In this document: positions 1-64,000 of the stretch, in pieces
How positions within the stretch are numbered: the first letter of the stretch is position 1
Layout: each line of letters begins with the position of its first letter
Source of the DNA: Escherichia phage 236Ecol005PP
DNA: 64,000 nt
Strand: one strand, 5' to 3'
Sequence record: PP434423.1
Notes under the pieces: generated by a model
What the model saw: the letters and a program-made list of their open reading frames with translations, nothing else
What the model was told of the DNA's origin: nothing
Databases searched by the model: none
Made by a program: the position numbers and the translations under genes

Positions 1-1
1 C

Positions 2-478
<477 letters not shown>

Positions 479-506
479 TATTAAAGCATATTAAAGAGGA
501 TTAAAA

Positions 507-2486
507 ATGACTTTATTATCTCCGGGCATTGAGCTCAAAGAAACCACGGTTCAAAGCACCGTGGTTAATAACTCTACTGGTACAGCCGCTCTGGCCGGTA
601 AATTCCAGTGGGGTCCTGCTTTTCAAATTAAACAGGTTACAAATGAAGTAGATTTAGTTAATACTTTTGGTCAACCTACAGCTGAAACTGCTGACTATTT
701 TATGTCTGCAATGAATTTCTTGCAATACGGAAATGATTTGCGAGTTGTGCGTGCTGTCGATAGAGATACCGCTAAAAACTCATCTCCGATTGCCGGTAAT
801 ATTGAATACACTATTTCTACCCCAGGTAGTAACTACGCGGTTGGAGATAAAATCACGGTCAAATATGTTTCAGATGCTATTGAAACTGAAGGTAAAATTA
901 CTGAAGTAGACACAGATGGAAAAATTAAGAAAATTAATATTCCTACTGCAAAAATTATCGCTAAAGCTAAAGAAGTCGGTGAATATCCAGAATTAGGTTC
1001 TAACTGGACCGCGGAAATTTCTTCATCTTCCTCTGGTTTAGCTGCAGTAATAACTCTTGGAAAAATTATTACTGATTCTGGTATTTTATTAGCTGAAATT
1101 GAAAATGCTGAAGCTGCTATGACAGAGGTTGGCTTTCAAGCAAATCTCGAAAAATATGGAATTCCAGGAGTAGTAGCTCTTTATCCAGGCGAATTAGGCG
1201 ATAAAATTGAAATTGAAATCGTATCTAAAGCTGACTACGCAAAAGGGGCTTCTGCATTACTGCCAATTTATCCAGGCGGTGGTACTCGTGCATCTACTGC
1301 TAAAGCTGTGTTTGGATATGGACCACAAACTGATTCACAGTACGCTATTATAGTTCGTCGCAATGATGCTATTGTTCAAAGCGTTGTTCTTTCAACTAAG
1401 CGTGGTGAAAAAGATATTTACGATAGTAACATCTATATCGATGACTTTTTCGCAAAAGGTGGTTCAGAATATATTTTCGCAACTGCACAAAACTGGCCAG
1501 AAGGTTTCTCTGGAATTTTAACTTTGTCTGGCGGATTATCATCAAATGCTGAAGTAACAGCAGGAGATTTGATGGAAGCTTGGGACTTCTTTGCTGACCG
1601 CGAATCTGTTGATGTTCAGTTGTTTATTGCGGGTTCTTGCGCCGGCGAATCTTTAGAAACAGCATCTACTGTCCAAAAACACGTCGTTTCAATTGGTGAT
1701 GCTCGCCAAGATTGCTTAGTATTGTGCTCACCGCCGCGCGAAACTGTAGTTGGAATTCCTGTAACTCGTGCTGTCGATAACTTAGTCAATTGGAGAACTG
1801 CGACAGGTTCATATACTGATAATAACTTTAATATCAGTTCAACCTACGCAGCAATTGATGGTAACTACAAGTATCAGTATGACAAATATAATGATGTGAA
1901 TCGTTGGGTTCCATTAGCAGCTGATATTGCTGGTTTATGCGCGAGAACAGATAACGTTTCTCAGACTTGGATGTCTCCGGCTGGTTATAATCGTGGCCAG
2001 ATTCTTAATGTTATTAAACTTGCTATTGAAACTCGCCAGGCTCAGCGCGACCGTTTATACCAAGAAGCTATCAACCCGGTAACCGGTACAGGTGGTGATG
2101 GTTACGTATTGTATGGTGATAAAACAGCTACTTCTGTTCCTTCTCCATTTGATCGTATTAACGTTCGTCGTCTGTTTAATATGTTGAAAACGAATATCGG
2201 ACGTAGTTCAAAATATCGTTTGTTCGAATTAAACAACGCGTTTACCCGTTCATCATTCCGCACAGAAACTGCCCAGTACTTACAGGGAATTAAAGCTCTC
2301 GGTGGAATTTATGAATATCGTGTAGTTTGCGATACAACAAATAACACTCCGTCAGTAATTGATAGAAATGAGTTTGTTGCAACATTCTACATCCAACCGG
2401 CTAGAAGCATTAACTACATTACCTTGAACTTCGTAGCAACTGCTACTGGTGCAGATTTCGATGAGTTAACTGGTCTTGCAGGTTAA
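507..2486 (+). CDS. 18: contractile tail sheath protein
   Basis: 659-aa ORF, same length as T4 gp18 as recalled; position between 17 and 19. Confidence 0.9.
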   Translation: MTLLSPGIELKETTVQSTVVNNSTGTAALAGKFQWGPAFQIKQVTNEVDLVNTFGQPTAETADYFMSAMNFLQYGNDLRVVRAVDRDTAKNSSPIAGNIEYTISTPGSNYAVGDKITVKYVSDAIETEGKITEVDTDGKIKKINIPTAKIIAKAKEVGEYPELGSNWTAEISSSSSGLAAVITLGKIITDSGILLAEIENAEAAMTEVGFQANLEKYGIPGVVALYPGELGDKIEIEIVSKADYAKGASALLPIYPGGGTRASTAKAVFGYGPQTDSQYAIIVRRNDAIVQSVVLSTKRGEKDIYDSNIYIDDFFAKGGSEYIFATAQNWPEGFSGILTLSGGLSSNAEVTAGDLMEAWDFFADRESVDVQLFIAGSCAGESLETASTVQKHVVSIGDARQDCLVLCSPPRETVVGIPVTRAVDNLVNWRTATGSYTDNNFNISSTYAAIDGNYKYQYDKYNDVNRWVPLAADIAGLCARTDNVSQTWMSPAGYNRGQILNVIKLAIETRQAQRDRLYQEAINPVTGTGGDGYVLYGDKTATSVPSPFDRINVRRLFNMLKTNIGRSSKYRLFELNNAFTRSSFRTETAQYLQGIKALGGIYEYRVVCDTTNNTPSVIDRNEFVATFYIQPARSINYITLNFVATATGADFDELTGLAG

Positions 2487-2582
2487 TACAGTGCATTCTA
2501 AAGGCCTGTTTCGACAGGCCATATAAATACACTATATCCTTAATTCTTTAATTCTATATGCCCTAGGTTAAACATAGGGATA

Positions 2583-2590
2583 TATAAATA
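2583..2590 (+). promoter_or_regulatory. T4-type late promoter (TATAAATA) upstream of gene 19
   Basis: TATAAATA about 15 nt upstream of ATG; a second copy near 2522. Confidence 0.5.
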
Positions 2591-2604
2591 CTACAGAGGC
2601 TAAT

Positions 2605-3096
2605 ATGTTTGTAGATGATGTAACACGAGCGTTTGAATCTGGTGATTTTGCTCGACCTAACTTATTCCAAGTAGAAATTTCTTATCTTGGACAAAATTTT
2701 ACGTTTCAATGTAAAGCCACTGCTTTACCAGCTGGTATTGTAGAAAAAATTCCAGTCGGATTTATGAACCGTAAAATTAACGTAGCAGGCGATCGTACAT
2801 TCGATGACTGGACTGTTACAGTAATGAACGATGAGGCACATGATGCTCGCCAGAAGTTTGTTGATTGGCAAAGCATTGCTGCTGGGCAAGGGAACGAAAT
2901 TACTGGTGGAAAACCAGCAGAGTATAAAAAGAGTGCTGTTGTTCGTCAATATGCTCGTGACGCTAAAACTGTAACAAAAGAAGTCGAAATTAAAGGCCTG
3001 TGGCCTACTAACGTGGGTGAACTTCAATTAGATTGGGATTCAAACAATGAAATCCAAACCTTTGAAGTAACTCTCGCTCTCGATTATTGGGAATAA
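2605..3096 (+). CDS. 19: tail tube protein
   Basis: 163-aa ORF directly after sheath gene; T4 gp19 size and position. Confidence 0.9.
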   Translation: MFVDDVTRAFESGDFARPNLFQVEISYLGQNFTFQCKATALPAGIVEKIPVGFMNRKINVAGDRTFDDWTVTVMNDEAHDARQKFVDWQSIAAGQGNEITGGKPAEYKKSAVVRQYARDAKTVTKEVEIKGLWPTNVGELQLDWDSNNEIQTFEVTLALDYWE

Positions 3097-3128
3097 AATG
3101 AATGGGGAGAAATCCCCATCCTGCTTAA

Positions 3129-4753
<1,625 letters not shown>

Positions 4754-4754
<1 letters not shown>

Positions 4755-4969
4755 TGGAAGGTTTAATTGAAGCTATTAAATCAAACGACCTCGTAGCCGC
4801 TCGTAAATTATTTGCTGAAGCCATGGCTACAAGAACGATTGATTTAATTAAAGAAGAAAAAATCGCTATCGCTCGTAATTTCTTAATCGAAGGTGAAGAA
4901 CCTGAAGACGACGAAGACGAGGATGATGACGAAGACGACGAAGACGACGAAGACGAGGATGATGAATAA
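4754..4969 (+). CDS. 67: prohead core protein with acidic C-terminal tract
   Basis: 71-aa ORF, ATGA-coupled to gene 20 stop; C-terminal run of about 24 Asp/Glu residues. Confidence 0.7.
4897..4966 (+). repeat. GAC/GAA/GAT codon-level low-complexity tract encoding the poly-acidic tail
   Basis: Visible run gaagacgacgaagacgaggatgatgacgaagacgacgaagacgacgaagacgaggatgatgaa; creates spurious poly-Ser ORF on the opposite strand. Confidence 0.85.
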
Positions 4970-5394
4970 TGCTTCTGATCCCTGAAACTCATGAATTAGT
5001 TCTCGAGCATGTCGAAGCACTTATTCCTGAAGCACAGGGTCGCTTTGACGAATTGTCTTCTGCTTTAAATAAAGACGATATAAATACAATTGTCGAGAAT
5101 ATGCTTGATGATGAAACTGATTTAGCAGTTGCATTAGCTTCTATTAATGAAAATATGCCGTTAAATGAATTCATTGTTAAGCATGTTTCAGCTCGTGGTG
5201 AAATTACACGTACTAAAGACCGCAAAACACGCGAACGTAATGCATTTCAAACCACTGGGCTGTCTAAAGCAAAACGTAGACAAATTGCTCGCAAAGCTAC
5301 CAAAACGAAGATTGCCAATCCAGCAGGTCAATCTCGTGCTCAGCGTAAGCGTAAAAAAGCTCTTAAACGCCGTAAAGCATTAGGATTAAGCTAA
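4969..5394 (+). CDS. 68: prohead core protein, basic C-terminus
   Basis: 141-aa ORF overlapping stop of previous gene; position between 67 and 21. Confidence 0.7.
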
Positions 5395-6032
5395 TGAATG
5401 AACCCCAATTACTAATTGAAACTTGGGGTCAACCTGGCGAAATTATTGATGGTGTGCCAATGCTTGAATCCCACGATGGAAAAGACTTAGGTTTAAAGCC
5501 GGGTTTATACATCGAAGGAATATTCATGCAAGCGGAAGTCGTCAATAGAAATAAACGTCTTTATCCAAAACGCATATTAGAAAAAGCGGTAAAAGACTAT
5601 ATCAATGAGCAAGTTTTAACTAAACAAGCTCTCGGAGAATTAAATCATCCTCCACGCGCTAATGTTGACCCGATGCAAGCCGCTATCATTATAGAAGATA
5701 TGTGGTGGAAAGGAAATGACGTATACGGACGAGCTCGTGTTATTGAAGGTGACCACGGTCCTGGAGATAAATTAGCAGCTAATATTCGTGCCGGATGGAT
5801 TCCAGGAGTTTCTTCTCGTGGATTAGGTTCATTGACTGACACAAATAAAGGTTATCGTATCGTAAACGAAGGATTCAAATTAACTGTAGGTGTTGATGCA
5901 GTATGGGGTCCAAGTGCTCCAGATGCATGGGTAACTCCTAAGGAAATTACCGAATCACAGACGGCGGAAGCCGATACAAGTGCCGATGACGCCTATATGG
6001 CTCTCGCAGAGGCCATGAAAAAAGCGTTATAA
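5394..6032 (+). CDS. 21: prohead core protease
   Basis: 212-aa ORF, size and position of T4 gp21. Confidence 0.85.
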   Translation: MNEPQLLIETWGQPGEIIDGVPMLESHDGKDLGLKPGLYIEGIFMQAEVVNRNKRLYPKRILEKAVKDYINEQVLTKQALGELNHPPRANVDPMQAAIIIEDMWWKGNDVYGRARVIEGDHGPGDKLAANIRAGWIPGVSSRGLGSLTDTNKGYRIVNEGFKLTVGVDAVWGPSAPDAWVTPKEITESQTAEADTSADDAYMALAEAMKKAL

Positions 6033-6062
6033 ATATTATTATCTAAACAACAGGACTACAAA

Positions 6063-6872
6063 ATGCTTAAAGAACAACTGATTGCTGAAGCGCAAAAAAT
6101 TGATGCTTCCGTTGCTCTTGATAGTATTTTCGAATCAGTTAGTATTTCTCCGGAAGCAAAAGAAACTTTCGGCACTGTATTCGAAGCTACCGTCAAGCAG
6201 CACGCCGTTAAATTAGCTGAATCCCATATCGCTAAAATTGCTGAAAAAGCAGAAGAAGAAGTAGAAAAAAATAAAGAAGAAGCCGAAGAAAAAGCTGAGA
6301 AGAAAATCGCTGAGCAAGCTTCTAAATTCATCGACCATCTTGCGAAAGAATGGCTCGCTGAAAATAAATTAGCAGTTGATAAAGGCATCAAAGCCGAATT
6401 GTTTGAATCCATGCTTGGTGGATTAAAAGAGCTCTTTGTTGAACACAACGTTGTTGTTCCAGAAGAATCAGTTGATATTGTAGCTGAAATGGAAGAAGAG
6501 CTGCAAGAACATAAAGAAGAATCAGCTCGTCTGTTCGAAGAACTCAATATGCGCGACGCATATATCAATTATGTGCAGCGTGAAGTGGCATTGAGCGAAA
6601 GTACTAAAGATCTGACTGAGTCTCAAAAAGAAAAAGTCTCTGCTCTGGTCGAAGGTATGGATTATTCAGATGAATTCTCAAATAAATTGAGTGCCATCGT
6701 AGAAATGGTGAAGAAGTCTAATAAAGATGAAAGCACTATTACTGAGGGTATAAATACTCCTGATACTGAAGCAGCCGGACTGAATTTCGTCACTGAAGCT
6801 GTAGAAGATAAAGCTGCACCTGGTGCAGAAGATATTGTAAGTGTATATGCGAAAGTCGCATCTCGTTTCTAA
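6063..6872 (+). CDS. 22: prohead scaffolding core protein
   Basis: 269-aa highly charged, Glu/Lys/Ala-rich coiled-coil-like ORF immediately upstream of major capsid gene. Confidence 0.85.
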   Translation: MLKEQLIAEAQKIDASVALDSIFESVSISPEAKETFGTVFEATVKQHAVKLAESHIAKIAEKAEEEVEKNKEEAEEKAEKKIAEQASKFIDHLAKEWLAENKLAVDKGIKAELFESMLGGLKELFVEHNVVVPEESVDIVAEMEEELQEHKEESARLFEELNMRDAYINYVQREVALSESTKDLTESQKEKVSALVEGMDYSDEFSNKLSAIVEMVKKSNKDESTITEGINTPDTEAAGLNFVTEAVEDKAAPGAEDIVSVYAKVASRF

Positions 6873-6890
6873 TTTTAAAGGTTAACACAA

Positions 6891-8456
6891 ATGACTATCA
6901 AAACTAAAGCTGAACTTTTGAACAAATGGAAGCCATTACTGGAAGGTGAAGGTTTACCGGAAATTGCTAATAGCAAACAAGCGATTATCGCTAAAATCTT
7001 TGAAAACCAGGAAAAAGATTTCCAGACAGCTCCAGAGTACAAAGACGAAAAAATCGCTCAGGCGTTCGGTTCTTTCTTAACAGAAGCTGAAATCGGTGGT
7101 GACCACGGTTACAATGCTACTAACATCGCTGCAGGTCAGACTTCTGGCGCAGTAACTCAGATTGGCCCAGCTGTTATGGGTATGGTACGTCGTGCTATTC
7201 CTAACCTGATTGCTTTCGATATTTGCGGTGTTCAGCCGATGAACAGCCCGACTGGCCAGGTATTCGCACTGCGCGCAGTATACGGTAAAGACCCGGTCGC
7301 TTCCGGTGCTAAAGAAGCATTCCACCCAATGTATGGTCCAGATGCAATGTTCTCTGGTCAGGGTGCTGCTAAGAAATTCGCTGCTTTGAAAGCAAGTGAT
7401 ACTCTTGAAGTTGGAACTATTTACACCCACTTCTTCCAGGACACTGGTACTGTGTATCTGCAAGCTACAGAAGTTAAGCAAATTGATACTAGTGCAACTG
7501 ACGCAGCTAAATTAGATGCTGAAATTAAGAAACAAATGGAAGCTGGTGTACTGGTAGAAATCGCTGAAGGTATGGCTACTTCTGTCGCTGAACTTCAGGA
7601 AAGTTTCAACGGTTCTACCGATAACCCATGGAATGAAATGGGCTTCCGTATCGATAAACAAGTTATCGAAGCTAAATCTCGCCAGCTGAAAGCTGCTTAC
7701 TCTATCGAATTAGCACAAGACCTCCGCGCTGTTCACGGTATGGATGCTGATGCTGAACTGTCTGGTATTCTGGCTACAGAAATCATGCTGGAAATTAACC
7801 GTGAAGTTGTTGATTGGATTAACTACTCAGCTCAGGTTGGTAAATCTGGTATGACCCTGACTCCGGGTTCTAAAGCTGGTGTATTTGACTTCCAGGATCC
7901 GATTGATATTCGTGGTGCTCGCTGGGCGGGTGAATCCTTTAAAGCTCTGTTGTTCCAGATTGACAAAGAAGCAGTTGAAATTGCTCGTCAGACTGGTCGT
8001 GGTGAAGGTAACTTCATTATCGCTTCCCGTAACGTAGTTAACGTTCTGGCTTCAGTTGATACCGGCATTTCTTATGCTGCACAGGGTCTGGCTACCGGCT
8101 TTAACACTGATACTACCAAGTCAGTATTTGCTGGTGTTCTGGGTGGTAAATACCGTGTATATATCGACCAGTATGCTAAACAGGATTATTTCACTGTAGG
8201 TTATAAAGGTCCGAACGAAATGGATGCTGGTATTTACTATGCTCCATATGTAGCTCTGACTCCGCTGCGTGGTTCCGATCCGAAGAACTTCCAACCAGTA
8301 ATGGGATTCAAAACTCGTTACGGTATCGGTATCAACCCATTTGCAGAATCCGCTGCTCAGGCTCCGGCTTCTCGCATCCAGAGCGGTATGCCTTCTATTC
8401 TGAATAGCCTTGGTAAAAACGCTTACTTCCGCCGTGTATATGTTAAAGGTATCTAA
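6891..8456 (+). CDS. 23: major capsid protein
   Basis: 521-aa ORF whose N-terminus (MTIKTKAELLNKWKPLLEGEGLPEIANSKQAIIAKIFENQEKDF...) matches T4 gp23 as recalled. Confidence 0.95.
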   Translation: MTIKTKAELLNKWKPLLEGEGLPEIANSKQAIIAKIFENQEKDFQTAPEYKDEKIAQAFGSFLTEAEIGGDHGYNATNIAAGQTSGAVTQIGPAVMGMVRRAIPNLIAFDICGVQPMNSPTGQVFALRAVYGKDPVASGAKEAFHPMYGPDAMFSGQGAAKKFAALKASDTLEVGTIYTHFFQDTGTVYLQATEVKQIDTSATDAAKLDAEIKKQMEAGVLVEIAEGMATSVAELQESFNGSTDNPWNEMGFRIDKQVIEAKSRQLKAAYSIELAQDLRAVHGMDADAELSGILATEIMLEINREVVDWINYSAQVGKSGMTLTPGSKAGVFDFQDPIDIRGARWAGESFKALLFQIDKEAVEIARQTGRGEGNFIIASRNVVNVLASVDTGISYAAQGLATGFNTDTTKSVFAGVLGGKYRVYIDQYAKQDYFTVGYKGPNEMDAGIYYAPYVALTPLRGSDPKNFQPVMGFKTRYGIGINPFAESAAQAPASRIQSGMPSILNSLGKNAYFRRVYVKGI

Positions 8457-8471
8457 TCTTTGACGATTTAA

Positions 8472-8500
8472 GGGACCTTCGGGTCCCTTTAGTTGTTTTT
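8472..8500 (+). terminator. intrinsic terminator after gene 23
   Basis: GGGACC-TTCG-GGTCCC hairpin followed by T-rich run. Confidence 0.6.
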
Positions 8501-8504
8501 ATGG

Positions 8505-8512
8505 TATAAATA
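8505..8512 (+). promoter_or_regulatory. T4-type late promoter (TATAAATA) upstream of gene 24
   Basis: TATAAATA about 28 nt upstream of ATG. Confidence 0.5.
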
Positions 8513-8539
8513 AATCATATAAACTGAAAGGAAAGCGCA

Positions 8540-9823
8540 ATGGCTAAAATCAACGAACTTTTGCGCGAATCAACCACAACGAATAGCAACTCAATCGGTC
8601 GCCCAAATCTCGTTGCTTTGACTCGCGCTACCACTAAATTAATATATTCTGACATTGTAGCAACGCAAAGAACTAATCAACCTGTTGCTGCTTTTTATGG
8701 TATCAAATACCTTAACCCAGATAATGAATTTACATTTAAAACTGGTGCTACTTACGCTGGCGAAGCTGGGTACGTAGATCGAGAACAAATCACAGAATTA
8801 ACAGAAGAGTCTAAATTAACTCTCAATAAAGGCGATTTATTCAAATATAATAATATCGTTTATAAAGTATTAGAAGATACACCATTTGCTGATATTGAAG
8901 AAAGCGATTTAGAATTAGCTCTTCAGATTGCAATTGTTCTTTTAAAGGTTCGTCTATTTTCTGATGCTGCAGTAACAAGCAAATTTGAAAGCTCTGATAG
9001 CGAAATTGCGGATGCTAGATTCCAGATTAATAAATGGCAAACCGCAGTTAAATCTCGTAAACTTAAAACTGGCATTACGGTTGAATTAGCACAAGATTTA
9101 GAAGCAAATGGATTCGATGCTCCTAATTTCTTGGAAGATTTGCTTGCAACTGAAATGGCAGATGAAATCAATAAAGATATTCTGCAATCTTTGATTACAG
9201 TATCAAAACGCTATAAAGTTACAGGAATTACTGATAGTGGATTCATCGATTTGAGTTATGCATCTGCTCCTGAAGCAGGTCGTTCATTATACCGAATGGT
9301 ATGTGAAATGGTTTCGCATATCCAAAAAGAATCAACTTATACAGCAACGTTCTGTGTTGCTTCTGCTCGTGCCGCTGCGATTCTTGCTGCATCAGGTTGG
9401 TTAAAACATAAACCAGAAGATGACAAATATCTTTCACAAAATGCCTACGGGTTATTAGCTAATGGTTTACCGCTTTATTGCGATACTAACAGCCCATTAG
9501 ATTATGTAATCGTTGGTGTAGTAGAAAATATCGGTGAAAAAGAAATTGTTGGATCAATTTTCTATGCTCCGTATACAGAAGGTCTTGACTTAGATGACCC
9601 TGAACATGTAGGTGCATTTAAAGTTGTAGTTGATCCAGAAAGCTTACAACCATCTATCGGTTTATTGGTTAGATATGCTTTATCTGCAAATCCTTACACT
9701 GTAGCAAAAGATGAAAAAGAAGCAAGAATAATTGATGGTGGAGACATGGATAAAATGGCGGGTCGTTCAGATTTGTCTGTTTTATTAGGTGTTAAACTGC
9801 CAAAAATTATCGTTGATGAATAA
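8540..9823 (+). CDS. 24: capsid vertex protein (gp23 paralog)
   Basis: 427-aa ORF, T4 gp24 size and position. Confidence 0.9.
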   Translation: MAKINELLRESTTTNSNSIGRPNLVALTRATTKLIYSDIVATQRTNQPVAAFYGIKYLNPDNEFTFKTGATYAGEAGYVDREQITELTEESKLTLNKGDLFKYNNIVYKVLEDTPFADIEESDLELALQIAIVLLKVRLFSDAAVTSKFESSDSEIADARFQINKWQTAVKSRKLKTGITVELAQDLEANGFDAPNFLEDLLATEMADEINKDILQSLITVSKRYKVTGITDSGFIDLSYASAPEAGRSLYRMVCEMVSHIQKESTYTATFCVASARAAAILAASGWLKHKPEDDKYLSQNAYGLLANGLPLYCDTNSPLDYVIVGVVENIGEKEIVGSIFYAPYTEGLDLDDPEHVGAFKVVVDPESLQPSIGLLVRYALSANPYTVAKDEKEARIIDGGDMDKMAGRSDLSVLLGVKLPKIIVDE

Positions 9824-9826
9824 AAC

Positions 9827-9851
9827 AAAGGGACCGAAAGGTCCCTTTTTA
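9827..9851. terminator. bidirectional intrinsic terminator between converging genes 24 and rnlB
   Basis: AAAGGGACC-GAAA-GGTCCCTTTTT: stem flanked by A-run and T-run. Confidence 0.6.
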
Positions 9852-9852
9852 T

Positions 9853-10857
9853 TTAACTTACCAATTCAATCCAAGCCGGACGAAGTACATCTTGTACCAT
9901 TTTAACTAATTCCTTTTTAATCAAAGAAGGATTATCCGCTTGAGTTAGAGTAATACCTTCACGAGAAGTTTCTTCCAAAATATCTTGAACAGTTAGCCCC
10001 ATCACCTTTCCAAAATCCTTTGGACCAATTTCGCCAATTTTAGAAATAACGTTATTTACTCGGTTCAGTGTAACGTAGCAAGCTAAAATTCCCAGCAATT
10101 TATTATCAGCTTCTGACAGCTCAACTTTAGCTTTAATAGGCTTATCAGACTTTTTCTTTTCGCTAAATTTAGAGTTCTTGCATTTAATAGCTACACGATT
10201 GCCATTAGGCATCCAAGAAGGATAACAAGGTTTCAATACATATCCTTCAGCAGTAAATACTTCGCCTTTTGCTTCGGCATTCCAAACGCATTTATTTGCA
10301 TCAACTAATCCAGCATGGTCTACTGTAAAATTATAATCCTGGACGACAGAATCTAAATCATTTGGCAATTTAATAAGTTCTTCAAATTTACCACGACCCA
10401 AAAGTGGAGCCGTTTTAAATTTGAATGTATTACAGAATGATTCCATCATATAATCATCGACATAAGTCACATCACCACTTTCTGTAGTAACAATAATGTC
10501 AAATACATAAAAATCTTTATCACCATAATCGACATTCTTCTGAATGCCAGGTCCAGCGAATTCGCCAAAAACTTGATAAGATACAACTGCTGAAGTTTCC
10601 ATAATATCTTGCACTGCTTTAATGGAATCAGCGTAATTCTTTAAAATAATTTCATACCCAAAGAAATCTTCAGCAGGAAGAATCGGTCCAGTACGTTTAG
10701 CACAAGTTGCTTTATCGCGTTCAATAATCAGTGAGAAATTTGTGCCATGAATCTTTTCACGAGCTACCCATTCGCCGTCAGTCAATCCTAAACTGTAAAG
10801 TTTTTCAATGAATTTAGAATTGTAATGATTTTCAAGACTGCTATACTTTTTAAACAT
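9853..10857 (-). CDS. rnlB: RNA ligase 2
   Basis: 334-aa ORF with nucleotidyltransferase motif I (EKIHGTN) near N-terminus; position after gene 24 as in T4. Confidence 0.8.
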
Positions 10858-10866
10858 AATTAATCC

Positions 10867-11145
10867 TCAAAATGTAATTTCTAACCAATCACCATCACGC
10901 TGATCACTATTGACTTTAAAGCTAAATCCTTCTTTTCTCAGCCAATCACCAATTTCTTCAGTAATCAATTTATCGCGAGCGATACAATAATAACTAAAAT
11001 ATGTTTTACCTTGTTCAGCTGCTTTATTGGCAAGTTCCGAAAAATCTTTAATAAAACACTCTAGCTTAAACTGTTTACTTTTTAATGCTTTTTCGCGTAG
11101 TTGATTAGCAAAAGATTCATTTTCATAAAGATCATACTGTTCCAT
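10867..11145 (-). CDS. hypothetical protein (92 aa)
   Basis: ORF with plausible coupling to neighbours; no recognisable motif. Confidence 0.5.
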   Translation of the reverse strand: MEQYDLYENESFANQLREKALKSKQFKLECFIKDFSELANKAAEQGKTYFSYYCIARDKLITEEIGDWLRKEGFSFKVNSDQRDGDWLEITF

Positions 11146-11341
11146 TTTTCACCTTTTTATTGATATGTCTTTTTCTATAGACGACTTTTTCTCGAGTTTC
11201 AAATTTATTCTTAGCAGTCATAGCTCGAGCCCATAATACAGCCACTTCTTTCGCCTGTAAGTTCAATTCACGAGCAATTTCAATGAATGACTTTCCAGAC
11301 TCATGAAGAGTAAACACCACAACCTCAGTTCTCATAATCAA
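11132..11341 (-). CDS. hypothetical small protein, possible helix-turn-helix
   Basis: 69-aa ORF; segment SFIEIARELNLQAKEVAVLW resembles an HTH; weak. Confidence 0.4.
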   Translation of the reverse strand: MIMRTEVVVFTLHESGKSFIEIARELNLQAKEVAVLWARAMTAKNKFETREKVVYRKRHINKKVKNGTV

Positions 11342-11400
11342 TCCCGTATTATTTGGTTTGTGCCATTATATACATCAATCTCAAGATGTGTTTTGTATGC

Positions 11401-11432
11401 TTTAAAAACGAAGAAAGGGGCCGAAGCCCCAC
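11401..11432 (-). terminator. intrinsic terminator downstream of hoc
   Basis: GGGGC-CGAA-GCCCC hairpin with T-run on the - strand. Confidence 0.55.
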
Positions 11433-11434
11433 GA

Positions 11435-12565
11435 TTATGGATAAGTATAGATGATACCAGTTTCTAAAGCAGTTTTATGAATGATGTATCCATTACGTGA
11501 TTCTTGAACATCAACTTCTGGATAATCTTGAATCATCTTCTGAAGAGTGTAACGATGCAGGTAATATTTACTATCTGGGTCGTCAGTTTTCCAATCTTTA
11601 CCTTCTTCGGTCATTTTTTGGATTTCATCCATAACCCACCAACCGCACCAGATATAAGCTGAAGTACGGTGTGGAAGAGGATGAACATAAGGCAATTCAC
11701 CTTCTGGTTCCGGAGCAACTTTATCAGTCACTTGAACTTGACCTTCTGCTGTAATAGTTTTGCTATCATAATCAGTAGCAGTAACAGTAGCAGTAACTTC
11801 AATGGTTTGACTTCCAACAGATGAGGTATCAACGGTATATACATTAGTTGACCCTTCTACAGGAGAAGAATCTTTCTTCCATGAATAAGTAATTTGCGCT
11901 TCTTCTGGAGCATCAGTAACATTAGCAGTAAATGTAGCCGAAGCATCTTGTTGAACGTTAATAGAAGGAGGAGTCAATGTAACCTGTGGATTCATTGTCT
12001 TCTTATTAACCGTTAATGATACTTCATTAGAAGTAACGCTTAGTGCATCATAATCTGTCGCGGTTACTTGAGCTACACACTTGATTTTTTTAACTCCGCT
12101 TGTGGTAGGAGTGTAATTGAATGTAGCGCTAGTTGCTTCGTCCACAGGAGAATCATCTACATACCACTGATACGTAGCAGATGCTCCATCAGGTTGAGAA
12201 GCTAAGGCAGCAGTAAATTGAACTGGGGTTCCGATTACTCCAGCGTCAGGGCTATCAGGAGTTACTGCTAAGGTGGTCGTTTGTGTCTTATTTTTAACCG
12301 TGATAGTCGTAGTAATTTCTGCTGTTTCGGGACTACTATCGGCAACTTGATTTGTTGCAACAACTTTAATTGTTTTTGTTCCAGCAGGTCCTTTTAATAC
12401 ATAATTAAAAGTTGCTTCAGCTCCATCTTGTGGAACATTATCTACGCTCCAAGCATATGTAATAGGTCCATCTCCAGTTTGACCACTGGGTGTAGCAGTA
12501 AACTGCTGAGTCTGATCTATAACTCCAGTAGGTGTTTTAGGAGTTATATCAACTGTAAAAGCCAT
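11435..12565 (-). CDS. hoc: highly immunogenic outer capsid protein (Ig-like repeats)
   Basis: 376-aa ORF with repeated T/V/S-rich beta-strand-like modules; T4 Hoc size and position. Confidence 0.8.
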   Translation of the reverse strand: MAFTVDITPKTPTGVIDQTQQFTATPSGQTGDGPITYAWSVDNVPQDGAEATFNYVLKGPAGTKTIKVVATNQVADSSPETAEITTTITVKNKTQTTTLAVTPDSPDAGVIGTPVQFTAALASQPDGASATYQWYVDDSPVDEATSATFNYTPTTSGVKKIKCVAQVTATDYDALSVTSNEVSLTVNKKTMNPQVTLTPPSINVQQDASATFTANVTDAPEEAQITYSWKKDSSPVEGSTNVYTVDTSSVGSQTIEVTATVTATDYDSKTITAEGQVQVTDKVAPEPEGELPYVHPLPHRTSAYIWCGWWVMDEIQKMTEEGKDWKTDDPDSKYYLHRYTLQKMIQDYPEVDVQESRNGYIIHKTALETGIIYTYP

Positions 12566-12574
12566 AAGTTATCC

Positions 12575-13255
12575 TTATTTTAATGTTACGAAAGAAGAAT
12601 TGCGTGTTTCACGAATTAGAACTGATCCGTCGCGATTAATATAATAAATTAAGCTAAATAAAGTTTGGTGTGCCGACGCATGTTCAAAACTAGTTGGGTG
12701 AGATTTCCAATCCGGAGTTTCAGCTATCCATTGATAAATCCACCAAGGAACAGTGCAGAATCCTGGATTTTTTCCAATCAGCTGAAGATTCGGGCTAAAG
12801 TTTTCCGGAAGAGTAAATACAGACGGCTTTTCAGATTCAATAATCTCAGCTACAGCTTGCTCGAATTTTTCTTCAACAAAAGGAGTATCTTCAATCAAAA
12901 CATCGGTATTTTCGGGAATTTTATCCGTTTCGACTACTTCAATTTTAATGTCAGATTTAACCGGAGAATCAATCAGAAGTGCTGCTTCTGGATTGACTTC
13001 TTCATCGTCATATTTTAATCCCTCTGCGGCATCAGCAGCATTGATTAAGTCTTTAATAGATAACCCATCAGTCTCTGGCATAGGTTCACTAGCGAGCTTC
13101 TGGAGGGCTTCTTCAATATCAACAACGATATTATCAAAAGATTTATTCTTTTTGACCTTTATACCAAACTGTTCAGCGTATTCAGCTAATTTAGCTTTAG
13201 CTTCTTTATTATCATCAAGAGCCTTCAGCTCTGCAATATAATCTTTATCTATCAT
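12575..13255 (-). CDS. inh: inhibitor of prohead protease
   Basis: 226-aa ORF in the hoc-inh-segD-uvsW arrangement of T4. Confidence 0.7.
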   Translation of the reverse strand: MIDKDYIAELKALDDNKEAKAKLAEYAEQFGIKVKKNKSFDNIVVDIEEALQKLASEPMPETDGLSIKDLINAADAAEGLKYDDEEVNPEAALLIDSPVKSDIKIEVVETDKIPENTDVLIEDTPFVEEKFEQAVAEIIESEKPSVFTLPENFSPNLQLIGKNPGFCTVPWWIYQWIAETPDWKSHPTSFEHASAHQTLFSLIYYINRDGSVLIRETRNSSFVTLK

Positions 13256-13268
13256 AATATTTCCTCAG

Positions 13269-13276
13269 TATAAATA
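13269..13276 (+). promoter_or_regulatory. T4-type late promoter (TATAAATA) upstream of segD
   Basis: TATAAATA upstream of ATG. Confidence 0.45.
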
Positions 13277-13304
13277 TAGATATATTTATTACTCGGAAAA
13301 TAGT

Positions 13305-13922
13305 ATGTACCACTTTGTATATGAAACGACAAATCTAATAAATGGTAAAAAGTATATAGGAAAACACTCTACTGATGACTTGAATGATGGCTACCTTGGT
13401 TCCGGTAAAGCAATTCAGCAGGCTATAAAGAAATATGGTGAAAAGAATTTCTCTAGAACAATACTAAAAGAGTTTAAAACTTCCGAAGAAGCGTACATGT
13501 ATGAAGAAGAAATTATAACTCCTGAACTAATAAAAAGCAAAAATTATTATAATATGAAACCTGGTGGAATTGGTGGAATTGTTATGACTGCAGAGGTTAT
13601 AGCAAAGATGAAAGAATCTTCCGCTAAGAGATTTGAAAACTCACCGGGCACGGTATTAGGTACAACTTGTTACACCAATGGAACTAAAAATATTTTTATT
13701 AAACCTGGAGAACTTGTTCCAGAAGGATTTGTAAAAGGGATGGTTCATCTTAATAGAAAGTCCAGAAAAGGATGTAAAGTCAAACCGACTACCACAGGAA
13801 CTTTTTGGGTCAATAATGGAGCAATAAATAAATTAATACAACCAGACGGTATTATTCCCGACGGATTTATTAAAGGTCGTCTCATGAAAAGAGACTCTAA
13901 AGGCAAATTTAGTAAGGCATAA
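13305..13922 (+). CDS. segD: GIY-YIG homing endonuclease
   Basis: 205-aa ORF with N-terminal GIY-YIG signature (HFVYETTNLINGKKYIGKHS); free-standing between inh and uvsW as T4 segD. Confidence 0.75.
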   Translation: MYHFVYETTNLINGKKYIGKHSTDDLNDGYLGSGKAIQQAIKKYGEKNFSRTILKEFKTSEEAYMYEEEIITPELIKSKNYYNMKPGGIGGIVMTAEVIAKMKESSAKRFENSPGTVLGTTCYTNGTKNIFIKPGELVPEGFVKGMVHLNRKSRKGCKVKPTTTGTFWVNNGAINKLIQPDGIIPDGFIKGRLMKRDSKGKFSKA

Positions 13923-13924
13923 TT

Positions 13925-15433
13925 ATGGATATTAAAGTACATTTTCACGACTTCAGTCATGTACGCATCGATTGTGAAGAGAGCACGTTCCACGAATTAA
14001 GAGATTTCTTTTCGTTTGAGGCCGATGGATATAGGTTTAATCCTCGCTTCAGATATGGCAACTGGGATGGACGAATCCGTCTTTTAGATTATAATCGCCT
14101 TCTTCCATTTGGCTTAGTCGGGCAAATTAAAAAGTTCTGTGATAACTTTGGCTATAAAGCCTGGATTGACCCGCAGATTAACGAAAAAGAAGAATTATCA
14201 AGAAAAGATTTTGATGAATGGCTTTCTAAATTAGAAATCTATTCAGGAAATAAAAGAATTGAACCACACTGGTATCAAAAAGATGCAGTGTTCGAAGGAT
14301 TAGTTAATCGTCGTAGAATTCTTAATCTTCCAACATCCGCAGGTAAATCTTTAATTCAAGCTTTGCTTGCTCGATATTATTTGGAAAATTATGAAGGTAA
14401 AATTCTTATCATTGTTCCAACAACTGCTCTGACAACTCAGATGGCTGATGACTTTGTTGACTATCGTTTATTCAGTCATGCAATGATAAAGAAAATCGGT
14501 GGTGGAGCATCAAAAGATGATAAATATAAAAATGATGCACCGGTCGTTGTTGGTACATGGCAAACTGTAGTAAAACAACCGAAAGAATGGTTCTCACAGT
14601 TTGGAATGATGATGAATGATGAATGCCATCTTGCTACAGGAAAAAGTATTTCATCTATCATATCAGGTTTAAATAACTGCATGTTTAAATTTGGTTTGTC
14701 CGGTTCATTGCGTGATGGCAAAGCTAATATCATGCAGTATGTTGGAATGTTTGGTGAAATATTTAAGCCAGTAACGACTTCTAAATTAATGGAAGATGGA
14801 CAAGTAACTGAGTTAAAAATTAATAGTATTTTTCTTCGCTATCCCGATGAGTTCACTACTAAATTAAAGGGAAAAACTTACCAAGAAGAAATAAAAATTA
14901 TTACTGGGCTCAGTAAAAGAAATAAATGGATCGCTAAATTAGCTATTAAGCTTGCGCAAAAAGATGAAAACGCTTTTGTCATGTTTAAGCATGTATCACA
15001 TGGTAAAGCTATTTTCGATTTAATTAAAAATGAATACGATAAAGTTTATTACGTATCAGGGGAAGTTGATACCGAAACCCGCAATATAATGAAAACCTTA
15101 GCTGAAAACGGTAAAGGAATAATTATAGTAGCTAGTTATGGTGTATTTTCTACTGGTATTTCAGTTAAAAATCTGCATCACGTTGTTTTAGCGCACGGTG
15201 TTAAATCTAAAATTATTGTATTGCAAACAATAGGTCGCGTATTACGTAAGCATGGTTCTAAAACAATCGCAACGGTCTGGGACCTCATAGATGATTGTGG
15301 CGTCAAGCCAAAATCTGCTAATACGAAAAAGAAATATGTTCATTTGAACTATCTTTTAAAACACGGCATTGATCGTATTCAGCGCTACGCAGATGAAAAA
15401 TTTAATTACGTAATGAAAACAGTTAATTTATAA
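13925..15433 (+). CDS. uvsW: UvsW DNA/RNA helicase
   Basis: 502-aa ORF with Walker A-like LPTSAGKS and DECH box (MNDECHLATG). Confidence 0.9.
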   Translation: MDIKVHFHDFSHVRIDCEESTFHELRDFFSFEADGYRFNPRFRYGNWDGRIRLLDYNRLLPFGLVGQIKKFCDNFGYKAWIDPQINEKEELSRKDFDEWLSKLEIYSGNKRIEPHWYQKDAVFEGLVNRRRILNLPTSAGKSLIQALLARYYLENYEGKILIIVPTTALTTQMADDFVDYRLFSHAMIKKIGGGASKDDKYKNDAPVVVGTWQTVVKQPKEWFSQFGMMMNDECHLATGKSISSIISGLNNCMFKFGLSGSLRDGKANIMQYVGMFGEIFKPVTTSKLMEDGQVTELKINSIFLRYPDEFTTKLKGKTYQEEIKIITGLSKRNKWIAKLAIKLAQKDENAFVMFKHVSHGKAIFDLIKNEYDKVYYVSGEVDTETRNIMKTLAENGKGIIIVASYGVFSTGISVKNLHHVVLAHGVKSKIIVLQTIGRVLRKHGSKTIATVWDLIDDCGVKPKSANTKKKYVHLNYLLKHGIDRIQRYADEKFNYVMKTVNL

Positions 15434-15446
15434 GGGCTTCGGCCCT

Positions 15447-15689
15447 TTGGAGAAAAAGATGTTACTAGAATTTAAACAATTTCTTTATGAAGCTTCTATT
15501 GATGAATTTATGGGTAAAATTGCCTCTTGCCAAACATTAGAAGGTCTAGAAGAACTCGAAGCTTATTATAAGAAAAGAGTTAAAGAAACTGAATTAAAAG
15601 ATACTGATGACATCTCTGTGAGAGATGCTTTGGCAGGAAAAAGAGCTGAATTAGAAGATTCAGACGATGAAGTAGAAGAAAGCTTTTAA
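15447..15689 (+). CDS. uvsW.1: small acidic protein downstream of uvsW
   Basis: 80-aa ORF in T4 uvsW.1 position. Confidence 0.6.
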   Translation: MEKKMLLEFKQFLYEASIDEFMGKIASCQTLEGLEELEAYYKKRVKETELKDTDDISVRDALAGKRAELEDSDDEVEESF

Positions 15690-15744
15690 ATTAAAAAAGG
15701 CCCAACCAAAAAAGGAAGGGCCAAAACTATAGACTAAAGGTCAC

Positions 15745-15912
15745 ACTATAGCAAAAGTTGTGTTTCATTTAATTGTTCTTCCGAACTTTCTGAAACTGGT
15801 AGTTCTTTAATGTAATTATAGCAAGGCCCAGGATGTACAGGACCTTTGTCTGTTTCAACAACCAATGCAGAATCGATTGGAGTTTTACAGACAACACAAA
15901 TCTTATCTGACA
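15745..15912 (-). CDS. small Cys-containing ORF (about 55 aa), not in ORF track
   Basis: My own translation of the - strand: MSDKICVVCKTPIDSALVVETDKGPVHPGPCYNYIK...; CxxC plus distal Cys; coordinates approximate. Confidence 0.3.
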
Positions 15913-15941
15913 TGATTGTCTCCTCTAAATTATATATCTAT

Positions 15942-16166
15942 TTATATAACTCTCATATGCATATCAATGCCCATATCTTTAGAATAAAAATATTCATCAA
16001 GATATCCGGCAAATTTTCCTTTAATATAAAGTACATCTTCACCGCATGGGTGGTCGGCCAGGATACGAATATCCTGGCGCTTGAGATTATACTTTTTCAT
16101 TAAGAATTGAATTTCCGTTTCGAATTCTTCTTCATAATTAAAAGCATCATCAATGCTATATTTCAT
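15942..16166 (-). CDS. hypothetical protein (74 aa)
   Basis: ORF immediately upstream of and coupled to uvsY. Confidence 0.5.
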   Translation of the reverse strand: MKYSIDDAFNYEEEFETEIQFLMKKYNLKRQDIRILADHPCGEDVLYIKGKFAGYLDEYFYSKDMGIDMHMRVI

Positions 16167-16579
16167 TATTTTCCAGCCTCAAATGCTCGCATGTCTTGAA
16201 TATGCTTAATAGCAAATCCACGTGATTTAATAGCATCAAGAGCTCCGCTACAGAAATCCAGTAAAATTCCCCAATATTGTAATGAAGTATCAACTTTTAA
16301 AACATCCTTATCAGCTGATAGAACTGTCTTCATTTCTGATTTTTCATAACGATCCATACTAAATTCATCACCATCTCCTCGTCCCGAGTAGTAGTCTAAT
16401 TTAGCTTTAAGAGCAACTTTTTTCTGTGCGTCAATTCTAAGCATTTCCTTTTTAATACTTGAATGCTTATTAAGCCATTTACTATATAACATCACATTAT
16501 TAGCTGCTTCATACTGTAATTTAGTCGAATCTATAAACACATCTTTCTTCAATTCTTCTTGAAGATCTTCTAATTTCAT
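16166..16579 (-). CDS. uvsY: recombination mediator UvsY
   Basis: 137-aa ORF, T4 UvsY size and position. Confidence 0.85.
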   Translation of the reverse strand: MKLEDLQEELKKDVFIDSTKLQYEAANNVMLYSKWLNKHSSIKKEMLRIDAQKKVALKAKLDYYSGRGDGDEFSMDRYEKSEMKTVLSADKDVLKVDTSLQYWGILLDFCSGALDAIKSRGFAIKHIQDMRAFEAGK

Positions 16580-16617
16580 ATTGTTCTCTATTCAATTGTT
16601 ATTGGATGGACTTAGAT

Positions 16618-16648
16618 TCATTATACCACGTTTATACGTGAAGCATTA
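16618..16648 (-). promoter_or_regulatory. candidate MotA-dependent middle promoter for uvsY
   Basis: On - strand: aTGCTTCA (MotA-box-like) followed about 13 nt later by TATAAT; approximate coordinates. Confidence 0.4.
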
Positions 16649-17044
16649 TACTCTATTACTGGAAGCCAATTGCAGTTTTATCTGCTCAATATCATCAGGG
16701 TTATCGATGACCGAAAAGCGTATTTCTACTATCAGAGTATAATCATCATAAACCGGTATTACATTAACTGCTAATTTATCAATACGTGGCTCGTAGTTTC
16801 TTACTGCGCTTTCGATGTTACGCTCAACTGTATCAGCAGTAAGAGGAGTCATATTCTCAAAAAGCTGGTCAGATAAATCGCATCCAAATTCTGGGTCAAA
16901 AGGTCTCGACCCTTTTCTGGTTGTAATAATTCCTAAAAGGCTATTTTTAATTGACCTTAATCCAAGAGATCTAGAAACATCTTTGTCCCAATCCATTTTC
17001 ATTTCTGGGTCAATGTCAGAATAAAGCTTATTAATATTTGCCAT
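16646..17044 (-). CDS. 25: baseplate wedge protein
   Basis: 132-aa ORF, T4 gp25 size/position. Confidence 0.85.
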   Translation of the reverse strand: MANINKLYSDIDPEMKMDWDKDVSRSLGLRSIKNSLLGIITTRKGSRPFDPEFGCDLSDQLFENMTPLTADTVERNIESAVRNYEPRIDKLAVNVIPVYDDYTLIVEIRFSVIDNPDDIEQIKLQLASSNRV

Positions 17045-17670
17045 TACAATAGCTCAAAGAATTCTTTGAGTCCTCTTATTACATGAGCGTGAGTTTTTCC
17101 ACACTCTGGACACTTAATTGGAACAGCCAAATAAACAGTAGGCTTTAAAAGCATATCTTTTATAGCTACAATATCTGACTCTGTGATGATAGAATATAAA
17201 TCTTCCAGTTCCTTTTCATTTAAGTCTTCAACTGGAATGCTTTCCCCGTTAGCATGAATCGTTTCTATGCATGATACTATCATGTGGGCTATATTTTTAT
17301 CATCAAAAATTTTAGGGTAATGGAACTTAATTTTAATGTCACCCAGTGTATACCAGAGGTCTTCTGGTGCATCTATTTGTGTATGTAATAGATTTATATG
17401 GGTTGGTATTTCAGTTCCACAGGTGCACTTCCAGGAGTTTTCATGATTAACTTCTCCAAGAGAATGCGCCCATAAATGAATCAGCAGTAGTTCTGATTCT
17501 TGGCGGTTTAAATCTTTTGCATTTGTGCAGTCTTTGATTAGCTTTTTAACAATCTCTTCGACTGAACCGTTCTTTTTAGCAGTAATAAGTTCTAGATATT
17601 CTTTAAGAGTAAATGCGCGACAGTTGATTATTTTAGAACCAACTCTCACGTCAAATTTGTATTCATACAT
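17044..17670 (-). CDS. 26: baseplate hub protein
   Basis: 208-aa ORF, coupled to gene 25. Confidence 0.8.
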
Positions 17671-17689
17671 ATTTAGCTCCTTTATTTAT

Positions 17690-17706
17690 CATATTTATAA
17701 ATAGAA
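17690..17706. promoter_or_regulatory. divergent late promoters between genes 26 and 51
   Basis: Sequence tatttataaatag gives TATAAATA on both strands. Confidence 0.45.
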
Positions 17707-17720
17707 TAAAAGGAGCATCT

Positions 17721-18470
17721 ATGGCAAACATTATTCGTTGTAAATTACCAGATGGTGTTCATCGTTTTAAACCATTTACGGTAGAAGATTATCGAGATTT
17801 TTTGTTAGTTCGAAACGATATAGAACATCGGTCACCACAAGAACAAAAAGAAATAATTGCTGATTTAATTGCTGATTATTTTGGAGACTATCCGAAGACT
17901 TGGCAACCATTTATATTTTTGCAGGTATTTGTAGGGTCGATAGGTAAAACTAAAGTACCGGTCACATTTGTATGTCCAAAATGTAAAAAAGAAAAGACAG
18001 TTCCATTTGAAATATATCAAAAAGAATTAAAGGAACCTGTTTTTGATGTAGCTAATGTTAAAATTAAATTAAAGTTTCCTTCTGAGTTTTATGAAAATAA
18101 AGCAAAGATGATTACTGAAAATATTCATTCTGTTCAAGTAGATGAAACTTGGTATGATTGGAAGGAAATTAGCGAATCAAGTCAAATAGAACTCGTTGAC
18201 GCCATCGAGATAGAAACATTAGAAAAAATTCTCGATGCAATGAATCCTATTAATTTAACTCTACATATGTCATGCTGTAATAAGTATGTAAAAAAATACA
18301 CTGATATAGTAGATGTGTTTAAGCTATTAGTTAACCCAGATGAAATATTTACTTTTTATCAAATCAATCACACGCTCGTAAAAAGTAATTATAGCTTAAA
18401 TTCAATAATGAAAATGATTCCTGCCGAGCGCGGATTCGTATTAAAACTGATTGAGAAGGATAAACAATAA
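17721..18470 (+). CDS. 51: baseplate hub assembly protein
   Basis: 249-aa ORF, T4 gp51 size/position. Confidence 0.8.
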
Positions 18471-19645
18471 TGAGTATGTTGCAACGCCCAGGATATCCAA
18501 ATCTCAGCGTTAAATTATTTGATAGCTACGACGCTTGGAGTAATAATAGATTTGTTGAATTAGCTGCTACTATTACCACATTAACTATGCGGGATTCTCT
18601 TTATGGACGAAATGAAGGAATGCTGCAGTTTTATGATTCTAAAAACATCCATACAAAAATGGATGGAAATGAAATAATTCAGATTTCTGTAGCTAATGCA
18701 AATGATATTAATAATGTTAAAACACGAATTTATGGATGTAAGCATTTTTCAGTGTCAGTAGATTCAAAAGGCGATAACATCATTGCTATTGAATTGGGAA
18801 CTATTCATTCTATAGAAAATCTTAAATTTGGCAGACCGTTTTTCCCTGATGCAGGTGAATCTATAAAGGAAATGCTTGGCGTCATTTATCAAGACCGTAC
18901 GCTATTGACTCCAGCAATAAATGCTATAAATGCTTATGTTCCTGATATTCCGTGGACTAGTACATTTGAAAACTATTTGTCGTATGTCAGAGAAGTTGCT
19001 CTAGCTGTAGGAAGTGACAAATTTGTATTTGTGTGGCAAGACATCATGGGAGTTAACATGATGGACTATGATATGATGATAAATCAAGAACCATATCCAA
19101 TGATTGTCGGTGAGCCATCTTTAATAGGTCAATTCATCCAAGAATTAAAATATCCATTAGCATATGATTTCGTTTGGTTGACTAAATCGAATCCTCACAA
19201 ACGTGACCCAATGAAAAATGCTACTATCTATGCACATTCATTTTTGGATTCTTCATTGCCAATGATTACTACAGGAAAGGGCGAAAACTCTATTGTAGTG
19301 TCAAGATCAGGTGCTTATTCTGAAATGACTTATAGGAATGGGTATGAAGAAGCTATTCGTCTTCAAACTATGGCACAATACGATGGCTATGCTAAATGTT
19401 CTACTGTCGGTAATTTTAACTTGACACCTGGCGTTAAAATTATTTTTAACGATAGTAAAAACCAATTTAAAACAGAATTTTACGTTGATGAAGTCATCCA
19501 TGAATTATCAAATAATAATTCAGTAACTCATCTATATATGTTCACTAATGCAACGAAACTGGAAACAATAGACCCAGTTAAGGTTAAAAATGAATTTAAA
19601 TCTGATACTACCACTGAAGAAAGTAGTTCTTCCAATAAGCAATAA
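18470..19645 (+). CDS. 27: baseplate hub protein
   Basis: 391-aa ORF, T4 gp27 size/position. Confidence 0.85.
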
Positions 19646-20123
19646 AGAAGTTTCTATTCCTAAAATGGGTCTTAAACATTATAACATTTTAAAAGATGTT
19701 AAAGGTCCTGATGAAAATTTAAAACTTCTTATTGATTCTATTTGTCCGAATTTATCACCAGCAGAAGTTGATTTCGTTTCCATTCATTTATTGGAATTTA
19801 ATGGAAAGATTAAATCTCGTAAAGAAATAGATAGTTATACTTATGACATTAATGATGTTTATGTATGCCAAAGATTAGAATTTCAATACCAAGGAAATAC
19901 ATTTTATTTTAGACCGCCTGGAAAATTTGAACAATTTTTAACTGTGAGCGATATGTTATCCAAATGCTTGCTTAAGGTCAATGATGAAGTTAAAGAAATT
20001 AATTTTCTTGAGATGCCAGCATTCGTTTTAAAATGGGCAAATGATATTTTTACAACTTTAGCAATTCCTGGCCCTAATGGTCCAATAACCGGAATTGGCA
20101 ATATTATTGGATTATTTGAATGA
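19590..20123 (+). CDS. 28: baseplate hub distal subunit
   Basis: 177-aa ORF overlapping 3' end of gene 27 in another frame. Confidence 0.75.
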
Positions 20124-21892
20124 AAAAGCCACAAGAAATGCAAACGATGCGTAGAAAAGTTATTTCAGATAATAAACCAACACAGGAAGCGGCTAAATCC
20201 GCTTCTAACACTTTATCTGGACTTAACGATATATCTACGAAATTGGATGATGCTCAAGCTGCTTCTGAGTTAATTGCTCAAACTGTCGAAGAAAAATCGA
20301 ATGAAATAATTGGAGCAATTGACAACGTAGAAAGCGCAGTGAGTGATACTACCGCTGGTTCTGAGTTAATTGCTGAAACTGTTGAAATTGGCAATAATAT
20401 TAATAAAGAAATCGGTGAATCACTCGGGAGCAAATTAGATAAATTAACAAGTTTACTAGAGCAAAAAATTCAGACAGCCGGAATTCAACAAACAGGAACT
20501 AGTTTAGCTACGGTTGAAAGCGCTATTCCTGTTAAAGTTGTTGAGGACGATACAGCTGAATCTGTGGGTCCTTTATTACCGGCTCCTGAAGCAGTTAATA
20601 ATGATCCTGATGCTGATTTTTTCCCTACCCCTCAGCCAGTTGAACCCAAACAAGAATCACCAGAAGAAAAACAGAAAAAAGACGCATTTAACTTAAAATT
20701 ATCTCAAGCTTTAGATAAATTAACGAAGACTGTTGATTTTGGATTTAAGAAATCCATTTCAATTACTGATAAAATATCGAGCATGTTATTTAAGTATACT
20801 GTCAGTGCTGCTATTGAAGCTGCTAAAATGACTGCAATGATATTGGCTGTTGTTGTCGGAATAGATCTGTTGATGGTTCATTTCAAATATTGGTCAGATA
20901 AATTTTCGCAGGCTTGGGATTTGTTTAGTACAGACTTTACTAAATTCTCTAGCGAAACCGGAACATGGGGTCCTTTATTACAGAGCATCTTTGGTTCTAT
21001 TGATAAAATTAAGAAGCTGTGGGAAGCTGGAGATTGGGGCGGATTGACAGCAGCTATTGTAGAAGGGCTTGGAAAGGTTCTTTTTAATTTAGGAGAGCTT
21101 ATTCAACTTGGTATGGCTAAATTATCTGCGGCAATTCTTCGAGTCATTCCTGGTATGAAGGATACTGCTGATGAAGTAGAAGGAAGAGCACTAGAAAATT
21201 TCCAAAATACTACAAATGCTTCTCTTAACAAAGAAGACCAAGAAAAAGTTGCAAACTATCAATATAAAAGAATGAATGGAGAACTTGGTCCGATAGCAAA
21301 AGGACTCGACAAAATTGCGAACTGGAAAACTCGTGCATCTAACTGGATTCGTGGTGTTGATAATAAAGAAGCACTAACGACTGATGAAGAGAGAGCAGAG
21401 GAAGAAGAAAAATTAAAGCAACTTTCTCCGGAGGAAGCTAAAATTGCTTTAATGAAAGCTAATGAAGCTCGTGCTGCTATGAATCGTTTTGATGAATATG
21501 CTAATTCAGCTGATATGAGTAAAGACTCAACAGTTAAATCAGTTGAAGCTGCCTATGAAGACCTTAAAAAACGGATGGATGACCCGGATTTAAATAATTC
21601 ACCGGCAGTTAAAAAAGAACTTGCTGCTAGATTTTCTAAAATTGATGCTACTTATCAAGAGCTCAAGAAAAATCAGCCTAATGCCAAACCTCAAACTTCT
21701 GCTAAATCGCCAGAAGCAAAACAAGTCCAGGTAATAGAAAAGAACAAAGCGCAACAAGCTCCTGTTCAACAAGCATCTCCTTCGATCAATAATACTAATA
21801 ATGTTGTTAAGAAAAATACTGTCGTTCATAATATGACACCCGTAACGAGCACGACTGCTCCTGGTGTATTTGATGCGACTGGAGTTAATTAA
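20120..21892 (+). CDS. 29: tail tape-measure protein
   Basis: 590-aa ORF, T4 gp29 size/position. Confidence 0.85.
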   Translation: MKKPQEMQTMRRKVISDNKPTQEAAKSASNTLSGLNDISTKLDDAQAASELIAQTVEEKSNEIIGAIDNVESAVSDTTAGSELIAETVEIGNNINKEIGESLGSKLDKLTSLLEQKIQTAGIQQTGTSLATVESAIPVKVVEDDTAESVGPLLPAPEAVNNDPDADFFPTPQPVEPKQESPEEKQKKDAFNLKLSQALDKLTKTVDFGFKKSISITDKISSMLFKYTVSAAIEAAKMTAMILAVVVGIDLLMVHFKYWSDKFSQAWDLFSTDFTKFSSETGTWGPLLQSIFGSIDKIKKLWEAGDWGGLTAAIVEGLGKVLFNLGELIQLGMAKLSAAILRVIPGMKDTADEVEGRALENFQNTTNASLNKEDQEKVANYQYKRMNGELGPIAKGLDKIANWKTRASNWIRGVDNKEALTTDEERAEEEEKLKQLSPEEAKIALMKANEARAAMNRFDEYANSADMSKDSTVKSVEAAYEDLKKRMDDPDLNNSPAVKKELAARFSKIDATYQELKKNQPNAKPQTSAKSPEAKQVQVIEKNKAQQAPVQQASPSINNTNNVVKKNTVVHNMTPVTSTTAPGVFDATGVN

Positions 21893-21900
21893 GGAATAAT

Positions 21901-22995
21901 ATGGCAATTGTTAAAGAAATAACTGCTGATTTAATTAAAAAGTCCGGTGAGAAAATTTCAGCCGGACAGAGTACTAAATCAGAAGTAGCAACTAAAACAT
22001 ACACTGCCCAGTTTCCAACTGGGCGTGCTAGTGGTAATGACACTACAGGGGACTTCCAGGTAACAGATCTATATAAGAATGGATTATTATTTACTGCATA
22101 CAATATGTCATCTAGGGATTCTGGAAGTCTTAGATCGATGAGATCTAACTACTCTTCTTCATCTTCGAGTATTTTAAGTACAGCTAGAAACACTATTAGT
22201 AGTACAGTATCAAAACTATCAAATGGATTAATATCAAACAATAATTCAGGAACAATAAGTAAAGCTCCTGTGGCAAATATTCTTTTACCGAGATCTAAAT
22301 CTGATGTTGATACATCATCACATAGATTTAATGATGTTCAAGAAAGTCTTATCAGCAGAGGCGGAGGTACTGCTACTGGTGTGCTAAGTAATATTGCTTC
22401 AACTGCAGTGTTTGGGGCACTGGAAAGTATAACGCAAGGTATAATGGCTGATAATAATGAACAGATTTATACAACAGCCAGAAGTATGTATGGTGGTGCT
22501 GAGAATAGAACTAAAGTGTTTACATGGGATTTGACTCCACGTTCAACAGAAGATTTAATGGCTATTATTAATATCTATCAATATTTTAACTATTTTTCTT
22601 ATGGCGAAACAGGTAAATCTCAATACGCTGCTGAAATAAAGGGGTATTTGGATGATTGGTATCGTTCTACGTTAATTGAACCTTTATCTCCGGAAGACGC
22701 AGCTAAAAATAAAACACTATTTGAGAAAATGACAGCAAGTTTAACGAACGTTCTAGTAGTTTCAAACCCGACAGTTTGGATGGTGAAAAACTTTGGTGCA
22801 ACATCTAAGTTTGATGGAAAAACGGAAATATTTGGCCCATGTCAAATACAGAGCATTAGATTTGATAAAACGCCTAACGGTAACTTTAATGGATTAGCTA
22901 TTGCTCCAAACCTCTCTAGTACATTTACTCTTGAGATTACTATGAGAGAAATTATCACGTTAAACCGTGCTTCTTTATATGCGGGGACTTTTTAA
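21901..22995 (+). CDS. 48: baseplate tail tube cap
   Basis: 364-aa ORF, T4 gp48 size/position. Confidence 0.85.
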   Translation: MAIVKEITADLIKKSGEKISAGQSTKSEVATKTYTAQFPTGRASGNDTTGDFQVTDLYKNGLLFTAYNMSSRDSGSLRSMRSNYSSSSSSILSTARNTISSTVSKLSNGLISNNNSGTISKAPVANILLPRSKSDVDTSSHRFNDVQESLISRGGGTATGVLSNIASTAVFGALESITQGIMADNNEQIYTTARSMYGGAENRTKVFTWDLTPRSTEDLMAIINIYQYFNYFSYGETGKSQYAAEIKGYLDDWYRSTLIEPLSPEDAAKNKTLFEKMTASLTNVLVVSNPTVWMVKNFGATSKFDGKTEIFGPCQIQSIRFDKTPNGNFNGLAIAPNLSSTFTLEITMREIITLNRASLYAGTF

Positions 22996-23960
22996 TGTAT
23001 TCTTTAGAGGAATTTAATAATCAAGCAATAAACGCAGATTTCCAACGTAATAATATGTTTAGCTGCGTTTTTGCGACAACTCCATCAACTAAAAGCTCTT
23101 CGTTGATAAGTTCAATTAGCAACTTTTCTTATAATAACTTGGGCCTAAATTCAAATTGGTTAGGATTAACTCAAGGTGATATTAATCAGGGAATTACCAC
23201 GCTAATTACAGCTGGCACACAAAAACTAATAAGAAAATCAGGAGTCAGTAAATATCTCATTGGTGCCATGAGTCAACGTACTGTCCAGAGTTTATTAGGC
23301 TCATTTACAGTTGGTACATATTTAATTGACTTCTTTAACATGGCATATAACTCATCTGGATTGATGATATACTCTGTAAAAATGCCAGAGAATAGATTAT
23401 CCTATGAAACTGACTGGAACTATAATTCTCCTAATATTCGTATAACTGGGAGAGAATTAGACCCTTTGGTTATTTCATTTAGAATGGATTCAGAAGCTTG
23501 TAACTATCGTGCAATGCAAGACTGGGTTAACGCTGTTCAAGACCCAGTAACTGGATTGCGTGCTTTGCCACAAGATGTCGAGGCAGATATTCAGGTTAAT
23601 CTTCATTCTCGCAATGGATTGCCTCATACTGCGGTGATGTTCACCGGATGCATTCCAATATCAGTGAGCGCTCCTGAGCTATCATATGATGGAGATAACC
23701 AAATAACTACATTTGATGTTACTTTTGCGTACAGAGTGATGCAGGCTGGAGCAGTTGATAGGCAAGCTGCGCTTGAATGGCTTGAATCTGCTGCTATAAA
23801 TGGTATTCAAAGCGTTCTCGGAAATAGTGGAGGTGTTACTGGACTATCTAATTCGCTTTCACGACTTAGTAGATTAGGAGGAACTGCGGGAAGCATTTCA
23901 AACATTAATACTATGACGGGAATTGTCAACTCGCAAAGTAAAATATTAGGAGCAATATAA
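22995..23960 (+). CDS. 54: baseplate tail tube initiator
   Basis: 321-aa ORF coupled to gene 48. Confidence 0.85.
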   Translation: MYSLEEFNNQAINADFQRNNMFSCVFATTPSTKSSSLISSISNFSYNNLGLNSNWLGLTQGDINQGITTLITAGTQKLIRKSGVSKYLIGAMSQRTVQSLLGSFTVGTYLIDFFNMAYNSSGLMIYSVKMPENRLSYETDWNYNSPNIRITGRELDPLVISFRMDSEACNYRAMQDWVNAVQDPVTGLRALPQDVEADIQVNLHSRNGLPHTAVMFTGCIPISVSAPELSYDGDNQITTFDVTFAYRVMQAGAVDRQAALEWLESAAINGIQSVLGNSGGVTGLSNSLSRLSRLGGTAGSISNINTMTGIVNSQSKILGAI

Positions 23961-23964
23961 CAAT

Positions 23965-23995
23965 GGGGACCTTTCGGTCCCCATATTTTTATTTA
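23965..23995 (+). terminator. intrinsic terminator after gene 54
   Basis: GGGGACC-TTTC-GGTCCCC hairpin plus T-run. Confidence 0.6.
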
Positions 23996-24279
23996 CGGAA
24001 TGAAATAAAAGCAGCAACTGAAGCAACTAAACTGTCTTCAATATAAACTTCAATTTTTACCGGAGCTTCTGACTCAAATTTACCTGTTACTACACCTTGG
24101 AAAATACTTTCAGTCTGTTCTGGCTTTGAAAAATTTTCAGAAGGAAAAATTCCGAACTTTTTATCTGTTCCAAAAATTTTGATAAATTCATCATAAACTG
24201 CTTCATTAAAAGCATTATCAGCAGGAATAACGCCTTCAACTACAAGTTCTTGACCTAAAAAGCGCAAAGAAGATTTCAT
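23989..24279 (-). CDS. hypothetical protein (96 aa)
   Basis: ORF starting 8 nt downstream of the promoter/SD cassette at 24288-24340. Confidence 0.55.
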   Translation of the reverse strand: MKSSLRFLGQELVVEGVIPADNAFNEAVYDEFIKIFGTDKKFGIFPSENFSKPEQTESIFQGVVTGKFESEAPVKIEVYIEDSLVASVAAFISFRK

Positions 24280-24287
24280 TTTGTGTT

Positions 24288-24340
24288 CCTCATGTTATGT
24301 CAGTAAGATTACTATAACACAACATGAGGGACTTGTAAAC
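24288..24340 (-). promoter_or_regulatory. T4 early-promoter-like cassette (-35 GTTTAC, -10 TATAGT) inside an inverted repeat that contains the SD
   Basis: - strand reads GTTTACAAGTCCCTCATGTTGTGTTATAGTAATCTTACTGACATAACATGAGG; inverted repeat CCTCATGTT/AACATGAGG; second copy at 38143-38195. Confidence 0.55.
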
Positions 24341-24697
24341 TACATTTTGAACTTTTTAGTACGCGTAATAGGCATGCGTCGATTTTATACTGTTTCATTG
24401 TTTGAAGAGCAGTATCAAAAACAGCATTAATGACACCAATTGGATTTCCGCCCAAGTTTTTAAGCTTAACTAATGATAGTTTCTCATTAACACCTATCAT
24501 TACGATATGCATCATTTTATCGCCCGGCTTAACGTTTTATTCGTATCACCGCCAGAGGTGTATGTACAAAATCTAAATCCAGGAAGCACACTTTCTTCAC
24601 CGGCTTGAATAGCAAAAATTTGAGGTATTTTATGCTTAGGATTTAAGTTAACAACCGGCGCCGAAGCGCCGTCAAATAATTCTGTAATAAGTTCCAT
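24312..24697 (-). pseudogene. frameshifted paralog of the Alt N-terminal region
   Basis: Track ORFs 24512..24697 and 24312..24515 together align with Alt residues about 2-125 (MELITELFD...KIPQIF...GFRFCTYTSGGDTN / MMHIV...KQYKIDACLLRVLKS) in two frames. Confidence 0.65.
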
Positions 24698-24700
24698 GAT

Positions 24701-26752
24701 TTATCCTTGAACGAACTTGTAAGGCATGTTTGCAATATCTATGCAAGACGCAATAATTCCAAGAGATGATTCTGCTTTCTGTTTAACATTTGATGAAACA
24801 AACGATGCAAAGTCAACTCTATCTTCTATATCACCTGTCATTGTAACCAATTCACCAGTTTCCATTAAACGGTCACCGTCATAAATTACCGATTCGGTGA
24901 GTTCTTCTGTGGTCATAACTTCAGCTTGAATAAGCTTGTTGTTAGTTCTAACTGTTCCATCGTTGTAAGATGCATCAGTTATTTTATTAACTTTGACCAT
25001 TAATCCACGTGGCAAAATGACTTCCATTTCATTTGAAGGCGCTAAACTTCCACCGGGTAAAACAACATTGACTTTATCAGCCCCAGTAATAACCCATCCA
25101 ATTCCAACTAAATTATCGCTAGAATTTACAAGTCCTTCATCAGTTTTATCAATAGAAACACTTAAACGCTTTTCGTCTGGTAAAACACCCACAGATGAAT
25201 CAGTCATCCAAGTACCAAAAATATTTGGATATAATGATGTTGACACAAAGTTTCTAAAATAAAAAACTCGATTTTTTACCATTGCTTCGTATATTGAAGG
25301 TAACATTCGTTGTGAACGATACAAAGTAATACCTTTTGGTAATCGTTCACCATTTTTAAAGGCTGAATCTAAATTATCAATGGCTTGTTCTATTTCAGGT
25401 GCTGTTAAAATACTTGTACGCTCATCTGGATTATATAATCCCAAAAGAGCATTATTCATGTCTACATATCCTGAACCTACATATTCACGAATTCCGCGTT
25501 TTTGCGCTGGTGTGTATTTAGATGAATCTTTATTTTCGACTATAGGATGTAATGACCATCCAGCGGTAAGAGCATATCCACGTAATTCTCTTCGAATAAT
25601 CTTTGTTTTTATTGCATTCCAAGAATTTTGTACTAACTCATTTGCAGCATCTTGGTTTAAATGCGAATGTCTGTTAATATTTCTTTCAAACCAAGCACCT
25701 TTATATTTTTCTAAAGTATCATCGACGATAGAAGCAATAGTTTCTAAAGTTTTTATTGAAGTAATAGATTCTTTTCGTAATTTTTCTAAAGCTTTATTTT
25801 TTATTTCTGCATTAATAATGGATTCTTTATCTTCAGGAATTATAGAAGCTTCTCTGAATGCCATCCCAGCTGTAACACTGCTAAGAGCATTCTCTAATGC
25901 AAATCCTGAAGTAGAAATAACAGTTAATTCGTTAGCATCAGAAATTAAAGGCGCGTCGGCGGGTTTATTTAATTCTGCTGCTGAAGCCTCAAATTTTTGA
26001 AACATTGGTGTTTCAAATCTAGAAGATTCCAATGACTGACTTTGTGCAATTGCTCTACGGGAAATTTTAACTTTAACAATAACAGCTTGGTCAGAACGTT
26101 TATCATTTTCTTGCGCAATAGATGCAGCAATTGCCTCATTTTTAGTTACTTGAGCTCCAGTATCTTTATTGATATAAACATCACCGACCTTCGATTCAAC
26201 TTTAGTAAAGAGCTCGGTGCTAATTTCCGGAACTCCTGGAATGTCTTCTAGTGATACATTTTTGCGATGTATAAGAATATATGCATACTTTTTATCGTAA
26301 TCCCAGAGTTCCTTAAGAAGGACGTATCTGCCACCTGAACGACTGCGGATAAGTCTATCAGCAATAACTTGAATTTGTCGAGCTTGACCAGCAGTTTTAG
26401 ACTTAAGAATACGAAGCATGCAGGCATCAATTTTATACTGACGCATCGTTTGCATCGCAACAGTAAAAACTGAATTGATGTAATTAATTGGGCTTGGACC
26501 GAGACCTTTTAATTTAGCAATTGAACCTTTAGCAGTTAATGTAAAAGGAACGATGTGCATCATTTTATCGCCCATCTTTAAATCACGGTTAGTATCACCT
26601 CCAGATGTATAAGTACATAAACGAAAGCCTGGTTGTTCTATTGCGTCATCAACATGAACTGAAAAAATTTGTGGTATTTTCTTCTTTGGATACAAATTTG
26701 TAATCGGAAGAGTAGTATTTTCGTCAAATAATTCTGTAATAAGTTCCATCAT
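24701..26752 (-). CDS. alt: ADP-ribosyltransferase Alt
   Basis: 683-aa ORF in T4 alt position between gene 54 and DNA ligase. Confidence 0.8.
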   Translation of the reverse strand: MMELITELFDENTTLPITNLYPKKKIPQIFSVHVDDAIEQPGFRLCTYTSGGDTNRDLKMGDKMMHIVPFTLTAKGSIAKLKGLGPSPINYINSVFTVAMQTMRQYKIDACMLRILKSKTAGQARQIQVIADRLIRSRSGGRYVLLKELWDYDKKYAYILIHRKNVSLEDIPGVPEISTELFTKVESKVGDVYINKDTGAQVTKNEAIAASIAQENDKRSDQAVIVKVKISRRAIAQSQSLESSRFETPMFQKFEASAAELNKPADAPLISDANELTVISTSGFALENALSSVTAGMAFREASIIPEDKESIINAEIKNKALEKLRKESITSIKTLETIASIVDDTLEKYKGAWFERNINRHSHLNQDAANELVQNSWNAIKTKIIRRELRGYALTAGWSLHPIVENKDSSKYTPAQKRGIREYVGSGYVDMNNALLGLYNPDERTSILTAPEIEQAIDNLDSAFKNGERLPKGITLYRSQRMLPSIYEAMVKNRVFYFRNFVSTSLYPNIFGTWMTDSSVGVLPDEKRLSVSIDKTDEGLVNSSDNLVGIGWVITGADKVNVVLPGGSLAPSNEMEVILPRGLMVKVNKITDASYNDGTVRTNNKLIQAEVMTTEELTESVIYDGDRLMETGELVTMTGDIEDRVDFASFVSSNVKQKAESSLGIIASCIDIANMPYKFVQG

Positions 26753-26801
26753 ATCCTCTCTAGTGTTTATTCTATTTATAAAATTAAAGGCCCGAAGGCC
26801 T

Positions 26802-26990
26802 TTAATAATCTAATGGTAAGAGAGTACGATATATTTCAAACTTTGGCCCTTTTTCATAGGCATCAAATGTTTCTGAAAATTTATTATAAGCATATGCATC
26901 TACAAATTCGAGAATGATTTGTGATACAGAAGTAGAAACATCTCCACCTTCTTTTTGAGCAATGACAATTGTTTCTAAGTAAGCTTTCAT
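26802..26990 (-). CDS. hypothetical protein (62 aa)
   Basis: ORF coupled to stop of ligase gene. Confidence 0.45.
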   Translation of the reverse strand: MKAYLETIVIAQKEGGDVSTSVSQIILEFVDAYAYNKFSETFDAYEKGPKFEIYRTLLPLDY

Positions 26991-28450
26991 AGACCAGTTA
27001 CCTCATGAAAATCGCCAAATACATCCTCGAATGTATTAGCTTTAGTTTTATCTTCACGTAAACGAATCGCAATCGGAAGAAATAATTTAACGTAATCAGT
27101 GCGGCCATCAGATTTTAACCAACCATTGCATTCGCACTCTAGAATTTTTCCAATATAATAATTTTGGTTTTCCATAATGCGAGTACGGTCAAGTTCATGC
27201 GATTTTACACCGGCTTTATCTTTTAAGCCTGAACCAGCATTTACTTTAATTTTTCCACACTCTGACTCAAGAATAAATCCACCTGCTTTAGTAGGGTCTT
27301 TACGGTGAGGATAAATTCCTACAATTTTTAAATCAACATCAATTACTTCTTTAAATTTATAGAGATTTTTTGAACGAGCATTTTCCCATAATCCATCGAT
27401 ATTTTTGAGAATAATACCTTCAAGACCTTGGTCAATATACTTTTTATAAATTACCTTAGCTTCATCTAGGTTATTTACTACCTGGTTTTCAATTAAAATT
27501 ACTTTATCATAGCCTGATGTCATTTGTTCTAGTTTAGAAAAACGTACATCATATTTCAAACGAAATGCAGGAAGACCGTATATTTCTACCAACGGGACAT
27601 AATCCCAGACCTGAAACTTCATGCATTGAGCTTCTTTTTCAGAAATGGTTCCCTTTAAAGATTTATTGGCGATGCCATTAGATGCAGTACGTGATTCAGC
27701 TACTTCTGTGAAGTCTTTAACTTTGCTGTTTTCAGGATGAGCATCAAAAAGAAAATCTAGGCCTTCTGGCTCCTTTTTAACTTGCTCATGGTATACCAAT
27801 TCGCCATCAATTAACACACCTTCTGGATGAATCTGGCGGGCTTCAGCAGTCATTTTGATTAACTCTTCCTTAAGAAGATCTAATCCTAGATATTCATTAC
27901 CGGCTCGTGATAAAAGACGAACATCATCTAATTCATCACCTCGGACTTCAGCAAAACACCGAGCTCCATCTGCTTTTAACTGTGCAAAGGCTGGAAACTT
28001 AATATTCTTATTAATGCCTTTTTCATCATAAGAACTTGCCAGCATTTGAGGTTGTTCAGGAATTAAACCTGACCAAACTTTGTTTGCAATAGATACTGAA
28101 GCACCGCATTCAAGGTCTCGCATCATAACTCGACGCAAAACTTCAACATCATTCTTTTTACCATCAGTGATATATCCAGTCAATTCCTCAATTGCAGCAT
28201 TTCCAGTCAATTTCCGAGTAGCTAATGTGAATTCAATGAAGTCAAGCATATCGGTAAGAGTCAACATTCCAAAACTCTGGGTAGTAATACCAGGTTTAGG
28301 CCATTTCTTGATATAATACTGCAACCCACGAGAATAAGTCAGACGATATACTCGTTTAAGCAATTCATTATCTTTATTCTTTTCAAGAATTGCTTGCTTC
28401 TGCTTAGTTGAACCAATAGATGCTATTTCGTTCAGAATTTTAAGAATCAT
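26987..28450 (-). CDS. 30: ATP-dependent DNA ligase
   Basis: 487-aa ORF with ligase motif I (KADGARC); T4 gp30 length. Confidence 0.9.
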   Translation of the reverse strand: MILKILNEIASIGSTKQKQAILEKNKDNELLKRVYRLTYSRGLQYYIKKWPKPGITTQSFGMLTLTDMLDFIEFTLATRKLTGNAAIEELTGYITDGKKNDVEVLRRVMMRDLECGASVSIANKVWSGLIPEQPQMLASSYDEKGINKNIKFPAFAQLKADGARCFAEVRGDELDDVRLLSRAGNEYLGLDLLKEELIKMTAEARQIHPEGVLIDGELVYHEQVKKEPEGLDFLFDAHPENSKVKDFTEVAESRTASNGIANKSLKGTISEKEAQCMKFQVWDYVPLVEIYGLPAFRLKYDVRFSKLEQMTSGYDKVILIENQVVNNLDEAKVIYKKYIDQGLEGIILKNIDGLWENARSKNLYKFKEVIDVDLKIVGIYPHRKDPTKAGGFILESECGKIKVNAGSGLKDKAGVKSHELDRTRIMENQNYYIGKILECECNGWLKSDGRTDYVKLFLPIAIRLREDKTKANTFEDVFGDFHEVTGL

Positions 28451-28716
28451 TATTCATCCTTCAGAGTTTGGTTTACAGCTCTATTATAAATCAATTCATC
28501 ATTAAGCTCAGTCAAAGACTTATGATATGTGGTTCTAACTTTATTTCCTTGCATCCAGTGCTTGATATAAATGAAACCTTGCTCTACACATTTTTTAAAA
28601 ATTCGTTCGTCTTTTTGAGCTCGGAACTCTGGATTGCATCTAAAAAATTGATTTACGTGACCGTAATCACGTGTAGTATTACCTTCATTTTCATAAATAG
28701 TGTGAACAACAAACAT
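28450..28716 (-). CDS. hypothetical protein (88 aa)
   Basis: ORF coupled to neighbours. Confidence 0.5.
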   Translation of the reverse strand: MFVVHTIYENEGNTTRDYGHVNQFFRCNPEFRAQKDERIFKKCVEQGFIYIKHWMQGNKVRTTYHKSLTELNDELIYNRAVNQTLKDE

Positions 28717-29579
28717 TAGAATGCTCCTTGAAAAATATTATCACCACTAGTAAGTCTATTAAAATACCCTGCGTCGCCAGGCTTAATATAACTCCACGTG
28801 TGGAATGGATTCATATGATACGGGTGTGTATAATATGGATTATATGGATGTGTATAATATGGATGATATGGATTTAATCCAGGCGTTCTCCAGGTAGTGT
28901 TCCAAGGAAAAGAATCGTTTTTAACCATCTTCTCAATTACATCTTTTATAGCTTTTTCACTATCAAAACTTTCTTTATTTTCCTTTGGTGAAAAAAGCTT
29001 ATTCTCTACATCGTTCCATGTATAAACTCGCTGTGCAGTTTTTGGAATATTGTCACGCTCTCCTCGCGCCATCCAATAAACAGGAACATTTAATATTTCA
29101 TTCGCATGATCGCAATGGTGAGCAAGATCGTCAATATAACAAATTACGTTATATTTCTCTTTTGCCTTTTTGAATAACTCTTCTTTTGAAGAATCATGAC
29201 CACACATCATTACTTCTGAGAAGGCACCAGGAAAAAGAGCATTCAAATTAAATTGACGATTCAACAGAGCGTCAATAGAATCACCCAATGCTGTAACAGC
29301 TACAAAATTATAATCTTCTTTTAATTTGTTAATTACACACAGAGCATCTTTATACGGAGACAAGTAACGAATAAAATCTGAACGATTGTATTTTTCAATT
29401 AACTTGACGCCAAGTTCTTCATCACAATTAAATAGTTTACCTGGAGAAATAAATTTCTCATCTTGGATCATTTTTAAAATATGTTCTAACGGAAGATTAT
29501 ATTTCTGAGCAAAATAAGGAAGGCCTGATTGCCAGCTTAAACATACTCCATCAATATCAGTCAAAATAGTTGGCTTCAT
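28716..29579 (-). CDS. HAD-like hydrolase with Tyr/Pro/His-rich C-terminal repeats
   Basis: N-terminal LTDIDGV (DxDG) motif; C-terminal PYHPYYTHPYNPYYTHPYHMNPFH encoded by short direct DNA repeats around 28790-28880. Confidence 0.55.
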   Translation of the reverse strand: MKPTILTDIDGVCLSWQSGLPYFAQKYNLPLEHILKMIQDEKFISPGKLFNCDEELGVKLIEKYNRSDFIRYLSPYKDALCVINKLKEDYNFVAVTALGDSIDALLNRQFNLNALFPGAFSEVMMCGHDSSKEELFKKAKEKYNVICYIDDLAHHCDHANEILNVPVYWMARGERDNIPKTAQRVYTWNDVENKLFSPKENKESFDSEKAIKDVIEKMVKNDSFPWNTTWRTPGLNPYHPYYTHPYNPYYTHPYHMNPFHTWSYIKPGDAGYFNRLTSGDNIFQGAF

Positions 29580-30040
29580 AGAGAGTCTCTTAATAGGTTT
29601 AACACATCAATAAATTCAGCTTCGGTTAGTATTGTATCATCTTTTGTTAGACCACTAGCCATGCTGTGCTTCAAAACTTTTCCTTTCGAGGCTTGTAATG
29701 CATCGCGAAAGCCCTTGTTTTGGAACGCTGCTTCAAAATATGCATTTGTGTATAATTCTTTCCACGCCGGAGAGTATCTTGAAAACGGAACTCCAAGCCA
29801 AAAGAGGGTCCCACGGTCCTGAGCTCTAGCATAAGACCTTCCAGCTTGTTGGGCGGCAAGCCCGGATAACCCAAATATACGACGCTGTTGTTCAACATTT
29901 TTCACCTTGCATCCTTGGAGGAATCCTTCGAGACCTCCAAATTGAATACCATCCATAACGAAAGGCCATTGGGCGAAATTACTTAATGCGCATGATGGCC
30001 ATCTAAAATTGCTTCTTATCTCTAACTCAGACATTTTCAA
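29576..30040 (-). CDS. hypothetical protein (154 aa)
   Basis: ORF coupled to neighbours. Confidence 0.5.
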   Translation of the reverse strand: MKMSELEIRSNFRWPSCALSNFAQWPFVMDGIQFGGLEGFLQGCKVKNVEQQRRIFGLSGLAAQQAGRSYARAQDRGTLFWLGVPFSRYSPAWKELYTNAYFEAAFQNKGFRDALQASKGKVLKHSMASGLTKDDTILTEAEFIDVLNLLRDSL

Positions 30041-30233
30041 TACTTATAATTTCAACATCAGCCCAATGACCATAGCAAGGAAGACGAAATTCAACTGGCC
30101 AGTTAGGGTCCTTTTCTAATATAATAGACTGAACTTGTGGCTCTTCATGTTCATCGGTATACGGACCTTTATACGTTACTTTATATGTGACCTTAATGTA
30201 CTGAATTCCAAAAATCTTATTAATTATATTCAT
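30027..30233 (-). CDS. hypothetical protein (68 aa)
   Basis: ORF in compact early operon. Confidence 0.4.
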   Translation of the reverse strand: MNIINKIFGIQYIKVTYKVTYKGPYTDEHEEPQVQSIILEKDPNWPVEFRLPCYGHWADVEIISIENV

Positions 30234-30427
30234 ATTAATTCCTTTAATCCATAGATAGGAGATAATTCATCACCCATACGAAGGTCTTCATTTCCATCTA
30301 CCCAGGAAACAATATAAGCCTCTTTTATTTGAATACCACTCCATTTAAATGGAGGTAGAACCTTAGAAATTAATCCAGGTATACCAACTCCCTTTAATTC
30401 AACAGTTTGACCCGAAAAGAATTTCAT
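30230..30427 (-). CDS. hypothetical protein (65 aa)
   Basis: ORF in compact early operon. Confidence 0.4.
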   Translation of the reverse strand: MKFFSGQTVELKGVGIPGLISKVLPPFKWSGIQIKEAYIVSWVDGNEDLRMGDELSPIYGLKELI

Positions 30428-30714
30428 TAGAACCTCATCTGAAAACCATGCGATTTAACATTACCGCCGCCAATATCAGAAATGTTAATTTCGCGCGCAA
30501 TTGAAGGGTCAATGTCAATTTCACGATTGAGTTTAGTGATAGCTAAAGTATCGCGTCCATTTACAGTACGGAACTCTAAAGGGCAGACTACATTAACGTA
30601 GTTTTTAATCGATTCACTGATAGGTTGCAAATGAGCAGGAAGGTCTTTAGGTGCCTTAGAGAAAACCACTTCACAGAAATTTTTGCGGGTATCAAAATAA
30701 GTAGTCATAAACAT
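30427..30714 (-). CDS. hypothetical protein (95 aa)
   Basis: ORF in compact early operon. Confidence 0.45.
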   Translation of the reverse strand: MFMTTYFDTRKNFCEVVFSKAPKDLPAHLQPISESIKNYVNVVCPLEFRTVNGRDTLAITKLNREIDIDPSIAREINISDIGGGNVKSHGFQMRF

Positions 30715-30755
30715 AGTATTTTCCTCAGTAAGGGGCCGAAGCCCCTCATTTTATT

Positions 30756-31121
30756 TTAAATATCAAATTCGTTAAGAACTACATCAAAGATCGCTTCAAG
30801 ATGCTCAGGTTTAGCTCTGTTACTCAGAATATGACGAATCCAAGTTTTAACCAGAAGCTTACGATTGACGCCATTCCAGCAAGGATGAGTCCCTAAATCA
30901 CGTTGACGGAAATCATCATCTAATGCGATTTTAAAAGAAGAACCTTCTTTCGTGATTGAAACCGTGATGCCATTTTCAAATCGCATATAAACGTAATTAG
31001 GAGTCATATACTGTTCAATTTCGCATACTGATCCATTTTGATGTTTCCAAAGGCAGATAGTATCAATAGAACCTGCAATACCGTTAGAAACATATTTACG
31101 TTCAAAGTTGATGTAGTTCAT
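30756..31121 (-). CDS. hypothetical protein (121 aa)
   Basis: ORF in compact early operon. Confidence 0.45.
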   Translation of the reverse strand: MNYINFERKYVSNGIAGSIDTICLWKHQNGSVCEIEQYMTPNYVYMRFENGITVSITKEGSSFKIALDDDFRQRDLGTHPCWNGVNRKLLVKTWIRHILSNRAKPEHLEAIFDVVLNEFDI

Positions 31122-31189
31122 TTTTATTCTCCGAGATGTTTAATTGCGGTACAGGTATATAATATCATATCCTGTACCAAAGTAAACAA

Positions 31190-31522
31190 TTATTTTACTA
31201 CTTTCCATTGCTGCATGTCAAGTTTACCAACTTTTTTCATCTTCTCAATTAAGCGTTCGACACGTTGGCGAGCTGTAACATAATACCATTCACCCAATTC
31301 ATTTTGTTCAATTTTTCCAACGATTACTGTATTCAATTCATAAATCCAACCAGTAAAGAAATTATGAACTTGAATTGTAAAGGTGAAATCTGTTCCCATA
31401 CCTTCTGTTGTTTCTACTTCAATAATATCACCTTCAACTGCCATTAAGAACCACATAGTTTCATCATATTTACCATTGAAGCATTTAATTTTAACTGTAG
31501 CGTTCAGATTAATCGTTTTCAT
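31190..31522 (-). CDS. hypothetical protein (110 aa)
   Basis: ORF in compact early operon. Confidence 0.45.
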   Translation of the reverse strand: MKTINLNATVKIKCFNGKYDETMWFLMAVEGDIIEVETTEGMGTDFTFTIQVHNFFTGWIYELNTVIVGKIEQNELGEWYYVTARQRVERLIEKMKKVGKLDMQQWKVVK

Positions 31523-31597
31523 TTTATTCTCCTTTGTTTGTGTAAGATAATACTATTACAAAGGAACCATACTGTAAACAACTTTGTGCAATCTTTG

Positions 31598-31628
31598 GAA
31601 AATAAAAAAGGACTCCCGAAGGAGTCCT
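31598..31628 (-). terminator. intrinsic terminator after the 72-aa basic-protein ORF
   Basis: AGGACTCC-CGAA-GGAGTCCT hairpin followed by T-run on the - strand. Confidence 0.55.
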
Positions 31629-31632
31629 CAAC

Positions 31633-31851
31633 TTATGCTTTCTGCTTACCAAAACGAGAAGCATCATCTCGAAGAACCGCACGTGCTCGGCGCATGATCT
31701 TCTCAACAGTTTGATTGATACGAGAGTTCGACCCACGCTTGTAACCAGCGCGTTTAGAATCACCAACTTTCTTTTCAACTGCTTTCTTTGCTTTAGCTTG
31801 TTTTGCCATTATAAATTCTCTTTTAAATGAAAATGCAGGACTTATTGGCAT
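31633..31851 (-). CDS. small basic protein (72 aa; true start may be internal Met)
   Basis: Lys/Arg-rich ORF (MAKQAKAKKAVEKK...). Confidence 0.45.
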   Translation of the reverse strand: MPISPAFSFKREFIMAKQAKAKKAVEKKVGDSKRAGYKRGSNSRINQTVEKIMRRARAVLRDDASRFGKQKA

Positions 31852-32205
31852 TGCCTGCGCAAGCCCTCAAGGGGAACATAGGTTTTGGATATTTAACGAC
31901 AGGATAACCATAAACCCGTCATCATACCTTATAGCTCTTATCTGTTGCACACCGTTAGCTTAAAGGTTCCGGGTCCGATTTCTCGAGGATAAGATATATA
32001 CTGATGGATATATAGGCCTTGAGGCGTACTCCCGATTGGCCATCACCTCGGGGTAGCATGCACTTGCCGCTATAAGAATAACATTCAAGAGGTACACCGT
32101 AAAACTGCCGGGGTCTTAAAACTATAATGATTCGCAAATCATTAATCAGACAGTTCGACGGCTCCTCGATTTTAGCTCACACTAAGGCAGTGACTCTCCA
32201 ATAAA
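31852..32205. other. GC-enriched non-coding island with long-range complementarity (candidate structured RNA or intron/mobile remnant)
   Basis: About 350 bp without credible ORF, visibly higher GC than flanks; complementary segments CCTCAAGG (near 31866) and CCTTGAGG (near 32028); GGCC...GGCC palindromic ends. Confidence 0.4.
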
Positions 32206-32454
32206 TTACTTCAGTGTTACCACAAAGTGACGAACTGCTTTTCGTGCGGCAGAAGCCAGAGGCTTAGCATACTTAAGTTCATCTTTTTCCTGGAGCTCAG
32301 CGGCTAATGCAGTTTGAGCAGGATTCAGATGTTTGAAATAACGCAGGATTTCAAGAGCTTCGGCTTCAACATCAATAGATGCGCCATAGTTTTCGTGACC
32401 ATTATTCCATGCGTTTCGTTGCAGTTCAAGAGCGTGTTGTAATTGTTTAATCAT
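32206..32454 (-). CDS. rIII: lysis-inhibition accessory protein rIII
   Basis: 82-aa ORF, size and position of T4 rIII. Confidence 0.7.
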   Translation of the reverse strand: MIKQLQHALELQRNAWNNGHENYGASIDVEAEALEILRYFKHLNPAQTALAAELQEKDELKYAKPLASAARKAVRHFVVTLK

Positions 32455-32601
32455 TTAAAAATTCTCGTTAGAGATTAAAACTCGGTAGTCACGTTCTTCT
32501 GAATTTCATCTTCTTTCGACAGATCTCTCAGTTGTAGACTACCACATAGAATTGTTCGGTTAACTTATTATTCCGACACCCAATTCATATTATTATTTAT
32601 A

Positions 32602-32937
32602 TCACTTATAAAGACACGGAATAGCTTTATAGTGACAGGTAACAAATTTTTGTTTAATTTCTTTTGGCTGCTTAAGACCCAGAGCTACAAAAGGATGAGG
32701 AACATTTCGAATTTGACCAACTGGAAGAGAAGTCAAATCACCAACTTCGCAGAAACCTTCAGGAACATCAGGACCAACAGAGTGAACTACACACAGTTCA
32801 GGAACTTCACCTTGGACACGTTTACCGATAATAAGTCCTGATTCTGTAACTTCTTCATCGCCGGCTTGTGCAGGTTCAGAAACTAAAATAACATATTCAC
32901 CGACAGCACGAATTGGTAGCTGTTGTACTTCAGACAT
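32602..32937 (-). CDS. 31: co-chaperonin (GroES homolog) for capsid folding
   Basis: 111-aa ORF, T4 gp31 size/position. Confidence 0.8.
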
Positions 32938-32993
32938 CGTTTTTCCTTTTTGTTAACAGATGAATTAATAATAACAAATAATTCTTAAAGCAT

Positions 32994-33302
32994 TTATTTA
33001 CCAATAAATTGAAGCAAATGCTCAACTTTCATACCATTAACGGAAATCAATTTGTCAATAGAAAAACCTCGCCATGCACCTAGTTCAACATCAAATACTG
33101 GAATCATATCAGTAGATTCTTTCCGAGTAGATTCAGTCAATTTACCGGTTTGCATGGTTGGCATAAAGTCAGCATCACGAGTGCCTTTCATAGTACGAAT
33201 AGTACCATCAGACTTTTCAAAAACCACGTTTGAAATACCCATGGACAATTTAGTTTTCAAAATTTCACGAATTGCTACTTTCTGTTCAGTTGTCAGTTTC
33301 AT
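32994..33302 (-). CDS. hypothetical protein (102 aa)
   Basis: ORF between gene 31 and cd. Confidence 0.5.
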   Translation of the reverse strand: MKLTTEQKVAIREILKTKLSMGISNVVFEKSDGTIRTMKGTRDADFMPTMQTGKLTESTRKESTDMIPVFDVELGAWRGFSIDKLISVNGMKVEHLLQFIGK

Positions 33303-33539
33303 TTATTTACCTATCACAGTTTTAATATGAGTTGTTCCACGTTCTTTAAGAGTGGAAAGCAATTTTTGGCATTTTTCTAAATCAGATTTCCAACTATACG
33401 GTCTATCAATACAAACCCAGTTTGACTTATAATACTGCTTCCATTTAGAGAAAAAATATTTCTTATACTCTACAGCAAATGAAATGTTCTCGTTGGAATA
33501 AGAACTAATTGCTGTGAGTTGTACCAAACGAAATTTCAT
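33303..33539 (-). CDS. hypothetical protein (78 aa)
   Basis: ORF coupled to cd. Confidence 0.45.
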   Translation of the reverse strand: MKFRLVQLTAISSYSNENISFAVEYKKYFFSKWKQYYKSNWVCIDRPYSWKSDLEKCQKLLSTLKERGTTHIKTVIGK

Positions 33540-34120
33540 TATTCACCACAGAATTCGTTGATATTTTCCCAGTTTAACTTATTCAAGTTTTTCTTAGGAA
33601 CATTAAACACTTCAATACCTGCATTTCGCAGAATATCATCCCAGCCAGGTTTATTTTTATCGTATGTTTCGCAATAAACTAGCTTTTTAATACCAGATTG
33701 AGCTATCGCTTTTGCACAATCCGGACAAGGAGAAAGTGTTACATACATAGTAGCACCTTCAATTGAAGAACCGTTTCGTGCAGCAAACAAAATCGCATTT
33801 AGTTCAGCATGAATTTCATTTTTAGACGACCATTCAGAGTGAGCGCTACGGTGTTCTTTCGCCAAGACAAAGCGATCAGTTGAACCAAACGATACACATT
33901 CAGGCTTATGACCTTGAATGATAGTATGTTTAGGCTTATTCAGCAACCAGCCTTGTTCAGCAGCATAATCACAGCAATTCACACCACCTGCTGGAGAACC
34001 GTTATATCCGGTAGAAATAATACGTCCATTCTTTTCAATTACTGCTCCTACCTTCCAGGAGCAACATTTGGATTCTTGTGATACTAAATATGCAATTTGA
34101 AGTACTGTACTCGCTTTCAT
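33539..34120 (-). CDS. cd: dCMP deaminase
   Basis: 193-aa ORF with zinc deaminase motifs HAELNAI and PCPDCAKAI. Confidence 0.9.
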   Translation of the reverse strand: MKASTVLQIAYLVSQESKCCSWKVGAVIEKNGRIISTGYNGSPAGGVNCCDYAAEQGWLLNKPKHTIIQGHKPECVSFGSTDRFVLAKEHRSAHSEWSSKNEIHAELNAILFAARNGSSIEGATMYVTLSPCPDCAKAIAQSGIKKLVYCETYDKNKPGWDDILRNAGIEVFNVPKKNLNKLNWENINEFCGE

Positions 34121-34455
34121 TTCATAATCACCAGATAAGCAGATTTAGCAGTTTCAACACGATAAATTTCGTGACGAAGTTTAGTTATACTTTTAATAAC
34201 AGAACTAATTATATTCTGCCCATCTTTAAAGCGGTTTTTCTTATCAATAAAAATTGCACCAGCCATCTTTTTGTGAAGCTCAACTGGATACTTCGTCACA
34301 ATAATAGCATCATACACAGAAGGATGAATACTATTCACTAGAGTATCATTCATTAAAGTTATTCTAATGAACTGTGCTGTTTCAGAATCAAGCGCTCTAT
34401 GATCGCCAGTATCATTTTCAAGACAATTATCAATTATATCAGTTAAATTCATCAT
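34117..34455 (-). CDS. hypothetical protein (112 aa)
   Basis: ORF coupled to cd. Confidence 0.45.
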   Translation of the reverse strand: MMNLTDIIDNCLENDTGDHRALDSETAQFIRITLMNDTLVNSIHPSVYDAIIVTKYPVELHKKMAGAIFIDKKNRFKDGQNIISSVIKSITKLRHEIYRVETAKSAYLVIMK

Positions 34456-34688
34456 AGTACGCCATACACCCTTTGTGCTTCAACTAATCCATCAAAATCC
34501 AGTTTGAGATGTGTTATTTGGTCACCATCACTTGGATTCACAATTACTAATACTGAACGAGGAGTTTCGGTAATAACACGAACCGATGTTTCAGGAAATC
34601 GTTCAGAAACTTTATTTACCAATTCCTGAGCAAATAGTTTAACTTTTTCTTGGAATTCTTTAACAGTAATTGGTTTTTCACTTAGCAT
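34452..34688 (-). CDS. hypothetical protein (78 aa)
   Basis: ORF in early operon. Confidence 0.45.
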   Translation of the reverse strand: MLSEKPITVKEFQEKVKLFAQELVNKVSERFPETSVRVITETPRSVLVIVNPSDGDQITHLKLDFDGLVEAQRVYGVL

Positions 34689-34750
34689 TTCAATTTCCTC
34701 ATTTGTTTTGGTAAAGCTATAATATCACAACTCTACCGTAAAGTAAACTG

Positions 34751-35026
34751 TTAAATTGCCTTGAATTCTGATGTCTGTGATTCAAAGCGAATATCGCCTT
34801 TGATGACTAGCTCAGCACCAAGACCGAATACGACAATGATATGTGCGGAACCTGGATACAGCGTAATGGCAATAGAATCAACCTGGTCTGGAAGCAAAGT
34901 ATTCAATACATGAGTCACTTGAGCATGAATTCGAAGCTCGGCTGCGTTATCAAGCTTTTCAAACATATTATTAGCAATAATTTGGCTAAACACTACTTCT
35001 ACGATTTTAGAATAAGTTGGAAACAT
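34751..35026 (-). CDS. hypothetical protein (91 aa)
   Basis: ORF in early operon. Confidence 0.45.
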   Translation of the reverse strand: MFPTYSKIVEVVFSQIIANNMFEKLDNAAELRIHAQVTHVLNTLLPDQVDSIAITLYPGSAHIIVVFGLGAELVIKGDIRFESQTSEFKAI

Positions 35027-35028
35027 AT

Positions 35029-35229
35029 TTACCTCACATAATTTTCTTCAAGCCAATCAATAACATCCAACGCATTATCAAAAGTTGAACCATCTACTTT
35101 ATCTTCTGTTTCATAATCAAGAACATCTAAGCCTACTCTTCCATCAACAATAGGCCATAAACAAAATAGATATTTCTTTTCTTTTTCAATTTTATCACAA
35201 AGTCGATAAATCTTTTCTATGTTATTCAT
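35029..35229 (-). CDS. hypothetical protein (66 aa)
   Basis: ORF in early operon. Confidence 0.4.
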   Translation of the reverse strand: MNNIEKIYRLCDKIEKEKKYLFCLWPIVDGRVGLDVLDYETEDKVDGSTFDNALDVIDWLEENYVR

Positions 35230-35418
35230 AAGTTTTCCATGGTAAAGGCAGTTTAGTTTTCTTTACTGTTAGTTCAACATCAGGATTCTTTTCTCTTAAT
35301 TTAAGGCATTCCTCCCAAGCTCTGATTTCACTAGTGAATATACAAAATTGCCCATTACTAGTACCAACTAAACCACTATTTACAATAACAATAGCCCAAG
35401 TTTCATGATGCCACGCCA

Positions 35419-35419
<1 letters not shown>
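35222..35419 (-). CDS. hypothetical protein (65 aa)
   Basis: ORF coupled to pseT. Confidence 0.4.
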
Positions 35420-36763
<1,344 letters not shown>

Positions 36764-36767
<4 letters not shown>

Positions 36768-37000
36768 TTATTTTTCTCAACTAATGATTGAATATAATCA
36801 TGCAGGTCTTTAGATGCTTTACCCCACTTATTTTGATATTCATTTTTAAGATTAGCACGTGATTGAGCTAATAAAACATCATTGGTTGGAGGTAAAGATT
36901 CTAATCGTTGAATCTGGCGTCCATAAATCATTGCAGCCATCTCGGATTCATAAATCAATCCTTTGAGATGTTCAAATTGATGCCATGAAATCATTTGCAT
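36764..37000 (-). CDS. hypothetical protein (78 aa)
   Basis: ORF in early operon. Confidence 0.45.
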
Positions 37001-37290
37001 TTATCCTCTTTTAACTCTTGGCGATAATAACATATCATAGTTTTTTGGTCATGTACATATCGTTTTACATCATTAAGCCAAATACGAAATTCCTGGGAAT
37101 CTTCGAATGGCATACCGACCCAAGCTTTACCATCAATAACTTTAACTTGCCAGGATAGTTTAGCTTCATCATATGACTTTATTTGCACGGGCCAATTAGG
37201 ATGAACTGTTTCTTTCTTTACTTCTAAAGGCTTTGTCGAACAACCAACTAGAAGACCAATAGATAATATTACTGCTGATAGTTTAATCAT
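36991..37290 (-). CDS. predicted lipoprotein (99 aa)
   Basis: N-terminal signal peptide MIKLSAVILSIGLLVGC with lipobox LVGC. Confidence 0.55.
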   Translation of the reverse strand: MIKLSAVILSIGLLVGCSTKPLEVKKETVHPNWPVQIKSYDEAKLSWQVKVIDGKAWVGMPFEDSQEFRIWLNDVKRYVHDQKTMICYYRQELKEDKCK

Positions 37291-37640
37291 TTAGAAAGGT
37301 CCTGGATGTCTTCTGCGAACTTGTTGAAGGAGTTGTTGATTTGTTTTTCAACCAATCCTGGCTTATGAGCCACCACATCCGCCTTCTTTGCGTCTTTGCG
37401 CAGTTTTTCATTTTCACGCTCAATAGCAGCAATTGCCTCACGATTTTTATTATTCATCGCATCAATATAATTATACTGAATTCGCAAATTATTTAATGCT
37501 AAAGCGTTTTCATTGGCCGTTTTTGTAATTTCTACAACAGACGTTTCTAATCTTTCAATTTTACTTTTTAAAATTAAAGAAGTTCCGCCCAATGCAATTA
37601 CAATTAATAGCAAGCCTGCTGTCGTATTACTTAATTGCAT
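37287..37640 (-). CDS. membrane-anchored coiled-coil protein (117 aa)
   Basis: Hydrophobic N-terminal segment AGLLLIVIALGGTSLIL followed by charged heptad-like sequence. Confidence 0.5.
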   Translation of the reverse strand: MQLSNTTAGLLLIVIALGGTSLILKSKIERLETSVVEITKTANENALALNNLRIQYNYIDAMNNKNREAIAAIERENEKLRKDAKKADVVAHKPGLVEKQINNSFNKFAEDIQDLSK

Positions 37641-38137
37641 AAAGTTTTAATAACCTCTATAATATCGTCTTGAGAAAGACCGTTAATTAAAATATGATGT
37701 TCAGCCGGAGATTTAGAAATTTTAAAGCATGCCTCAACATCTTCTGCCATATCTGATGCGCTACGATTTGGATTACTAATTCCAAGACGATGTTTTCCCG
37801 TCAAAGGATTAACGATGATATAGCATTTACAGTTATTAATATGAACATTAGGTTGAGTCTGATTAATGAACACATCACAATCATATTTCGCAAGCTGATT
37901 TTCTAAAAAGACTTTCATCTCCTCAACTGCATCAGGAAGCATATCACGGGCTTGCTCAAGACGACGATTTCGATATTCTTTAATGGTCGTTTTCCGCTTG
38001 ACTTGCTTAGCTAAATCTTTCTTAAGATCGGTGATATATCCAACTCGACGATTTCCTTTAAACACAGAAATCCCATCTGTAGTATCACCGTATGCTTCAA
38101 CGACCATTTCAGTAGTAATAAGCTGTAAATCCATCAT
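37631..38137 (-). CDS. alc: possible Alc (host transcription shutoff) homolog
   Basis: 168-aa ORF in the position and with the size of T4 alc (167 aa as recalled); sequence identity not verified. Confidence 0.45.
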   Translation of the reverse strand: MMDLQLITTEMVVEAYGDTTDGISVFKGNRRVGYITDLKKDLAKQVKRKTTIKEYRNRRLEQARDMLPDAVEEMKVFLENQLAKYDCDVFINQTQPNVHINNCKCYIIVNPLTGKHRLGISNPNRSASDMAEDVEACFKISKSPAEHHILINGLSQDDIIEVIKTLCN

Positions 38138-38142
38138 AAAGT

Positions 38143-38195
38143 CCTCATGTTATGTCAGTAAGACTACTGTAACACAACACGAGGGACTTGTAAAC
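38143..38195 (-). promoter_or_regulatory. second copy of the early-promoter/inverted-repeat cassette
   Basis: - strand GTTTACAAGTCCCTCGTGTTGTGTTACAGTAGTCTTACTGACATAACATGAGG ending 6 nt before the start codon; about 90 percent identical to 24288-24340. Confidence 0.55.
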
Positions 38196-38198
38196 AGC

Positions 38199-39786
<1,588 letters not shown>

Positions 39787-39787
39787 A

Positions 39788-39810
39788 ATAAAATGGGCCC
39801 TTGCGGCCCA
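39788..39810 (-). terminator. hairpin between nrdB and denA (possible partial terminator)
   Basis: TGGGCC-CTTGC-GGCCCA stem with short T-run on - strand. Confidence 0.35.
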
Positions 39811-39814
39811 CTCC

Positions 39815-40984
39815 TTAAAAATATTTTTTAAAACTCATCATAACTTTATCATCAACATCATTATCAATCTGTGCTACAAGGTAAGATGAAAGTTCTACTT
39901 CTTGTGGCGCGGATTGAACATTATCAGAATTAAGATATTCACGAATCCAAGGATATGGATGTTTAACCGGAGCATCAGTAATTGGGCATGGAAGACCACA
40001 CTGTTTCATACGAGATACAGTTAAGTAATCAATAAAGCTCCACATGCTATTTGTATTTAATCCAGGAACATCGCCATCTTTAAATAAATGAACTGCCCAA
40101 TCTTTTTCTTGGCGGTTAACTTCCATGAAAATATCAACTGCTTCTTGTTCACACTCTTGAGCAATTTTAACCCATTCATCGCCATCAGTACCGGATTGAA
40201 GTTGACGAATAATATATTGAGTGCCTTTAAGGTGAAGCTGCTCATCACGAGCAATGAACTTCATAATCTTGGCATTACCTTCCATGATTTCCATGTTTTT
40301 GTGGAAGTTAAATGTACAGGCGAAAGATACATAAAAACGAATAGCTTCCAATGCGTTGATTACATGAAGGCAAAGATAAAGAGATTTCATTAGTGCTCGT
40401 TTAGTGCATTCAACAACTTTGCCTAGCTCTTCTTTACGAAATCCTTCTGATAAAATTCCTTCATAATCTTCAACCGCATTCTGATATTCACGAGTCTTAA
40501 CTAGAACATCATCGTAATAGCGACCAATGGACTCGGCACGTTTCATGATAGCTTTATCTAATACAATCTCATCAAACACTTTTGACGGATCAGTATAAAG
40601 ATTTCGCATAATATGAGTGTATGAACGGCTGTGAATAGTTTCACTAAAAGTCCATGTAGCAACCCATGTATCAAGGCTTGGGTCTGAAATTAATGACATA
40701 AGTACAGCAGACGGTGCACGACCCTGAATGCTATCTAGAAGTGATTGATACTTCAGGTTATTAGTAAAAATATCTTGCTGATACTGAGGAAGCTTGTTAA
40801 ATTGTGCAGCATCCATCATCAAGTTTACTTCTTCCGGACGCCAGAAAAATGACAACTGCTTTTCGGTTAAATCTTCAAAAACTTTATGGCGTTGAATATC
40901 ATAACGCGCAATACCAAGACCTGAACCGAAGAACATAGGTTCTTTTAAAACATCAACTGGATTTGTATTAAAAACTGTAGACAT
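39815..40984 (-). CDS. nrdB: ribonucleotide reductase small (beta) subunit, uninterrupted
   Basis: 389-aa continuous ORF; no intron. Confidence 0.9.
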   Translation of the reverse strand: MSTVFNTNPVDVLKEPMFFGSGLGIARYDIQRHKVFEDLTEKQLSFFWRPEEVNLMMDAAQFNKLPQYQQDIFTNNLKYQSLLDSIQGRAPSAVLMSLISDPSLDTWVATWTFSETIHSRSYTHIMRNLYTDPSKVFDEIVLDKAIMKRAESIGRYYDDVLVKTREYQNAVEDYEGILSEGFRKEELGKVVECTKRALMKSLYLCLHVINALEAIRFYVSFACTFNFHKNMEIMEGNAKIMKFIARDEQLHLKGTQYIIRQLQSGTDGDEWVKIAQECEQEAVDIFMEVNRQEKDWAVHLFKDGDVPGLNTNSMWSFIDYLTVSRMKQCGLPCPITDAPVKHPYPWIREYLNSDNVQSAPQEVELSSYLVAQIDNDVDDKVMMSFKKYF

Positions 40985-41019
40985 ATTATTCTCGCTTATT
41001 ATAGGTTTAAATTATTTAA

Positions 41020-41811
41020 TCACATATTGTGTATAAGCACTTCAGTCTGAAATGATGCACCTTTCTTTTGCTTCCTATACATGGTTTCAAAATATTCAAT
41101 TTTGAAATTATTAGAAAGGGCCCAATCTTTTAAAATATAATTATTAATATCGTCTGATAGATTATTAGTGATAATAAATTTAGACTTCGATTGTTTAATT
41201 TTGTCTAATAATTCTAATTCATCCTTTTCTTCCCAGCCTGAATATTTAAATTTAGTAGAAAGATATGGCGGGTCAATGAATAAATTTTTGTTTTCAAAAT
41301 CCAAATCTCTGAATGATTTATTACTAAATGTAAATCTGTGTTGTCTATTTTTAAATTCAGAAAATTTATCCTGCTGAGACTTATTAAAAGAAGTTCTGGA
41401 ATACTTGGCTCTATTGGCGAAAGCCGCGTTATAATTCCCATTACTAGAAAATCGGATTAACGAACTGAATGAAAATAAATGTAGAACATAAAGATATAGT
41501 CCGTTTTTGGTTTTATCGTATTCTTTTGACAGATTATAAAAAGGTGCTGAATCTTTGTCATTCAAATTAAAGTCTTCAATAATTTGAACTATATCATTAA
41601 TTGAAGATGATTTCATCTTATTATACATATCTATAAGAGGAGTATTAATATCATTACATATAACATCTCTCTGACAATTCATAGAAAATCCAAGACCACC
41701 ACAAAAAGCATCCAAAACAGGCTTATCGTCAAAGCGGTTTGAAAATTGTCTAATAAATGGCATATACTTATGTTTTGCACCTGGATATGTTATGGCAGGT
41801 AGGTCTTTCAT
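41020..41811 (-). CDS. Dam-family N6-adenine DNA methyltransferase
   Basis: 263-aa ORF with N-terminal YPGAK, motif I DAFCGGLG and motif IV FIDPPY in the order typical of alpha-class Dam enzymes. Confidence 0.7.
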   Translation of the reverse strand: MKDLPAITYPGAKHKYMPFIRQFSNRFDDKPVLDAFCGGLGFSMNCQRDVICNDINTPLIDMYNKMKSSSINDIVQIIEDFNLNDKDSAPFYNLSKEYDKTKNGLYLYVLHLFSFSSLIRFSSNGNYNAAFANRAKYSRTSFNKSQQDKFSEFKNRQHRFTFSNKSFRDLDFENKNLFIDPPYLSTKFKYSGWEEKDELELLDKIKQSKSKFIITNNLSDDINNYILKDWALSNNFKIEYFETMYRKQKKGASFQTEVLIHNM

Positions 41812-41854
41812 TTTATTTCTCGTTGTTAGTGACTCGTCCGTGAGTCAAATTATA

Positions 41855-42844
41855 TCATAATTTACAGGATGAACAATCTTCAGCTTTTGGAGTTTCTATT
41901 TCGTAATCATCAGTACCGGAACCATCACGAGTATTATGATAATAGAAGTTTTTAATGCCATAATACCATCCATATAGCATGTCATCAATCATTATTGACA
42001 TTGGAACCTTTCCTTTTGGAAAAATCTGCGGGTCATAATATGTATTCGCTGAAGCTGATTGACATACCCATTTAAGCATAATAGCTACCTGCGTAAGATA
42101 AGGTTTATTACCTTTCTTAGCTAATTTCCACGTATAATCATATAGGTCTATGTTATGTTCAATATTGGGCACGACTTGATTAAAGGAACCCTCTTTTGAT
42201 TCTTTAACAGAGACTGGTCCACGTGGAGGCTCGATACCATTAGTACTGTTAGAAACTTGGGAAGATGACTCACATGGCATAAGTGCTGATAATGTGCTAT
42301 TACGGATGCCAAAGAGCTTAAGGTCTTCCCGCAGCGCCGACCAGTCACAAACGTATTTTGGAGCTGCGATTTGGTCAATCTTTTTATTGTACCAGTCGAT
42401 AGGTAATTCGCCTCGAGACCAACGAGTGTCTGAATAATATTCGCAAGGTCCTTTTTCTTTGGCGAGCTTAATGGATGCTTTAATGAGTCCATACTGTAAT
42501 CTCTCAAATAGTTCATGTGTTAAATCGTTAGCATCTTCATAAGAAGCAAAGTTACTTGCCAGCCAAGCTGCATAGTTAGTAACACCTACACCAAGATTTC
42601 GACGCTTTTTAGCTTTTTCTGCTTCAGGAACTGGATATCCTTGGTAATCCAAAAGATTATCAAGAGCACGAACTTGGACTTCTGCTAATTCATTAATTTT
42701 ATCTTGGTCTTGCCAATCGAAGTTATCCAACACAAATGCGCTAAGGGTACAAAGCCCCACTTCTCCCTTGTTTTCAATAACTTCTATTGTAGTATACTCA
42801 TCATCTTCGTAAAATTCATCTACAAATTCATAATCAATATTCAT
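41855..42844 (-). CDS. nrdA: ribonucleotide reductase large subunit, C-terminal fragment
   Basis: 329-aa ORF; acidic 22-aa leader then GEVGLCTLSAF, ...LSALMPCESSSQVSNSTNGIEPPRG..., C-terminal CSSCKL typical of class Ia NrdA. Confidence 0.85.
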   Translation of the reverse strand: MNIDYEFVDEFYEDDEYTTIEVIENKGEVGLCTLSAFVLDNFDWQDQDKINELAEVQVRALDNLLDYQGYPVPEAEKAKKRRNLGVGVTNYAAWLASNFASYEDANDLTHELFERLQYGLIKASIKLAKEKGPCEYYSDTRWSRGELPIDWYNKKIDQIAAPKYVCDWSALREDLKLFGIRNSTLSALMPCESSSQVSNSTNGIEPPRGPVSVKESKEGSFNQVVPNIEHNIDLYDYTWKLAKKGNKPYLTQVAIMLKWVCQSASANTYYDPQIFPKGKVPMSIMIDDMLYGWYYGIKNFYYHNTRDGSGTDDYEIETPKAEDCSSCKL

Positions 42845-43544
42845 TTAATTCTTCTACCTTTTTTCTAGTAATTCCTAAAGCTTTAGATGCTCGATGTATT
42901 GATTGATATTCTATACCGTTTATTTTTACAGCAATTAAGTTATGGGGTTTTAATCCCTTTGGATGAGGTTTACTGACGAAAACTAAATTATCAAGCTCTG
43001 AAATCTTATCCAATTTCTTACACTTAAATCCTTTGTGATGCGCCCGTTTACCTTTACAAACGGCTGACATCGCAGATGGATTTAAATTATGCTCTTTACA
43101 AAATTCGTTAAGACCTCGATGAATTTCCTCATGACCATCTGGAAATGTAAACACCCAAGACGTTTGAAGTCGAGATTTAACTTCTGGAGACATAGGAATA
43201 CCTTTGTTCCAGGCCGGTTTGCCTTTATTATTTTCAGATACAGAAATAGCCAATTTTCTTCTAAGCCACCCATGTCGTTTATTGGTGTTCTTTCGTTCAA
43301 TATTATCTTCAGAATAAACACACATCATATTAGCGGCAAATATCAATTTATGATTATCTGGATATATCTTTACTAATAATTGATGAGCTATGTAATGCTC
43401 TTCTGGTGTCAAATCTACCAGGTTTTCCTTTGTATCAGAACCACCAATACACAGAGGTATAATATGATGTGATTCGGTATAGCAATCTAATTTTCTGTTC
43501 TTAGCTTTAGAAATAAGGTTATTGTAAATTTTAGAATAATCCAT
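42834..43544 (-). CDS. HNH homing endonuclease inserted within nrdA
   Basis: 236-aa ORF with HNH motif (HHIIPLCIGGSDTKENLVDLTPEEHYIAH) and C-terminal HTH-like segment; AGAGGA SD upstream; 3' end overlaps start of nrdA C-fragment. Confidence 0.8.
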   Translation of the reverse strand: MDYSKIYNNLISKAKNRKLDCYTESHHIIPLCIGGSDTKENLVDLTPEEHYIAHQLLVKIYPDNHKLIFAANMMCVYSEDNIERKNTNKRHGWLRRKLAISVSENNKGKPAWNKGIPMSPEVKSRLQTSWVFTFPDGHEEIHRGLNEFCKEHNLNPSAMSAVCKGKRAHHKGFKCKKLDKISELDNLVFVSKPHPKGLKPHNLIAVKINGIEYQSIHRASKALGITRKKVEELNEY

Positions 43545-43589
43545 AACTTTTCCTCTTGTTATGGATTATTTATTAACGGTCTGTGTACT
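42834..43589 (-). mobile_element. free-standing homing-endonuclease insertion splitting nrdA
   Basis: HNH ORF plus 45-nt leader lies exactly between the two nrdA pieces; too little non-ORF sequence for a group I intron core. Confidence 0.65.
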
Positions 43590-45023
43590 TTATTTGCTTT
43601 GAATTATACCGCCAGGATTAGCTTCATAAAACTTAGCTACATCCGACTTCTTAATTTTAATTAAACGGGTTTGTTGACTATTCACATCATTTGTTGGAAT
43701 AGCAATTTCACAACACAAGTTACTCTGACGAATAGGTGCTTTTTCACGAATAAATGGAGTATAGTTATTCGTATTATCAATGAACTGCACATAAATCCTT
43801 GCTGTTCCTGAGCGTTCAGTCATTAGCAATTCAAACAGTTCACGGGCTTTAATACGCTTTTTACGAATATTAGGGTCTTTTTCTGCGGCTTCATATAATT
43901 CACGGAAACGGTCTTGGTCTTTAAAATAAGAATAATAAAGCTCACCACCCATTTCATGTGGACTGAACAAAGTAATGTAGTCGTTCTTTCCAAAACGTTC
44001 CATCATCAAATCATTCAGCTGGACGCCATAATCCATATGACGGATACGGTTTTCTTCTACACCTTTGTTATTTTTCAAAACGAGAAGATTTTCAACTTCC
44101 AAATGCCAAATAGGATAATAAGCAGTAGCAGCGCCGCCACGAATTCCACCCTGTGAGCATGATTTAACAGCAGTCTGAAAATGTTTCCAAAAAGGAATAA
44201 CACCAGTATGGCGTACTTCACCTGTACCAATCTTAGAACCTTCGGCACGAATCATACCAACGTTAATACCAATTCCAGCGCGTTTGGAGATATATTCAAC
44301 AATTGAAGCGGAAACCTTATTGATAGACTTCAGCGAATCACCTGCCTCAATAACAACACATGAACTAAACTGTCGAGTCGGAGTACGACAGCCAGCCATA
44401 ATAGGAGTTGGCAATGAAATCTGTCGAGTAGATACTGCTTCATAAAAACGAATAACGTGTTTTAGTCTATCAACAGGTTCATCTTGATGCAATGCCATTC
44501 CAATAGTCATAAATGCAAACTGCGGAGTTTCATAAATTTGACCAGTGGTTTTATCTTTAACTAGATATTTTTCTTTTAATTGCATCGCCCCGGAATAAGT
44601 AAATTCCATATCCCGCTCATGCTTAATTTTTGATTCTAAAAATGTAATTTCTTCTGCTGAATATTTTGACAGCAGTTCAGGGTCATATTTACCTTCATTT
44701 ACACAGTAAGAAATATGGTCAATAAATGAACGTGGTTCATATTGTCCGTAAACATGCTTACGAAGAGCAAACATTAAACAGCGTGCAGCTACATATTGAT
44801 AATCAGGCTCTTCAACTGAAATAGAATTCGCAGCAGCCTTAATTACAATGGTTTGAATGTCATCAGTGGTCATTCCATCACGGAGATATGATTTAATATT
44901 TTCATATAATTCATAAGGATCTACAGATGTTCCTTCAGCTGCCCAAGATAAAACTTTAATAATTTTTTGCGGGTCAAAGCTCTGAGAAACACCACTACTT
45001 TTGATAACATTAATTAATTGCAT
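43590..45023 (-). CDS. nrdA: ribonucleotide reductase large subunit, N-terminal fragment
   Basis: 477-aa ORF with ATP-cone-like N-terminus and active-site motif SNLCCEIAIPT, then a 29-aa Lys-rich non-homologous tail and stop. Confidence 0.85.
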   Translation of the reverse strand: MQLINVIKSSGVSQSFDPQKIIKVLSWAAEGTSVDPYELYENIKSYLRDGMTTDDIQTIVIKAAANSISVEEPDYQYVAARCLMFALRKHVYGQYEPRSFIDHISYCVNEGKYDPELLSKYSAEEITFLESKIKHERDMEFTYSGAMQLKEKYLVKDKTTGQIYETPQFAFMTIGMALHQDEPVDRLKHVIRFYEAVSTRQISLPTPIMAGCRTPTRQFSSCVVIEAGDSLKSINKVSASIVEYISKRAGIGINVGMIRAEGSKIGTGEVRHTGVIPFWKHFQTAVKSCSQGGIRGGAATAYYPIWHLEVENLLVLKNNKGVEENRIRHMDYGVQLNDLMMERFGKNDYITLFSPHEMGGELYYSYFKDQDRFRELYEAAEKDPNIRKKRIKARELFELLMTERSGTARIYVQFIDNTNNYTPFIREKAPIRQSNLCCEIAIPTNDVNSQQTRLIKIKKSDVAKFYEANPGGIIQSK

Positions 45024-45340
45024 AAGTCCTCAACTTGAAAATCGTCTTTAAACAATCGGTTAACTATATGAGCTATTATATCACCATGACACGGCTTTGG
45101 TTTACATGTGCATCCTAGCCTCATTCCACGTAAAGGCTCTAAATGTGCTTTAGTTATTTCTCCGGATTTAATTCGACGTATAAAATCTTTTTTGAATAAT
45201 TCAATGGCAGCCTCCCGGCTGCCAGCATCTTTACCGACGTAATTTCCCCAAAATGTACCGCGGTGAATATTAACATCAAAGTCGGATTTATATTTATTCA
45301 CTACCTGGCATAGACGGCCCGCGCGGTAATAGTTCGTCAT
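45014..45340 (-). CDS. hypothetical Cys-rich protein (108 aa)
   Basis: ORF containing [12 protein letters not shown] segment. Confidence 0.45.
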
Positions 45341-45557
45341 ATTGTTTTTCCGTTAAAACAGTAATATCATAATAACAATCTGAAGAAGTTTTAACTGTAG
45401 AAATTTTATTATCAAAATACTCACGAGTCATTTTATGAGTATAATATTTTTTGCCATAAATGATAATAGGCTGTTCTGGTCCTGGAACTTCTAACTCGCT
45501 TGGATTAGGAAGTGTAAAAAGAACGACACCAGAAGTATCTTTAAATCGTAAAATCAT
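45294..45557 (-). CDS. hypothetical protein (87 aa)
   Basis: ORF downstream of td. Confidence 0.4.
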
Positions 45558-45580
45558 ATATCCTCACAATTAATAATTAA

Positions 45581-45892
45581 TTACACCGCCATTTTTCCTT
45601 TAATAGGAGGGTGTGATTCGTAACCTTTAAGAACGAAATCTTTAGGCCTGAGTTTAAGAGTGTATTCCAATTGTTCTTTAGTAGAAAGATAGCGGAATTT
45701 ATAAGGCAATCCGCCTATTACCAGTTCACAAAGCTCTTTAGGTTCACGACGTAAAATTTCTTTACATTGTTCTACGTGATTCATATAGATATGAGTATTA
45801 CCACCAGAAAATATCAAATCTCCTGGAATAAGATTACACATCTTAGCTACAATATGAACTAACGCAGCATATGATGCAATATTAAATGGAAG
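45581..45892 (-). CDS. td: thymidylate synthase, exon 2
   Basis: Encodes LPFNIASYAALV... (TS C-terminal domain); track ORF start ATG is the last three intron nucleotides. Confidence 0.85.
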   Translation of the reverse strand, partial: LPFNIASYAALVHIVAKMCNLIPGDLIFSGGNTHIYMNHVEQCKEILRREPKELCELVIGGLPYKFRYLSTKEQLEYTLKLRPKDFVLKGYESHPPIKGKMAV

Positions 45893-46146
45893 CATTATGT
45901 TCAGATAAGGTCGTTAATCTTATCCCGGAATTATATCCAGCTGCATGTCACCATACAGATCAGACTATATCTCCATCTTGATGAAGCAAGATGTCTATCG
46001 TTTCGAGTCACTTGACCCTACTCCCCAAAGGGATAGTCGTTAGGCATTTAGTTCAAAAGAACATTTAGCACGGGATTGTCTACTAGAGAGGTTCCCCGTT
46101 TAGATAGATTACAAGTATAAGTCACCTTATACTCAGGCCTCAATTA
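45893..46146 (-). other. group I self-splicing intron in td, ORF-less (about 254 nt)
   Basis: Exon 1 ends ...GTT TTC TTG GGT then TAATTGAGGCCTGAGTATAAGGTGACTTATACTTG...; intron ends ...CTGAACATAATG; both ends match the T4 td intron as recalled; no ORF inside. Confidence 0.8.
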
Positions 46147-46695
46147 ACCCAAGAAAACATCTACACTTCTTTGGTACCATTGTAAATCAAGATAACCATT
46201 ACGCACATTAAACTGATAGAACATATGACAGGGCGGTAATGCCATTTGATTGATTTCAGCTGGATTCCATGCTGAAACGATTTGACGTCGATCAGTTGGT
46301 AATTTTTTAATACGATCAATAGTTTCAACTAATTGATCCACACCACCGAAATCACGCCATTGTTTACCGTATATAGGACCAAGTTCACCACTATGATATC
46401 CTAGGTCTTTAGCCTGGTTTTCATAGTTATCGTCCCAAATAGTTTTACCTTGAATAAGACTACCATGAGTGCGAAGACGTAAATCATTAACATTGGTAGA
46501 ACCGGAAATAAACCATAGAAGCTCAGCAATGCAAGCTTTCCAAGCGAGCTTCTTAGTCGTTACTGCAGGAAAACCTTTAGTTAAATCCCAACGTAATTTA
46601 GTACCGAACAAAGCAATTGTTCCTGTGCCTGTTCGGTCATCGGTTTCATAGCCATTTTCAAAAATGTCTTTAATTAAATCTTGGTATTGTTTCAT
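46147..46695 (-). CDS. td: thymidylate synthase, exon 1
   Basis: 183 codons ending ...PPCHMFYQF...QRSVDVFLG (TS active-site Cys region). Confidence 0.85.
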
Positions 46696-46774
46696 TTAGT
46701 ACCTTATATAAATTATAATACATTTTATGAAGCTAAATAATCAATACGGTTTAGCATCAAATTTTCTTTCGATT

Positions 46775-47101
46775 TCAGGAGTGAAATATATTTTCTTTAC
46801 CACGTTTGGAAAAGCGACCAATAATATGATAATTATTCTCATCAAACGTGATATTGCCAATATCCATAGCTTTCAACCAAATATCGATATTTCTGTCAAG
46901 CTTTATATCAAAATTCCAATACGGAGAACTATTACCGAAAATACTGCAAGCGGATTCAGTGAAACAACTGCTATAAATCTTGTCTTTAGGAACTACTAAT
47001 TGATAGACGCCTTTAATAAACTGAGGACCCTGCCATTTTGGCTGTTTCGCGTCTTTTTCTAATAGAATAGGATAATAATTAAAGTTCATATTTTCCGCCA
47101 T
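46775..47101 (-). CDS. hypothetical protein (108 aa)
   Basis: ORF between frd and td. Confidence 0.45.
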   Translation of the reverse strand: MAENMNFNYYPILLEKDAKQPKWQGPQFIKGVYQLVVPKDKIYSSCFTESACSIFGNSSPYWNFDIKLDRNIDIWLKAMDIGNITFDENNYHIIGRFSKRGKENIFHS

Positions 47102-47109
47102 GCGTTATT

Positions 47110-47700
<591 letters not shown>

Positions 47701-47943
47701 TCAAACAGACTTTTTCACAATTTTCCAATCAGCTTTAAACTGTTCAACGCCAGAGTGGTAAATCCAAAATCCTGCGCTTTCTCCATCTTCATAAAGAGGG
47801 CATCCATCGCATTCATCTTCCCATCCCATATCACGTAAAAGATGTTCAGCTTTTTCAACAAGTTCAGAATCTTTACCAATGATATTAAAATACCATTTAC
47901 CTCTAACTTCTGAATCTTTAATGCTCTGGCGTTGTAATCTCAT
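47701..47943 (-). CDS. hypothetical protein (80 aa)
   Basis: ORF upstream of frd. Confidence 0.4.
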   Translation of the reverse strand: MRLQRQSIKDSEVRGKWYFNIIGKDSELVEKAEHLLRDMGWEDECDGCPLYEDGESAGFWIYHSGVEQFKADWKIVKKSV

Positions 47944-47997
47944 TTTATTCTCCTTAGTTGATAGGGTAATAGTATCACACTACTACCCTTCTGTAAA

Positions 47998-48363
47998 CTA
48001 CTTTTTGAAAGTTTTTCGCAAAAGTTCAATGATTTCATCTACATTGTTTTCGTCTACAATGCAGTGAATTTTTGTTACGCCAGAAACCTTGTCTTTGACT
48101 TCATCTTCTTCAGAAGTCGGTTCTTTATACTCGCGGAAACAATGAAATTCGTCTTCGCAGACGTTGAAGTAAAAATGCTTTCCATTTGCGCATTCAATGT
48201 GTTTTATTAATCTAAATCCATCAACAGAGAAAGCTTCTTTAACTTCAAACCATCCGCCATTTTCTTGAATAATTTTAACTATTGATGAATTAGAACGTGG
48301 GCGATAATTAATAAATGTATTAATAAGTCTTGGAACAAGCTCATACTTTTTGCCGATATACAT
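47998..48363 (-). CDS. hypothetical protein (121 aa)
   Basis: ORF between gene 32 and frd. Confidence 0.45.
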   Translation of the reverse strand: MYIGKKYELVPRLINTFINYRPRSNSSIVKIIQENGGWFEVKEAFSVDGFRLIKHIECANGKHFYFNVCEDEFHCFREYKEPTSEEDEVKDKVSGVTKIHCIVDENNVDEIIELLRKTFKK

Positions 48364-48407
48364 TGAGTTTTCCTCATTTTAATAGGGGCTTGATAGCCCC
48401 TTGATAA

Positions 48408-48659
48408 TTACTGCTCAATAAATCCTGTGTAAAATTCTACATCTTCAGCATCCATACCATCACAATATTCATCAACCATAAATTGTTTAAGACGATTTAA
48501 AGGACCTTCAATAACAACTGAAACATTGCAGTTAGGATCATTTAGTGCGCTTGTAATACGGAGTTCAGGATAACGATTACGAATAATTTCTTCAATATAT
48601 TCAAAATCAACAACATCAATATCAATTTTAGCCATGTTATTTTCCTCTTTAATCATCAT
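48408..48659 (-). CDS. hypothetical acidic protein (83 aa)
   Basis: ORF between gene 32 and frd. Confidence 0.4.
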
Positions 48660-48724
48660 CAGCAGTATTGCCGATAGTTGTATAGTACCATAGTCCTTGT
48701 TGTGTGTAAACTGTTTTGTGAAAA

Positions 48725-48761
48725 AATTTTTGAAATAAAAAAGGGGACCTCTAGGGTCCCC
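48725..48761 (-). terminator. intrinsic terminator after gene 32
   Basis: GGGGACC-CTCTA-GGGTCCCC hairpin followed by T-run on - strand. Confidence 0.6.
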
Positions 48762-48783
48762 AATTAATTAGTAATATAATCTA

Positions 48784-49692
48784 TTAAAGGTCATTCAAAA
48801 GGTCATCCAGGTCCGTGTCATCAGCACTAGATGAACTGCCAGAGCTTGAGCTCATAAAATCATCTTCAGTTTTTGTTTTGAAGTCATCAACATTGAATGC
48901 ATCCAAATCATCAGCAACTTTATCGGCTTTCTTAGCAGCAGTTGCTGCGGCACCACCCATAGCAGCAGTTCCCATAACTTGACTGAACTTAGTGCTCAGT
49001 TCTTCAAACGATTTGAATTTATCTTTAGAAGTCATTTCAGAAAGGTCAACCATTTGTTCGAACAGTTCTTTCTGGAAAGATTCATCATCAATGTTTGGAA
49101 TCGCAGATTGATTCAGGAATTTAGATTCGTCGTAGTTACTAAAACCAGAAACTTGTTTAACTTTCAGTACAAAGTTAGCACCTTCCCACGGACAAGTTAC
49201 ATCAACCGGAGTTTCACCCATTTCAACATCAACTGCAATCATTGCATTGATTTTATCCCAGATTTTCTTACCGAAACGATATTTAAATACTTTACCTTCA
49301 TTTTCTGGAGCAGCTGGGTCTTTTACTACAAGAATGTTAGCCCAGTAAGAAATTTTACGTTTAACAAGACCGTACTCTTTATTGTCAGTATTATACAAAT
49401 CATTTTTACTGATGTATTGACATACTGGACAAGAATCGTAATCACCGTGGGTAGATGAACATGTTTCAATATACCATTTACCATTTTTCTTGAAACCGTG
49501 ATTTACAAGAATTGCGAATGGTGCTTGTTCATCATTTTTAGACGGAAGAAAACGAATTACTGCTTGACCGTTACCCGCATTGTCGAGTTTCAGTTTCCAC
49601 TCGCCTTTATCTTCAGAAGAAAAACCACCTTTATTTCCAGCCAGTTTAGCCATTTGTGCAGCGAGTTCAGCAGTAGATTTACGTTTAAACAT
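48784..49692 (-). CDS. 32: single-stranded DNA-binding protein
   Basis: 302-aa ORF; N-terminus [17 protein letters not shown]... and acidic Ser/Asp-rich C-terminus match T4 gp32 as recalled. Confidence 0.95.
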
Positions 49693-49791
49693 TTTTATTT
49701 CCTTTTTAATTTAATTAACAGTTGGTGCTATGACGATGTATGACCTCATAGCTGGTCAGTGAGATAATTATAATCTATTTATAATAAGCAA

Positions 49792-50445
49792 TTAATACTT
49801 GCAAGATTTCACAGTTTCAATGAAAACACTTTTAGCTTTCTGTGAATCAATATTTAAAATTTTTCTATAAGCCTTTAACTTTATAGAATAATTATTCCAG
49901 ACTAAATTATCAGTCTGTTCATCATGTTTATCAATTATATTTAAAAACGAATCAAGCAAGATAAACGTCTCAAACGAAATTATATTCGATTGAAGCAGTT
50001 TAAAAATATAACTTGATTGAACTTTTGGATTATACTCAAAGATTTCTTTAAAAGCAGAAACTTCAACTTTTTTACTAAAATAATAAATGTTGCGAATATC
50101 TTCTTCAAACTTAAATTTAATTTGCTTTAAGCGTCCGATATATTCACGATAAAACACAAGTGCATCAGCGTCAGAGATGTCACCAATCCAAGCATCTTGG
50201 TTAGCAACAAGATTGCTTATAAAGATTAAAGCAAGTTCCTTTAATTTATATTTTTCTGATAACTTCTGGAAAAAATACTTATCCCTTCGCTTTTGATAAG
50301 CGGCATCAGACACCCGCATGCACCAATTATACTTAATTACATCATACTTTCCATTCATATGTTGTTTTATCATTAAGTATAATTTATAAACTGATTTACC
50401 ATCAATGTATCTTTCACCACCAGCAGGCATGCGGAGTTTAATCAT
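49792..50445 (-). CDS. 59: helicase loader
   Basis: 217-aa ORF, T4 gp59 size and position. Confidence 0.8.
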   Translation of the reverse strand: MIKLRMPAGGERYIDGKSVYKLYLMIKQHMNGKYDVIKYNWCMRVSDAAYQKRRDKYFFQKLSEKYKLKELALIFISNLVANQDAWIGDISDADALVFYREYIGRLKQIKFKFEEDIRNIYYFSKKVEVSAFKEIFEYNPKVQSSYIFKLLQSNIISFETFILLDSFLNIIDKHDEQTDNLVWNNYSIKLKAYRKILNIDSQKAKSVFIETVKSCKY

Positions 50446-50789
50446 AGTAGAAAATCTAATGTATTAGTTTTTTCACAACGAACAACAGAAGGACGTAAAA
50501 GATTTTCGTCGATAGCTTCTGACTGAATTTTTTCAATTATACCCGAAGGAATAAATTTAGCAAATTGAGTTTCAGGAATAGAATTTTCTTCCAAGAATGC
50601 TGTTGTAGCTTCAAGATAACTCATTCCAAACTCTTCTACCATTTTTTCAATAATAAATCCATTTTCTTGGCGGTCAAGAAGCTTTGCTATTTCATCCTTT
50701 TCTTTCTTAATTGAAAGTTCTTTTTCTGAAAGACCGGTCTCATCGACCGGACGAATATCATTTAGAGAAAACTGTGTCATAAAGTTCAA
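50442..50789 (-). CDS. 33: late transcription co-activator
   Basis: ORF in T4 gene 33 position; true start may be an internal Met. Confidence 0.65.
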   Translation of the reverse strand: MNFMTQFSLNDIRPVDETGLSEKELSIKKEKDEIAKLLDRQENGFIIEKMVEEFGMSYLEATTAFLEENSIPETQFAKFIPSGIIEKIQSEAIDENLLRPSVVRCEKTNTLDFLL

Positions 50790-51027
50790 CTACCTCTTCG
50801 GTTTCAGCTTCAAACACATCACGGTTATCTTTATGATACAAAGCTAAAAGACGATTAAACATCTTACCATCAACGCCAAGTTCATCTTTGGCACGAATTC
50901 GAATGTCTTTAATCAATTCATTATAACCGGAAATTTTCAGTTTATGATCAGATGCTTCTTTGATAAATTTAGCTAAGTCTTCGCCATGGATAGCTTCATC
51001 AAATTCAACCATTTCTTTTTTAGCCAT
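50758..51027 (-). CDS. dsbA: dsDNA-binding protein
   Basis: 89-aa ORF, T4 DsbA size/position. Confidence 0.65.
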   Translation of the reverse strand: MAKKEMVEFDEAIHGEDLAKFIKEASDHKLKISGYNELIKDIRIRAKDELGVDGKMFNRLLALYHKDNRDVFEAETEEVVELYDTVFSK

Positions 51028-51035
51028 TATTCACC

Positions 51036-51953
51036 TCAAAATTCATTAATGCTATTAGTTAATTTAGAAAGACCCGCTTTTACAAAATATGAATAAATTT
51101 TGCCACGCGGTGGTAATTTATATGAATTATAGTAATTCACAATGTTTGAAGCAATATTATCAGGAATATAATCAAAATCAATTAGAACTAAATTTTCTTT
51201 GTATCGATTATATTCAGATTCGGTGAGAAGCACCTTAGCTTGCTCACGGTCATTAGCAATAGCTTCAACAATAGAGGTTTTCATTGAAGGAGTTCGTTCA
51301 CCTTCAACTCTGGTAAACCAAAAATCAGATCGTACTTTAACTGAAGCAACGTTATCCTTTTTGTCGCCTTTAAGGATTTTAGTCATACAGTCAATTTCAG
51401 CAGAACCGCTTTTAATTTTAACCCATTTCTTATGCATCGGTGACCATTGCTTAACATTTGGGTATTTGTGAAGTTGAGTAAAGTCACCATCCGACGAAAT
51501 GATTAAAATCTTATGTCCTTCTAAAGAGAACTTTTTAACAAGAACAGCAATATGGTCATCTGCTTCATACTTATCAATATCCATAACGATGTATGGCATA
51601 TAAGTTTTCAATTCATCTATAACTTTATGACTGGATTCAAAATAACCTTCCCAATCCCAAGTAGATTCTTCTCGTGCTTTTCCACGGTTTTTCTTATAAT
51701 AATAAGCAAAATCACGACGCCAGTATCCAGATTTCGCGTTATCAATACACAATACAATTTTAGTGTATCCAAGAGTTTTTGCTTTTTTGACATTAAACTT
51801 AATTGAGTTCAATATCAAATGACGAACCATTGATAAATTAATTTTTTCTTTATCTGGGAAGTTTACCAAAGCAGTTGAAAGCGCAATTTGACTAAAGTCA
51901 ATTAAGCAGATTCCTTCTTTGTAATCTTCATCCAGCATCATTTCTAAATCCAT
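51036..51953 (-). CDS. rnh: RNase H (5'-3' exonuclease)
   Basis: T4 RNase H N-terminus as recalled begins at internal Met (MDLEMMLDEDYKEGICLIDFSQIALS...); track ORF extends 5 codons upstream. Confidence 0.8.
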   Translation of the reverse strand: MDLEMMLDEDYKEGICLIDFSQIALSTALVNFPDKEKINLSMVRHLILNSIKFNVKKAKTLGYTKIVLCIDNAKSGYWRRDFAYYYKKNRGKAREESTWDWEGYFESSHKVIDELKTYMPYIVMDIDKYEADDHIAVLVKKFSLEGHKILIISSDGDFTQLHKYPNVKQWSPMHKKWVKIKSGSAEIDCMTKILKGDKKDNVASVKVRSDFWFTRVEGERTPSMKTSIVEAIANDREQAKVLLTESEYNRYKENLVLIDFDYIPDNIASNIVNYYNSYKLPPRGKIYSYFVKAGLSKLTNSINEF

Positions 51954-52015
51954 ATGAACCTCGTTCAATTAGTGAGATTTCTATTATATACCATCCAAAT
52001 CTTAAAGTAAACAAG

Positions 52016-52023
52016 TATAAATA
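52016..52023 (+). promoter_or_regulatory. T4-type late promoter (TATAAATA) upstream of gene 34
   Basis: TATAAATA about 35 nt upstream of ATG. Confidence 0.5.
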
Positions 52024-52057
52024 CTTATTATTGAAAACACAATAGGAGCCCGGGAGA

Positions 52058-55000
52058 ATGGCCGAGATTAAAAGAAAGTTCAGAGCAGAAGATGGTCTGG
52101 ACGCAGGTGGCGATAAAATAATCAACGTAGCTTTAGCTGATCGTACCGTAGGAACTGACGGTGTTAACGTTGATTACTTAATTCAAGAAAACACAGTTCA
52201 ACAATACGATCCAACTCGTGGATATTTAAAAGATTTTGTAATCATTTATGATAACCGCTTTTGGGCTGCTATAAATGATATTCCAAAACCGGCAGGAGCT
52301 TTTAATAGCGGACGCTGGAGAGCATTACGTACTGATGCTAACTGGATCACAGTTTCATCTGGTTCATATCAATTAAAATCCGGTGAAGCGATTTCGGTTA
52401 ACACTGCAGCCGGTAATGATATTACATTTACTTTACCATCTTCCCCAATTGACGGTGACACTATCGTTCTCCAAGATATTGGAGGAAAACCTGGAGTTAA
52501 TCAAGTTTTAATTGTAGCTCCAGTGCAAAGTATTGTAAACTTTAGAGGTGAACAGGTACGTTCAGTACTAATGACTCATCCAAAATCACAGATAGTTTTA
52601 ATTTTTAGTAATCGTCTGTGGCAAATGTATGTTGCTGATTATAGTAGAGAAGCTATAGTTGTAACACCAGCGAATACTTATCAAGCGCAATCCAACGATT
52701 TTATCGTGCGTAGATTTACTTCTGCTGCACCAATTAATGTTAAACTTCCAAGATTTGCTAATCATGGCGATATTATTAATTTCGTCGATTTAGATAAACT
52801 AAATCCGCTTTATCATACAATTGTTACTACATACGATGAAACGACTTCAATACAAGAAGTTGGAACTCATTCCATTGAAGGCCGTACAACGATTGACGGT
52901 TTCTTGATGTTTGATGATAATGAGAAATTGTGGAGATGGTTTGACGGGGATAGTAAAGCGCGTTTACGCATTATAACGACTAATTCTAATATTCGTCCAA
53001 ATGAAGAAGTTATGGTATTTGGTGCGAATAACGGAACAGCTCAGACAATTGAACTTCAGCTTCCTACTGATATCTCTGTTGGTGATACTGTTAAAATTTC
53101 CATGAATTACATGAGAAAAGGACAAACAGTTAAAATCAAAGCTGCCGGTGAAGATAAAATTGCTTCTTCAGTTCAATTGCTGCAATTCCCAAAACGTTCA
53201 GAATATCCGCCTGAAACTAAATGGGTAACTGTTCAAGAATTAGTTTTTAATGGTGAAACTAATTATGTTCCAGTTTTACAACTTGCTTATATAGAAGATT
53301 CTGATGGAAAATACTGGGTTGTACAGCAAAACGTTCCAACTGTAGAAAGAGTAGATTCTTTAAATGATTCTACTAGAGCAAGATTAGGCGTAATTGCTTT
53401 AGCTACACAAGCTCAAGCTAATGTTGATTTAGAAAATTCTCCACAAAAAGAATTAGCAATTACTCCAGAAACGTTAGCTAATCGTACTGCTACTGAAACT
53501 CGTAGAGGTATCGCAAGAATAGCAACTACTGCTCAAGTGAATCAGAACACCACATTCTCTTTTGCTGATGATCTTATCATTACTCCTAAAAAGCTGAATG
53601 AAAGAACTGCTACAGAAACTCGCAGAGGTGTTGCTGAAATTGCTACGCAGCAAGAAACTAATACAGGTACTGATGATACTACAATCATCACTCCTAAAAA
53701 GCTTCAAGCTCGTCAGGGTTCTGAATCATTATCTGGTATTGTAACTTTTGTATCTACTGCAGGTGCTACTCCAGCTTCTAGCCGTGAATTAAATGGTACG
53801 AATGTTTATAATAAAAACACTAATAATTTAGTTGTTTCACCTAAAGCTTTGGATCAGTATAAAGCTACTCCAACACAGCAAGGTGCAGTAATTTTAGCAG
53901 TTGAAAGTGAAGTAATTGCTGGACAAAGTCAGCAAGGATGGGCAAATGCGGTTGTAACACCAGAAACGTTACATAAAAAGACATCAACTGATGGAAGAAT
54001 TGGTTTAATTGAAATTGCTACGCAAAGCGAAGTTAATACAGGAACTGATTATACTCGTGCAGTCACTCCTAAAACTTTAAATGACCGTAGAGCAACTGAA
54101 AGTTTAAGTGGTATAGCTGAAATTGCTACACAAGTTGAATTCGACGCAGGCGTCGACGATACTCGTATCTCTACACCATTAAAAATTAAAACCAGATTTA
54201 ATAGTACTGATCGTACTTCTGTTGTTGCTCTATCTGGATTAGTTGAATCAGGAACTCTCTGGGACCATTATACCCTTAATATTCTTGAAGCAAATGAGAC
54301 ACAGCGTGGTACACTTCGTGTAGCTACACAAGTTGAAGCTGCTGCAGGAACATTAGATAATGTTTTAATAACTCCTAAAAAGCTTTTAGGTACTAAATCT
54401 ACCGAATCGCAAGAAGGTGTTATTAAAGTTGCGACTCAGTCTGAAACTGTAACTGGAACGTCAGCAAATACTGCTGTATCTCCAAAAAATTTAAAATGGA
54501 TTGCGCAGAGTGAACCTACTTGGGCAGCTACTACTGCGATAAGAGGCTTTGTTAAAACTTCATCTGGTTCAATTACATTCGTTGGTAATGACACAGTTGG
54601 TTCTACACAGAACTTAGAGCTATACGAGAAAAATAGCTATGCAGTATCACCATATGAATTAAACCGCGTATTAGCAAATTATTTGCCGTTAAAAGCAAAA
54701 GCCGCTGACACAAATTTATTGGATGGTCTAGATTCATCCCAGTTCATTCGTAGGGATATTGCACAGACGGTTAATGGTTCACTAACCTTAACCCAACAAA
54801 CGAATCTGAGTGCCCCTCTTGTATCATCTAGTACTGCTACGTTTGGTGGATCAGTTTCGGCAAATAGTACATTAACTATTTCTAATACTGGAACGGCAAC
54901 TCGTCTGATTTTTGAGAAAGGACCTCAGACTGGAACTAACCCAGTACAGACGATGACTATCAGAGTTTGGGGAAATCAGTTTGGTGGCGGTTCAGATACA

Positions 55001-55927
55001 ACACGTTCTACTGTATTTGAAGTTGGTGATGAAACTTCTAATCACTTTTATTCTCAACGTAATAAAGCTGGGAATATAACGTTTAGTATCAATGGTACTG
55101 TGATGCCGATAAACGTTAATGCTTCGGGTTCTTTGAACGCGGGCGGCGTTGCAACATTTGGTAGTTCAGTTACTGCTAATGGTGAATTCATCAGCAAGTC
55201 TGCAAATGCCTTTAGAGCTATTAATGGTAATTACGGATTCTTTATTCGCAATGATGGCACTAATACCTATTTTTTGCTCACTGCATCTGGTGATCAGACT
55301 GGCGGATTTAATGGATTACGTCCTTTAGCTATTAACAATCAGTCCGGTCAAGTAACGATTGGTGAAAGCTTAATCATTGCCAAAGGTGCTACTATAAATT
55401 CAGGTGGTTTGACTGTTAACTCGAGAATTCGTTCTCAAGGCACTAAAACATCTAATTTATATACTCGTGCACCAACATCTGATACTGTAGGATTCTGGTC
55501 AATCGATGTTAATGATTCAGCTACTTATAACCAGTTCCCAGGTTATTTTAAAATGGTTGAAAAAACTAATGAAGTGACTGGACTTCCATACTTAGAACGC
55601 GGAGAAGAGGTTAAATCTCCTGGTACATTGACTCAGTTTGGTAACACACTTGATTCGCTTTACCAAGATTGGATTACTTATCCAACGACTCCAGAAGCAC
55701 GTACCACTCGCTGGACACGCACATGGCAGAAAACCAAAAACTCCTGGTCAAGTTTTGTTCAGGTATTTGACGGAGGTAACCCTCCTCAACCATCTGATAT
55801 TGGTGCTTTACCATCTGATAATGCTACAATGGGGAATCTTACTATTCGTGATTTCTTACGAATTGGTAATGTTCGCATTATTCCTGACCCAGTGAATAAA
55901 ACGGTTAAATTTGAATGGGTTGAATAA
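52058..55927 (+). CDS. 34: long tail fiber proximal subunit
   Basis: 1289-aa ORF with repeated TPKKL.../ATQ-type fiber repeats; T4 gp34 length. Confidence 0.9.
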   Translation: MAEIKRKFRAEDGLDAGGDKIINVALADRTVGTDGVNVDYLIQENTVQQYDPTRGYLKDFVIIYDNRFWAAINDIPKPAGAFNSGRWRALRTDANWITVSSGSYQLKSGEAISVNTAAGNDITFTLPSSPIDGDTIVLQDIGGKPGVNQVLIVAPVQSIVNFRGEQVRSVLMTHPKSQIVLIFSNRLWQMYVADYSREAIVVTPANTYQAQSNDFIVRRFTSAAPINVKLPRFANHGDIINFVDLDKLNPLYHTIVTTYDETTSIQEVGTHSIEGRTTIDGFLMFDDNEKLWRWFDGDSKARLRIITTNSNIRPNEEVMVFGANNGTAQTIELQLPTDISVGDTVKISMNYMRKGQTVKIKAAGEDKIASSVQLLQFPKRSEYPPETKWVTVQELVFNGETNYVPVLQLAYIEDSDGKYWVVQQNVPTVERVDSLNDSTRARLGVIALATQAQANVDLENSPQKELAITPETLANRTATETRRGIARIATTAQVNQNTTFSFADDLIITPKKLNERTATETRRGVAEIATQQETNTGTDDTTIITPKKLQARQGSESLSGIVTFVSTAGATPASSRELNGTNVYNKNTNNLVVSPKALDQYKATPTQQGAVILAVESEVIAGQSQQGWANAVVTPETLHKKTSTDGRIGLIEIATQSEVNTGTDYTRAVTPKTLNDRRATESLSGIAEIATQVEFDAGVDDTRISTPLKIKTRFNSTDRTSVVALSGLVESGTLWDHYTLNILEANETQRGTLRVATQVEAAAGTLDNVLITPKKLLGTKSTESQEGVIKVATQSETVTGTSANTAVSPKNLKWIAQSEPTWAATTAIRGFVKTSSGSITFVGNDTVGSTQNLELYEKNSYAVSPYELNRVLANYLPLKAKAADTNLLDGLDSSQFIRRDIAQTVNGSLTLTQQTNLSAPLVSSSTATFGGSVSANSTLTISNTGTATRLIFEKGPQTGTNPVQTMTIRVWGNQFGGGSDTTRSTVFEVGDETSNHFYSQRNKAGNITFSINGTVMPINVNASGSLNAGGVATFGSSVTANGEFISKSANAFRAINGNYGFFIRNDGTNTYFLLTASGDQTGGFNGLRPLAINNQSGQVTIGESLIIAKGATINSGGLTVNSRIRSQGTKTSNLYTRAPTSDTVGFWSIDVNDSATYNQFPGYFKMVEKTNEVTGLPYLERGEEVKSPGTLTQFGNTLDSLYQDWITYPTTPEARTTRWTRTWQKTKNSWSSFVQVFDGGNPPQPSDIGALPSDNATMGNLTIRDFLRIGNVRIIPDPVNKTVKFEWVE

Positions 55928-55935
55928 GAGGTATT

Positions 55936-57051
55936 ATGGAAAAATTTATGGCAGAGTTTGGACAAGGATATGTCCAAACGCCATTTTTATCGGAAAGTAA
56001 TTCAGTAAGATACAAAATAAGTATAGCGGGTTCTTGCCCGCTTTCTACTGCAGGACCATACGTTAAATTTCAGGATAATCCTGTCGGAAATCAAACATTT
56101 AGCGCCGGTCTTCATTTAAGAGTTTTTGACCCTTCTACAGGAGCATTAGTTGATAGTAAGTCATATGCTTTTTCGACTTCAGATGATACTACATCAGCTG
56201 CTTTTGTTAGTTTCATGAATTCTTTGACGAATAATAGACTTGTTGCTATATTAACTAACGGAAAAGTTAATTTTCCTCCTGAAGTAGTATCTTGGATAAG
56301 AACCGCAGGAACGTCTGCTTTTCCATCTGATTCTATATTGTCAAGATTCGACGTATCATATGCTGCTTTTTACACTTCTTCTAAAAGAGCTATTGCATTA
56401 GAGCATGTTAAATTAAGTAATAGAAAAAGCACAGATGATTATCAAACTATTTTAGATGTTGTATTTGACAGTTTAGAAGACGTTGGAGCTACAGGATTTC
56501 CTAAAAGAACATACGAAAGCGTTGAGCAATTTATGTCGGCAGTTGGTGGAACTAATAACGAAATTGCGCGATTACCAACTTCAGCTGCTATAAGTAAACT
56601 CTCTGATTATAATTTAATTCCTGGCGATGTGCTTTATCTTAAAGCTCAATTATATGCTGATGCTGATTTACTTGCGCTTGGAACTACAAATATATCTATC
56701 CGTTTTTATAATGCATCTAACGGATATATTTCCTCGACACAAGCTGAGTTTACCGGACAAGCTGGGTCTTGGGAATTAAAGGAAGATTATGTAGTTGTTC
56801 CAGAAAATGCTGTGGGATTTACGATATATGCACAAAGAACTGCACAAGCCGGTCAAGGTGGTATGAGGAATTTAAGCTTTTCTGAAGTGTCAAGAAATGG
56901 AGGTATTTCGAAACCTGCTGAATTTGGCGTCAACGGCATTCGTGTTAATTATATCTGTGAATCTGCTTCACCTCCGGATATAATGGTACTTCCTACGCAA
57001 GCATCGTCTAAAACTGGTAAAGTGTTTGGGCAAGAATTTAGAGAAGTATAA
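55936..57051 (+). CDS. 35: long tail fiber hinge connector
   Basis: 371-aa ORF following gene 34. Confidence 0.8.
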   Translation: MEKFMAEFGQGYVQTPFLSESNSVRYKISIAGSCPLSTAGPYVKFQDNPVGNQTFSAGLHLRVFDPSTGALVDSKSYAFSTSDDTTSAAFVSFMNSLTNNRLVAILTNGKVNFPPEVVSWIRTAGTSAFPSDSILSRFDVSYAAFYTSSKRAIALEHVKLSNRKSTDDYQTILDVVFDSLEDVGATGFPKRTYESVEQFMSAVGGTNNEIARLPTSAAISKLSDYNLIPGDVLYLKAQLYADADLLALGTTNISIRFYNASNGYISSTQAEFTGQAGSWELKEDYVVVPENAVGFTIYAQRTAQAGQGGMRNLSFSEVSRNGGISKPAEFGVNGIRVNYICESASPPDIMVLPTQASSKTGKVFGQEFREV

Positions 57052-57054
57052 ATT

Positions 57055-57080
57055 GAGGGAGCCTTCGGGTTCCCTTTTTC
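57055..57080 (+). terminator. intrinsic terminator after gene 35
   Basis: GGGAGCC-TTCG-GGTTCCC hairpin plus T-run. Confidence 0.5.
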
Positions 57081-57082
57081 TT

Positions 57083-57090
57083 TATAAATA
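57083..57090 (+). promoter_or_regulatory. T4-type late promoter (TATAAATA) upstream of gene 36
   Basis: TATAAATA about 25 nt upstream of ATG. Confidence 0.5.
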
Positions 57091-57113
57091 CTATTAAAAT
57101 AAAGGGGCATACA

Positions 57114-57776
57114 ATGGCTGATTTAAAAGTAGGTTCAACAACTGGAGGCTCTGTCATTTGGCATCAAGGAAATTTTCCATTGAATCCAGCCGGTGACGAT
57201 GTACTCTATAAATCATTTAAAATATATTCAGAATATAATAAACCACAAGCTGCAGATAACGATTTCGTTTCTAAAGCTAATGGTGGTACTTACGCCGCGA
57301 CCGTTCGATTTAATGGAGGAGTACATGTTCCTACTATAGGTAGTAGTCAACAGTGTGGTGTTTATCCAGGTAACGGTGATGCAGCTACTTTTGCTATGGC
57401 AAATATTGACATCGTTTCGTGGAATGGTATTGGTTTTAAATCATCACAAGGTTCAGCAGACCGAACTGTTGTTGTTAACACTCGTACTGGTGATATCAGC
57501 ACTAAGGGTGGTATTTATGCAACTGGACCCGTCCGTTCTAACGTTACGGCTCCAGTTGCAGCAAATGACCTTACTAGAAAGGACTATGTTGATGGAGCAA
57601 TAAATACTGTTACGGCAAATGCGAACTCTAGAGTGTTACGATCTGGCGACACTATGACGGGTAACTTAACCGCACCAAACTTTTTCTCGCAGAATCCTGC
57701 ATCTCAACCTTCACACGTTCCACGATTTGACCAAATCGTAATTAAGGATTCTGTTCAAGATTTCGGCTATTATTAA
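57114..57776 (+). CDS. 36: long tail fiber distal connector
   Basis: 220-aa ORF, T4 gp36 size/position. Confidence 0.8.
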
Positions 57777-57784
57777 GAGGACTT

Positions 57785-60700
57785 ATGGCTACTTTAAAAC
57801 AAATACAATTTAAAAGAAGCAAAACCGCAGGTGCACGTCCTGCTGCTTCAGTATTAGCCGAAGGTGAATTGGCTATAAACTTAAAAGATAGAACAATTTT
57901 TACTAAAGACGATTCAGGAAATATCATTGATCTAGGTATTGCTAAAGGCGGTCAAATTGATGGAAATGTGACTATTGATGGAACTTTACGCGTCAATGGA
58001 CCAATAAACAACTTTGGAAATTTTTCTACAAGTGGTACTATCACGGCAAGTAATATTGTTTCTGCTACAGTATTCAGATCAACATCCGGTTCATTTTATA
58101 CAAGAGCAATAAATGATACAGCAAATGCCCATCTTTGGTTTGAAAATACAAATGGATCAGAGAGAGGTGTTTTATATTCAAAACCACAGTCTGAAAATGA
58201 AGGCGTAATTACAATGCGTGTTCGCCAAGGAACCGCAGCAGGGGCTCAAAATTCAGAATTTCATTTCATTTCTACTGATGGCGGTATCTTCCAGGCACGC
58301 AAATTAACTGCTTTAACTTCTATTAGTACACCAACTATTAGTGTTAATTTAATTAATCATGATTCTAAAGCCTTTGGACAATATGATTCACAATCTTTGG
58401 TCAACTATGTTTATCCTGGAACCGGTGAAACAAACGGTATAAACTATCTTCGTAAAGTTCGCGCTAAAGCTGCCGGAACCATGTGGCACGAAATCTGTAC
58501 AGCTCAGACCGGCCAAGCAGATGAAATGTCTTGGTGGACAGGTAATACTCCATCATCTAAACAATATGGCATTCGTAATGACGGACGAATGGCAGGCCGT
58601 AATAGCCTTGCATTAGGTACATTCACTACGGGTTTCCCGTCTAGTGATTATGGTAACGTCGGTGTAATGGGCGATAAGTATCTTGTTCTCGGTGACACTG
58701 TAACCGGTCTGAAATATATTAAGCAAGGTGTTTATGATTTAGTTGGTGGAGGTTATTCCGTTGCATCTATTACCCCGGATAGTTTCCGTAGTACTCGTAA
58801 AGCAATATTTGGACGCTCAGAAGACCAAGGTGCAACATGGATTATGCCTGGAACCAACGCTGCGGCTTTATCGGTTCAAACACAAGCTGATGAAAACACT
58901 GCTGGAGACGGCCAGACACATATTGGCTATAACTCAGGCGGTAAAATGAACCACTATTTCCGTGGTAAAGGCAAAACTAATATTAATACTCAAGAAGGCA
59001 TGGAAGTTAACCCGGGTATTCTTAAACTAGTAACCGGTGCTAACAGTATTAGCTTTAACGCTGCAACAGGTAATATTGATTCTACATTAGCTTTTCGTCT
59101 TAATAAAGGTATAATTATTGATGGACCTGATAATCAGGGATTCCAATTTAATGCTCCGACGGCTGTAGATGGTACTAGAAGCATATACTGGAATAGTGGC
59201 ACTCGCGCAGGTCAAAACAAAAACCCTGTTACAGTTAAAGTGTGGGGTAATTCATTTAACGCATCTGGTGATCGTAGTCGTGAAACCGTTTTTGAAGTAG
59301 CTGATGGGCAAGGTTACCATTTTTATTCTCAACGCGTAGCTCCTGCACCTGGTTCGACTGTCGGGCCTATTCAACTCCGAGTTAATGGTGGTTTATTAAC
59401 TTCAGGTAGTATTGTTACTTCTGGTTCTATTACAACCGAATCAAGCTTAGTTGCAAATAATGGATTGTCTGTAAATGGACAAGCTAAATTTGGCGGAACA
59501 GCAAACGCACTAAGAATTTGGAACGCTGAATATGGTGCTATTTTCCGTCGTTCGGAAAGTAACTTTTATATTATTCCAACCAATCAAAATGAAGGCGAAA
59601 GCGGAGACATTCACAGCTCTTTGAGACCTGTGAGAATAGGATTAAACGATGGCATGGTTGGGTTAGGAAGAGATTCTTTTATAGTAGATCAAAATAATGC
59701 TTTAACTACTATAAACAGTAACTCTCGCATTAATGCCAACTTTAGAATGCAATTAGGACAAAACGCTTATATAGATATTGAAGCTTCTGACGGCATTCGT
59801 CCAGCAGGGTGTGGTTCATTTGCATCCCAGAATGACGTAAACGTCAGAGCTCCAATTTATATGAATATAGAGCGTACTGCTACTTCTGAATATATTCCTA
59901 TTGTTAAACAGCGTTATGTGCAAGGTGATAGCACTTATTCTATTGGGACATTAATTAATCAAGGAGATTTCCGTGTTCATTATCACCAGGGAACTAGCAC
60001 CAATGGCGTAGATTTGAGTTGGGAATTCCGTCGCACAGGCGATTTCCGCGCGGCAGGTAAAATTATTGCCGGTGCTGCTACTCTTGGCACTGATGGTAAT
60101 ATCACGGGCGGTTCAGGAAACTTTGCTAACTTGAATACAACTTTAAACCGTAAAGTGAATTCTGGTTTTATTACTTATGGAGCAACTGCAGGTTGGTACA
60201 AGTTTGCAACAGTAACAATGCCTCAAGCTACATCAACCGTTTCAATTACAGTCACTGGCGGAAATGGATTTAATTCTGGATCATTTAATCAGTGCGCAAT
60301 TTCTGAAATTGTTCTTCGTACAGGAAACAATAATCCTAAAGGATTAAATGCTGTTCTATATAGAAGAGGACTAAATTCATTTAGAGATATTGCTTGGGTT
60401 AATACATCTGGTGATACATATGACATTTATGTTAATATGGGAACATATGCTAATCAGTTGATATTTAACTATAGTTCTGTTGATAACGCTACAGTTCAAA
60501 TTATTGGCGCATTCAGTTCAGCCCAAAATCCTGTTGATGCATTGCCAGGAACATATATTAAAGGTCAGGTAGCAGATGTATTAACTAACTTAGTTGATTC
60601 TGGAAAAACGAAACGTTTTGTTGCTGAATCTGAAATAGCTGTTAATAATCAAACTGGATTACGTATTACGAGTAATGGTGATAAATCTGGTTCAAATTCA

Positions 60701-61708
60701 GTATTATTCAGAAATGACGGTGGAAGTTTCTATATTTTACTGACCGACAAAAACTCTTCAGACGGCGATAATAAAGCAACTGAAGGTGATTGGAATGGAA
60801 AACGACCGTTTTCAATTGATATGACTGCTGGTACTGTTCGTCTTGGCGAAAATACTTCTTTTAGTAAAGATGTTACTATTGATGGAAACATTAATTCACG
60901 AGTTAAAGTTGTCGGACAGTGGAATGTTAGCTTTTCTGATATTTCAGATGTGACTCGTGACCGTTCTGCATTTTTAGTGAATACGGGTGCTATAACAGCT
61001 ACAAGCCAATCTTATTATCCATTGTTTTCTGGGTATAGTTATTTGAAAGATACTGGATATTGTCAATCATTTGAATTTGGATGGTTAGGTGTTTCTGGTA
61101 CTTGGCGTCAAGGCATTATTCGCATGCGTGGTGACAGTACATCAGGGCAACAGGCTCGTTGGACTTTTGATATGGACGGAACATTTTATGCTCCTATACT
61201 ATCATGCGGATCTGCGAGAGCATTCGGTGTCAATACATCAAATGGTCTCGGTGGAAACAGTATAACATTTGGTGATAGCGATACTGGTATTAAGCAAAAT
61301 GGCGATGGATTATTAGACATATATGCGAACAACGTACAAGTATTCCGTTTCCAAAATGGCGATTTGTACTCATATAAAAATATAAATGCTCCAAACGTTT
61401 ATATTCGTTCTGATATTCGTTTAAAATCCAACTTTAAACCTATCGAAAACGCACTTGATAAAGTTGAAAAACTTAACGGTGTCATTTACGATAAAGCTGA
61501 ATACATCGGTGGAGAGGCAATTGAAACTGAAGCGGGTATTGTGGCTCAAACTTTACAAGACGTTTTACCAGAAGCTGTCCGTGAAACAGAAGACAGTAAG
61601 GGTAATAAAATACTCACTGTTTCTTCTCAAGCCCAGATTGCTCTTCTGGTTGAAGCTGTGAAAACACTTTCTGCTCGTGTAAAAGAACTTGAATCTAAAC
61701 TTATGTAA
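57785..61708 (+). CDS. 37: long tail fiber distal subunit, T2-type with C-terminal chaperone-like domain
   Basis: 1307-aa ORF (longer than T4 gp37, 1026 aa as recalled); C-terminal about 110 aa (...[26 protein letters not shown]...LESKLM) resembles self-cleaving intramolecular chaperone domains. Confidence 0.85.
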
Positions 61709-61709
61709 A

Positions 61710-61738
61710 AGAGGGCTTCGGCCCTCTAAGGATTTTTA
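61710..61738 (+). terminator. hairpin/terminator between genes 37 and 38
   Basis: AGAGGGC-TTCG-GCCCTCT hairpin followed by T-rich run; gene 38 ATG follows immediately. Confidence 0.5.
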
Positions 61739-62521
61739 ATGGCAATTGTAGGTGTTCCTGGCTGGATTGGCGAATCTGCCGTGAATGAAACTGGACAACG
61801 TTGGATGGATGCTGCGATGAAAGCAGTTCGTGTTTCAGTTCCCGGTTGGATGAGCTCAATGGCTGGACAATCTAAAGAAATACATTACAGCATTGGTGCT
61901 AGCAATTCTTATAATAAAGACACACTAATAAATTGGATAAAAGCTCAAGGAAGTACTCCTGTTGTTATTACAATTACAGGCAATATCGTTTCTCACTCTA
62001 CCGGCGTTCCGTGTCTGGATTTCCCTAGTTCGTTGACCAACGCATATGTTACGTTGATCATTAACTCCGGTGTGACTGTCTATGGACGCGGTGGCAATGG
62101 TGGTAGTAACGCTGGTGGTGGCGCTGGTGGTAACGCAATTAATAATGGCATCGGTACACGCTTGCGTATTACGAATAATGGTGCAATCGCTGGAGGTGGT
62201 GGCGGTGGTGGCGGCGGTAACTACGGTAGACTATCATTTGGTGGTGGTGGTGGTCGCCCATTCGGTGCTGGCGGGTCTTCCAATCATATGAGTTCCGGTG
62301 CAACCGCTGGCTCCATTTCCGCTCCAGGTAAAGGATCTGCTGGTGAGGGGTCTCTTCATGTATATAAAGGCGGGAATGGCGGTGAAGTTGGCTCTGCTGG
62401 AGGAAGATGTAATATTCAAGGGAACGGTACAGAATATAACGGCGGCGCAGCAGGTAAAGCTGTTACTGGTAATGCTCCAACTTGGACTAAAGTTGGTACA
62501 ATATATGGTTCAAGAGTATAA
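61739..62521 (+). CDS. 38: T2-type tail fiber adhesin with glycine-rich motifs
   Basis: 260-aa ORF with multiple Gly runs (GRGGNGGSNAGGGAGGNA, GGGGGGGGGNYGRLSFGGGGGRPFGAGGS, GGNGGEVGSAGGR) typical of T2/K3-type gp38. Confidence 0.8.
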   Translation: MAIVGVPGWIGESAVNETGQRWMDAAMKAVRVSVPGWMSSMAGQSKEIHYSIGASNSYNKDTLINWIKAQGSTPVVITITGNIVSHSTGVPCLDFPSSLTNAYVTLIINSGVTVYGRGGNGGSNAGGGAGGNAINNGIGTRLRITNNGAIAGGGGGGGGGNYGRLSFGGGGGRPFGAGGSSNHMSSGATAGSISAPGKGSAGEGSLHVYKGGNGGEVGSAGGRCNIQGNGTEYNGGAAGKAVTGNAPTWTKVGTIYGSRV

Positions 62522-62552
62522 TTTTGAATAAATATCCTTAAAAGGAGGGTCT

Positions 62553-63209
62553 ATGGCAGCACCTAGAATATCATTTTCGCCCTCTGATATTCTGTTTGGT
62601 GTTCTAGATCGCTTGTTCAAAGATAACGCTACCGGGAATGTTCTTGCTTCCCGGGTAGCTGTCGTAATTCTTTTGTTTATAATGGCGATTGTTTGGTATA
62701 GGGGAGATAGTTTCTTTGAGTACTATAAGCAATCAAAGTATGAAACATACAGTGAAATTATTGAAAAGGAAAGAAATGCACGCTTTGAATCTGTCGCCCT
62801 GGAACAACTCCAGATAGTTCATATATCATCTGAGGCAGACTTTAGTGCGGTGTATTCTTTCCGCCCTAAAAACTTAAACTATTTTGTTGATATTATAGCA
62901 TATGAAGGAAGACTACCTTCAACAATAACCGAAAAATCACTTGGAGGATATCCTGTTGATAAAACTATGGATGAATATACAGTTCATTTAAATGGACGTC
63001 ATTATTATTCCAACTCAAAATTTGCTTTTTTACCGACTAAAAAGCCTACTCCCGAAATAAATTACATGTACAGTTGTCCATATTTTAATTTGGATAACAT
63101 CTATGCTGGAACAATAACCATGTACTGGTATAGAAATGATCATATAAGTAATGACCGCCTTGAATCAATATGTTCTCAGGCGGCCAGAATATTAGGAAGG
63201 GCTAAATAA
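62553..63209 (+). CDS. t: holin
   Basis: 218-aa ORF with single N-proximal TMD (VAVVILLFIMAIVWY) and large C-terminal domain; T4 T size/position. Confidence 0.85.
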   Translation: MAAPRISFSPSDILFGVLDRLFKDNATGNVLASRVAVVILLFIMAIVWYRGDSFFEYYKQSKYETYSEIIEKERNARFESVALEQLQIVHISSEADFSAVYSFRPKNLNYFVDIIAYEGRLPSTITEKSLGGYPVDKTMDEYTVHLNGRHYYSNSKFAFLPTKKPTPEINYMYSCPYFNLDNIYAGTITMYWYRNDHISNDRLESICSQAARILGRAK

Positions 63210-63482
63210 TTATTTGTTTGTATACATCTCTAGATATCGATATACACCCTCAAAACCCTCGTTGAATTCGTCGATGAGGGTTTTCTTATTTTCTTGGGTT
63301 AATTCAGAAACAATTTTACGGAATGAATTCTGATTCAACTTTCTACCTTCATGCGTTACTCCAATCTCATTCAGAAATGCGATAAAATTAACACGATTCT
63401 CAACAATATCTTCTCTGGAAAATTTAATCAAAATAGATGCAACAGTAATAATTTCACGAACTGTATCAATGTTTTTATTCAT
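63210..63482 (-). CDS. asiA: anti-sigma-70 factor
   Basis: 90-aa ORF MNKNIDTVREIITVASILIKFSRED... matches T4 AsiA as recalled. Confidence 0.85.
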   Translation of the reverse strand: MNKNIDTVREIITVASILIKFSREDIVENRVNFIAFLNEIGVTHEGRKLNQNSFRKIVSELTQENKKTLIDEFNEGFEGVYRYLEMYTNK

Positions 63483-63643
63483 TAACTACACCACTCAATT
63501 AGTTGACTTTATTATAATATCATCAGACGCTTGATTTGTAAACTGGTCTGTGTTATTTTCTTCAAAAATTTTTTCTACGAATTCCTTGAACGACTCACGT
63601 TCCTGAGCTACATTATGCTCGATTACCTTTTCAAGATTATGAC

Positions 63644-63922
63644 TCATTCGAAATAATCTTCAATTTCGTAATCATGGACATAAATCATTATAGTTTTTAA
63701 TACATCATCAATACTTTTTCCTGGAGCTGGAATTACGTAAAAATATCCTGCTTTTGAGAGGTCTTTATAAGTTCCAACCAAGAAATCATTATTCTCAAGA
63801 TGTAGTTCTTCAACTAATTCATCGACAATTGAGTGGTATAAATTTGGTAGAAACTTATATAGCTTTTCTAGAATGTCAATTTTGATTGTATATTGAACCA
63901 CAGATTGAGAATCAATAATCAT
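63644..63922 (-). CDS. arn: possible anti-restriction nuclease Arn
   Basis: 92-aa acidic ORF in the expected position next to asiA; identity not verified. Confidence 0.45.
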   Translation of the reverse strand: MIIDSQSVVQYTIKIDILEKLYKFLPNLYHSIVDELVEELHLENNDFLVGTYKDLSKAGYFYVIPAPGKSIDDVLKTIMIYVHDYEIEDYFE

Positions 63923-64000
63923 AGACCTTCCCCTTATGTTTCTGTTTGCGATTAGATTCTTTAAACGCTTTCTTCTTATCTTTATGAACAGAAGCTTTAT

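What the first reader, a model, noticed from the sequence alone, without database searches (positions are those of the whole stretch)
41020..41811. Dam-family N6-adenine methyltransferase in the nrdB-nrdA interval
The 263-aa ORF has YPGAK, FCGGLG (AdoMet motif I) and DPPY (motif IV) in alpha-class order, so it is very likely an adenine MTase. As I recall, T4 carries mobE and small ORFs at this locus and its dam gene elsewhere, so this looks like an extra or relocated MTase next to a homing-endonuclease insertion. It could protect the phage from a cognate nuclease (host restriction or the neighbouring HNH) or be cargo of the same mobile insertion.
Basis: partly seen in the sequence, partly recalled or inferred. 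Interest (0 to 1): 0.6.

Follow-up and report, generated by a model that had tools for sequence, protein, structure and literature searches.

The report
Second Dam-type methylase in T4-like phage
The ORF is a real, probably active DNA adenine methyltransferase: a rare, old second lineage of the phage T4 Dam type that occupies the nrdA-nrdB slot where T4 has the mobE endonuclease. It is not T4's ordinary dam gene and not cargo of the nearby HNH endonuclease, and its target sequence is still unknown.

Summary
Window 41020-41811 (- strand) is an intact 263-aa ORF between nrdB and the C-terminal piece of a split nrdA. It matches Pfam D12 N6-adenine MTase well above threshold. It carries YPGAK, FCGGLG and DPPY in alpha-class order, and its model superposes on T4 Dam (TM 0.82-0.88).

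It is not the ordinary dam gene. It is about 34% identical to T4 Dam and lies about 45 kb from the dam locus. Phage BGP carries both genes.

It belongs to a small, isolated clade: one 50%-identity cluster among 1.84 billion representatives. The clade was found in 8 GenBank phages of at least 3 named genera and in 7 metagenome contigs, always in this same slot.

Its DNA divergence tracks that of nrdA and nrdB in every lineage, and dN/dS is 0.07-0.18. It is therefore an old, selected resident lost from most phages, not a recent insertion.

The MTase and the MobE-like HNH that splits nrdA occur independently elsewhere. The window was the only place found with both.

Most EcoDam/T4Dam GATC-contact positions are kept, but the recognition hairpin is 6 residues longer than in T4 Dam. 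GATC is the likeliest target and is unproven.

This is a new member of a known kind, of modest interest.

The parts
41020..41811 (-). 263-aa orphan D12-class (T4Dam-like) N6-adenine DNA methyltransferase gene
   Evidence: ORF. Pfam PF02086 84.6 bits. T4 Dam is the best PDB hit, E 6e-37. AF2 model pLDDT 87.7, TM 0.82-0.88 to T4 Dam. dN/dS 0.07-0.18 between alleles.
41812..41826 (-). 15-nt leader of the MTase with a purine-rich, RBS-like GAGAAA upstream of the ATG
   Evidence: Read directly from the sequence. This is the right-hand end of the segment that is absent from the empty-site phage FL34.
41830..41847 (-). 6-bp stem / 6-nt loop (TGACTC...GAGTCA) just after the nrdA stop. It belongs to the nrdA 3' flank, not to the MTase cassette.
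   Evidence: The identical sequence is present in FL34, which has no MTase. It is not scored as an intrinsic terminator.
40985..41019 (-). 35-bp spacer between the MTase stop and the nrdB start, carrying the nrdB ribosome-binding region
   Evidence: Sequence. It is conserved among MTase carriers (T4_ev240, BGP, fDHCT2) and differs from the FL34 spacer.
40979..41826 (.). 848-bp variable segment relative to the empty nrdA-nrdB site of phage FL34, where the nrdA-nrdB spacer is 51 bp. The left junction falls in nrdB codons 2-3, where Ser2 is TCT here and AGC in FL34.
   Evidence: Side-by-side sequences. FL34 annotation.
39815..40984 (-). nrdB (RNR small subunit), intron-less here; the downstream neighbour
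   Evidence: 97.5% nt identity to FL34 nrdB.
41855..42844 (-). C-terminal piece of nrdA (329 aa); the upstream neighbour
   Evidence: PF02867 profile positions 219-523.
42834..43544 (-). MobE-family HNH endonuclease gene that splits nrdA. It is an independent module, not linked to the MTase.
   Evidence: PF01844 (below its cut-off) and PF22083 (above its cut-off). 46% identity to T4 MobE over the N-terminal 127 aa. No group I intron detected here.
43590..45023 (-). N-terminal piece of nrdA (477 aa)
   Evidence: ATP-cone, Ribonuc_red_lgN, and PF02867 profile positions 1-221.

Best explanation
The ORF encodes an orphan alpha-class, D12-family, T4Dam-like enzyme that transfers a methyl group from S-adenosylmethionine to the N6 of adenine in double-stranded phage DNA. 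No nuclease partner is present. It lies in the same orientation as nrdA and nrdB, between the conserved nrdA 3' end and the nrdB ribosome-binding site. It is therefore most likely co-transcribed with the nucleotide-reductase genes at early or middle times, when phage DNA is being made (inferred). Its target is most likely GATC or a close variant (inferred). The likely benefit is protection of phage DNA from host nucleases that are blocked by adenine methylation, as is assumed for T4 Dam (inferred, not shown). In evolutionary terms it is an old occupant of the nrdA-nrdB slot of T4-type phages. It has co-diverged with the nrd genes, has been lost from most lineages, and is replaced in others by homing-endonuclease genes such as mobE. 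It is occasionally moved between phages by homologous recombination of the flanks, as in phage BGP.
For: Enzyme identity:
- Pfam D12 84.6 bits against a cut-off of 22.
- T4 Dam aligns end to end at E 6e-37.
- AF2 model pLDDT 87.7 and pTM 0.87, with all T4Dam chains as top fold hits, TM 0.82-0.88, followed by EcoDam and DpnM.
- Cofactor and catalytic positions equivalent to T4Dam Y7, K11, F32, G35, N49, D50, D171, P172, P173, Y174 and Y181 are identical in all four clade representatives.

Selection:
- dN/dS is 0.07-0.18 with dS 0.3-1.3 between alleles.

Orphan status:
- The neighbours are nrdA and nrdB in every one of 16 loci.

Old resident:
- MTase nt identity to the window equals flank identity in each lineage.
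- The figures are 74% against 71-76% (L013/L014), 75% against 70-72% (Marfavirus PhiKpNIH-6), 78-79% against 79-82% (fDHCT2, CF-SP2) and 97-99% against 91-97% (Tequatrovirus).

Recombinational transfer:
- In BGP the MTase (81%) and the adjoining nrdB 5' half (85%) are foreign within 96-97% flanks. This patch lies next to an nrdB homing endonuclease.
- Homing in T4 co-converts up to about 2 kb of flanking DNA (PMC2790892).

Target:
- In the HMMER alignments, F115, S116, L118, R120 and Y137 align with EcoDam Y119, N120, L122, R124 and Y138.
- PMC4417163 describes those EcoDam residues as the intercalator and the base contacts for GATC. R124 is the key discriminator of the C:G pair.
- K13 aligns with T4Dam K11.
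Against: - No methylation data exist for any carrier. The paper on phages NR1 and BGP reports only cytosine modifications.
- The protein scores below NCBIfam's Dam-family cut-off (93.6 against 114.85 bits).
- The recognition hairpin deviates from the subfamily. It has Ala for the Pro that contacts the third base pair, Ser for a near-invariant Asn (T4Dam N118), and Ala for a near-invariant Gly (G128).
- The hairpin loop is 6 residues longer than in T4 Dam, a length seen in none of 81 other homologues. It is modelled with pLDDT below 50 at residues 135-137.
- BGP keeps both this gene and ordinary dam, which would be redundant if both enzymes methylate GATC.
- Co-transcription and the anti-restriction role are inference only. 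My pattern search found no T4 middle-promoter (MotA-box) match.
Confidence: 0.65

Rival explanations
1. It has the same fold and chemistry but a new sequence specificity that is not GATC. The allele groups may also differ from one another in specificity, diversifying under pressure from host restriction systems.
For: - The hairpin is the least conserved part of the protein between allele groups: 50% identity over aa 111-130 against 80% overall.
- The type B allele (BGP, fDHCT2, CF-SP2) has Lys in place of the key Arg (R120).
- The hairpin carries a unique 6-residue extension and unusual Ser and Ala at near-invariant positions.
- BGP carries both this gene and ordinary dam.
- The score is below the Dam-family cut-off.
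Against: - Five of six EcoDam base-contact or intercalating positions are kept or T4Dam-like.
- Ala or Ser in place of the Pro is common in the T4Dam-like subfamily, in 22 of 81 homologues, including the representative of T4 Dam's own 50% cluster.
- dN/dS in the N-terminal half is still 0.13-0.26, so there is no sign of positive selection.
Confidence: 0.3
2. It is simply the phage's ordinary dam gene (the T4 Dam orthologue), moved to a new locus in this lineage.
For: - T4 Dam's cluster is the nearest relative outside the clade.
- Seven of 8 carriers have no other Dam-family gene.
- The ordinary dam slot is empty in the four carriers inspected.
Against: - Identity to T4 Dam is only about 34%, whereas T4 Dam is 42-53% identical to many other homologues.
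- In the NJ tree the clade sits on its own long stem and not beside T4 Dam.
- BGP has both genes.
- Ordinary dam is missing from roughly 60% of T4-type records in any case. Its absence in carriers is therefore not significant: my binomial estimate is about 0.1, and the carriers are not independent.
Confidence: 0.05
3. It is cargo of, or functionally coupled to, the neighbouring HNH homing endonuclease. It would either be carried in the same mobile insertion or would protect the phage's own DNA from that nuclease.
For: - The gene lies about 1.0-1.8 kb from the HNH gene, within the roughly 2 kb co-conversion range reported for T4 homing (PMC2790892). Passive hitch-hiking is therefore possible.
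- The BGP patch shows that such transfer happens beside another endonuclease.
Against: - None of the 15 other carriers has the HNH or a split nrdA.
- Thirty or more phage records with the HNH-split nrdA lack the MTase, and FL34 has an empty 51-bp spacer.
- The MTase co-diverges with the nrd genes across genera.
Confidence: 0.05
4. It is a decayed or non-DNA methyltransferase, either inactive or acting on RNA.
For: - No experimental data exist.
- RlmJ-type rRNA m6A enzymes appear far down the fold-hit list.
Against: - All cofactor and catalytic motif residues are intact.
- Purifying selection is strong.
- The ORF is intact in all 16 loci.
- The DNA-recognition hairpin and the intercalating Phe are retained.
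Confidence: 0.04

Closest known systems
Phage T4 Dam (M.EcoT4Dam; PDB 1Q0S, 1YFJ, 1YFL), an orphan GATC N6-adenine MTase
   Same: - Same Pfam family and same alpha-class motif order.
- Same length class (263 against 259 aa), with an end-to-end alignment.
- Best structural match, TM 0.82-0.88.
- Orphan enzyme of a T4-type phage.
- The intercalating Phe, Ser112, Arg116 and Lys11 equivalents are kept.
   Different: - Only about 34% identical.
- Different locus: the nrdA-nrdB slot and not the interval between genes 56 and 61.
- Pro126 is replaced by Ala, Gly128 by Ala and Asn118 by Ser.
- The hairpin is 6 residues longer.
- It coexists with true dam in phage BGP.
- Specificity is untested.
E. coli Dam (PDB 2G1P, 4RTJ)
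   Same: - Same fold.
- The R124, L122, Y119 and Y138 equivalents align with R120, L118, F115 and Y137.
- The length of the C-terminal hairpin arm is closer to EcoDam than to T4 Dam: 3 extra residues against 6.
   Different: - 16-18% identity in the structural alignment.
- The sequence match is partial, covering aa 32-185, at E about 6e-6.
- It fails the PRK10904 equivalog model (35.6 against 441 bits).
T4 mobE, and other occupants of the nrdA-nrdB intergenic slot
   Same: - It occupies exactly the slot that holds the free-standing HNH gene mobE in T4. IME537 has another ORF in that slot whose product is 47% identical over 105 N-terminal residues to the window's MobE-family HNH.
- It has the same orientation, embedded in the nrd transcription unit.
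   Different: - It is not an endonuclease and has no known mobility of its own.
- Unlike a homing element it co-diverges with the flanking genes.

Membership tests
D12-class N6-adenine DNA methyltransferases (Pfam PF02086) | Profile match above the curated gathering score over the whole domain | tested here: met
   84.6 bits against a cut-off of 22; profile positions 1-251 of 253.
D12-class N6-adenine DNA methyltransferases (Pfam PF02086) | AdoMet motif I (FxGxG) and catalytic motif IV (DPPY) in alpha-class order, with the recognition region between them | tested here: met
   FCGGLG at aa 36-41 and DPPY at aa 180-183, with the hairpin at aa 113-143 between them. These residues are invariant across the clade.
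D12-class N6-adenine DNA methyltransferases (Pfam PF02086) | Dam fold: a Rossmann-like catalytic domain plus a helical DNA-binding domain with a beta-hairpin | tested here: met
   AF2 model pLDDT 87.7. Foldseek TM 0.82-0.88 to T4Dam and 0.71-0.80 to EcoDam and DpnM.
Dam family in the strict sense (NCBIfam TIGR00571; GATC-specific) | Score above the curated family cut-off | tested here: not met
   93.6 bits against a cut-off of 114.85. For the EcoDam equivalog NF008152 the score is 35.6 against 441.
Dam family in the strict sense (NCBIfam TIGR00571; GATC-specific) | Residues that read GATC (EcoDam K9, Y119, L122, R124, P134, Y138) | tested here: inconclusive
   K13, F115, L118, R120 and Y137 are kept, while P134 is replaced by A130. 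The loop is extended, and the type B allele has Lys for the Arg.
Dam family in the strict sense (NCBIfam TIGR00571; GATC-specific) | Methylation of the adenine in GATC | not testable with these tools
   No adenine-methylation data were found for any carrier.
Ordinary T-even dam gene (T4 Dam orthologues) | Location between gene 56 (dCTPase) and gene 61 (primase) | tested here: not met
   The gene lies between nrdA and nrdB. T4 and BGP have dam at the 56-61 locus.
Ordinary T-even dam gene (T4 Dam orthologues) | Close sequence relationship to T4 Dam, and only one such gene per genome | tested here: not met
   About 34% identity. It is not sister to T4 Dam in the NJ tree. BGP carries both genes.
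Restriction-modification system methyltransferase | An adjacent cognate restriction endonuclease gene | tested here: not met
   The neighbours are nrdA and nrdB in all 16 loci examined.
Cargo of a homing-endonuclease insertion | Co-occurrence with the endonuclease, and divergence uncoupled from the flanking genes | tested here: not met
   The MTase and the HNH occur separately everywhere else. MTase divergence equals flank divergence in the five lineage groups compared.

The most novel reading that the evidence does not exclude
The nrdA-nrdB methyltransferases are a distinct, ancient lineage specific to T4-type phages, whose extended recognition hairpin reads a site other than GATC. Their allele groups (type A with Arg, type B with Lys at the key guanine contact) would have different specificities. 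Under this reading the slot is a small hot spot of epigenetic diversification against host restriction, maintained alongside or in place of ordinary Dam.
Probability: 0.25. Interest if true: 0.5.

Novelty: new member of a known kind. Interest (0 to 1): 0.3.

Why it matters
Dam-type orphan methylases are among the commonest anti-restriction and epigenetic genes of phages, and T4 Dam is their structural model. This work shows that T4-type phages carry a second, deeply diverged Dam lineage. It has been kept at one fixed position inside the ribonucleotide-reductase operon across several genera, and it evolves as slowly as the essential neighbouring genes.

Three consequences follow:
- The gene is under real selection and deserves a specificity assay.
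- The nrdA-nrdB slot, known for homing endonucleases such as mobE, has a non-mobile alternative occupant.
- Annotation pipelines that call it 'dam' or 'hypothetical protein' conflate it with T4 Dam.

For phage therapy and work on host defence, it may change which restriction systems these phages escape. The practical importance is modest unless the specificity turns out to be new.

Tried and rejected
- A scan of IMG/VR viral contigs with peptide patterns from the protein found no relative.
- The one paper that covers two carriers (NR1 and BGP; PMC13390438) reports only cytosine modifications. It contains no occurrence of adenine, deoxyadenosine or m6dA, so there is no experimental clue to the target.
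- A regular-expression search for T4 middle promoters (MotA box plus -10) and late promoters around the gene found nothing. The terminator scan also found none. The sigma-70-like hits (14 against 7.9 +/- 2.6 expected) are what an AT-rich stretch gives, and I did not use them.
- The NJ tree of 85 homologues is star-like and does not resolve the origin of the clade. I therefore make no claim of duplication as against horizontal acquisition.
- I considered mutual exclusion between this gene and ordinary dam. I rejected it as unproven, because dam is absent from most T4-type records anyway and four of the carriers are nearly identical.
- I considered that the Pro-to-Ala change in the hairpin marks a specificity change. 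I rejected it as a marker, because Ala, Ser or Thr occur there in 30 of 81 homologues.

Full report
**What is at the coordinates**

The window is a T4-type (Tequatrovirus-like) phage segment. Window 41020-41811 on the - strand is an intact 263-aa ORF with an ATG start. It lies 35 bp upstream of nrdB (39815-40984, -) and 43 bp downstream of the stop of an nrdA C-terminal piece (41855-42844, -).

The translation carries YPGAK (aa 9-13), FCGGLG (aa 36-41) and DPPY (aa 180-183), in that order. The gene is AT-rich, at 28.8% GC against 36.3% for the window.

**Is it a methyltransferase?**

- Pfam PF02086 (D12 class N6-adenine MTase) matches at 84.6 bits, against a cut-off of 22, over the whole profile.
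- PHROG 56 'DNA methyltransferase' matches at E 1e-35.
- Against all PDB sequences the best hit is phage T4 Dam itself, at E 6e-37. The alignment runs from residue 4 to 252 of the query and 2 to 251 of T4 Dam. E. coli Dam and DpnM follow at E about 1e-5.
- An AlphaFold2 model built on 21 homologues has mean pLDDT 87.7 and pTM 0.87.
- Foldseek against the PDB returns all T4Dam chains first (TM 0.82-0.88), then EcoDam and DpnM.
- In an 85-sequence alignment, the positions equivalent to T4Dam Y7, K11, F32, G35, N49, D50, D171, P172, P173, Y174 and Y181 are identical in all four clade representatives.
- Between alleles from different phages, dN/dS is 0.07-0.18 with dS 0.3-1.3.

I conclude with high confidence that this is a functional AdoMet-dependent N6-adenine DNA methyltransferase.

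**It is not the ordinary dam gene**

- It is about 34% identical to T4 Dam.
- T4 Dam is encoded between gene 56 (dCTPase) and gene 61 (primase), at about 17 kb on the T4 map.
- In T4 the nrdA-nrdB interval holds the HNH gene mobE.
- The protein falls below NCBIfam's cut-off for the Dam family, at 93.6 against 114.85 bits.
- Phage vB_Eco_BGP carries both a canonical dam at the 56-61 locus (also noted in PMC13390438) and an 80%-identical copy of this gene between nrdA and nrdB.
- A T4Dam tblastn query finds no other Dam-type sequence in the 64-kb window.
- The ordinary dam locus lies outside the window, so I cannot say whether this phage has dam as well.

**How rare it is, and where it sits**

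In 50,697 phage records, tblastn finds only eight with more than 60% identity:

| Phage | Identity | Genus |
|---|---|---|
| T4_ev240 | 100% | Tequatrovirus |
| EP02SG, ECO07P2, NR1 | 99% | ECO07P2 and NR1 Tequatrovirus; EP02SG not looked up |
| BGP | 80% | Tequatrovirus |
| Salmonella phage CF-SP2 | 79.5% | Gelderlandvirus |
| fDHCT2 | 78% | unclassified |
| Klebsiella phage PhiKpNIH-6 | 75.5% | Marfavirus |

The next hit drops to 40% (Alcaligenes phage Afa-NA1), and then to the roughly 34% of ordinary Dam genes.

In a 5.8-billion-protein collection there are four 90% clusters. In 1.84 billion 50%-identity representatives the clade is a single cluster (P0003). The next hit, at E 2e-28, is the representative of T4 Dam's own cluster. 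IMG/VR gave nothing.

In every locus I could read, the gene sits between an intact nrdA and nrdB in the same orientation. These loci are seven of the eight GenBank records (EP02SG's locus was not fetched) and seven metagenome contigs.

Some records annotate it as 'DNA adenine methylase', 'dam' or 'putative methylase', and others as 'hypothetical protein'. I found no paper that discusses it.

**Old resident, not a recent insertion**

The nucleotide identity of the MTase to the window copy matches that of the flanking essential genes in every lineage:

| Lineage | MTase | Flanking nrdA / nrdB |
|---|---|---|
| Metagenome contigs L013, L014 | 74% | 71-76% |
| PhiKpNIH-6 | 75% | 70-72% |
| fDHCT2, CF-SP2 | 78-79% | 79-82% |
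| Tequatroviruses | 97-99% | 91-97% |

This is what long co-inheritance with the nrd operon predicts. The patchy distribution is then explained by loss or replacement.

The exception is informative. In BGP the MTase (81%) and the adjoining 5' half of nrdB (85%) form a foreign patch within 96-97% flanks. The patch lies next to a homing endonuclease inside nrdB. Homing in T4 co-converts up to about 2 kb of flanking DNA (PMC2790892). The gene can therefore be carried passively between phages.

Phage FL34 shows the empty site. Its nrdA and nrdB are separated by 51 bp. Homology with the window resumes at 41827, just before a stem-loop at 41830-47 that both phages share. On the other side it is lost at 40979, inside nrdB codons 2-3.

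**Relation to the neighbouring HNH**

The HNH ORF (42834-43544, -) splits nrdA into 477-aa and 329-aa pieces. It is a MobE-family enzyme, 46% identical to T4 MobE over the N-terminal catalytic part. No group I intron was detected there.

More than 30 phage records have this split nrdA, and none of them has the MTase. All carriers whose nrdA was read or annotated (14 loci; ECO07P2 and NR1 from their record annotation) have an intact one, and none shows the HNH. No record in the phage collection covers more than 85% of window 39800-45100.

The two features are therefore independent modules brought together by recombination. The ideas of 'cargo of the same insertion' and 'protection against the neighbouring HNH' are not supported. 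Because the MTase lies about 1.0-1.8 kb from the HNH gene, passive hitch-hiking during homing remains possible.

**Is it a replacement for dam?**

Seven of the eight carriers have only this one Dam-family gene in the whole genome. This follows from 'places in record'. The second place in PhiKpNIH-6 is the C-terminal remainder of the gene across the record start.

In T4_ev240, NR1, ECO07P2 and fDHCT2 the 56-61 interval contains no dam (tblastn).

However, only about 40% of T4-type records have any Dam homologue (454 records against 973). Four of the carriers are also nearly identical to one another. The pattern is therefore not statistically meaningful. I describe the gene as an alternative Dam-type gene and not as a proven substitute.

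**Likely target**

PMC4417163 describes how EcoDam reads its site:
- R124 reads the guanine of the fourth base pair and is the main discriminator.
- L122 and P134 read the third pair.
- Y119 intercalates.
- N120 makes a hydrogen bond.
- K9 and Y138 read the first pair.

In the HMMER alignments, these residues align with R120, L118, A130, F115, S116 and Y137 of the window protein. K13 aligns with T4Dam K11. So five of six contact or intercalating positions are kept or are T4Dam-like.

The Pro-to-Ala change is not diagnostic, because 30 of 81 homologues have Ser, Ala or Thr at that position.

Against a simple GATC call:
- The hairpin has Ser and Ala at two near-invariant positions (T4Dam N118 and G128).
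- Its loop is 6 residues longer than in T4 Dam, a length seen in none of the other 81 homologues. It is poorly modelled at residues 135-137.
- The hairpin is the most divergent stretch between allele groups, at 50% identity over aa 111-130. The type B allele has Lys for R120.
- BGP keeps both enzymes.

I put GATC or a near variant at about 0.55-0.6 and a different site at about 0.3.

**Mechanism and role**

Shown:
- the fold;
- intact cofactor and catalytic residues;
- purifying selection;
- orphan status;
- the fixed slot.

Inferred:
- co-transcription with nrdA and nrdB, from the shared orientation and the position between the conserved nrdA 3' end and the nrdB ribosome-binding site;
- methylation of phage DNA during replication;
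- protection from adenine-methylation-sensitive host nucleases.

No promoter or terminator evidence of my own supports or contradicts the transcription inference.

**Verdict**

The finding is real and the family assignment is right. The gene is a second, old Dam-type lineage in the mobE slot. It is neither a relocated dam nor endonuclease cargo. It is a new member of a known kind, of modest interest (0.3). The interest would rise if the specificity proves new.

Noticed in passing
window 42834-45023 (with 41855-42844): nrdA is split into a 477-aa N-terminal ORF and a 329-aa C-terminal ORF by a free-standing MobE-family HNH gene. The HNH gene overlaps the start of the C-terminal piece by 11 bp. 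Rfam finds no group I intron here. The arrangement resembles the 'fragmented' nrdA of Aeromonas phage Aeh1 (PMC3045599, abstract only). More than 30 GenBank T4-type phages share it.
   Followed up: partly
window 45896-46143 (Rfam hit 45941-46156, - strand): The thymidylate synthase gene td is interrupted by a short group I intron of about 250 nt that has no ORF (Intron_gpI, 72.7 bits). Relatives carry the I-TevI endonuclease gene at this position.
   Followed up: partly
window 35760-36042 (inside pseT, 35419-36468, - strand): There is a perfect 141-bp tandem duplication (2.0 copies, 100% match) inside the polynucleotide kinase/phosphatase gene. It gives a 349-aa product in place of about 301 aa and duplicates the segment containing the phosphatase DVDGT motif. 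It could be a real recent duplication or an assembly artefact.
   Followed up: partly
whole window 1-64000: GATC is by far the most depleted 4-bp palindrome: 71 observed against 221 expected from a Markov model, O/E 0.32. The next most depleted are CTAG at 0.65 and CATG at 0.66. There are no GATC sites inside the MTase gene itself.
   Followed up: partly
L003 1731-4826 and L011 7404-8743 (phage vB_Eco_BGP): BGP carries a foreign patch (the nrdB 5' half at 85% and the MTase at 81%, within 96-97% flanks) next to an nrdB homing endonuclease. Its canonical dam is preceded by a 561-bp ORF that PMC13390438 calls restriction-enzyme-like. The BGP record also annotates the nrdA-nrdB MTase with a late start (744 bp) as a hypothetical protein.
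   Followed up: partly
window 40979-40984 against L009 2680-2685: The junction between the MTase-bearing segment and the empty-site sequence falls in the first codons of nrdB. There the same Met-Ser is encoded by ATG TCT in the window and ATG AGC in FL34. T4 MobE is reported to nick the 5' region of nrdB (PMC2790892), so these synonymous differences might relate to endonuclease target immunity.
   Followed up: no

What the first reader, a model, noticed from the sequence alone, without database searches (positions are those of the whole stretch)
41855..45023. nrdA is a gene in pieces: HNH endonuclease insertion splits the RNR large subunit across its active site
The N-terminal ORF (43590..45023) carries the ATP-cone region and the radical-site motif SNLCCEIAIPT, then leaves NrdA homology and ends after a 29-aa Lys-rich tail. 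The C-terminal ORF (41855..42844) starts with a 22-aa acidic leader (MNIDYEFVDEFYEDDEYTTIEV) and then resumes with GEVGLCTLSAF through the C-terminal CSSCKL. An HNH homing-endonuclease ORF sits exactly between them with only about 45 nt of leader, so this is not an intron or intein but a free-standing insertion, and catalytic residues are divided between two polypeptides. The oppositely charged tails at the split could help the fragments reassociate (inference). From memory T4 nrdA is a single ORF; a comparable split RNR was described in Aeromonas phage Aeh1.
Basis: partly seen in the sequence, partly recalled or inferred. Interest (0 to 1): 0.85.

Follow-up and report, generated by a model that had tools for sequence, protein, structure and literature searches.

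The report
Endonuclease-split nrdA with reassembly tails
In this T4-like coliphage a mobile HNH endonuclease gene has cut the ribonucleotide reductase large-subunit gene in two and added oppositely charged tails to the halves; this is a real but already known arrangement, homologous to the one studied in Aeromonas phage Aeh1.

Summary
On the minus strand, nrdA is two ORFs (477 aa, 43590-45023; 329 aa, 41855-42844) separated by a 236-aa HNH gene (42834-43544). Compared with uninterrupted alleles in sister phages, a ~911-nt cassette replaces ~7 nt. It removes only three loop residues, between E. coli NrdA D454 and E458. C225/N437/C439/E441 therefore lie on one polypeptide, and C462, Y730/Y731 and the C-terminal cysteines on the other. 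No intron (Rfam) or intein (Pfam) is present, and the reading frames differ.

The HNH is 45% identical to Aeh1 MobE over its full length. The basic tail and acidic leader are homologous. The spacer length, gene overlap and start-codon hairpin with a late-promoter motif all match. A third lineage (metagenome contig L092) shares every feature.

About 34 Tequatrovirus GenBank records already carry the cassette, and a 2022 preprint mentions such cases in passing. Verdict: a new member of a known kind, of moderate interest. Its main value is an E. coli-tractable model, plus evidence that the tails belong to the mobile cassette.

The parts
43677..45023 (-). nrdA-N core, codons 1-449: ATP-cone, all-alpha domain, first part of the barrel and the finger loop SNLCCEIAIPT (equivalents of E. 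coli C225, N437, C439, E441)
   Evidence: It is 96% identical to the uninterrupted ECO07P2 NrdA. dN/dS among split alleles is about 0.007.
43590..43676 (-). 28-codon basic C-terminal tail (QQTRLIKIKKSDVAKFYEANPGGIIQSK) plus TAA stop. It is part of the inserted cassette.
   Evidence: Absent from intact alleles. pI 10.0, net charge +3.8. Homologous to the tails of L092 and Aeh1, with core L.K.KKS.V..F; 18 of 2000 shuffles reach the score.
42764..43674 (-). The whole inserted cassette (about 911 nt), which replaces about 7 nt (TGATGCT) of uninterrupted nrdA alleles
   Evidence: Pairwise and six-way DNA alignments against intact alleles ECO07P2, BGP and T4.
43545..43589 (-). 45-nt spacer between the nrdA-N stop and the HNH start. 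It contains a second in-frame stop.
   Evidence: Aeh1 has 46 nt here and L092 has 49 nt.
43567..43574 (-). T4 late-promoter-like AATAAATA (consensus TATAAATA) overlapping the 5' arm of the hairpin
   Evidence: L092 has the exact consensus TATAAATA at the same position. The published design for Aeh1 mobE and I-TevI is described in PMC2988022. Function here is inferred.
43535..43570 (-). Perfect 13-bp RNA hairpin (AAUAAUCCAUAAC / GUUAUGGAUUAUU). The Shine-Dalgarno GAGG is in the loop and the HNH AUG (43544-43542) is in the 3' arm.
   Evidence: -19.2 kcal/mol for the whole 111-nt folded stretch, which also contains a second small stem; z = -2.5. Identical in FL33 and HY01. L092 has a 14-bp equivalent with one compensatory A-U to G-C change (z = -4.6). 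Aeh1 has an RBS-sequestering hairpin.
42834..43544 (-). Free-standing HNH homing-endonuclease gene (236 aa), the 'split-type' MobE
   Evidence: 45% identity to Aeh1 MobE over 227 aa, E = 5e-57. PHROG 655 'homing endonuclease' at 6.9e-59. HNH core matches McrA and I-HmuI. Pfam I-HmuI NUMOD-like domain. T4 MobE matches only the N-terminal 130 aa. dN/dS 0.06-0.18.
42979..43194 (-). Sharply bounded block inside the HNH gene (residues ~118-189, the NUMOD-like DNA-binding module) that is ~30% divergent between window-type and HY01-type cassettes
   Evidence: Flanking cassette sequence is at least 97% identical, which indicates a recombinational module swap.
42764..42844 (-). 27-codon acidic N-terminal leader of nrdA-C (MNIDYEFVDEFYEDDEYTTIEVIENKG). 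Its first 11 nt overlap the end of the HNH gene.
   Evidence: pI 4.05, net charge -9.5. Homologous to the L092 and Aeh1 leaders, with core YED.EYTT; 0 of 2000 shuffles reach the score.
41855..42763 (-). nrdA-C core, codons 28-329 plus stop. It resumes at the E. coli E458 equivalent and carries the equivalents of C462, Y730/Y731 and the C-terminal CSSCKL.
   Evidence: 94% identical to ECO07P2. dN/dS among split alleles 0.05-0.12.
42720..42763 (-). 44 nt immediately downstream of the cassette with clustered, mostly synonymous substitutions. All split alleles read GAAGTGGGSCTYTGY where all intact alleles read GAAATTGGATTGTGT.
   Evidence: 27-32% divergence here against 1-5% elsewhere in nrdA. Three of the nine class-fixed differences lie within 7 nt of the junction.

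Best explanation
A ~911-nt mobile cassette of the Aeh1 'split-type MobE' family sits inside nrdA of this T4-like coliphage, in the loop between the Cys439 finger loop and the strand carrying Cys462. In order, the cassette carries a 28-codon basic tail with a stop codon, a 45-nt regulatory spacer, an HNH homing-endonuclease gene, and (overlapping the end of that gene) a start codon with a 27-codon acidic leader. As a result nrdA is expressed as two separate polypeptides from one transcript. By homology with Aeh1, the two halves associate into a heterodimer, and the oppositely charged tails are needed to build the active (NrdA-N/NrdA-C)2-NrdB2 enzyme. Translation of the endonuclease is probably blocked on early and middle transcripts by a hairpin that buries its AUG. 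It is probably released on late transcripts that start from the promoter-like element inside the hairpin's 5' arm. The endonuclease presumably cuts uninterrupted nrdA alleles of co-infecting phages near the insertion point, and recombinational repair copies the whole cassette, tails included. What is shown here: the anatomy, the homology to Aeh1 and L092, purifying selection on the parts, and the absence of any intron or intein. What is inferred: separate translation, assembly and enzyme activity, late-only expression of the endonuclease, and cleavage and homing.
For: Anatomy and completeness of the two halves.
Homology to the experimentally characterised Aeh1 system:
- Same gene order and spacing: 473 aa / 46 nt / 237 aa / 14-nt overlap / 323 aa in Aeh1, against 477 / 45 / 236 / 11 / 329 here.
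- The endonuclease is 45% identical over its full length.
- The breakpoint is the same and the tails are homologous.
A third lineage, L092, has the same cassette, with its HNH 62% identical, conserved tails, a 49-nt spacer and an 11-nt overlap.
All three lineages have a hairpin over the endonuclease start. The window and L092 also have a late-promoter motif overlapping its 5' arm, and their stems differ by one compensatory pair. Aeh1 has a late-promoter-like TCTAAATA in the hairpin loop (read from the sequence). The published model is summarised in PMC2988022 and PMC2677866.
In Aeh1 both halves are made as separate proteins that retain their tails, the enzyme is fully active, and deleting the tails lowers activity about 2000-fold (PMC3045599).
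Purifying selection among split alleles: N core 36 synonymous to 1 non-synonymous difference; C core dN/dS 0.05-0.12; tails 5 synonymous to 1 non-synonymous; HNH 0.06-0.18.
Signs of mobility:
- Only ~34 of ~826 matching records carry the cassette, while near-identical sister phages have intact nrdA.
- The cassette occurs in different local backgrounds: with or without the methyltransferase, and with three different td states.
- Substitutions cluster at the downstream junction.
Against: No experiment exists for this phage. Separate translation, assembly, activity and endonuclease cleavage all rest on the analogy with Aeh1. The low dN/dS of the nrdA cores could partly reflect recombination with intact alleles rather than selection acting after the split. 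The late-promoter element has one mismatch to the consensus, and the generic promoter scan showed no enrichment. In this phage the hairpin leaves the Shine-Dalgarno sequence in the loop, so repression would have to act through the buried AUG. The clustered junction substitutions could equally be donor sequence brought in with the cassette rather than selected immunity to cleavage. Only three split and three intact alleles were compared in detail.
Confidence: 0.85

Rival explanations
1. The insertion killed nrdA. The two ORFs are decaying pseudogene fragments, and the phage relies on the host NrdAB or its own anaerobic NrdDG.
For: The annotators of HY01 left both halves unannotated.
Against: Both halves keep intact reading frames and all catalytic residues in about 34 records. 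dN/dS is 0.007-0.12. The tails are conserved across three lineages whose NrdA cores are only 50-68% identical. nrdB remains intact next door. The homologous Aeh1 enzyme is fully active (PMC3045599).
Confidence: 0.07
2. A single NrdA polypeptide is restored by an unrecognised intron, by protein trans-splicing, or by ribosomal bypassing.
For: Other phage RNR genes are repaired in these ways. The td gene 2 kb away has a group I intron. L092 carries two inteins in the same gene. L031, L040 and L043 have split inteins in nrdA.
Against: Rfam at E <= 1 finds no intron in the gap. There is no intein or Hint signal in the ORFs or the tails. The N tail lacks an initial Cys, and the leader lacks a terminal His-Asn and a +1 nucleophile. 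The gap is 911 nt and holds a complete, conserved, independently initiated ORF. In Aeh1, peptides from both tails were found in the mature proteins (PMC3045599).
Confidence: 0.02
3. This rival concerns origin only. The tails and the endonuclease gene would be the degenerate remnant of a split intein of the 'fractured gene' type, rather than sequence that arrived with a transposing mobE.
For: Crona et al. raised this possibility. Fractured nrdA genes with split inteins share the endonuclease-upstream hairpin and late promoter, and the overlap between the endonuclease gene and the downstream fragment (PMC2677866; L031, L040 and L043). Electrostatic pairing of the halves is also a shared feature.
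Against: The split-intein site is at the catalytic Cys, about 15 residues upstream of this split. The tails are 28 and 27 aa, compared with a ~100-aa N-intein. No intein block motifs or Pfam signal are present. L092 carries a normal intein at that upstream site in addition to the cassette, so the two elements are distinct.
Confidence: 0.08
4. The split is a sequencing or assembly artefact.
For: None found.
Against: The same 911-nt cassette, with the same junctions, is present in dozens of independently sequenced phages.
Confidence: 0.01

Closest known systems
Aeromonas phage Aeh1 nrdA-a / mobE / nrdA-b 'genes-in-pieces' RNR (Friedrich et al. 2007 PNAS; Gibb & Edgell 2007, 2009; Crona et al. 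2011, PMC3045599)
   Same: Same gene and same loop position. The endonuclease is homologous over its full length (45% identity). The basic tail and acidic leader are homologous. The spacer is 45 nt against 46 nt, and in both the endonuclease gene overlaps the downstream half. Both have a hairpin over the endonuclease translation start, with a late-promoter-like element associated with it.
   Different: The host is a Tequatrovirus of E. coli, not a Cinqassovirus of Aeromonas. The NrdA cores are only 50-57% identical. The hairpin sequence is unrelated and buries the AUG rather than the Shine-Dalgarno sequence. The distal part of the N tail differs. In this genus closely related phages with uninterrupted nrdA exist, so the insertion boundaries can be defined to the nucleotide.
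T4 MobE (free-standing HNH gene between nrdA and nrdB; PMC2790892)
   Same: The N-terminal HNH catalytic domain is homologous (45% identity over 130 aa), and it lies in the same RNR operon.
   Different: T4 MobE is intergenic, only 141 aa, and lacks the C-terminal half shared by the window and Aeh1 proteins. It does not split a gene. In this window the intergenic position holds a D12 methyltransferase gene instead.
'Fractured genes': split inteins with a free-standing endonuclease gene between the halves, including nrdA (Dassa et al. 2009, PMC2677866)
   Same: Two ORFs with an endonuclease gene between them, a hairpin and late promoter upstream of the endonuclease, and overlap of the endonuclease gene with the downstream fragment. 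Examples were seen here in L031, L040 and L043.
   Different: Those are repaired by protein trans-splicing, and their insertion is at the catalytic Cys. Here no intein is present, and the halves most likely stay separate.
T4 topoisomerase genes 39 and 60, split by MobA
   Same: A Mob-family HNH gene splits an essential enzyme gene, and both products carry terminal extensions of similar charge distribution (discussed in PMC3045599, and bioRxiv 10.1101/2022.08.31.505936).
   Different: A different target gene. Gene 60 additionally uses translational bypassing. Not examined in this window.
Intron-encoded endonucleases of T-even phages (I-TevI in td, I-TevIII in nrdB)
   Same: A selfish endonuclease inside a nucleotide-metabolism gene, with the same late-promoter and hairpin control.
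   Different: Those sit within self-splicing group I introns. No intron is detected here.

Membership tests
Aeh1-type MobE-split nrdA (genes-in-pieces RNR) | nrdA is split into two ORFs in the loop between the C439/E441 finger loop and C462 | tested here: met
   The break lies between the equivalents of E. coli D454 and E458, and only three residues are replaced.
Aeh1-type MobE-split nrdA (genes-in-pieces RNR) | The intervening gene is a free-standing HNH endonuclease homologous to Aeh1 MobE over its full length | tested here: met
   (45% identity over 227 aa, E = 5e-57). Searches show a graded full-length family running from 83% to 45% identity.
Aeh1-type MobE-split nrdA (genes-in-pieces RNR) | A basic C-terminal tail on the first half and an acidic N-terminal leader on the second half, neither derived from nrdA | tested here: met
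   (pI 10.0 and 4.05). Searches show homology to the Aeh1 and L092 tails; the leader's score is reached by 0 of 2000 shuffles.
Aeh1-type MobE-split nrdA (genes-in-pieces RNR) | The endonuclease start is sequestered in an RNA hairpin associated with a late promoter, and the endonuclease gene overlaps the downstream half | tested here: met
   predicted structure and motif only; 11-nt overlap. Regulation itself was not tested.
Aeh1-type MobE-split nrdA (genes-in-pieces RNR) | The two polypeptides are made separately and assemble with NrdB into an active, tail-dependent enzyme | not testable with these tools
   Shown only for Aeh1 (PMC3045599). Here it is supported indirectly by purifying selection.
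Aeh1-type MobE-split nrdA (genes-in-pieces RNR) | The endonuclease cleaves cassette-less nrdA and promotes homing | not testable with these tools
   Indirect evidence only: patchy distribution, clustered junction substitutions, and an intact HNH motif.
Group I intron carrying a homing-endonuclease gene | A catalytic intron core flanks the endonuclease ORF | tested here: not met
   Rfam at E <= 1 finds the td intron (72.7 bits) but nothing in 42764-43674.
Intein or split intein (fractured gene) | Hint-domain blocks, an N-terminal Cys/Ser, and a C-terminal His-Asn followed by Cys/Ser/Thr, in frame with the host protein | tested here: not met
   Searches find no Hint or intein family. The tail starts with Q and the leader ends NKG followed by E. 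The frames differ and stops intervene. Positive controls: L092, L031, L040 and L043.
Canonical T4 MobE | Located in the nrdA-nrdB intergenic region without disrupting a gene | tested here: not met
   Only the N-terminal catalytic domain is shared.

The most novel reading that the evidence does not exclude
The basic tail and acidic leader are not accidental by-products of one transposition in Aeh1. They are an integral, conserved, co-mobilised part of the MobE cassette. On this reading, the homing endonuclease carries its own protein-level 'splint'. That lets it live inside the catalytic core of an essential enzyme gene without an intron or intein, and it has persisted this way across at least three (probably a dozen or more) T4-like lineages. 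The coliphage version, which has natural cassette-free sister alleles, would make both the homing and the mechanism of the tails directly testable in E. coli.
Probability: 0.6. Interest if true: 0.55.

Novelty: new member of a known kind. Interest (0 to 1): 0.35.

Why it matters
The biology itself is known: an essential enzyme cut through its active site by a selfish gene and rescued by added interaction peptides, shown biochemically in Aeh1. This locus adds three things.

1. It places the system in T4-like phages of E. coli. There, near-identical phages with uninterrupted nrdA exist, so homing crosses, target-site mapping and tail mutagenesis become straightforward.
2. The tails, the spacer hairpin and the gene overlap are conserved in three lineages whose NrdA cores are only 50-68% identical. 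That supports the idea that the rescue peptides travel with the endonuclease gene. In 2010 this could not be tested, because database searches with the tails found nothing.
3. It is a practical warning for annotation. Some public records leave the two halves unannotated or treat them as broken.

Tried and rejected
Their genomic context therefore remains unknown. I only infer they belong to split nrdA genes, from their full-length similarity and the conserved ...LNEY C-terminus.
- Two searches of the large protein database with leader-containing queries timed out.
- The exhaustive representative search with the first 70 aa of nrdA-C found only one truncated leader-bearing fragment.
I did not attempt a single-sequence model, so the idea that the tails pair as beta strands is untested.
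- The degenerate DNA scan for the leader motif gave only Aeh1 in IMG/VR; the two other hits were chance matches. In the metagenome contigs it gave 15 chance matches and one real locus, L092.
- The profile-guided IMG/VR scan returned mostly canonical intergenic mobE loci.
- The sigma-70 promoter and terminator scans showed no enrichment over shuffled sequence.
- Friedrich et al. 2007 (PMC1851037) is not held, so I took its content from later papers that cite it.
- An apparent resemblance between the leader (EYTTIEV) and intein block F (VYDIxV) is out of register, and I rejected it as evidence.
- My first split-versus-intact dN/dS calculation for the C core used the wrong codon register and is invalid.
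Full report
WHAT IS THERE

The window is part of a T4-like (Tequatrovirus) genome. Around the finding, every gene is on the minus strand, in the T4 order frd, td, nrdA.2, nrdA.1, nrdA, nrdB, denA, rnlA.

Pfam shows the two nrdA ORFs are complementary halves. The first has the ATP-cone, the all-alpha domain and positions 1-221 of the 523-position barrel profile. The second has positions 219-523.

EXACT BOUNDARIES

Close relatives with an uninterrupted 754-aa nrdA exist (ECO07P2, BGP, T4 itself). Aligned against them, a ~911-nt insertion (window 43674 to 42764) replaces about 7 nt.

At the protein level, N codons 1-449 and C codons 28-329 together cover the intact protein apart from residues 450-452 (H-D-A, or P-D-A in T4). 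In E. coli NrdA numbering the break lies between D454 and E458. The equivalents of C225, N437, C439 and E441 are therefore on the first polypeptide. The equivalents of C462, Y730/Y731 and the C-terminal cysteine pair are on the second.

The non-NrdA extensions are a 28-aa basic tail (pI 10.0, net charge +3.8) and a 27-aa acidic leader (pI 4.05, net charge -9.5).

NOT AN INTRON, INTEIN OR ARTEFACT

- Rfam at a permissive threshold finds the td group I intron 2 kb away, but nothing in the nrdA gap.
- Neither nrdA ORF matched an intein or Hint family at E <= 0.001, and the tail peptides matched none at E <= 10.
- The HNH ORF is separated from nrdA-N by two in-frame stop codons, and nrdA-C is in a different frame (read from the sequence).
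- The same cassette with the same junctions occurs in about 34 Tequatrovirus records, some of them GenBank/RefSeq duplicates, out of about 826 records matching the region. A sequencing error is therefore excluded.

IT IS THE AEH1 ELEMENT

Aeromonas phage Aeh1 has nrdA-A (473 aa), a 46-nt gap, mobE (237 aa), a 14-nt overlap and nrdA-B (323 aa). The window has 477 aa, 45 nt, 236 aa, 11 nt and 329 aa.

- The window's HNH protein is 45% identical to Aeh1 MobE over 227 residues (E = 5e-57). T4's own intergenic MobE (141 aa) matches only the N-terminal catalytic 130 residues.
- The breakpoint is the same, and the tails are homologous rather than merely similar in charge:

  window leader: MNIDYEFVDEFYEDDEYTTIEV
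  Aeh1 leader: MIEHERIYEVYEDEEYTTVEI
  window N tail: RLIKIKKSDVAKF
  Aeh1 N tail: MLFKVKKSEVDKF

. Composition-preserving shuffles reach the leader's score 0 times in 2000 and the N tail's score 18 times in 2000.
- For Aeh1 it has been shown that both halves are translated separately and keep their tails. The (NrdA-a/NrdA-b)2-NrdB2 enzyme is fully active. Removing the tails lowers activity about 2000-fold by impairing dimerisation of the heterodimers (PMC3045599).

A THIRD LINEAGE

A degenerate DNA scan for the leader motif recovered L092, from a 128-kb metagenomic contig. There the NrdA cores are 63-68% identical to the window and the HNH protein is 62% identical. The spacer is 49 nt and the overlap 11 nt. 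The tail ends ...KKNVLIKIKKSDVLDFYKKHPDGVIRT, and the leader is MSINYEIVDEFYEDDEYTTLQVIDSKE.

So the tails, endonuclease, spacing and overlap are conserved as one unit in three lineages. Divergence of the cassette roughly tracks divergence of the host gene. The large protein database also holds a graded series of full-length relatives of the endonuclease, from 83% down to 45% identity. I could not obtain their genomic context.

REGULATION (PREDICTED)

In the window's 45-nt spacer, a perfect 13-bp hairpin places the GAGG Shine-Dalgarno sequence in the loop and the HNH AUG in the 3' arm. The folded 111-nt stretch has -19.2 kcal/mol and z = -2.5. An AATAAATA motif, one mismatch from the T4 late-promoter consensus, overlaps the hairpin's 5' arm.

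L092 has a 14-bp equivalent (z = -4.6) with the exact TATAAATA in the same place. The synonymous GAU-to-GAC change in its 3' arm is compensated by A-to-G in the 5' arm. Aeh1 has its published RBS-sequestering hairpin.

This is the design described for Aeh1 mobE, I-TevI, I-TevII, I-TevIII and segB. Early and middle read-through transcripts fold and block translation. Late transcripts start inside the hairpin and are translated (PMC2988022; PMC2677866). The generic sigma-70 and terminator scans were uninformative.

EVIDENCE THAT THE PARTS ARE FUNCTIONAL AND THE ELEMENT IS MOBILE

Among three split alleles (window, FL33, HY01):

- The N core differs by 36 synonymous and 1 non-synonymous change (dN/dS about 0.007).
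- The C core has dN/dS 0.05-0.12.
- The tails show 5 synonymous and 1 non-synonymous change.
- The HNH gene has dN/dS 0.06-0.18.

The cassette sits in different local backgrounds. The window has a D12 methyltransferase gene between nrdA and nrdB and an ORF-less td intron. FL33 has no methyltransferase and has an I-TevI-containing intron. HY01 has neither.

The 44 nt immediately downstream of the cassette differ from intact alleles at 27-32% of positions, against 1-5% elsewhere. All split alleles read GAAGTGGGSCTYTGY where all intact alleles read GAAATTGGATTGTGT. That pattern is expected either for a disrupted recognition site or for donor sequence co-converted with the cassette.

These observations fit homing but do not prove it.

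COMPARISON WITH WHAT IS KNOWN, AND NOVELTY

The closest known system is the Aeh1 nrdA-a/mobE/nrdA-b locus, and every sequence-testable defining feature is met.

A 2013 survey listed Aeh1 as the only such T4-like case (PMC3653736). In 2010, searches with the tails found nothing. [quoted passage not shown]

Most GenBank records already annotate two RNR fragments plus a homing endonuclease. The HY01 record omits the halves.

I therefore rate this a new member of a known kind. The remaining value is the E. coli-tractable setting and the comparative evidence that the rescue tails are part of the mobile cassette.

Noticed in passing
window 45893-46146 (minus strand): td is interrupted by a 254-nt group I intron lacking the I-TevI ORF (Rfam RF00028, 72.7 bits). 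The 5' and 3' parts match the T4 td intron, and the ORF loop is cleanly absent. A single-piece match appears in only two listed records (HMD-9 at 99.3%, N2 at 91.7%). Most relatives have either the I-TevI-containing intron or no intron.
   Followed up: partly
window 41020-41811 (minus strand): A low-GC (25-30%) D12-class N6-adenine DNA methyltransferase gene occupies the nrdA-nrdB intergenic position, where T4 has mobE and nrdB.1. It is found in only 6 phage records. The four I could check (T4_ev240, NR1, ECO07P2, BGP) have intact nrdA, so this window's combination of methyltransferase and split nrdA is not in the collection.
   Followed up: partly
window 42979-43194 (minus strand): Inside the HNH gene, a sharply bounded ~216-nt block covering the NUMOD-like DNA-binding module is ~30% divergent between window-type and HY01-type cassettes, while the rest of the cassette is at least 97% identical. 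This looks like a recombinational swap of the DNA-binding module, which might change target preference.
   Followed up: partly
L092 5506-7782 (minus strand): In this metagenomic relative, the N-terminal nrdA fragment also carries two in-frame mini-inteins (AVKS|CLTPNTLV...VLTHN|CSQGG and QSNL|CLSGDSLV...ILVHN|CLEIAIPT; Pfam Intein_splicing 1.1e-18) in addition to the MobE cassette. That makes three selfish elements in one catalytic gene.
   Followed up: partly
L031 54-3001; L040 30-2957; L043 71-2943: IMG/VR contigs in which nrdA is 'fractured' at the catalytic Cys by a split intein, with a free-standing endonuclease gene between the halves (HNH-like in L031 and L043, GIY-YIG in L040), followed by a canonical intergenic mobE-like gene. 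This matches the arrangement described by Dassa et al. 2009.
   Followed up: partly
L009 (HY01, KF925357) 1529-2518 and 3264-4697: The public HY01 record annotates the homing endonuclease but leaves both nrdA halves unannotated (locus tags 0218 and 0220 are skipped). The split gene was apparently treated as broken.
   Followed up: no
window 39815-40984 (minus strand): nrdB is a single uninterrupted 389-aa ORF. The group I intron with I-TevIII that interrupts T4 nrdB is absent.
   Followed up: no
protein P0012 (metagenomic homologue of the HNH protein): This 222-aa family member lacks about 15 residues of the HNH motif (EEHYIAHQLLVKIY), so it is probably a catalytically dead copy, consistent with the decay phase of a homing-endonuclease life cycle.
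   Followed up: no

What the first reader, a model, noticed from the sequence alone, without database searches (positions are those of the whole stretch)
42834..43589. Free-standing HNH homing endonuclease with own SD, overlapping the downstream nrdA fragment
The 236-aa ORF has a canonical HNH core (HHIIPLCIGGSD...ENLVDLTPEEHYIAH) and a C-terminal HTH-like tail. It is preceded by AGAGGA and its stop overlaps the ATG of the nrdA C-fragment by about 11 nt, suggesting translational coupling that ensures expression of the downstream RNR piece. The expected target is the uninterrupted nrdA allele of related phages.
Basis: partly seen in the sequence, partly recalled or inferred. Interest (0 to 1): 0.6.

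Follow-up and report, generated by a model that had tools for sequence, protein, structure and literature searches.

The report
MobE-type endonuclease cassette splitting nrdA
A selfish HNH homing-endonuclease gene has cut this T4-like phage's ribonucleotide reductase gene in two; it is the coliphage counterpart of the published Aeromonas phage Aeh1 mobE case, so the finding is real but of a known kind.

Summary
A 236-aa ORF lies on the minus strand at 42834..43544, between an N-terminal (43590..45023) and a C-terminal (41855..42844) nrdA fragment. AGAGGA sits 7 nt before its ATG, and its TGA stop overlaps the nrdA-C start by exactly 11 nt.

It is a free-standing HNH endonuclease. It shares 45% identity with Aeh1 MobE over its full length (E 5e-57). 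The HNH residues are invariant, and the AlphaFold model's best PDB match is I-HmuI. No intron or intein is present.

The unit is a 904-bp cassette relative to T4 nrdA. It carries a basic tail on NrdA-N and an acidic tail on NrdA-C, both homologous to the Aeh1 tails shown to be essential for enzyme activity. The same arrangement occurs in about 34 phage records and in all 8 metagenomic relatives examined.

The cassette is 97-100% identical between this Tequatrovirus and a Mosigvirus, while the flanking nrdA is 68-87% identical. That indicates recent homing into intact nrdA.

The translational-coupling idea is not supported. A 13-bp hairpin with covariation support buries the HNH start codon, a late-promoter-like box abuts its 5' arm, and nrdA-C has its own Shine-Dalgarno-like element in all 12 loci.

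Novelty is low: this is a new member of a known kind.

The parts
43590..45023 (-). nrdA N-terminal fragment (nrdA-a equivalent), 477 aa. It contains the ATP-cone, the all-alpha domain and the first half of the barrel, including NLCCE (Cys437/Glu439, equivalent to E. coli C439/E441).
   Evidence: ORF list; Pfam PF03477, PF00317 and PF02867 positions 1-221; 96% identity to T4 NrdA.
43593..43676 (-). Basic C-terminal tail of NrdA-N (QQTRLIKIKKSDVAKFYEANPGGIIQSK; pI 10.0, charge +3.8). It is absent from T4 NrdA.
   Evidence: Alignment with T4, JS98 and Aeh1. The motif [TK]L[IV]K[IV][KR]KSDVxxF is conserved in all 12 cassette loci, including Aeh1. The Aeh1 tails are essential for activity (PMC3045599).
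42772..43675 (-). The 904-bp insertion relative to uninterrupted T4 nrdA. It comprises both tail-coding segments, the spacer and the HNH gene. GC is 32.2% against 36.7-38.6% in the nrdA cores.
   Evidence: MAFFT alignment of the window against T4 nrdA shows a single gap at 43675..42772. This segment is 97-100% identical to Mosigvirus JM17, against 68-87% for the flanks.
43567..43574 (-). T4 late-promoter-like box AATAAATA, a 7 of 8 match to TATAAATA, overlapping the start of the 5' arm of the hairpin.
   Evidence: Sequence. ATAAATA is invariant at the same position in 6 aligned cassettes, and the box is a perfect TATAAATA in L028, L030 and L034. Promoter function is inferred, not shown.
43535..43570 (-). 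RNA hairpin over the HNH translation start. The stem is 13 bp (AAUAAUCCAUAAC / GUUAUGGAUUAUU). The 10-nt loop AAGAGGAAAA holds the Shine-Dalgarno sequence (AGAGGA, 43551..43556). The AUG and the next 7 coding nucleotides form most of the 3' arm.
   Evidence: RNAfold MFE and centroid structures. Equivalent hairpins are present in all 12 loci. On alignment A2, 98.7% of cells are paired and 3 pairs carry compensatory changes, while slid controls reach 25-44%. Aeh1 has an analogous hairpin that is reported to sequester the mobE ribosome-binding site (PMC2988022, PMC3014915).
42834..43544 (-). Free-standing HNH homing endonuclease gene (mobE-type, 236 aa). Residues 1-75 form the HNH nuclease domain (motif residues 24-54 at 43383..43475). 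Residues 135-173 form the I-HmuI NUMOD-like module (43026..43142). Residues about 196-233 form a terminal beta-hairpin plus two helices (42846..42959).
   Evidence: E24, H26, H27, P30, C32, G35 and N41 are invariant and H50 and H54 are over 90% conserved. The AF2 model has pLDDT 93.8. Its top Foldseek PDB hit is I-HmuI 1u3e at E 5e-5. dN/dS is about 0.1-0.2.
42851..42860 (-). Shine-Dalgarno-like element AAGGTAGAAG for nrdA-C, embedded in the last codons of the HNH ORF (..KKVEELNEY*).
   Evidence: Sequence. Every one of the 12 cassette loci has a GAGG, AGGAG or AAGGT element 3-10 nt before the nrdA-C ATG.
42834..42844 (-). The 11-nt overlap ATGAATATTGA between the nrdA-C start codon and the HNH stop codon, in different reading frames.
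   Evidence: The overlap is 1-20 nt in related cassettes.
41855..42844 (-). nrdA C-terminal fragment (nrdA-b equivalent), 329 aa. Its acidic N-terminal tail MNIDYEFVDEFYEDDEYTTIEVIENKGEV (42758..42844; pI 4.1, charge -10.5) precedes GLCTL (Cys32, equivalent to E. coli C462).
   Evidence: The YE.V.EFYEDDEYTT[IL]E[IV] motif is conserved in all 12 loci.
42700..42771 (-). Patch of elevated divergence from T4 immediately 3' of the insertion: 22 mismatches in about 70 bp, against about 2 per 50 bp elsewhere in nrdA. It is interpreted as donor-derived co-converted flank.
   Evidence: Mismatch histogram of the window against T4 and the multiple alignment.

Best explanation
This is a coliphage copy of the Aeh1-type mobE cassette, a roughly 0.9-kb selfish element that has homed into the active-site loop of nrdA between the NLCxE and LCTL motifs.

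How it most likely works:
1. The cassette encodes a modular HNH endonuclease. Its N-terminal nuclease domain is related to T4 MobE, and its C-terminal half has an I-HmuI/I-TevI-like DNA-binding architecture.
2. In a mixed infection the enzyme nicks or cuts the uninterrupted nrdA allele of a related phage near this site. Recombinational repair then copies the cassette, plus a short flank, into that phage.
3. The element needs no RNA or protein splicing. It brings a basic C-terminal tail for NrdA-N and an acidic N-terminal tail for NrdA-C. By homology with Aeh1, these tails let the two separately translated halves assemble into an active (NrdA-a/NrdA-b)2 large subunit.
4. Expression of the nuclease is held down on nrdA read-through transcripts, because its AUG is paired in a 13-bp hairpin. 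A late-promoter-like box overlaps the start of the hairpin's 5' arm. Transcripts starting there would lack most of that arm, which would release translation late in infection.
5. nrdA-C is translated from its own Shine-Dalgarno-like element, embedded in the last codons of the HNH ORF, not by obligatory coupling.

Shown here: the anatomy, the homology, the conserved tails, the hairpin covariation and the cross-genus near-identity of the cassette.
Inferred: nuclease activity and its cut site, late-promoter use, tail function in this phage, and independent initiation of nrdA-C.
For: Architecture:
- The layout matches Aeh1. Aeh1 has nrdA-A 473 aa, a 46-nt spacer, mobE 237 aa, a 14-nt overlap and nrdA-B 323 aa. 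The window has 477 aa, 45 nt, 236 aa, 11 nt and 329 aa.

Homology:
- The ORF is 45% identical to Aeh1 MobE over its full length (E 5e-57).
- Aeh1 MobE's best non-self hits in 50,697 phage records are exactly these nrdA-embedded coliphage genes, at 44.5-47.6% identity; the next-best full-length (>=95% coverage) hits are at 31%.
- Its N-terminal 130 aa are 45% identical to T4 MobE (E 1e-31).
- The HNH residues are invariant. The AF2 model has pLDDT 93.8 and its top PDB match is I-HmuI.

Tails:
- Both tails are conserved in sequence and in opposite charge across 12 loci whose endonucleases have diverged to 45% identity.
- Deleting the Aeh1 tails lowers activity about 2000-fold (PMC3045599).

Mobility:
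- T4 has the empty site, and the insert is exactly 904 bp.
- The cassette is 97-100% identical to Mosigvirus JM17, while the flanking nrdA is 68-87% identical.
- A co-conversion patch lies just 3' of the insert.
- About 34 of roughly 826 nrdA-matching phage records carry the cassette.
- All 8 metagenomic homologues examined (50-67% identity) sit in the same nrdA site.
- dN/dS of the HNH gene is about 0.1-0.2.

Regulation:
- The hairpin is predicted in every locus, with 3 compensatory pairs.
- The (T/A/G)ATAAATA box is positionally conserved.
- No sigma-70-type promoter or terminator signal stands above chance.

Not intron or intein:
- Rfam finds a group I intron only in td.
- nrdA-C is out of frame with nrdA-N, and two in-frame stop codons lie in the spacer.
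Against: - No biochemical or genetic data exist for this phage or for any coliphage copy. Cleavage activity, cut site, strand specificity and homing frequency are all untested.
- Even for T4 MobE only an in vivo nick has been shown (PMC2790892).
- The late-promoter box in the window is a 7 of 8 match (AATAAATA), and part of it is constrained by being in the stem, so its conservation is not independent evidence of promoter function.
- The window's Shine-Dalgarno-like element for nrdA-C is weaker (AAGGTAGAAG, GG 12 nt from the ATG; -4.9 kcal/mol) than in several relatives. Some contribution from termination-reinitiation therefore cannot be excluded.
- The Pfam HNH hit is below the gathering threshold (18.2 versus 21.4 bits).
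- Deeper pairs show HNH divergence roughly tracking nrdA divergence, so much of the inheritance is vertical.
- The primary Aeh1 papers (Friedrich 2007; Gibb and Edgell 2007, 2009) could not be read here. They are cited through Crona 2011 and two reviews.
Confidence: 0.82

Rival explanations
1. One reading: nrdA-C is expressed mainly by translational coupling. Ribosomes finishing the HNH ORF re-initiate at the overlapping ATG, so HNH translation guarantees supply of the downstream reductase piece.
For: - The 11-nt overlap is real.
- The HNH stop lies 1-20 nt beyond the nrdA-C ATG in all 12 related loci.
- The window's own Shine-Dalgarno-like element for nrdA-C is only moderate.
- Overlaps of this kind are discussed as possible coupling for other T4 endonuclease genes (PMC2988022).
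Against: - The HNH AUG is sequestered in a conserved hairpin. The equivalent hairpin is reported to reduce MobE translation in Aeh1 (PMC3014915, PMC2988022).
- Coupling would therefore tie an enzyme needed early and in 1:1 stoichiometry with NrdA-N to a deliberately repressed gene.
- Every locus has a Shine-Dalgarno-like element 3-10 nt before the nrdA-C ATG.
- The overlap length is not conserved (1, 8, 11, 14 or 20 nt).
- The Aeh1 polypeptides are described as independently translated (PMC3045599, Fig. 5 legend).
Confidence: 0.12
2. The endonuclease is no longer an active homing enzyme in this phage. The ORF persists because it cannot be deleted without destroying nrdA-C's ribosome-binding site, start codon and tails. 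Alternatively it persists because it has been co-opted, for example to damage co-infecting phages' nrdA as a competition weapon.
For: - The nrdA-C Shine-Dalgarno-like element and ATG lie inside the HNH 3' end, so that end is dual-coding and constrained.
- In deep comparisons HNH divergence tracks nrdA divergence, which suggests long vertical co-inheritance.
- One relative (P0012) has lost 15 residues that include H50 and H54 yet keeps the split arrangement.
Against: - Purifying selection acts over the whole ORF, not just its 3' end (dN/dS about 0.1-0.2).
- All catalytic residues are intact in the window copy.
- The cassette is 97-100% identical between two genera whose nrdA flanks are 68-87% identical. 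That requires a recent site-specific transfer.
- A competition role is not exclusive of homing.
Confidence: 0.15
3. The intervening sequence is removed by splicing, either as a group I intron carrying the HNH ORF or as a split or degenerate intein. In that case a single NrdA polypeptide would be restored.
For: - RNR genes of T-even phages commonly carry introns and inteins. td in this same window has a group I intron.
- One related locus (L028) has a mini-intein 17 codons upstream in nrdA-N.
- Crona et al. raised a degenerate-intein origin for the tails.
Against: - A sensitive Rfam E-value scan of 39000-48000 finds no intron model between 41800 and 45100.
- NrdA-N ends in a stop codon followed by a second in-frame stop, and nrdA-C is in a different frame.
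- There are no Hint or intein Pfam hits on the window fragments.
- The tail ends lack intein junction residues: no Cys or Ser at the tail start and no HN before GLCTL.
- Separate Aeh1 polypeptides carrying the tails were detected by mass spectrometry (PMC3045599).
Confidence: 0.02

Closest known systems
Aeromonas phage Aeh1 nrdA-a / mobE / nrdA-b 'genes-in-pieces' ribonucleotide reductase (Friedrich et al. 2007 PNAS; Gibb and Edgell 2007, 2009; Crona et al. 2011, PMC3045599)
   Same: - The insertion point is the same, in the loop between NLCxE and LCTL.
- Gene order, spacer length (45 versus 46 nt) and the overlap of the HNH stop with the nrdA-b start (11 versus 14 nt) match.
- The endonucleases are full-length homologues and reciprocal best relatives.
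- The tails are homologous: basic CTE (RLIKIKKSDVAKF versus MLFKVKKSEVDKF) and acidic NTE (YEDDEYTTIEV versus YEDEEYTTVEI).
- Both have a hairpin over the endonuclease translation start with a late-promoter-like box.
   Different: - The host lineage differs: Tequatrovirus coliphage versus Cinqassovirus.
- Protein identity is only 45%.
- The hairpin sequence and geometry differ. In the window the AUG is in the stem and the Shine-Dalgarno sequence is in the loop. In Aeh1 the Shine-Dalgarno sequence is in the stem.
- nrdA sits in the T4-like td-nrdA-nrdB position here, whereas in Aeh1 it lies elsewhere in the genome.
- Nothing has been tested experimentally for the coliphage copies.
Phage T4 MobE, a free-standing HNH endonuclease between nrdA and nrdB (Wilson and Edgell 2009, PMC2790892)
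   Same: The N-terminal HNH domain is homologous (45% identity over 130 aa, E 1e-31). Both are free-standing, sit in the nrd region, and are transcribed by read-through from nrdA promoters.
   Different: - T4 MobE is 141 aa and lacks the NUMOD-like and terminal helix modules.
- It is intergenic and targets nrdB, not nrdA.
- It is regulated by an internal terminator and a 1-nt UAAUGA overlap with nrdA rather than by a hairpin.
- In the window the T4 mobE slot holds a Dam-like methyltransferase ORF instead.
I-HmuI (PDB 1u3e), the intron-encoded HNH homing endonuclease of Bacillus phage SPO1
   Same: It is the best structural match to the AF2 model (Foldseek E 5e-5, 167 aligned columns). It shares the extended architecture of an HNH domain followed by NUMOD-like and helical DNA-binding modules (Pfam PF22083 E 1.7e-9; phmmer E 0.0044).
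   Different: I-HmuI is intron-encoded, shares only 16% identity, and its HNH core sequence belongs to a different subtype. TM-scores are low (0.25-0.33) because the inter-domain geometry differs.
T4 mobA insertion splitting topoisomerase gene 39/60, with CTE and NTE extensions (bioRxiv 10.1101/2022.08.31.505936; Crona 2011 discussion)
   Same: A Mob-family HNH gene splits an essential enzyme gene within a functional site, and oppositely charged tail extensions are added to the two products. [quoted passage not shown]
   Different: The target gene differs, and the mobA element also carries the 50-nt translational bypass cassette. No bypass signal is needed or seen here.

Membership tests
HNH (beta-beta-alpha-metal) endonuclease superfamily | Catalytic His (general base), structural or metal-site Asn, and distal metal-binding His in the H-N-H order | tested here: met
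   H26, H27 and N41 are invariant, and H50 and H54 are at least 90% conserved, in a 120-sequence alignment. The core aligns to the EcoKMcrA HNH motif in 6ghc.
HNH (beta-beta-alpha-metal) endonuclease superfamily | Pfam PF01844 HNH profile match at or above the curated gathering score | tested here: not met
   The score is 18.2 bits (E 0.0028) against a cut-off of 21.4. Aeh1 MobE scores 17.2 and T4 MobE only 21.5, so the profile is weak for the whole Mob clade rather than for this protein in particular.
HNH (beta-beta-alpha-metal) endonuclease superfamily | Beta-hairpin followed by a helix carrying the motif residues (fold) | tested here: met
   The AF2 model (pLDDT 93.8) has strands at 24-27 and 42-45 followed by a helix at 47-60. 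Foldseek hits are I-HmuI, Cas8-HNH and McrA HNH domains.
Free-standing homing endonuclease genes of T4-like phages (Mob family) | N-terminal HNH domain homologous to T4 Mob proteins, with a variable C-terminal DNA-binding half | tested here: met
   The protein is 45% identical to T4 MobE over residues 1-129 (E 1e-31). Most of the 120 best database hits share only the N-terminal 42-59% of the protein.
Free-standing homing endonuclease genes of T4-like phages (Mob family) | Not embedded in a self-splicing intron or an intein | tested here: met
   No Rfam intron model matches between 41800 and 45100. There are no Hint or intein Pfam hits, the gene has its own start and stop codons, and the neighbouring pieces are in different frames.
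Free-standing homing endonuclease genes of T4-like phages (Mob family) | Site-specific nicking or cleavage of the endonuclease-lacking allele, and super-Mendelian inheritance | not testable with these tools
   Only indirect evidence is available: the empty site in T4, cross-genus near-identity of the cassette, and a co-conversion patch.
Aeh1-type nrdA-splitting mobE cassette | Insertion in nrdA between the NLCxE and LCTL active-site motifs, giving separate nrdA-a and nrdA-b ORFs | tested here: met
   In the window, Cys437/Glu439 are in NrdA-N and Cys32 is in NrdA-C. In Aeh1 the equivalents are Cys431/Glu433 and Cys31.
Aeh1-type nrdA-splitting mobE cassette | Full-length orthology of the endonuclease to Aeh1 MobE | tested here: met
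   BLASTP gives 45% identity over 227 of 236 residues, E 5e-57. The two are reciprocal closest relatives in the phage collection.
Aeh1-type nrdA-splitting mobE cassette | Basic C-terminal tail on NrdA-a and acidic N-terminal tail on NrdA-b, homologous to those of Aeh1 | tested here: met
   The motifs are conserved in 12 loci. The pI values are 10.0 and 4.1 here, against 9.9 and 4.1 computed for Aeh1 and 10.4 and 3.8 as published.
Aeh1-type nrdA-splitting mobE cassette | RNA hairpin masking the endonuclease translation start, with a late promoter placed to bypass it | tested here: inconclusive
   The hairpin criterion is met, with covariation support.
Aeh1-type nrdA-splitting mobE cassette | The split reductase is enzymatically active and tail-dependent | not testable with these tools
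   Inferred from the intact catalytic residues in both fragments, their 94-96% identity to T4 NrdA and strong purifying selection (dN/dS 0.04-0.16).
Intein-encoded or group I intron-encoded endonuclease | In-frame Hint domain with Cys/Ser...His-Asn junctions, or a group I ribozyme core flanking the ORF | tested here: not met
   For contrast, the related locus L028 does show a true mini-intein (CLSGDS...VHN|C) elsewhere in nrdA-N, and the window's td gene shows a true group I intron.

The most novel reading that the evidence does not exclude
The roughly 0.9-kb unit is not a one-off 'transposition accident', as first proposed for Aeh1. It is an old, self-contained and splicing-independent class of mobile cassette that repeatedly homes into one nrdA codon position across at least three T4-like lineages (Tequatrovirus, Mosigvirus, Cinqassovirus) and several metagenomic lineages.

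Its portable 'antidote' would be the pair of conserved tails (..LIKIKKSDV..F and ..YEDDEYTTIEV..). These would form an intermolecular, charge-complementary beta-ribbon that replaces the severed active-site hairpin loop. The cassette also carries the nuclease's hairpin and late-promoter switch and the downstream fragment's ribosome-binding site.

If so, it could be a general, transplantable device for splitting and reassembling proteins without inteins.
Probability: 0.55. Interest if true: 0.5.

Novelty: new member of a known kind. Interest (0 to 1): 0.3.

Why it matters
The kind of element is already known. The Aeh1 case showed that a homing endonuclease can split an essential active site and supply peptide tails that restore enzyme assembly. 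A 2022 preprint notes in passing that 'several others' exist.

This window and its relatives add comparative evidence that was lacking in 2010, when database searches with the tails found nothing:
- The tails are conserved motifs, not random fused DNA.
- The hairpin at the nuclease start codon covaries.
- The whole cassette has moved recently between phage genera.

Together these make the tail-assembly and late-switch models testable in the tractable E. coli/T4 system, and they give a natural sequence family for engineering intein-free split proteins.

For annotation: nrdA in these phages is not a pseudogene, and the two ORFs should be labelled nrdA-a and nrdA-b.

Tried and rejected
- **IMG/VR scan with the HNH protein.** It returned only distant or partial relatives (at most 50% identity over the N-terminal half, or C-terminal module hits). 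None was useful for context, so I did not pursue it.
- **tblastn with the first 45 aa of NrdA-C to list all cassette carriers.** BLAST's low-complexity filter masked the acidic tail (residues 1-17), so coverage could not separate carriers from non-carriers. The apparent 70% matches in JS98-type phages were ungapped extension into the ordinary loop; JS98 NrdA has the T4-type loop.
- **Search for an uninterrupted NrdA that already contains tail-like sequence, as a possible donor of the tails.** I used a fused CTE+NTE query. Only 12 candidates were collected. The two full-coverage hits are ordinary NrdA proteins with the short loop. The result is inconclusive and the origin of the tails remains unknown.
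- **Sigma-70 promoter and intrinsic-terminator scan of 41700-45500.** Counts were not above the shuffled expectation. There is no T4-mobE-like internal terminator on the gene strand.
- **Reading the primary Aeh1 papers.** They are not held in the library.
- **Intron and intein readings.** Both were considered and rejected.


Full report
**1. What is at the coordinates**

The window is a T4-like coliphage segment whose genes run on the minus strand in the T4 order frd - td - nrdA.2 - nrdA.1 - nrdA - nrdB - denA (compare T4). The ORF list gives three adjacent ORFs:
- a 477-aa ORF at 43590..45023;
- a 236-aa ORF at 42834..43544;
- a 329-aa ORF at 41855..42844.

Pfam places the ATP-cone, the all-alpha domain and positions 1-221 of the RNR barrel on the first ORF, and positions 219-523 of the barrel on the third. 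These two ORFs are therefore the two halves of nrdA.

The middle ORF begins 45 nt after the nrdA-N stop codon. AGAGGA lies 7 nt upstream of its ATG. Its TGA stop is 11 nt beyond the nrdA-C ATG (ATGAATATTGA).

The one omission is that the feature is on the minus strand.

**2. It is an HNH endonuclease of the Mob family**

- PHROG 655 'homing endonuclease' matches at E 6.9e-59.
- Pfam I-HmuI_NUMOD-like matches residues 135-173 above its cut-off (E 1.7e-9).
- The generic Pfam HNH model is just below its cut-off (18.2 versus 21.4 bits). The same model gives only 21.5 bits for T4 MobE and 17.2 bits for Aeh1 MobE, so this is a weakness of the profile for the whole clade.
- In an alignment of the 120 best of 1756 database homologues, E24, H26, H27, P30, C32, G35 and N41 are invariant. 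H50 and H54 are at least 90% conserved.
- The core aligns to the HNH motif of EcoKMcrA (6ghc), and the C-terminal half aligns to I-HmuI (1u3e).
- An AlphaFold2 model (mean pLDDT 93.8) shows the beta-beta-alpha unit (strands 24-27 and 42-45, helix 47-60). It also shows a small beta/alpha module at 129-177 and a terminal beta-hairpin plus two helices at 206-233.
- The only significant PDB match of the model is I-HmuI, at E 5e-5 over 167 columns.

**3. It is free-standing**

A permissive Rfam scan of 39000-48000 finds a group I intron only in td (45941..46156, 72.7 bits). Nothing is found around the HNH gene.

NrdA-N ends at TAA, and a second in-frame TAA follows in the spacer. nrdA-C is in a different frame from nrdA-N. 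There are no Hint or intein hits on the window fragments.

**4. It is the coliphage counterpart of the Aeh1 mobE cassette**

Aeromonas phage Aeh1 has nrdA-A (473 aa), a 46-nt spacer, mobE (237 aa), a 14-nt overlap and nrdA-B (323 aa). This layout is almost superimposable on the window's.

The endonucleases are 45% identical over their full length (E 5e-57). When Aeh1 MobE is searched against 50,697 phage records, its best non-self hits are exactly the nrdA-embedded genes of coliphages, at 44.5-47.6% identity. The next-best full-length (>=95% coverage) hits are at 31%. T4's own MobE shares only the N-terminal domain.

The split falls at the same place:
- T4: NLCCEIAIPTNDVNS|PDAEI|GLCTL.
- Window NrdA-N ends ..NDVNSQQTRLIKIKKSDVAKFYEANPGGIIQSK*. 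Window NrdA-C starts MNIDYEFVDEFYEDDEYTTIEVIENKGEVGLCTL...
- Aeh1 has ..KEKMLFKVKKSEVDKFKLMVATDQYKSLRY* and MIEHERIYEVYEDEEYTTVEIEVDVSEISLCTL...

The tails are therefore homologous, not merely analogous.

Crona et al. showed that deleting the Aeh1 tails lowers activity about 2000-fold. They proposed that the tails drive assembly of the (a/b)2 large subunit. At that time, database searches with the tails found nothing (PMC3045599).

**5. How widespread and how conserved it is**

- In the phage collection, 32 records align over at least 80% of the 3.3-kb split region.
- 34 records have an endonuclease at least 80% identical to the window's. These include Mosigvirus phages (JM17, ZQ3, AV111) with identical spacing.
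- Eight further full-length homologues from metagenome assemblies (50-67% identity) were looked up. All eight lie between an nrdA-N and an nrdA-C ORF.

Across the 12 loci compared:
- the C-terminal tail keeps the motif [TK]L[IV]K[IV][KR]KSDVxxF, with pI about 10;
- the N-terminal tail keeps YE.V.EFYEDDEYTT[IL]E[IV], with pI about 4.1;
- the HNH stop always lies 1-20 nt past the nrdA-C ATG.

[quoted passage not shown] The class is therefore known, although the coliphage copies appear not to have been described in detail.

**6. Evidence that it is, or very recently was, mobile and targets intact nrdA**

- Aligned to T4 nrdA, the window differs by one clean 904-bp insertion (42772..43675). T4 thus shows the empty site.
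- Against Mosigvirus JM17, identity is 97-100% from about 42750 to 43700 but 68-87% in the flanking nrdA coding sequence. The JM17 endonuclease differs from the window's by one residue. This is the signature of a recent site-specific transfer between genera.
- Immediately 3' of the insert, the window has 22 mismatches to T4 in about 70 bp, against about 2 per 50 bp elsewhere. This fits a short co-converted donor flank.
- The endonuclease ORF is under purifying selection (dN/dS about 0.1-0.2; dS is saturated, so this is approximate).
- The insertion site encodes active-site residues that are highly conserved, which is the usual homing-endonuclease strategy.

Actual cleavage, the cut site and homing frequency remain untested. 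For T4 MobE the literature shows an HNH-dependent in vivo nick and co-conversion (PMC2790892).

**7. Regulation, and why the coupling idea fails**

The spacer and the first codons read ..GTTAATAAATAATCCATAAC-AAGAGGAAAA-GTTATGGATTATT... RNAfold pairs AAUAAUCCAUAAC with GUUAUGGAUUAUU as a 13-bp stem. This puts the Shine-Dalgarno sequence in the loop and the AUG inside the stem.

Every related cassette folds into an equivalent stem over its start codon. On a six-sequence alignment:
- 98.7% of cells pair;
- three pairs show compensatory double changes, for example MDY/GAU versus MNY/AAC matched by changes in the 5' arm;
- sliding the partner strand drops pairing to 25-44%.

Aeh1 has a different-sequence hairpin at the same place. 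Reviews state that this hairpin reduces mobE translation and that, as for I-TevI, a late promoter is placed so that late transcripts lack the inhibitory arm (PMC2988022 section 12; PMC3014915).

In the window, the box AATAAATA (7 of 8 of TATAAATA) overlaps the start of the 5' arm. ATAAATA is invariant in the six aligned cassettes, and three of them have a perfect TATAAATA. Late-promoter use is an inference. No sigma-70 promoter or terminator signal stands out.

The nuclease is thus built to be poorly translated from the nrdA read-through message, while NrdA-C is needed early and in 1:1 stoichiometry with NrdA-N. Obligatory coupling would therefore be counter-productive. Three further points argue the same way:
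- Each of the 12 loci has a Shine-Dalgarno-like element (GAGG, AGGAG or AAGGT) 3-10 nt before the nrdA-C ATG.
- The overlap length is not conserved.
- The Aeh1 pieces are described as independently translated.

A minor contribution from re-initiation cannot be excluded, because the window's element (AAGGTAGAAG) is only moderate.

**8. Verdict**

The coupling mechanism is not supported.

I file it as a new member of a known kind. The added value is comparative: conserved tail motifs, hairpin covariation and cross-genus transfer. These move the Aeh1 model into T-even coliphages, where it can be tested genetically.

**9. Limits**

- All functional statements rest on homology and comparative sequence patterns.
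- The origin of the tails could not be resolved.
- A heteromeric or fused structure prediction was not possible.

Noticed in passing
window 45941..46156 (-); td exons about 46144..46695 and 45581..45895: The thymidylate synthase gene is interrupted by a short group I intron (Rfam RF00028, 72.7 bits, full-length model match). There is no room for an I-TevI ORF, unlike the 1-kb td intron of T4. This looks like an endonuclease-less intron about 2.4 kb upstream of the HNH cassette.
   Followed up: partly
window 41020..41811 (-): A 263-aa D12-class N6-adenine DNA methyltransferase ORF (Pfam PF02086, E 1.2e-23, with a DPPY motif) occupies the nrdA-nrdB intergenic slot where T4 has mobE and nrdB.1. 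It is only about 34% identical to T4 Dam and is rare: 4 phage records at >=99% identity (for example T4_ev240) and 4 more at 60-90%. It appears to be a second, orphan methylase in a known hotspot for mobile genes.
   Followed up: partly
L028 607..2451 (nrdA-N of a metagenomic relative): This nrdA-N carries a mini-intein of about 138 aa (CLSGDS...ILVHN|C; Pfam PT-HINT and Intein_splicing) inserted just before the catalytic Cys, only 17 codons upstream of the mobE-type cassette. An endonuclease-less intein this close might be mobilised in trans by the neighbouring HNH enzyme, as T4 MobE does for the nrdB intron.
   Followed up: no
window 43000..43199 versus L024/L025 (ZQ3, AV111); proteins P0002, P0003: The endonuclease alleles are mosaics. 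ZQ3 and AV111 are 97-100% identical to the window across the cassette except for a 200-bp patch (about 69% identity) in the NUMOD-like DNA-binding module. The UFV-AREG1/HY01 allele (P0003) has a 65%-identical HNH domain joined to 98-100%-identical middle and C-terminal segments. This suggests module shuffling between alleles.
   Followed up: partly
L034 618..1286 (protein P0012): One relative has a 15-residue deletion that removes PEEHYIAHQLLVKIY, including the conserved H50 and H54. It still sits between tailed nrdA-N and nrdA-C ORFs. It is probably a degenerate, inactive endonuclease retained because the split gene depends on the cassette.
   Followed up: no
window 42834..42860 (-): The conserved HNH C-terminus ..KKVEELNEY* is dual-coding. 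The same nucleotides supply the nrdA-C Shine-Dalgarno-like element, the ATG and the first codons (MNID..). This likely explains why 'EELNEY' is conserved among otherwise divergent endonuclease C-termini.
   Followed up: partly

What the first reader, a model, noticed from the sequence alone, without database searches (positions are those of the whole stretch)
45893..46146. Compact ORF-less group I intron in td at the T4 insertion site
The two td exons (183 + 103 codons) are separated by about 254 nt. The 5' splice junction (TTGGGT | TAATTGAGGCCTGAGTATAAGG...) and the 3' end (...CTGAACATAATG | CTT CCA TTT) match the T4 td intron as I recall it, but the whole interval is far too short to hold the I-TevI reading frame, which T4 carries in a peripheral loop. 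The intron is therefore a minimal catalytic core whose homing endonuclease is deleted or was never acquired.
Basis: partly seen in the sequence, partly recalled or inferred. Interest (0 to 1): 0.6.

Follow-up and report, generated by a model that had tools for sequence, protein, structure and literature searches.

The report
Endonuclease-free td intron, hybrid with nrdD intron
The thymidylate synthase gene of this T4-like phage carries a 254-base self-splicing intron at exactly the T4 position; it has no homing-endonuclease gene, and the small hairpin in that gene's place is letter-for-letter the one found in a sister intron (nrdD), so the endonuclease was probably erased by recombination between the two introns.

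Summary
Rfam scores the interval as a group I intron (72.7 bits, E=1.6e-16). Joining the exons gives an intact 286-aa Td.

The intron is the T4 td core. Its first 84 nt are identical to T4, and the last 158 nt differ at 7 positions. The 774-nt P6a stem plus I-TevI gene is replaced by a 12-nt hairpin, GUUC-UUUU-GAAC. No I-TevI homolog occurs anywhere in the 64 kb. All helices P1-P9.2 are present and supported by compensatory changes.

The new point is origin. Intron nt 43-113 (71 nt, including the hairpin) are identical to the common "N2-type" nrdD (sunY) intron of Tequatroviruses. A second 254-nt td allele (phage GRNsp7) carries the P6a of T4's own nrdD intron. The endonuclease gene was therefore most likely removed by ectopic recombination between paralogous introns, not by plain deletion or by never being acquired.

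The identical intron is already in GenBank (HMD-9, N2; CJY920 and SP21535 carry the same hairpin allele), annotated only as two thymidylate synthase CDSs. It is a variant of a very well known element, of moderate interest.

The parts
46147..46695 (-). td exon 1 (183 codons, ends ...GTT TTC TTG GGT). If the RNA is not spliced, the frame runs straight into the intron's first triplet, TAA.
45893..46146 (-). Group I intron (subgroup IA type with P7.1/P7.2), 254 nt, no ORF. The first nt is U at 46146 and the terminal guanosine (omega-G) is at 45893.
   Evidence: Rfam RF00028, 72.7 bits; alignment to the T4 td intron; helices
45581..45892 (-). td exon 2 (103 codons plus stop). The 104-aa ORF listed at 45581..45895 starts at the intron's last three bases (AUG), which is an ORF-calling artefact.
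46133..46152 (-). P1. The last six exon bases UUGGGU (46152-46147) pair with the internal guide GCCUGA (intron nt 9-14, 46138-46133). The U.G wobble is at the 5' splice site.
   Evidence: PMC2729099 uses 5'-UUGGGU-3' as the td P1 substrate
46034..46104 (-). Intron nt 43-113 (J3/4, P4, P5, P6, P6a, J6/7, start of P7). This 71-nt block is identical to the N2-type nrdD intron. In ORF-bearing td introns only the 42 nt upstream and 17 nt downstream of P6a are shared with it.
46051..46062 (-). P6a hairpin GUUC-UUUU-GAAC (intron nt 85-96). It stands where T4 has an 8-bp P6a stem and the I-TevI gene (774 nt).
45963..46038 (-). P7 (nt 109-114 pairs with nt 179-184, the guanosine-binding helix; it forms the pseudoknot with P3). 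It encloses P7.1 (115-117/122-124), P7.2 (129-133/138-142), the 3' strand of P3 (148-153) and P8 (154-160/167-173). P7 is identical to T4.
45904..45958 (-). P9 (nt 189-195/200-206), P9.1 (207-211/218-222) and P9.2 (223-228/238-243).

Best explanation
This is a functional, endonuclease-free allele of the T-even td group I intron. How it works is inferred from near-identity with the T4 td ribozyme. The pre-mRNA folds into P1-P9.2. An external guanosine bound in P7 attacks the U.G-marked 5' splice site. The freed exon 1 then attacks after the terminal G. GGU is joined to CUU and a full-length thymidylate synthase is translated. With no I-TevI the intron cannot home by itself. It still splits the I-TevI recognition sequence, so this td allele should be immune to cleavage by I-TevI from co-infecting phages. 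Origin: the P6a stem and I-TevI gene of an ordinary td intron were replaced by the short P6a hairpin of the paralogous nrdD (sunY) intron. This happened through homologous recombination or gene conversion across the core sequences the two introns share (42 nt on one side, 17 nt on the other). Shown here: the anatomy, the conservation of structure and the exact shared block. Inferred: splicing activity, immunity and the direction of transfer (nrdD to td).
For: Identity as an intron: Rfam hit. The 5' 84 nt are identical to T4, and the 3' 158 nt differ at 7 positions, all in P8, J7/9, P9 or P9.2. An unconstrained MFE fold recovers P2-P6a, P7.1, P7.2, P8 and P9-P9.2. In 11 td-type introns 97.9% of pair cells are standard pairs against 30-43% when partners are slid, 12 pairs change on both sides, and 0/500 shuffles reach the observed values. 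Every hairpin is kept in every variant. Td is intact after joining the exons. td constructs with shortened P6a regions fold and self-splice (PMC2729099). Loss of the HEG: no I-TevI homolog in the 64 kb. Phage WL-3 has a 1016-nt intron with intact I-TevI whose core is 100% identical to this one. Exchange with nrdD: there is a 71-nt exact block with the N2-type nrdD intron, while the flanks are only 48% and 63% identical. The 12-nt hairpin matches 12/12. Independently, the GRNsp7 td intron carries CAGCAGTAGCTG, the P6a of T4's own nrdD intron, within a 28-nt exact block. Direction: the block is in about 45-48 phage records in nrdD but only 4 in td. nrdD introns show their own related P6a polymorphism (FL23). 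nrdD-like introns with this P4/P6 sequence are widespread in IMG/VR. A laboratory precedent recalled from memory and not verified here: Bryk & Belfort 1990, Nature 346:394, spontaneous domain shuffling between T4 introns.
Against: No RNA or biochemical data exist for this allele, and its 4-bp P6a is shorter than the 8-bp T4 stem. The direction of transfer rests on allele frequency, not on a rooted phylogeny. The N2-type nrdD intron could instead have received the 71-nt patch from an ORF-less td intron. The rest of this phage's genome (nrdD) is outside the window, so a donor in the same genome cannot be checked. HMD-9 and CJY920 show the block only in td. The whole-molecule fold z-score is modest (-2.1).
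Confidence: 0.7

Rival explanations
1. This is the ancestral, never-invaded td intron. The short P6a is the original state, I-TevI entered other copies later, and the N2-type nrdD intron acquired its 71-nt P4-P6 block from such an ORF-less td intron.
For: Group I introns are thought to be ancestrally ORF-less (PMC3073962). 71 related compact phage introns almost all have a short P6a hairpin. The N2-type nrdD P4-P5 is td-like while the T4-type nrdD P4-P5 is not, so some td-to-nrdD flow is conceivable.
Against: The allele is rare in td (4 records) and common in nrdD (about 45). A second td allele (GRNsp7) carries a P6a that sits in a non-td-like nrdD context in T4, where the direction can only be nrdD to td. 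The divergent td intron L043 and the CE1/BYEP01 class keep the T4-type UGUAG...CUACA stem without an ORF, which is a better candidate for the ancestral td P6a. The WL-3 core is identical.
Confidence: 0.18
2. I-TevI was lost by a simple internal deletion, and the remaining bases later evolved into a hairpin, with no involvement of another intron.
For: Other td alleles clearly arose this way. HP3-type (320 nt), Klebsiella phage EI (315 nt) and G28-type (445 nt) keep I-TevI remnants, and CE1/BYEP01 (262/263 nt) keep the T4 stem closed by UUUG at a TT/TTG microhomology. The window hairpin begins GUUCU, like the 3' strand of the T4 P6a.
Against: It requires a chance 12/12 identity with the nrdD P6a (about 6e-8 per comparison), and a second such coincidence in GRNsp7.
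Confidence: 0.06
3. The td/nrdD chimera is an assembly artefact created by the repeat the two introns share.
For: The two introns share 42-nt and 17-nt repeats, which could confuse an assembler.
Against: A path back into td 3' sequence would need a branch at a 17-nt repeat, which is shorter than usual assembly k-mers. The same allele occurs in four independent GenBank records with different td exons (HMD-9, N2, CJY920, SP21535). The window contains no I-TevI sequence at all.
Confidence: 0.02
4. td is a dead, split pseudogene and the interval is a decaying relic that no longer splices.
For: None beyond the absence of experimental data.
Against: Both exons are intact and in frame. The core is identical to working T4 sequence. 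The structure is maintained through compensatory changes. The intron shows 0/242 differences from phages whose exons differ by 10-14%.
Confidence: 0.02

Closest known systems
Phage T4 td group I intron (1016/1017 nt, encodes I-TevI)
   Same: Same gene, same insertion point (after GGT of Gly183), same P1 guide, the same core sequence apart from 7 substitutions, and the same in-frame UAA at the first intron triplet.
   Different: It lacks the 8-bp P6a stem, the I-TevI gene and its promoters/operator (774 nt), and has a 12-nt hairpin instead. It is not self-mobile.
Laboratory ORF-deleted td ribozymes (shortened P6a constructs)
   Same: About 250-270 nt, the same core, and the P6 loop removed. Such constructs fold and self-splice (PMC2729099).
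   Different: Those keep td-derived or designed P6a sequence. This allele is natural and its P6a comes from another intron.
Tequatrovirus nrdD (sunY) intron, N2-type
   Same: An exact 71-nt P4-P5-P6-P6a-J6/7 block.
   Different: P1, P2, P3, P7.1, P7.2, P8 and P9.x are different. It sits in nrdD and carries an I-TevII-like ORF in its 3' part.
td/sunY domain-shuffled hybrid introns obtained in the laboratory (Bryk & Belfort 1990, recalled from memory, not retrievable here)
   Same: Exchange of a structural domain between paralogous T4 introns through short shared core sequences, yielding a hybrid that splices.
   Different: Those were selected in the laboratory. This is a naturally circulating allele, and here the swap also removes the homing endonuclease gene.
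[quoted passage not shown]
   Same: The intron is retained and the endonuclease lost. Intronless, full-length, decaying and ORF-less td alleles coexist in one phage genus.
   Different: Here the loss looks like a single templated replacement, not gradual decay.

Membership tests
Group I self-splicing intron (Rfam RF00028) | Conserved core helices P3-P9 with the P3/P7 pseudoknot, scored by a covariance model | tested here: met
   72.7 bits against a gathering score of 50, full model 1-253. All helices located. 97.9% paired with 12 compensatory pairs.
Group I self-splicing intron (Rfam RF00028) | P1 formed by the 5' exon and an internal guide sequence, with U.G at the 5' splice site | tested here: met
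   UUGGGU pairs with GCCUGA, and U(-1) pairs with G. This matches the td P1 substrate published in PMC2729099.
Group I self-splicing intron (Rfam RF00028) | Terminal guanosine (omega-G) at the 3' splice site | tested here: met
   The intron ends ...AUAAUG at 45893.
Group I self-splicing intron (Rfam RF00028) | Guanosine-dependent self-splicing activity | not testable with these tools
   Inferred only. P7, J8/7, J6/7, P3 and P4 are identical to the experimentally active T4 td intron.
T-even td intron lineage | Insertion at the same td codon boundary as in T4 | tested here: met
   Identical junctions TTGGGT|TAATTGAGG and ATAATG|CT in the window and T4.
T-even td intron lineage | Subgroup IA peripheral helices P7.1 and P7.2 between P7 and P3 | tested here: met
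   CCC-UUUG-GGG and GGGUC-AAGU-GACUC, with covariation in L043.
Mobile (homing) group I intron | An intron-encoded homing endonuclease gene | tested here: not met
   The longest intron ORFs are 31-32 aa on either strand. There is no I-TevI similarity in the window.
Inter-intron hybrid (domain-shuffled) intron | A block identical to a paralogous intron, bounded by sequence typical of the resident intron | tested here: met
   71/71 identity to the N2-type nrdD intron against 48% and 63% in the flanks. A parallel case exists in GRNsp7 (28-nt block).
Collaborative / trans homing pair (ORF-less intron plus a free-standing endonuclease aimed at its insertion site) | A free-standing endonuclease gene next to the intron-bearing gene whose target is the intron insertion site | tested here: inconclusive
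   No endonuclease gene flanks td in the window. The nearest is the HNH gene inside nrdA, 2.0 kb away, whose target is unknown. Phage N2 has a free-standing GIY-YIG gene near td, but it is only 46% identical to I-TevI and its DNA-binding half is divergent.

The most novel reading that the evidence does not exclude
Paralogous introns in T-even phage genomes act as repair or recombination templates for one another. In nature this has repeatedly (at least twice in td) erased the I-TevI gene in one step, producing endonuclease-free, cleavage-immune, splicing-competent hybrid introns. That would be a templated exit from the homing-endonuclease life cycle, known so far (as far as I could establish) only as a laboratory curiosity. 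SEA1's P9.2, which is identical to the nrdB intron, suggests all three T-even introns trade domains.
Probability: 0.55. Interest if true: 0.5.

Novelty: new variant of a known kind. Interest (0 to 1): 0.4.

Why it matters
[quoted passage not shown] A 2010 review stated that all T-even introns described by then carry their own endonuclease (PMC2993671). Public Tequatrovirus genomes in fact hold the whole series of td states: intronless, full-length, decaying ORF, cleanly ORF-less, and td/nrdD hybrids. This makes the homing-endonuclease life cycle, and domain exchange between ribozymes, directly testable in a tractable phage system. Practically, these introns are not annotated. td is deposited as two separate 'thymidylate synthase' CDSs, the second starting at the intron's last AUG, so annotation pipelines miscount genes and miss the ribozyme.

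Tried and rejected
(1) I did not try to build a covariance model of the 288-column alignment, because I expected calibration at that length to exceed the tool's time limit. I used per-hairpin folding and pair counting instead.

(2) My first hand-drawn structure had overlapping P1/P2 and P7/P7.1 bases and a wrong P7.2 (GAGU/ACUC). Covariation in L043 corrected it to GGGUC/GACUC and to CCC/GGG with a 4-nt loop.

(3) MAFFT misaligned the different P6a length classes, and also P8 of SEA1 and L043. P6a was therefore left out and judged. Most 'not paired' cells in P1-P3 come from the misaligned L043 row.

(4) The IMG/VR pattern scan returned 64 stretches, but only one lies in a td gene. The motif is a general core motif of this intron family, not td-specific.

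It was the nrdD intron, and that hit led to the origin hypothesis.

(6) Sandegren & Sjoberg 2004 (JBC 279:22218), Bryk & Belfort 1990 and Belfort 2009 are not in the library. I could not check whether natural ORF-less or hybrid td introns were already described there.

(7) Collaborative homing by a neighbouring free-standing endonuclease was considered. Nothing suitable flanks td in the window.

(8) I tried to infer ancestry of the P6a alleles from linked core substitutions. This failed because P6a state and 3'-core haplotype occur in all combinations, which indicates recombination inside the intron.

Full report
OBSERVATION

The td gene lies on the minus strand. ORF listing and direct reading show exon 1 at 46147-46695 (183 codons ending GTT TTC TTG GGT). 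A 254-nt interval at 45893-46146 begins TAATTGAGGCCTGAGTATAAGG and ends CTGAACATAATG. Exon 2 at 45581-45892 covers 103 codons plus the stop. Both junction strings are identical to those of T4 td in AF158101. Joining the exons gives a 286-aa protein with no internal stop, matching T4 Td at 265 of 287 aligned positions, stop included. Rfam's group I intron model matches 45941-46156 (minus strand) over its full length at 72.7 bits (gathering score 50, E=1.6e-16). It is the only Rfam family hit in the 64 kb.

ANATOMY

Aligned to the T4 intron (1017 nt in AF158101.6), the first 84 nt are identical. The last 158 nt differ at seven positions: four in P8 (two of them a compensatory U-A/A-U swap in the stem), one in J7/9, one in P9 (a U.G pair in the window where T4 has C-G) and one in P9.2. 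Everything between, namely the 8-bp T4 P6a stem, the I-TevI gene and its control region (774 nt), is replaced by 12 nt, GUUC-UUUU-GAAC.

The helices were located on the sequence as follows (corrected):
- P1: UUGGGU with GCCUGA, with U.G at the splice site.
- P2, P3, P4, P5, P6 (G78-C103, C79-G102) and P6a.
- P7: identical to T4, forming the pseudoknot with P3.
- P7.1, P7.2, P8, P9, P9.1 and P9.2.
- The terminal G.

An unconstrained minimum-energy fold recovers every nested helix except P1; P7, the pseudoknot partner of P3, cannot be drawn in a nested fold (z = -2.1). Published work uses 5'-UUGGGU-3' as the td P1 substrate, names G78 as the first P6 pair, and shows that td constructs with shortened P6a regions fold and self-splice (PMC2729099).

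No ORF longer than 32 aa lies in the interval. tblastn with I-TevI finds nothing in the whole window (best E = 0.61).

IS THE STRUCTURE UNDER SELECTION?

I collected td-site introns from annotated phage genomes and one divergent td intron from IMG/VR. Folding each hairpin segment separately shows that every helix is kept in every variant, with different sequences in P6a, P7.1, P7.2, P8, P9 and P9.2.

On the 11-sequence alignment A1, with P7 written as a pseudoknot and P6a omitted because MAFFT misaligned it:
- 97.9% of pair cells are standard pairs, against 30-43% when partners are slid by 1-3 columns.
- 12 pairs change on both sides.
- No shuffle out of 500 reaches the observed values.

Some of these 'compensatory' differences turn out to be whole-helix replacements from other introns (see below). 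That still shows the helices are interchangeable modules that must pair.

HOW COMMON IS IT?

In 50,697 phage records, 747 hold a td match and 274 hold td-intron sequence. About 36 of these carry short forms. The P6a region sorts them into classes:
- 1016-1017 nt, with intact I-TevI: T4, AV121, WL-3.
- About 445 nt, with 5' and 3' remnants of the ORF: G28, vB_EcoM_112, F1.
- 320 nt and 315 nt, with ORF remnants: HP3-type and Klebsiella phage EI.
- 262/263 nt, T4 stem closed by UUUG, consistent with a deletion at a TT/TTG microhomology or with the pre-invasion state: CE1, PD112, 215Ecol, BYEP01.
- 254 nt with GUUC-UUUU-GAAC: the window, HMD-9, N2, CJY920 and the truncated record SP21535.
- 254 nt with CAGC-AGUA-GCUG: GRNsp7.
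- 250 nt with GUUC-GAAA-GAAC: SEA1, a Gelderlandvirus.

The window's intron is 100% identical to those of HMD-9 and N2. Those records annotate only two 'thymidylate synthase' CDSs. A 2010 review states that the T-even introns described by then all encode their own endonuclease (PMC2993671). I found no paper describing natural ORF-less td introns, but the most relevant paper (Sandegren & Sjoberg 2004) is not held.

RECENT HISTORY

Phage WL-3 has a full-length intron with an intact I-TevI, and its core is identical to the window's at all 242 shared positions. P6a state and the 3'-core haplotype occur in all combinations. For example, CJY920 has the window hairpin with a T4-type P8/P9, and BYEP01 has the T4 stem with a window-type P8/P9. 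Recombination therefore occurs inside the intron.

The intron is far more conserved than its exons. There are 0/242 core differences against N2 and WL-3, and one against GRNsp7, while the exons differ by 10-14%. At the exon rate, P(0 differences) is at most about 2e-11. Identity ends 10-20 nt upstream of the 5' splice site. Intron haplotypes therefore move between td alleles, as the title of Sandegren & Sjoberg 2004 already suggested.

ORIGIN OF THE 12-nt HAIRPIN

The single metagenome contig that contains the window's P6a with its flanks is not td. Its P1/P2, P7.1/P7.2 and P9 regions differ, and an ORF starts in its 3' part. In annotated phages this sequence lies in the anaerobic ribonucleotide reductase gene nrdD with a homing endonuclease. 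It is the nrdD (sunY) intron, and it is present in N2, GRNsp7, CE1 and 215Ecol among many others.

The window td intron and this 'N2-type' nrdD intron share an exact 71-nt block (td intron nt 43-113: J3/4, P4, P5, P6, P6a, J6/7 and the start of P7). The flanks are only 48% (5') and 63% (3') identical. ORF-bearing td introns share with it exactly the 42 nt upstream and 17 nt downstream of P6a. A double crossover or gene conversion across those arms would turn a WL-3-like td intron into precisely the window allele.

Independently, the GRNsp7 td hairpin CAGCAGTAGCTG is the P6a of T4's own nrdD intron (a 28-nt exact block). There it sits in a P4-P6 context that is not td-like, so in that case the direction can only be nrdD to td.

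For the window allele the direction is less certain. Three points favour nrdD to td:
- The block occurs in about 45-48 records in nrdD and only 4 in td.
- nrdD introns have their own related P6a variants, such as FL23 GTTTTTAGAAAAAC.
- nrdD-like introns with this P4/P6 sequence and assorted short P6a hairpins are widespread in IMG/VR.

SEA1's td intron also shares an exact 25-nt P9.2 block with the T4 nrdB intron, so exchange among the three T-even introns appears general. From memory, Bryk & Belfort (Nature 1990, 346:394) obtained such domain-shuffled T4 introns in the laboratory. I could not retrieve that paper.

MECHANISM

By homology with the T4 td ribozyme (inference), an external guanosine bound in P7 attacks the phosphate after U(-1) of P1. 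Exon 1 then attacks after the terminal G, joining GGU to CUU. Unspliced RNA would terminate at the UAA that opens the intron, as in T4. Without I-TevI the intron is not self-mobile. It can spread only by ordinary recombination, or if an endonuclease is supplied in trans. Because it splits the I-TevI homing site, the allele should resist I-TevI from co-infecting phages (inference from the established homing mechanism; PMC2988022).

RIVALS

An ancestral, never-invaded intron that donated its block to nrdD remains possible (about 0.18). A plain deletion followed by hairpin evolution would need two 12/12 coincidences (about 0.06). Assembly artefact and dead pseudogene are very unlikely, given four independent records, intact exons, the conserved structure and the absence of any I-TevI sequence.

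VERDICT

The element is a natural endonuclease-free allele of a very well known intron. The identical sequence is already in public genomes, though unannotated. The additional result is that it is a td/nrdD hybrid, which gives a concrete and testable mechanism for endonuclease loss. Novelty: a new variant of a known kind. Interest: moderate (0.4).

Noticed in passing
window 41855-45023 (minus strand): nrdA is split into two genes by an HNH endonuclease gene. The N-part is 43590-45023 (477 aa): it diverges from T4 NrdA after ...CCEIAIPTNDVNS and has a 28-aa tail with several lysines. The HNH / I-HmuI-NUMOD endonuclease is 42834-43544 (236 aa). The C-part is 41855-42844 (329 aa) with an acidic leader of about 28 aa before GLCTLSAF. 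The break falls between the equivalents of E. coli Cys439 and Cys462, as in the functional 'genes-in-pieces' NrdA-a/MobE/NrdA-b of Aeromonas phage Aeh1 (PMC3045599). No intron was detected there. The same arrangement is in many GenBank Tequatroviruses, including Manna, FL33, fPS-90, HY01 and BYEP01.
   Followed up: partly
window 41020-41811 (minus strand): A 263-aa D12-class N6-adenine DNA methyltransferase ORF (Pfam E=1.2e-23) sits between nrdA and nrdB, where T4 has mobE and nrdB.1. nrdB (39815-40984) is uninterrupted, so it has no nrdB intron.
   Followed up: no
window 46775-47101 (minus strand): A 108-aa ORF of unknown function (phrog_1928, no Pfam hit) is inserted between frd and td, which overlap directly in T4. 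The HMD-9 record calls its homolog a 'putative dihydrofolate reductase', for which I found no support.
   Followed up: partly
L043 (IMGVR_UViG_3300027859_000006), about 1898-2163, minus strand: A divergent td (about 47-61% aa identity to the window's two exons) carries an ORF-less intron with a closely related core and a T4-like P6a stem (UGUAGAAAG...UUCUACA). It is inserted 21 nt (7 codons) upstream of the T4 site, between ...WHQR and SVDVFLG. From memory, this offset resembles the one reported for the Bacillus phage beta22 thy intron.
   Followed up: partly
L007 (Salmonella phage SEA1, Gelderlandvirus), td intron nt 215-239: The P9.2 region of SEA1's 250-nt td intron (CGGGTTGAGAATTAGCGAGCTCAAT) is identical over 25 nt to the T4 nrdB intron. 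This is a second kind of inter-intron domain swap. The intron is about 90% identical to the window's, while the Td proteins are only about 71% identical.
   Followed up: partly
L003 3824-4555 (phage N2, between the nrdA.2 homolog and nrdA, opposite strand): In a phage with the same ORF-less td intron, a free-standing GIY-YIG endonuclease is annotated 'I-TevI'. It is only 46% identical to I-TevI: the catalytic half is similar and the DNA-binding half is divergent. The window has no such gene.
   Followed up: partly
L083 versus L081/L082 (nrdD introns of T4 versus N2 and GRNsp7): Two nrdD-intron types circulate. The T4-type has its own P4-P6 sequence and P6a CAGCAGTAGCTG (about 25 records, many of them T4 strains). 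The N2-type has a P4-P5 identical to td over 42 nt and P6a GTTCTTTTGAAC (about 45 records). FL23 is N2-type with P6a GTTTTTAGAAAAAC.
   Followed up: partly
GenBank records PV287714, ON645936, ON229909, OR757453, MN106245 and others: ORF-less td introns are not annotated. td is given as two CDSs, the second starting at the intron's terminal AUG. The Klebsiella phage EI record notes 'with intron of plasmid pMTL007C-E2', presumably (my inference, not checked) a match to a cloning vector that carries td-intron sequence.
   Followed up: no
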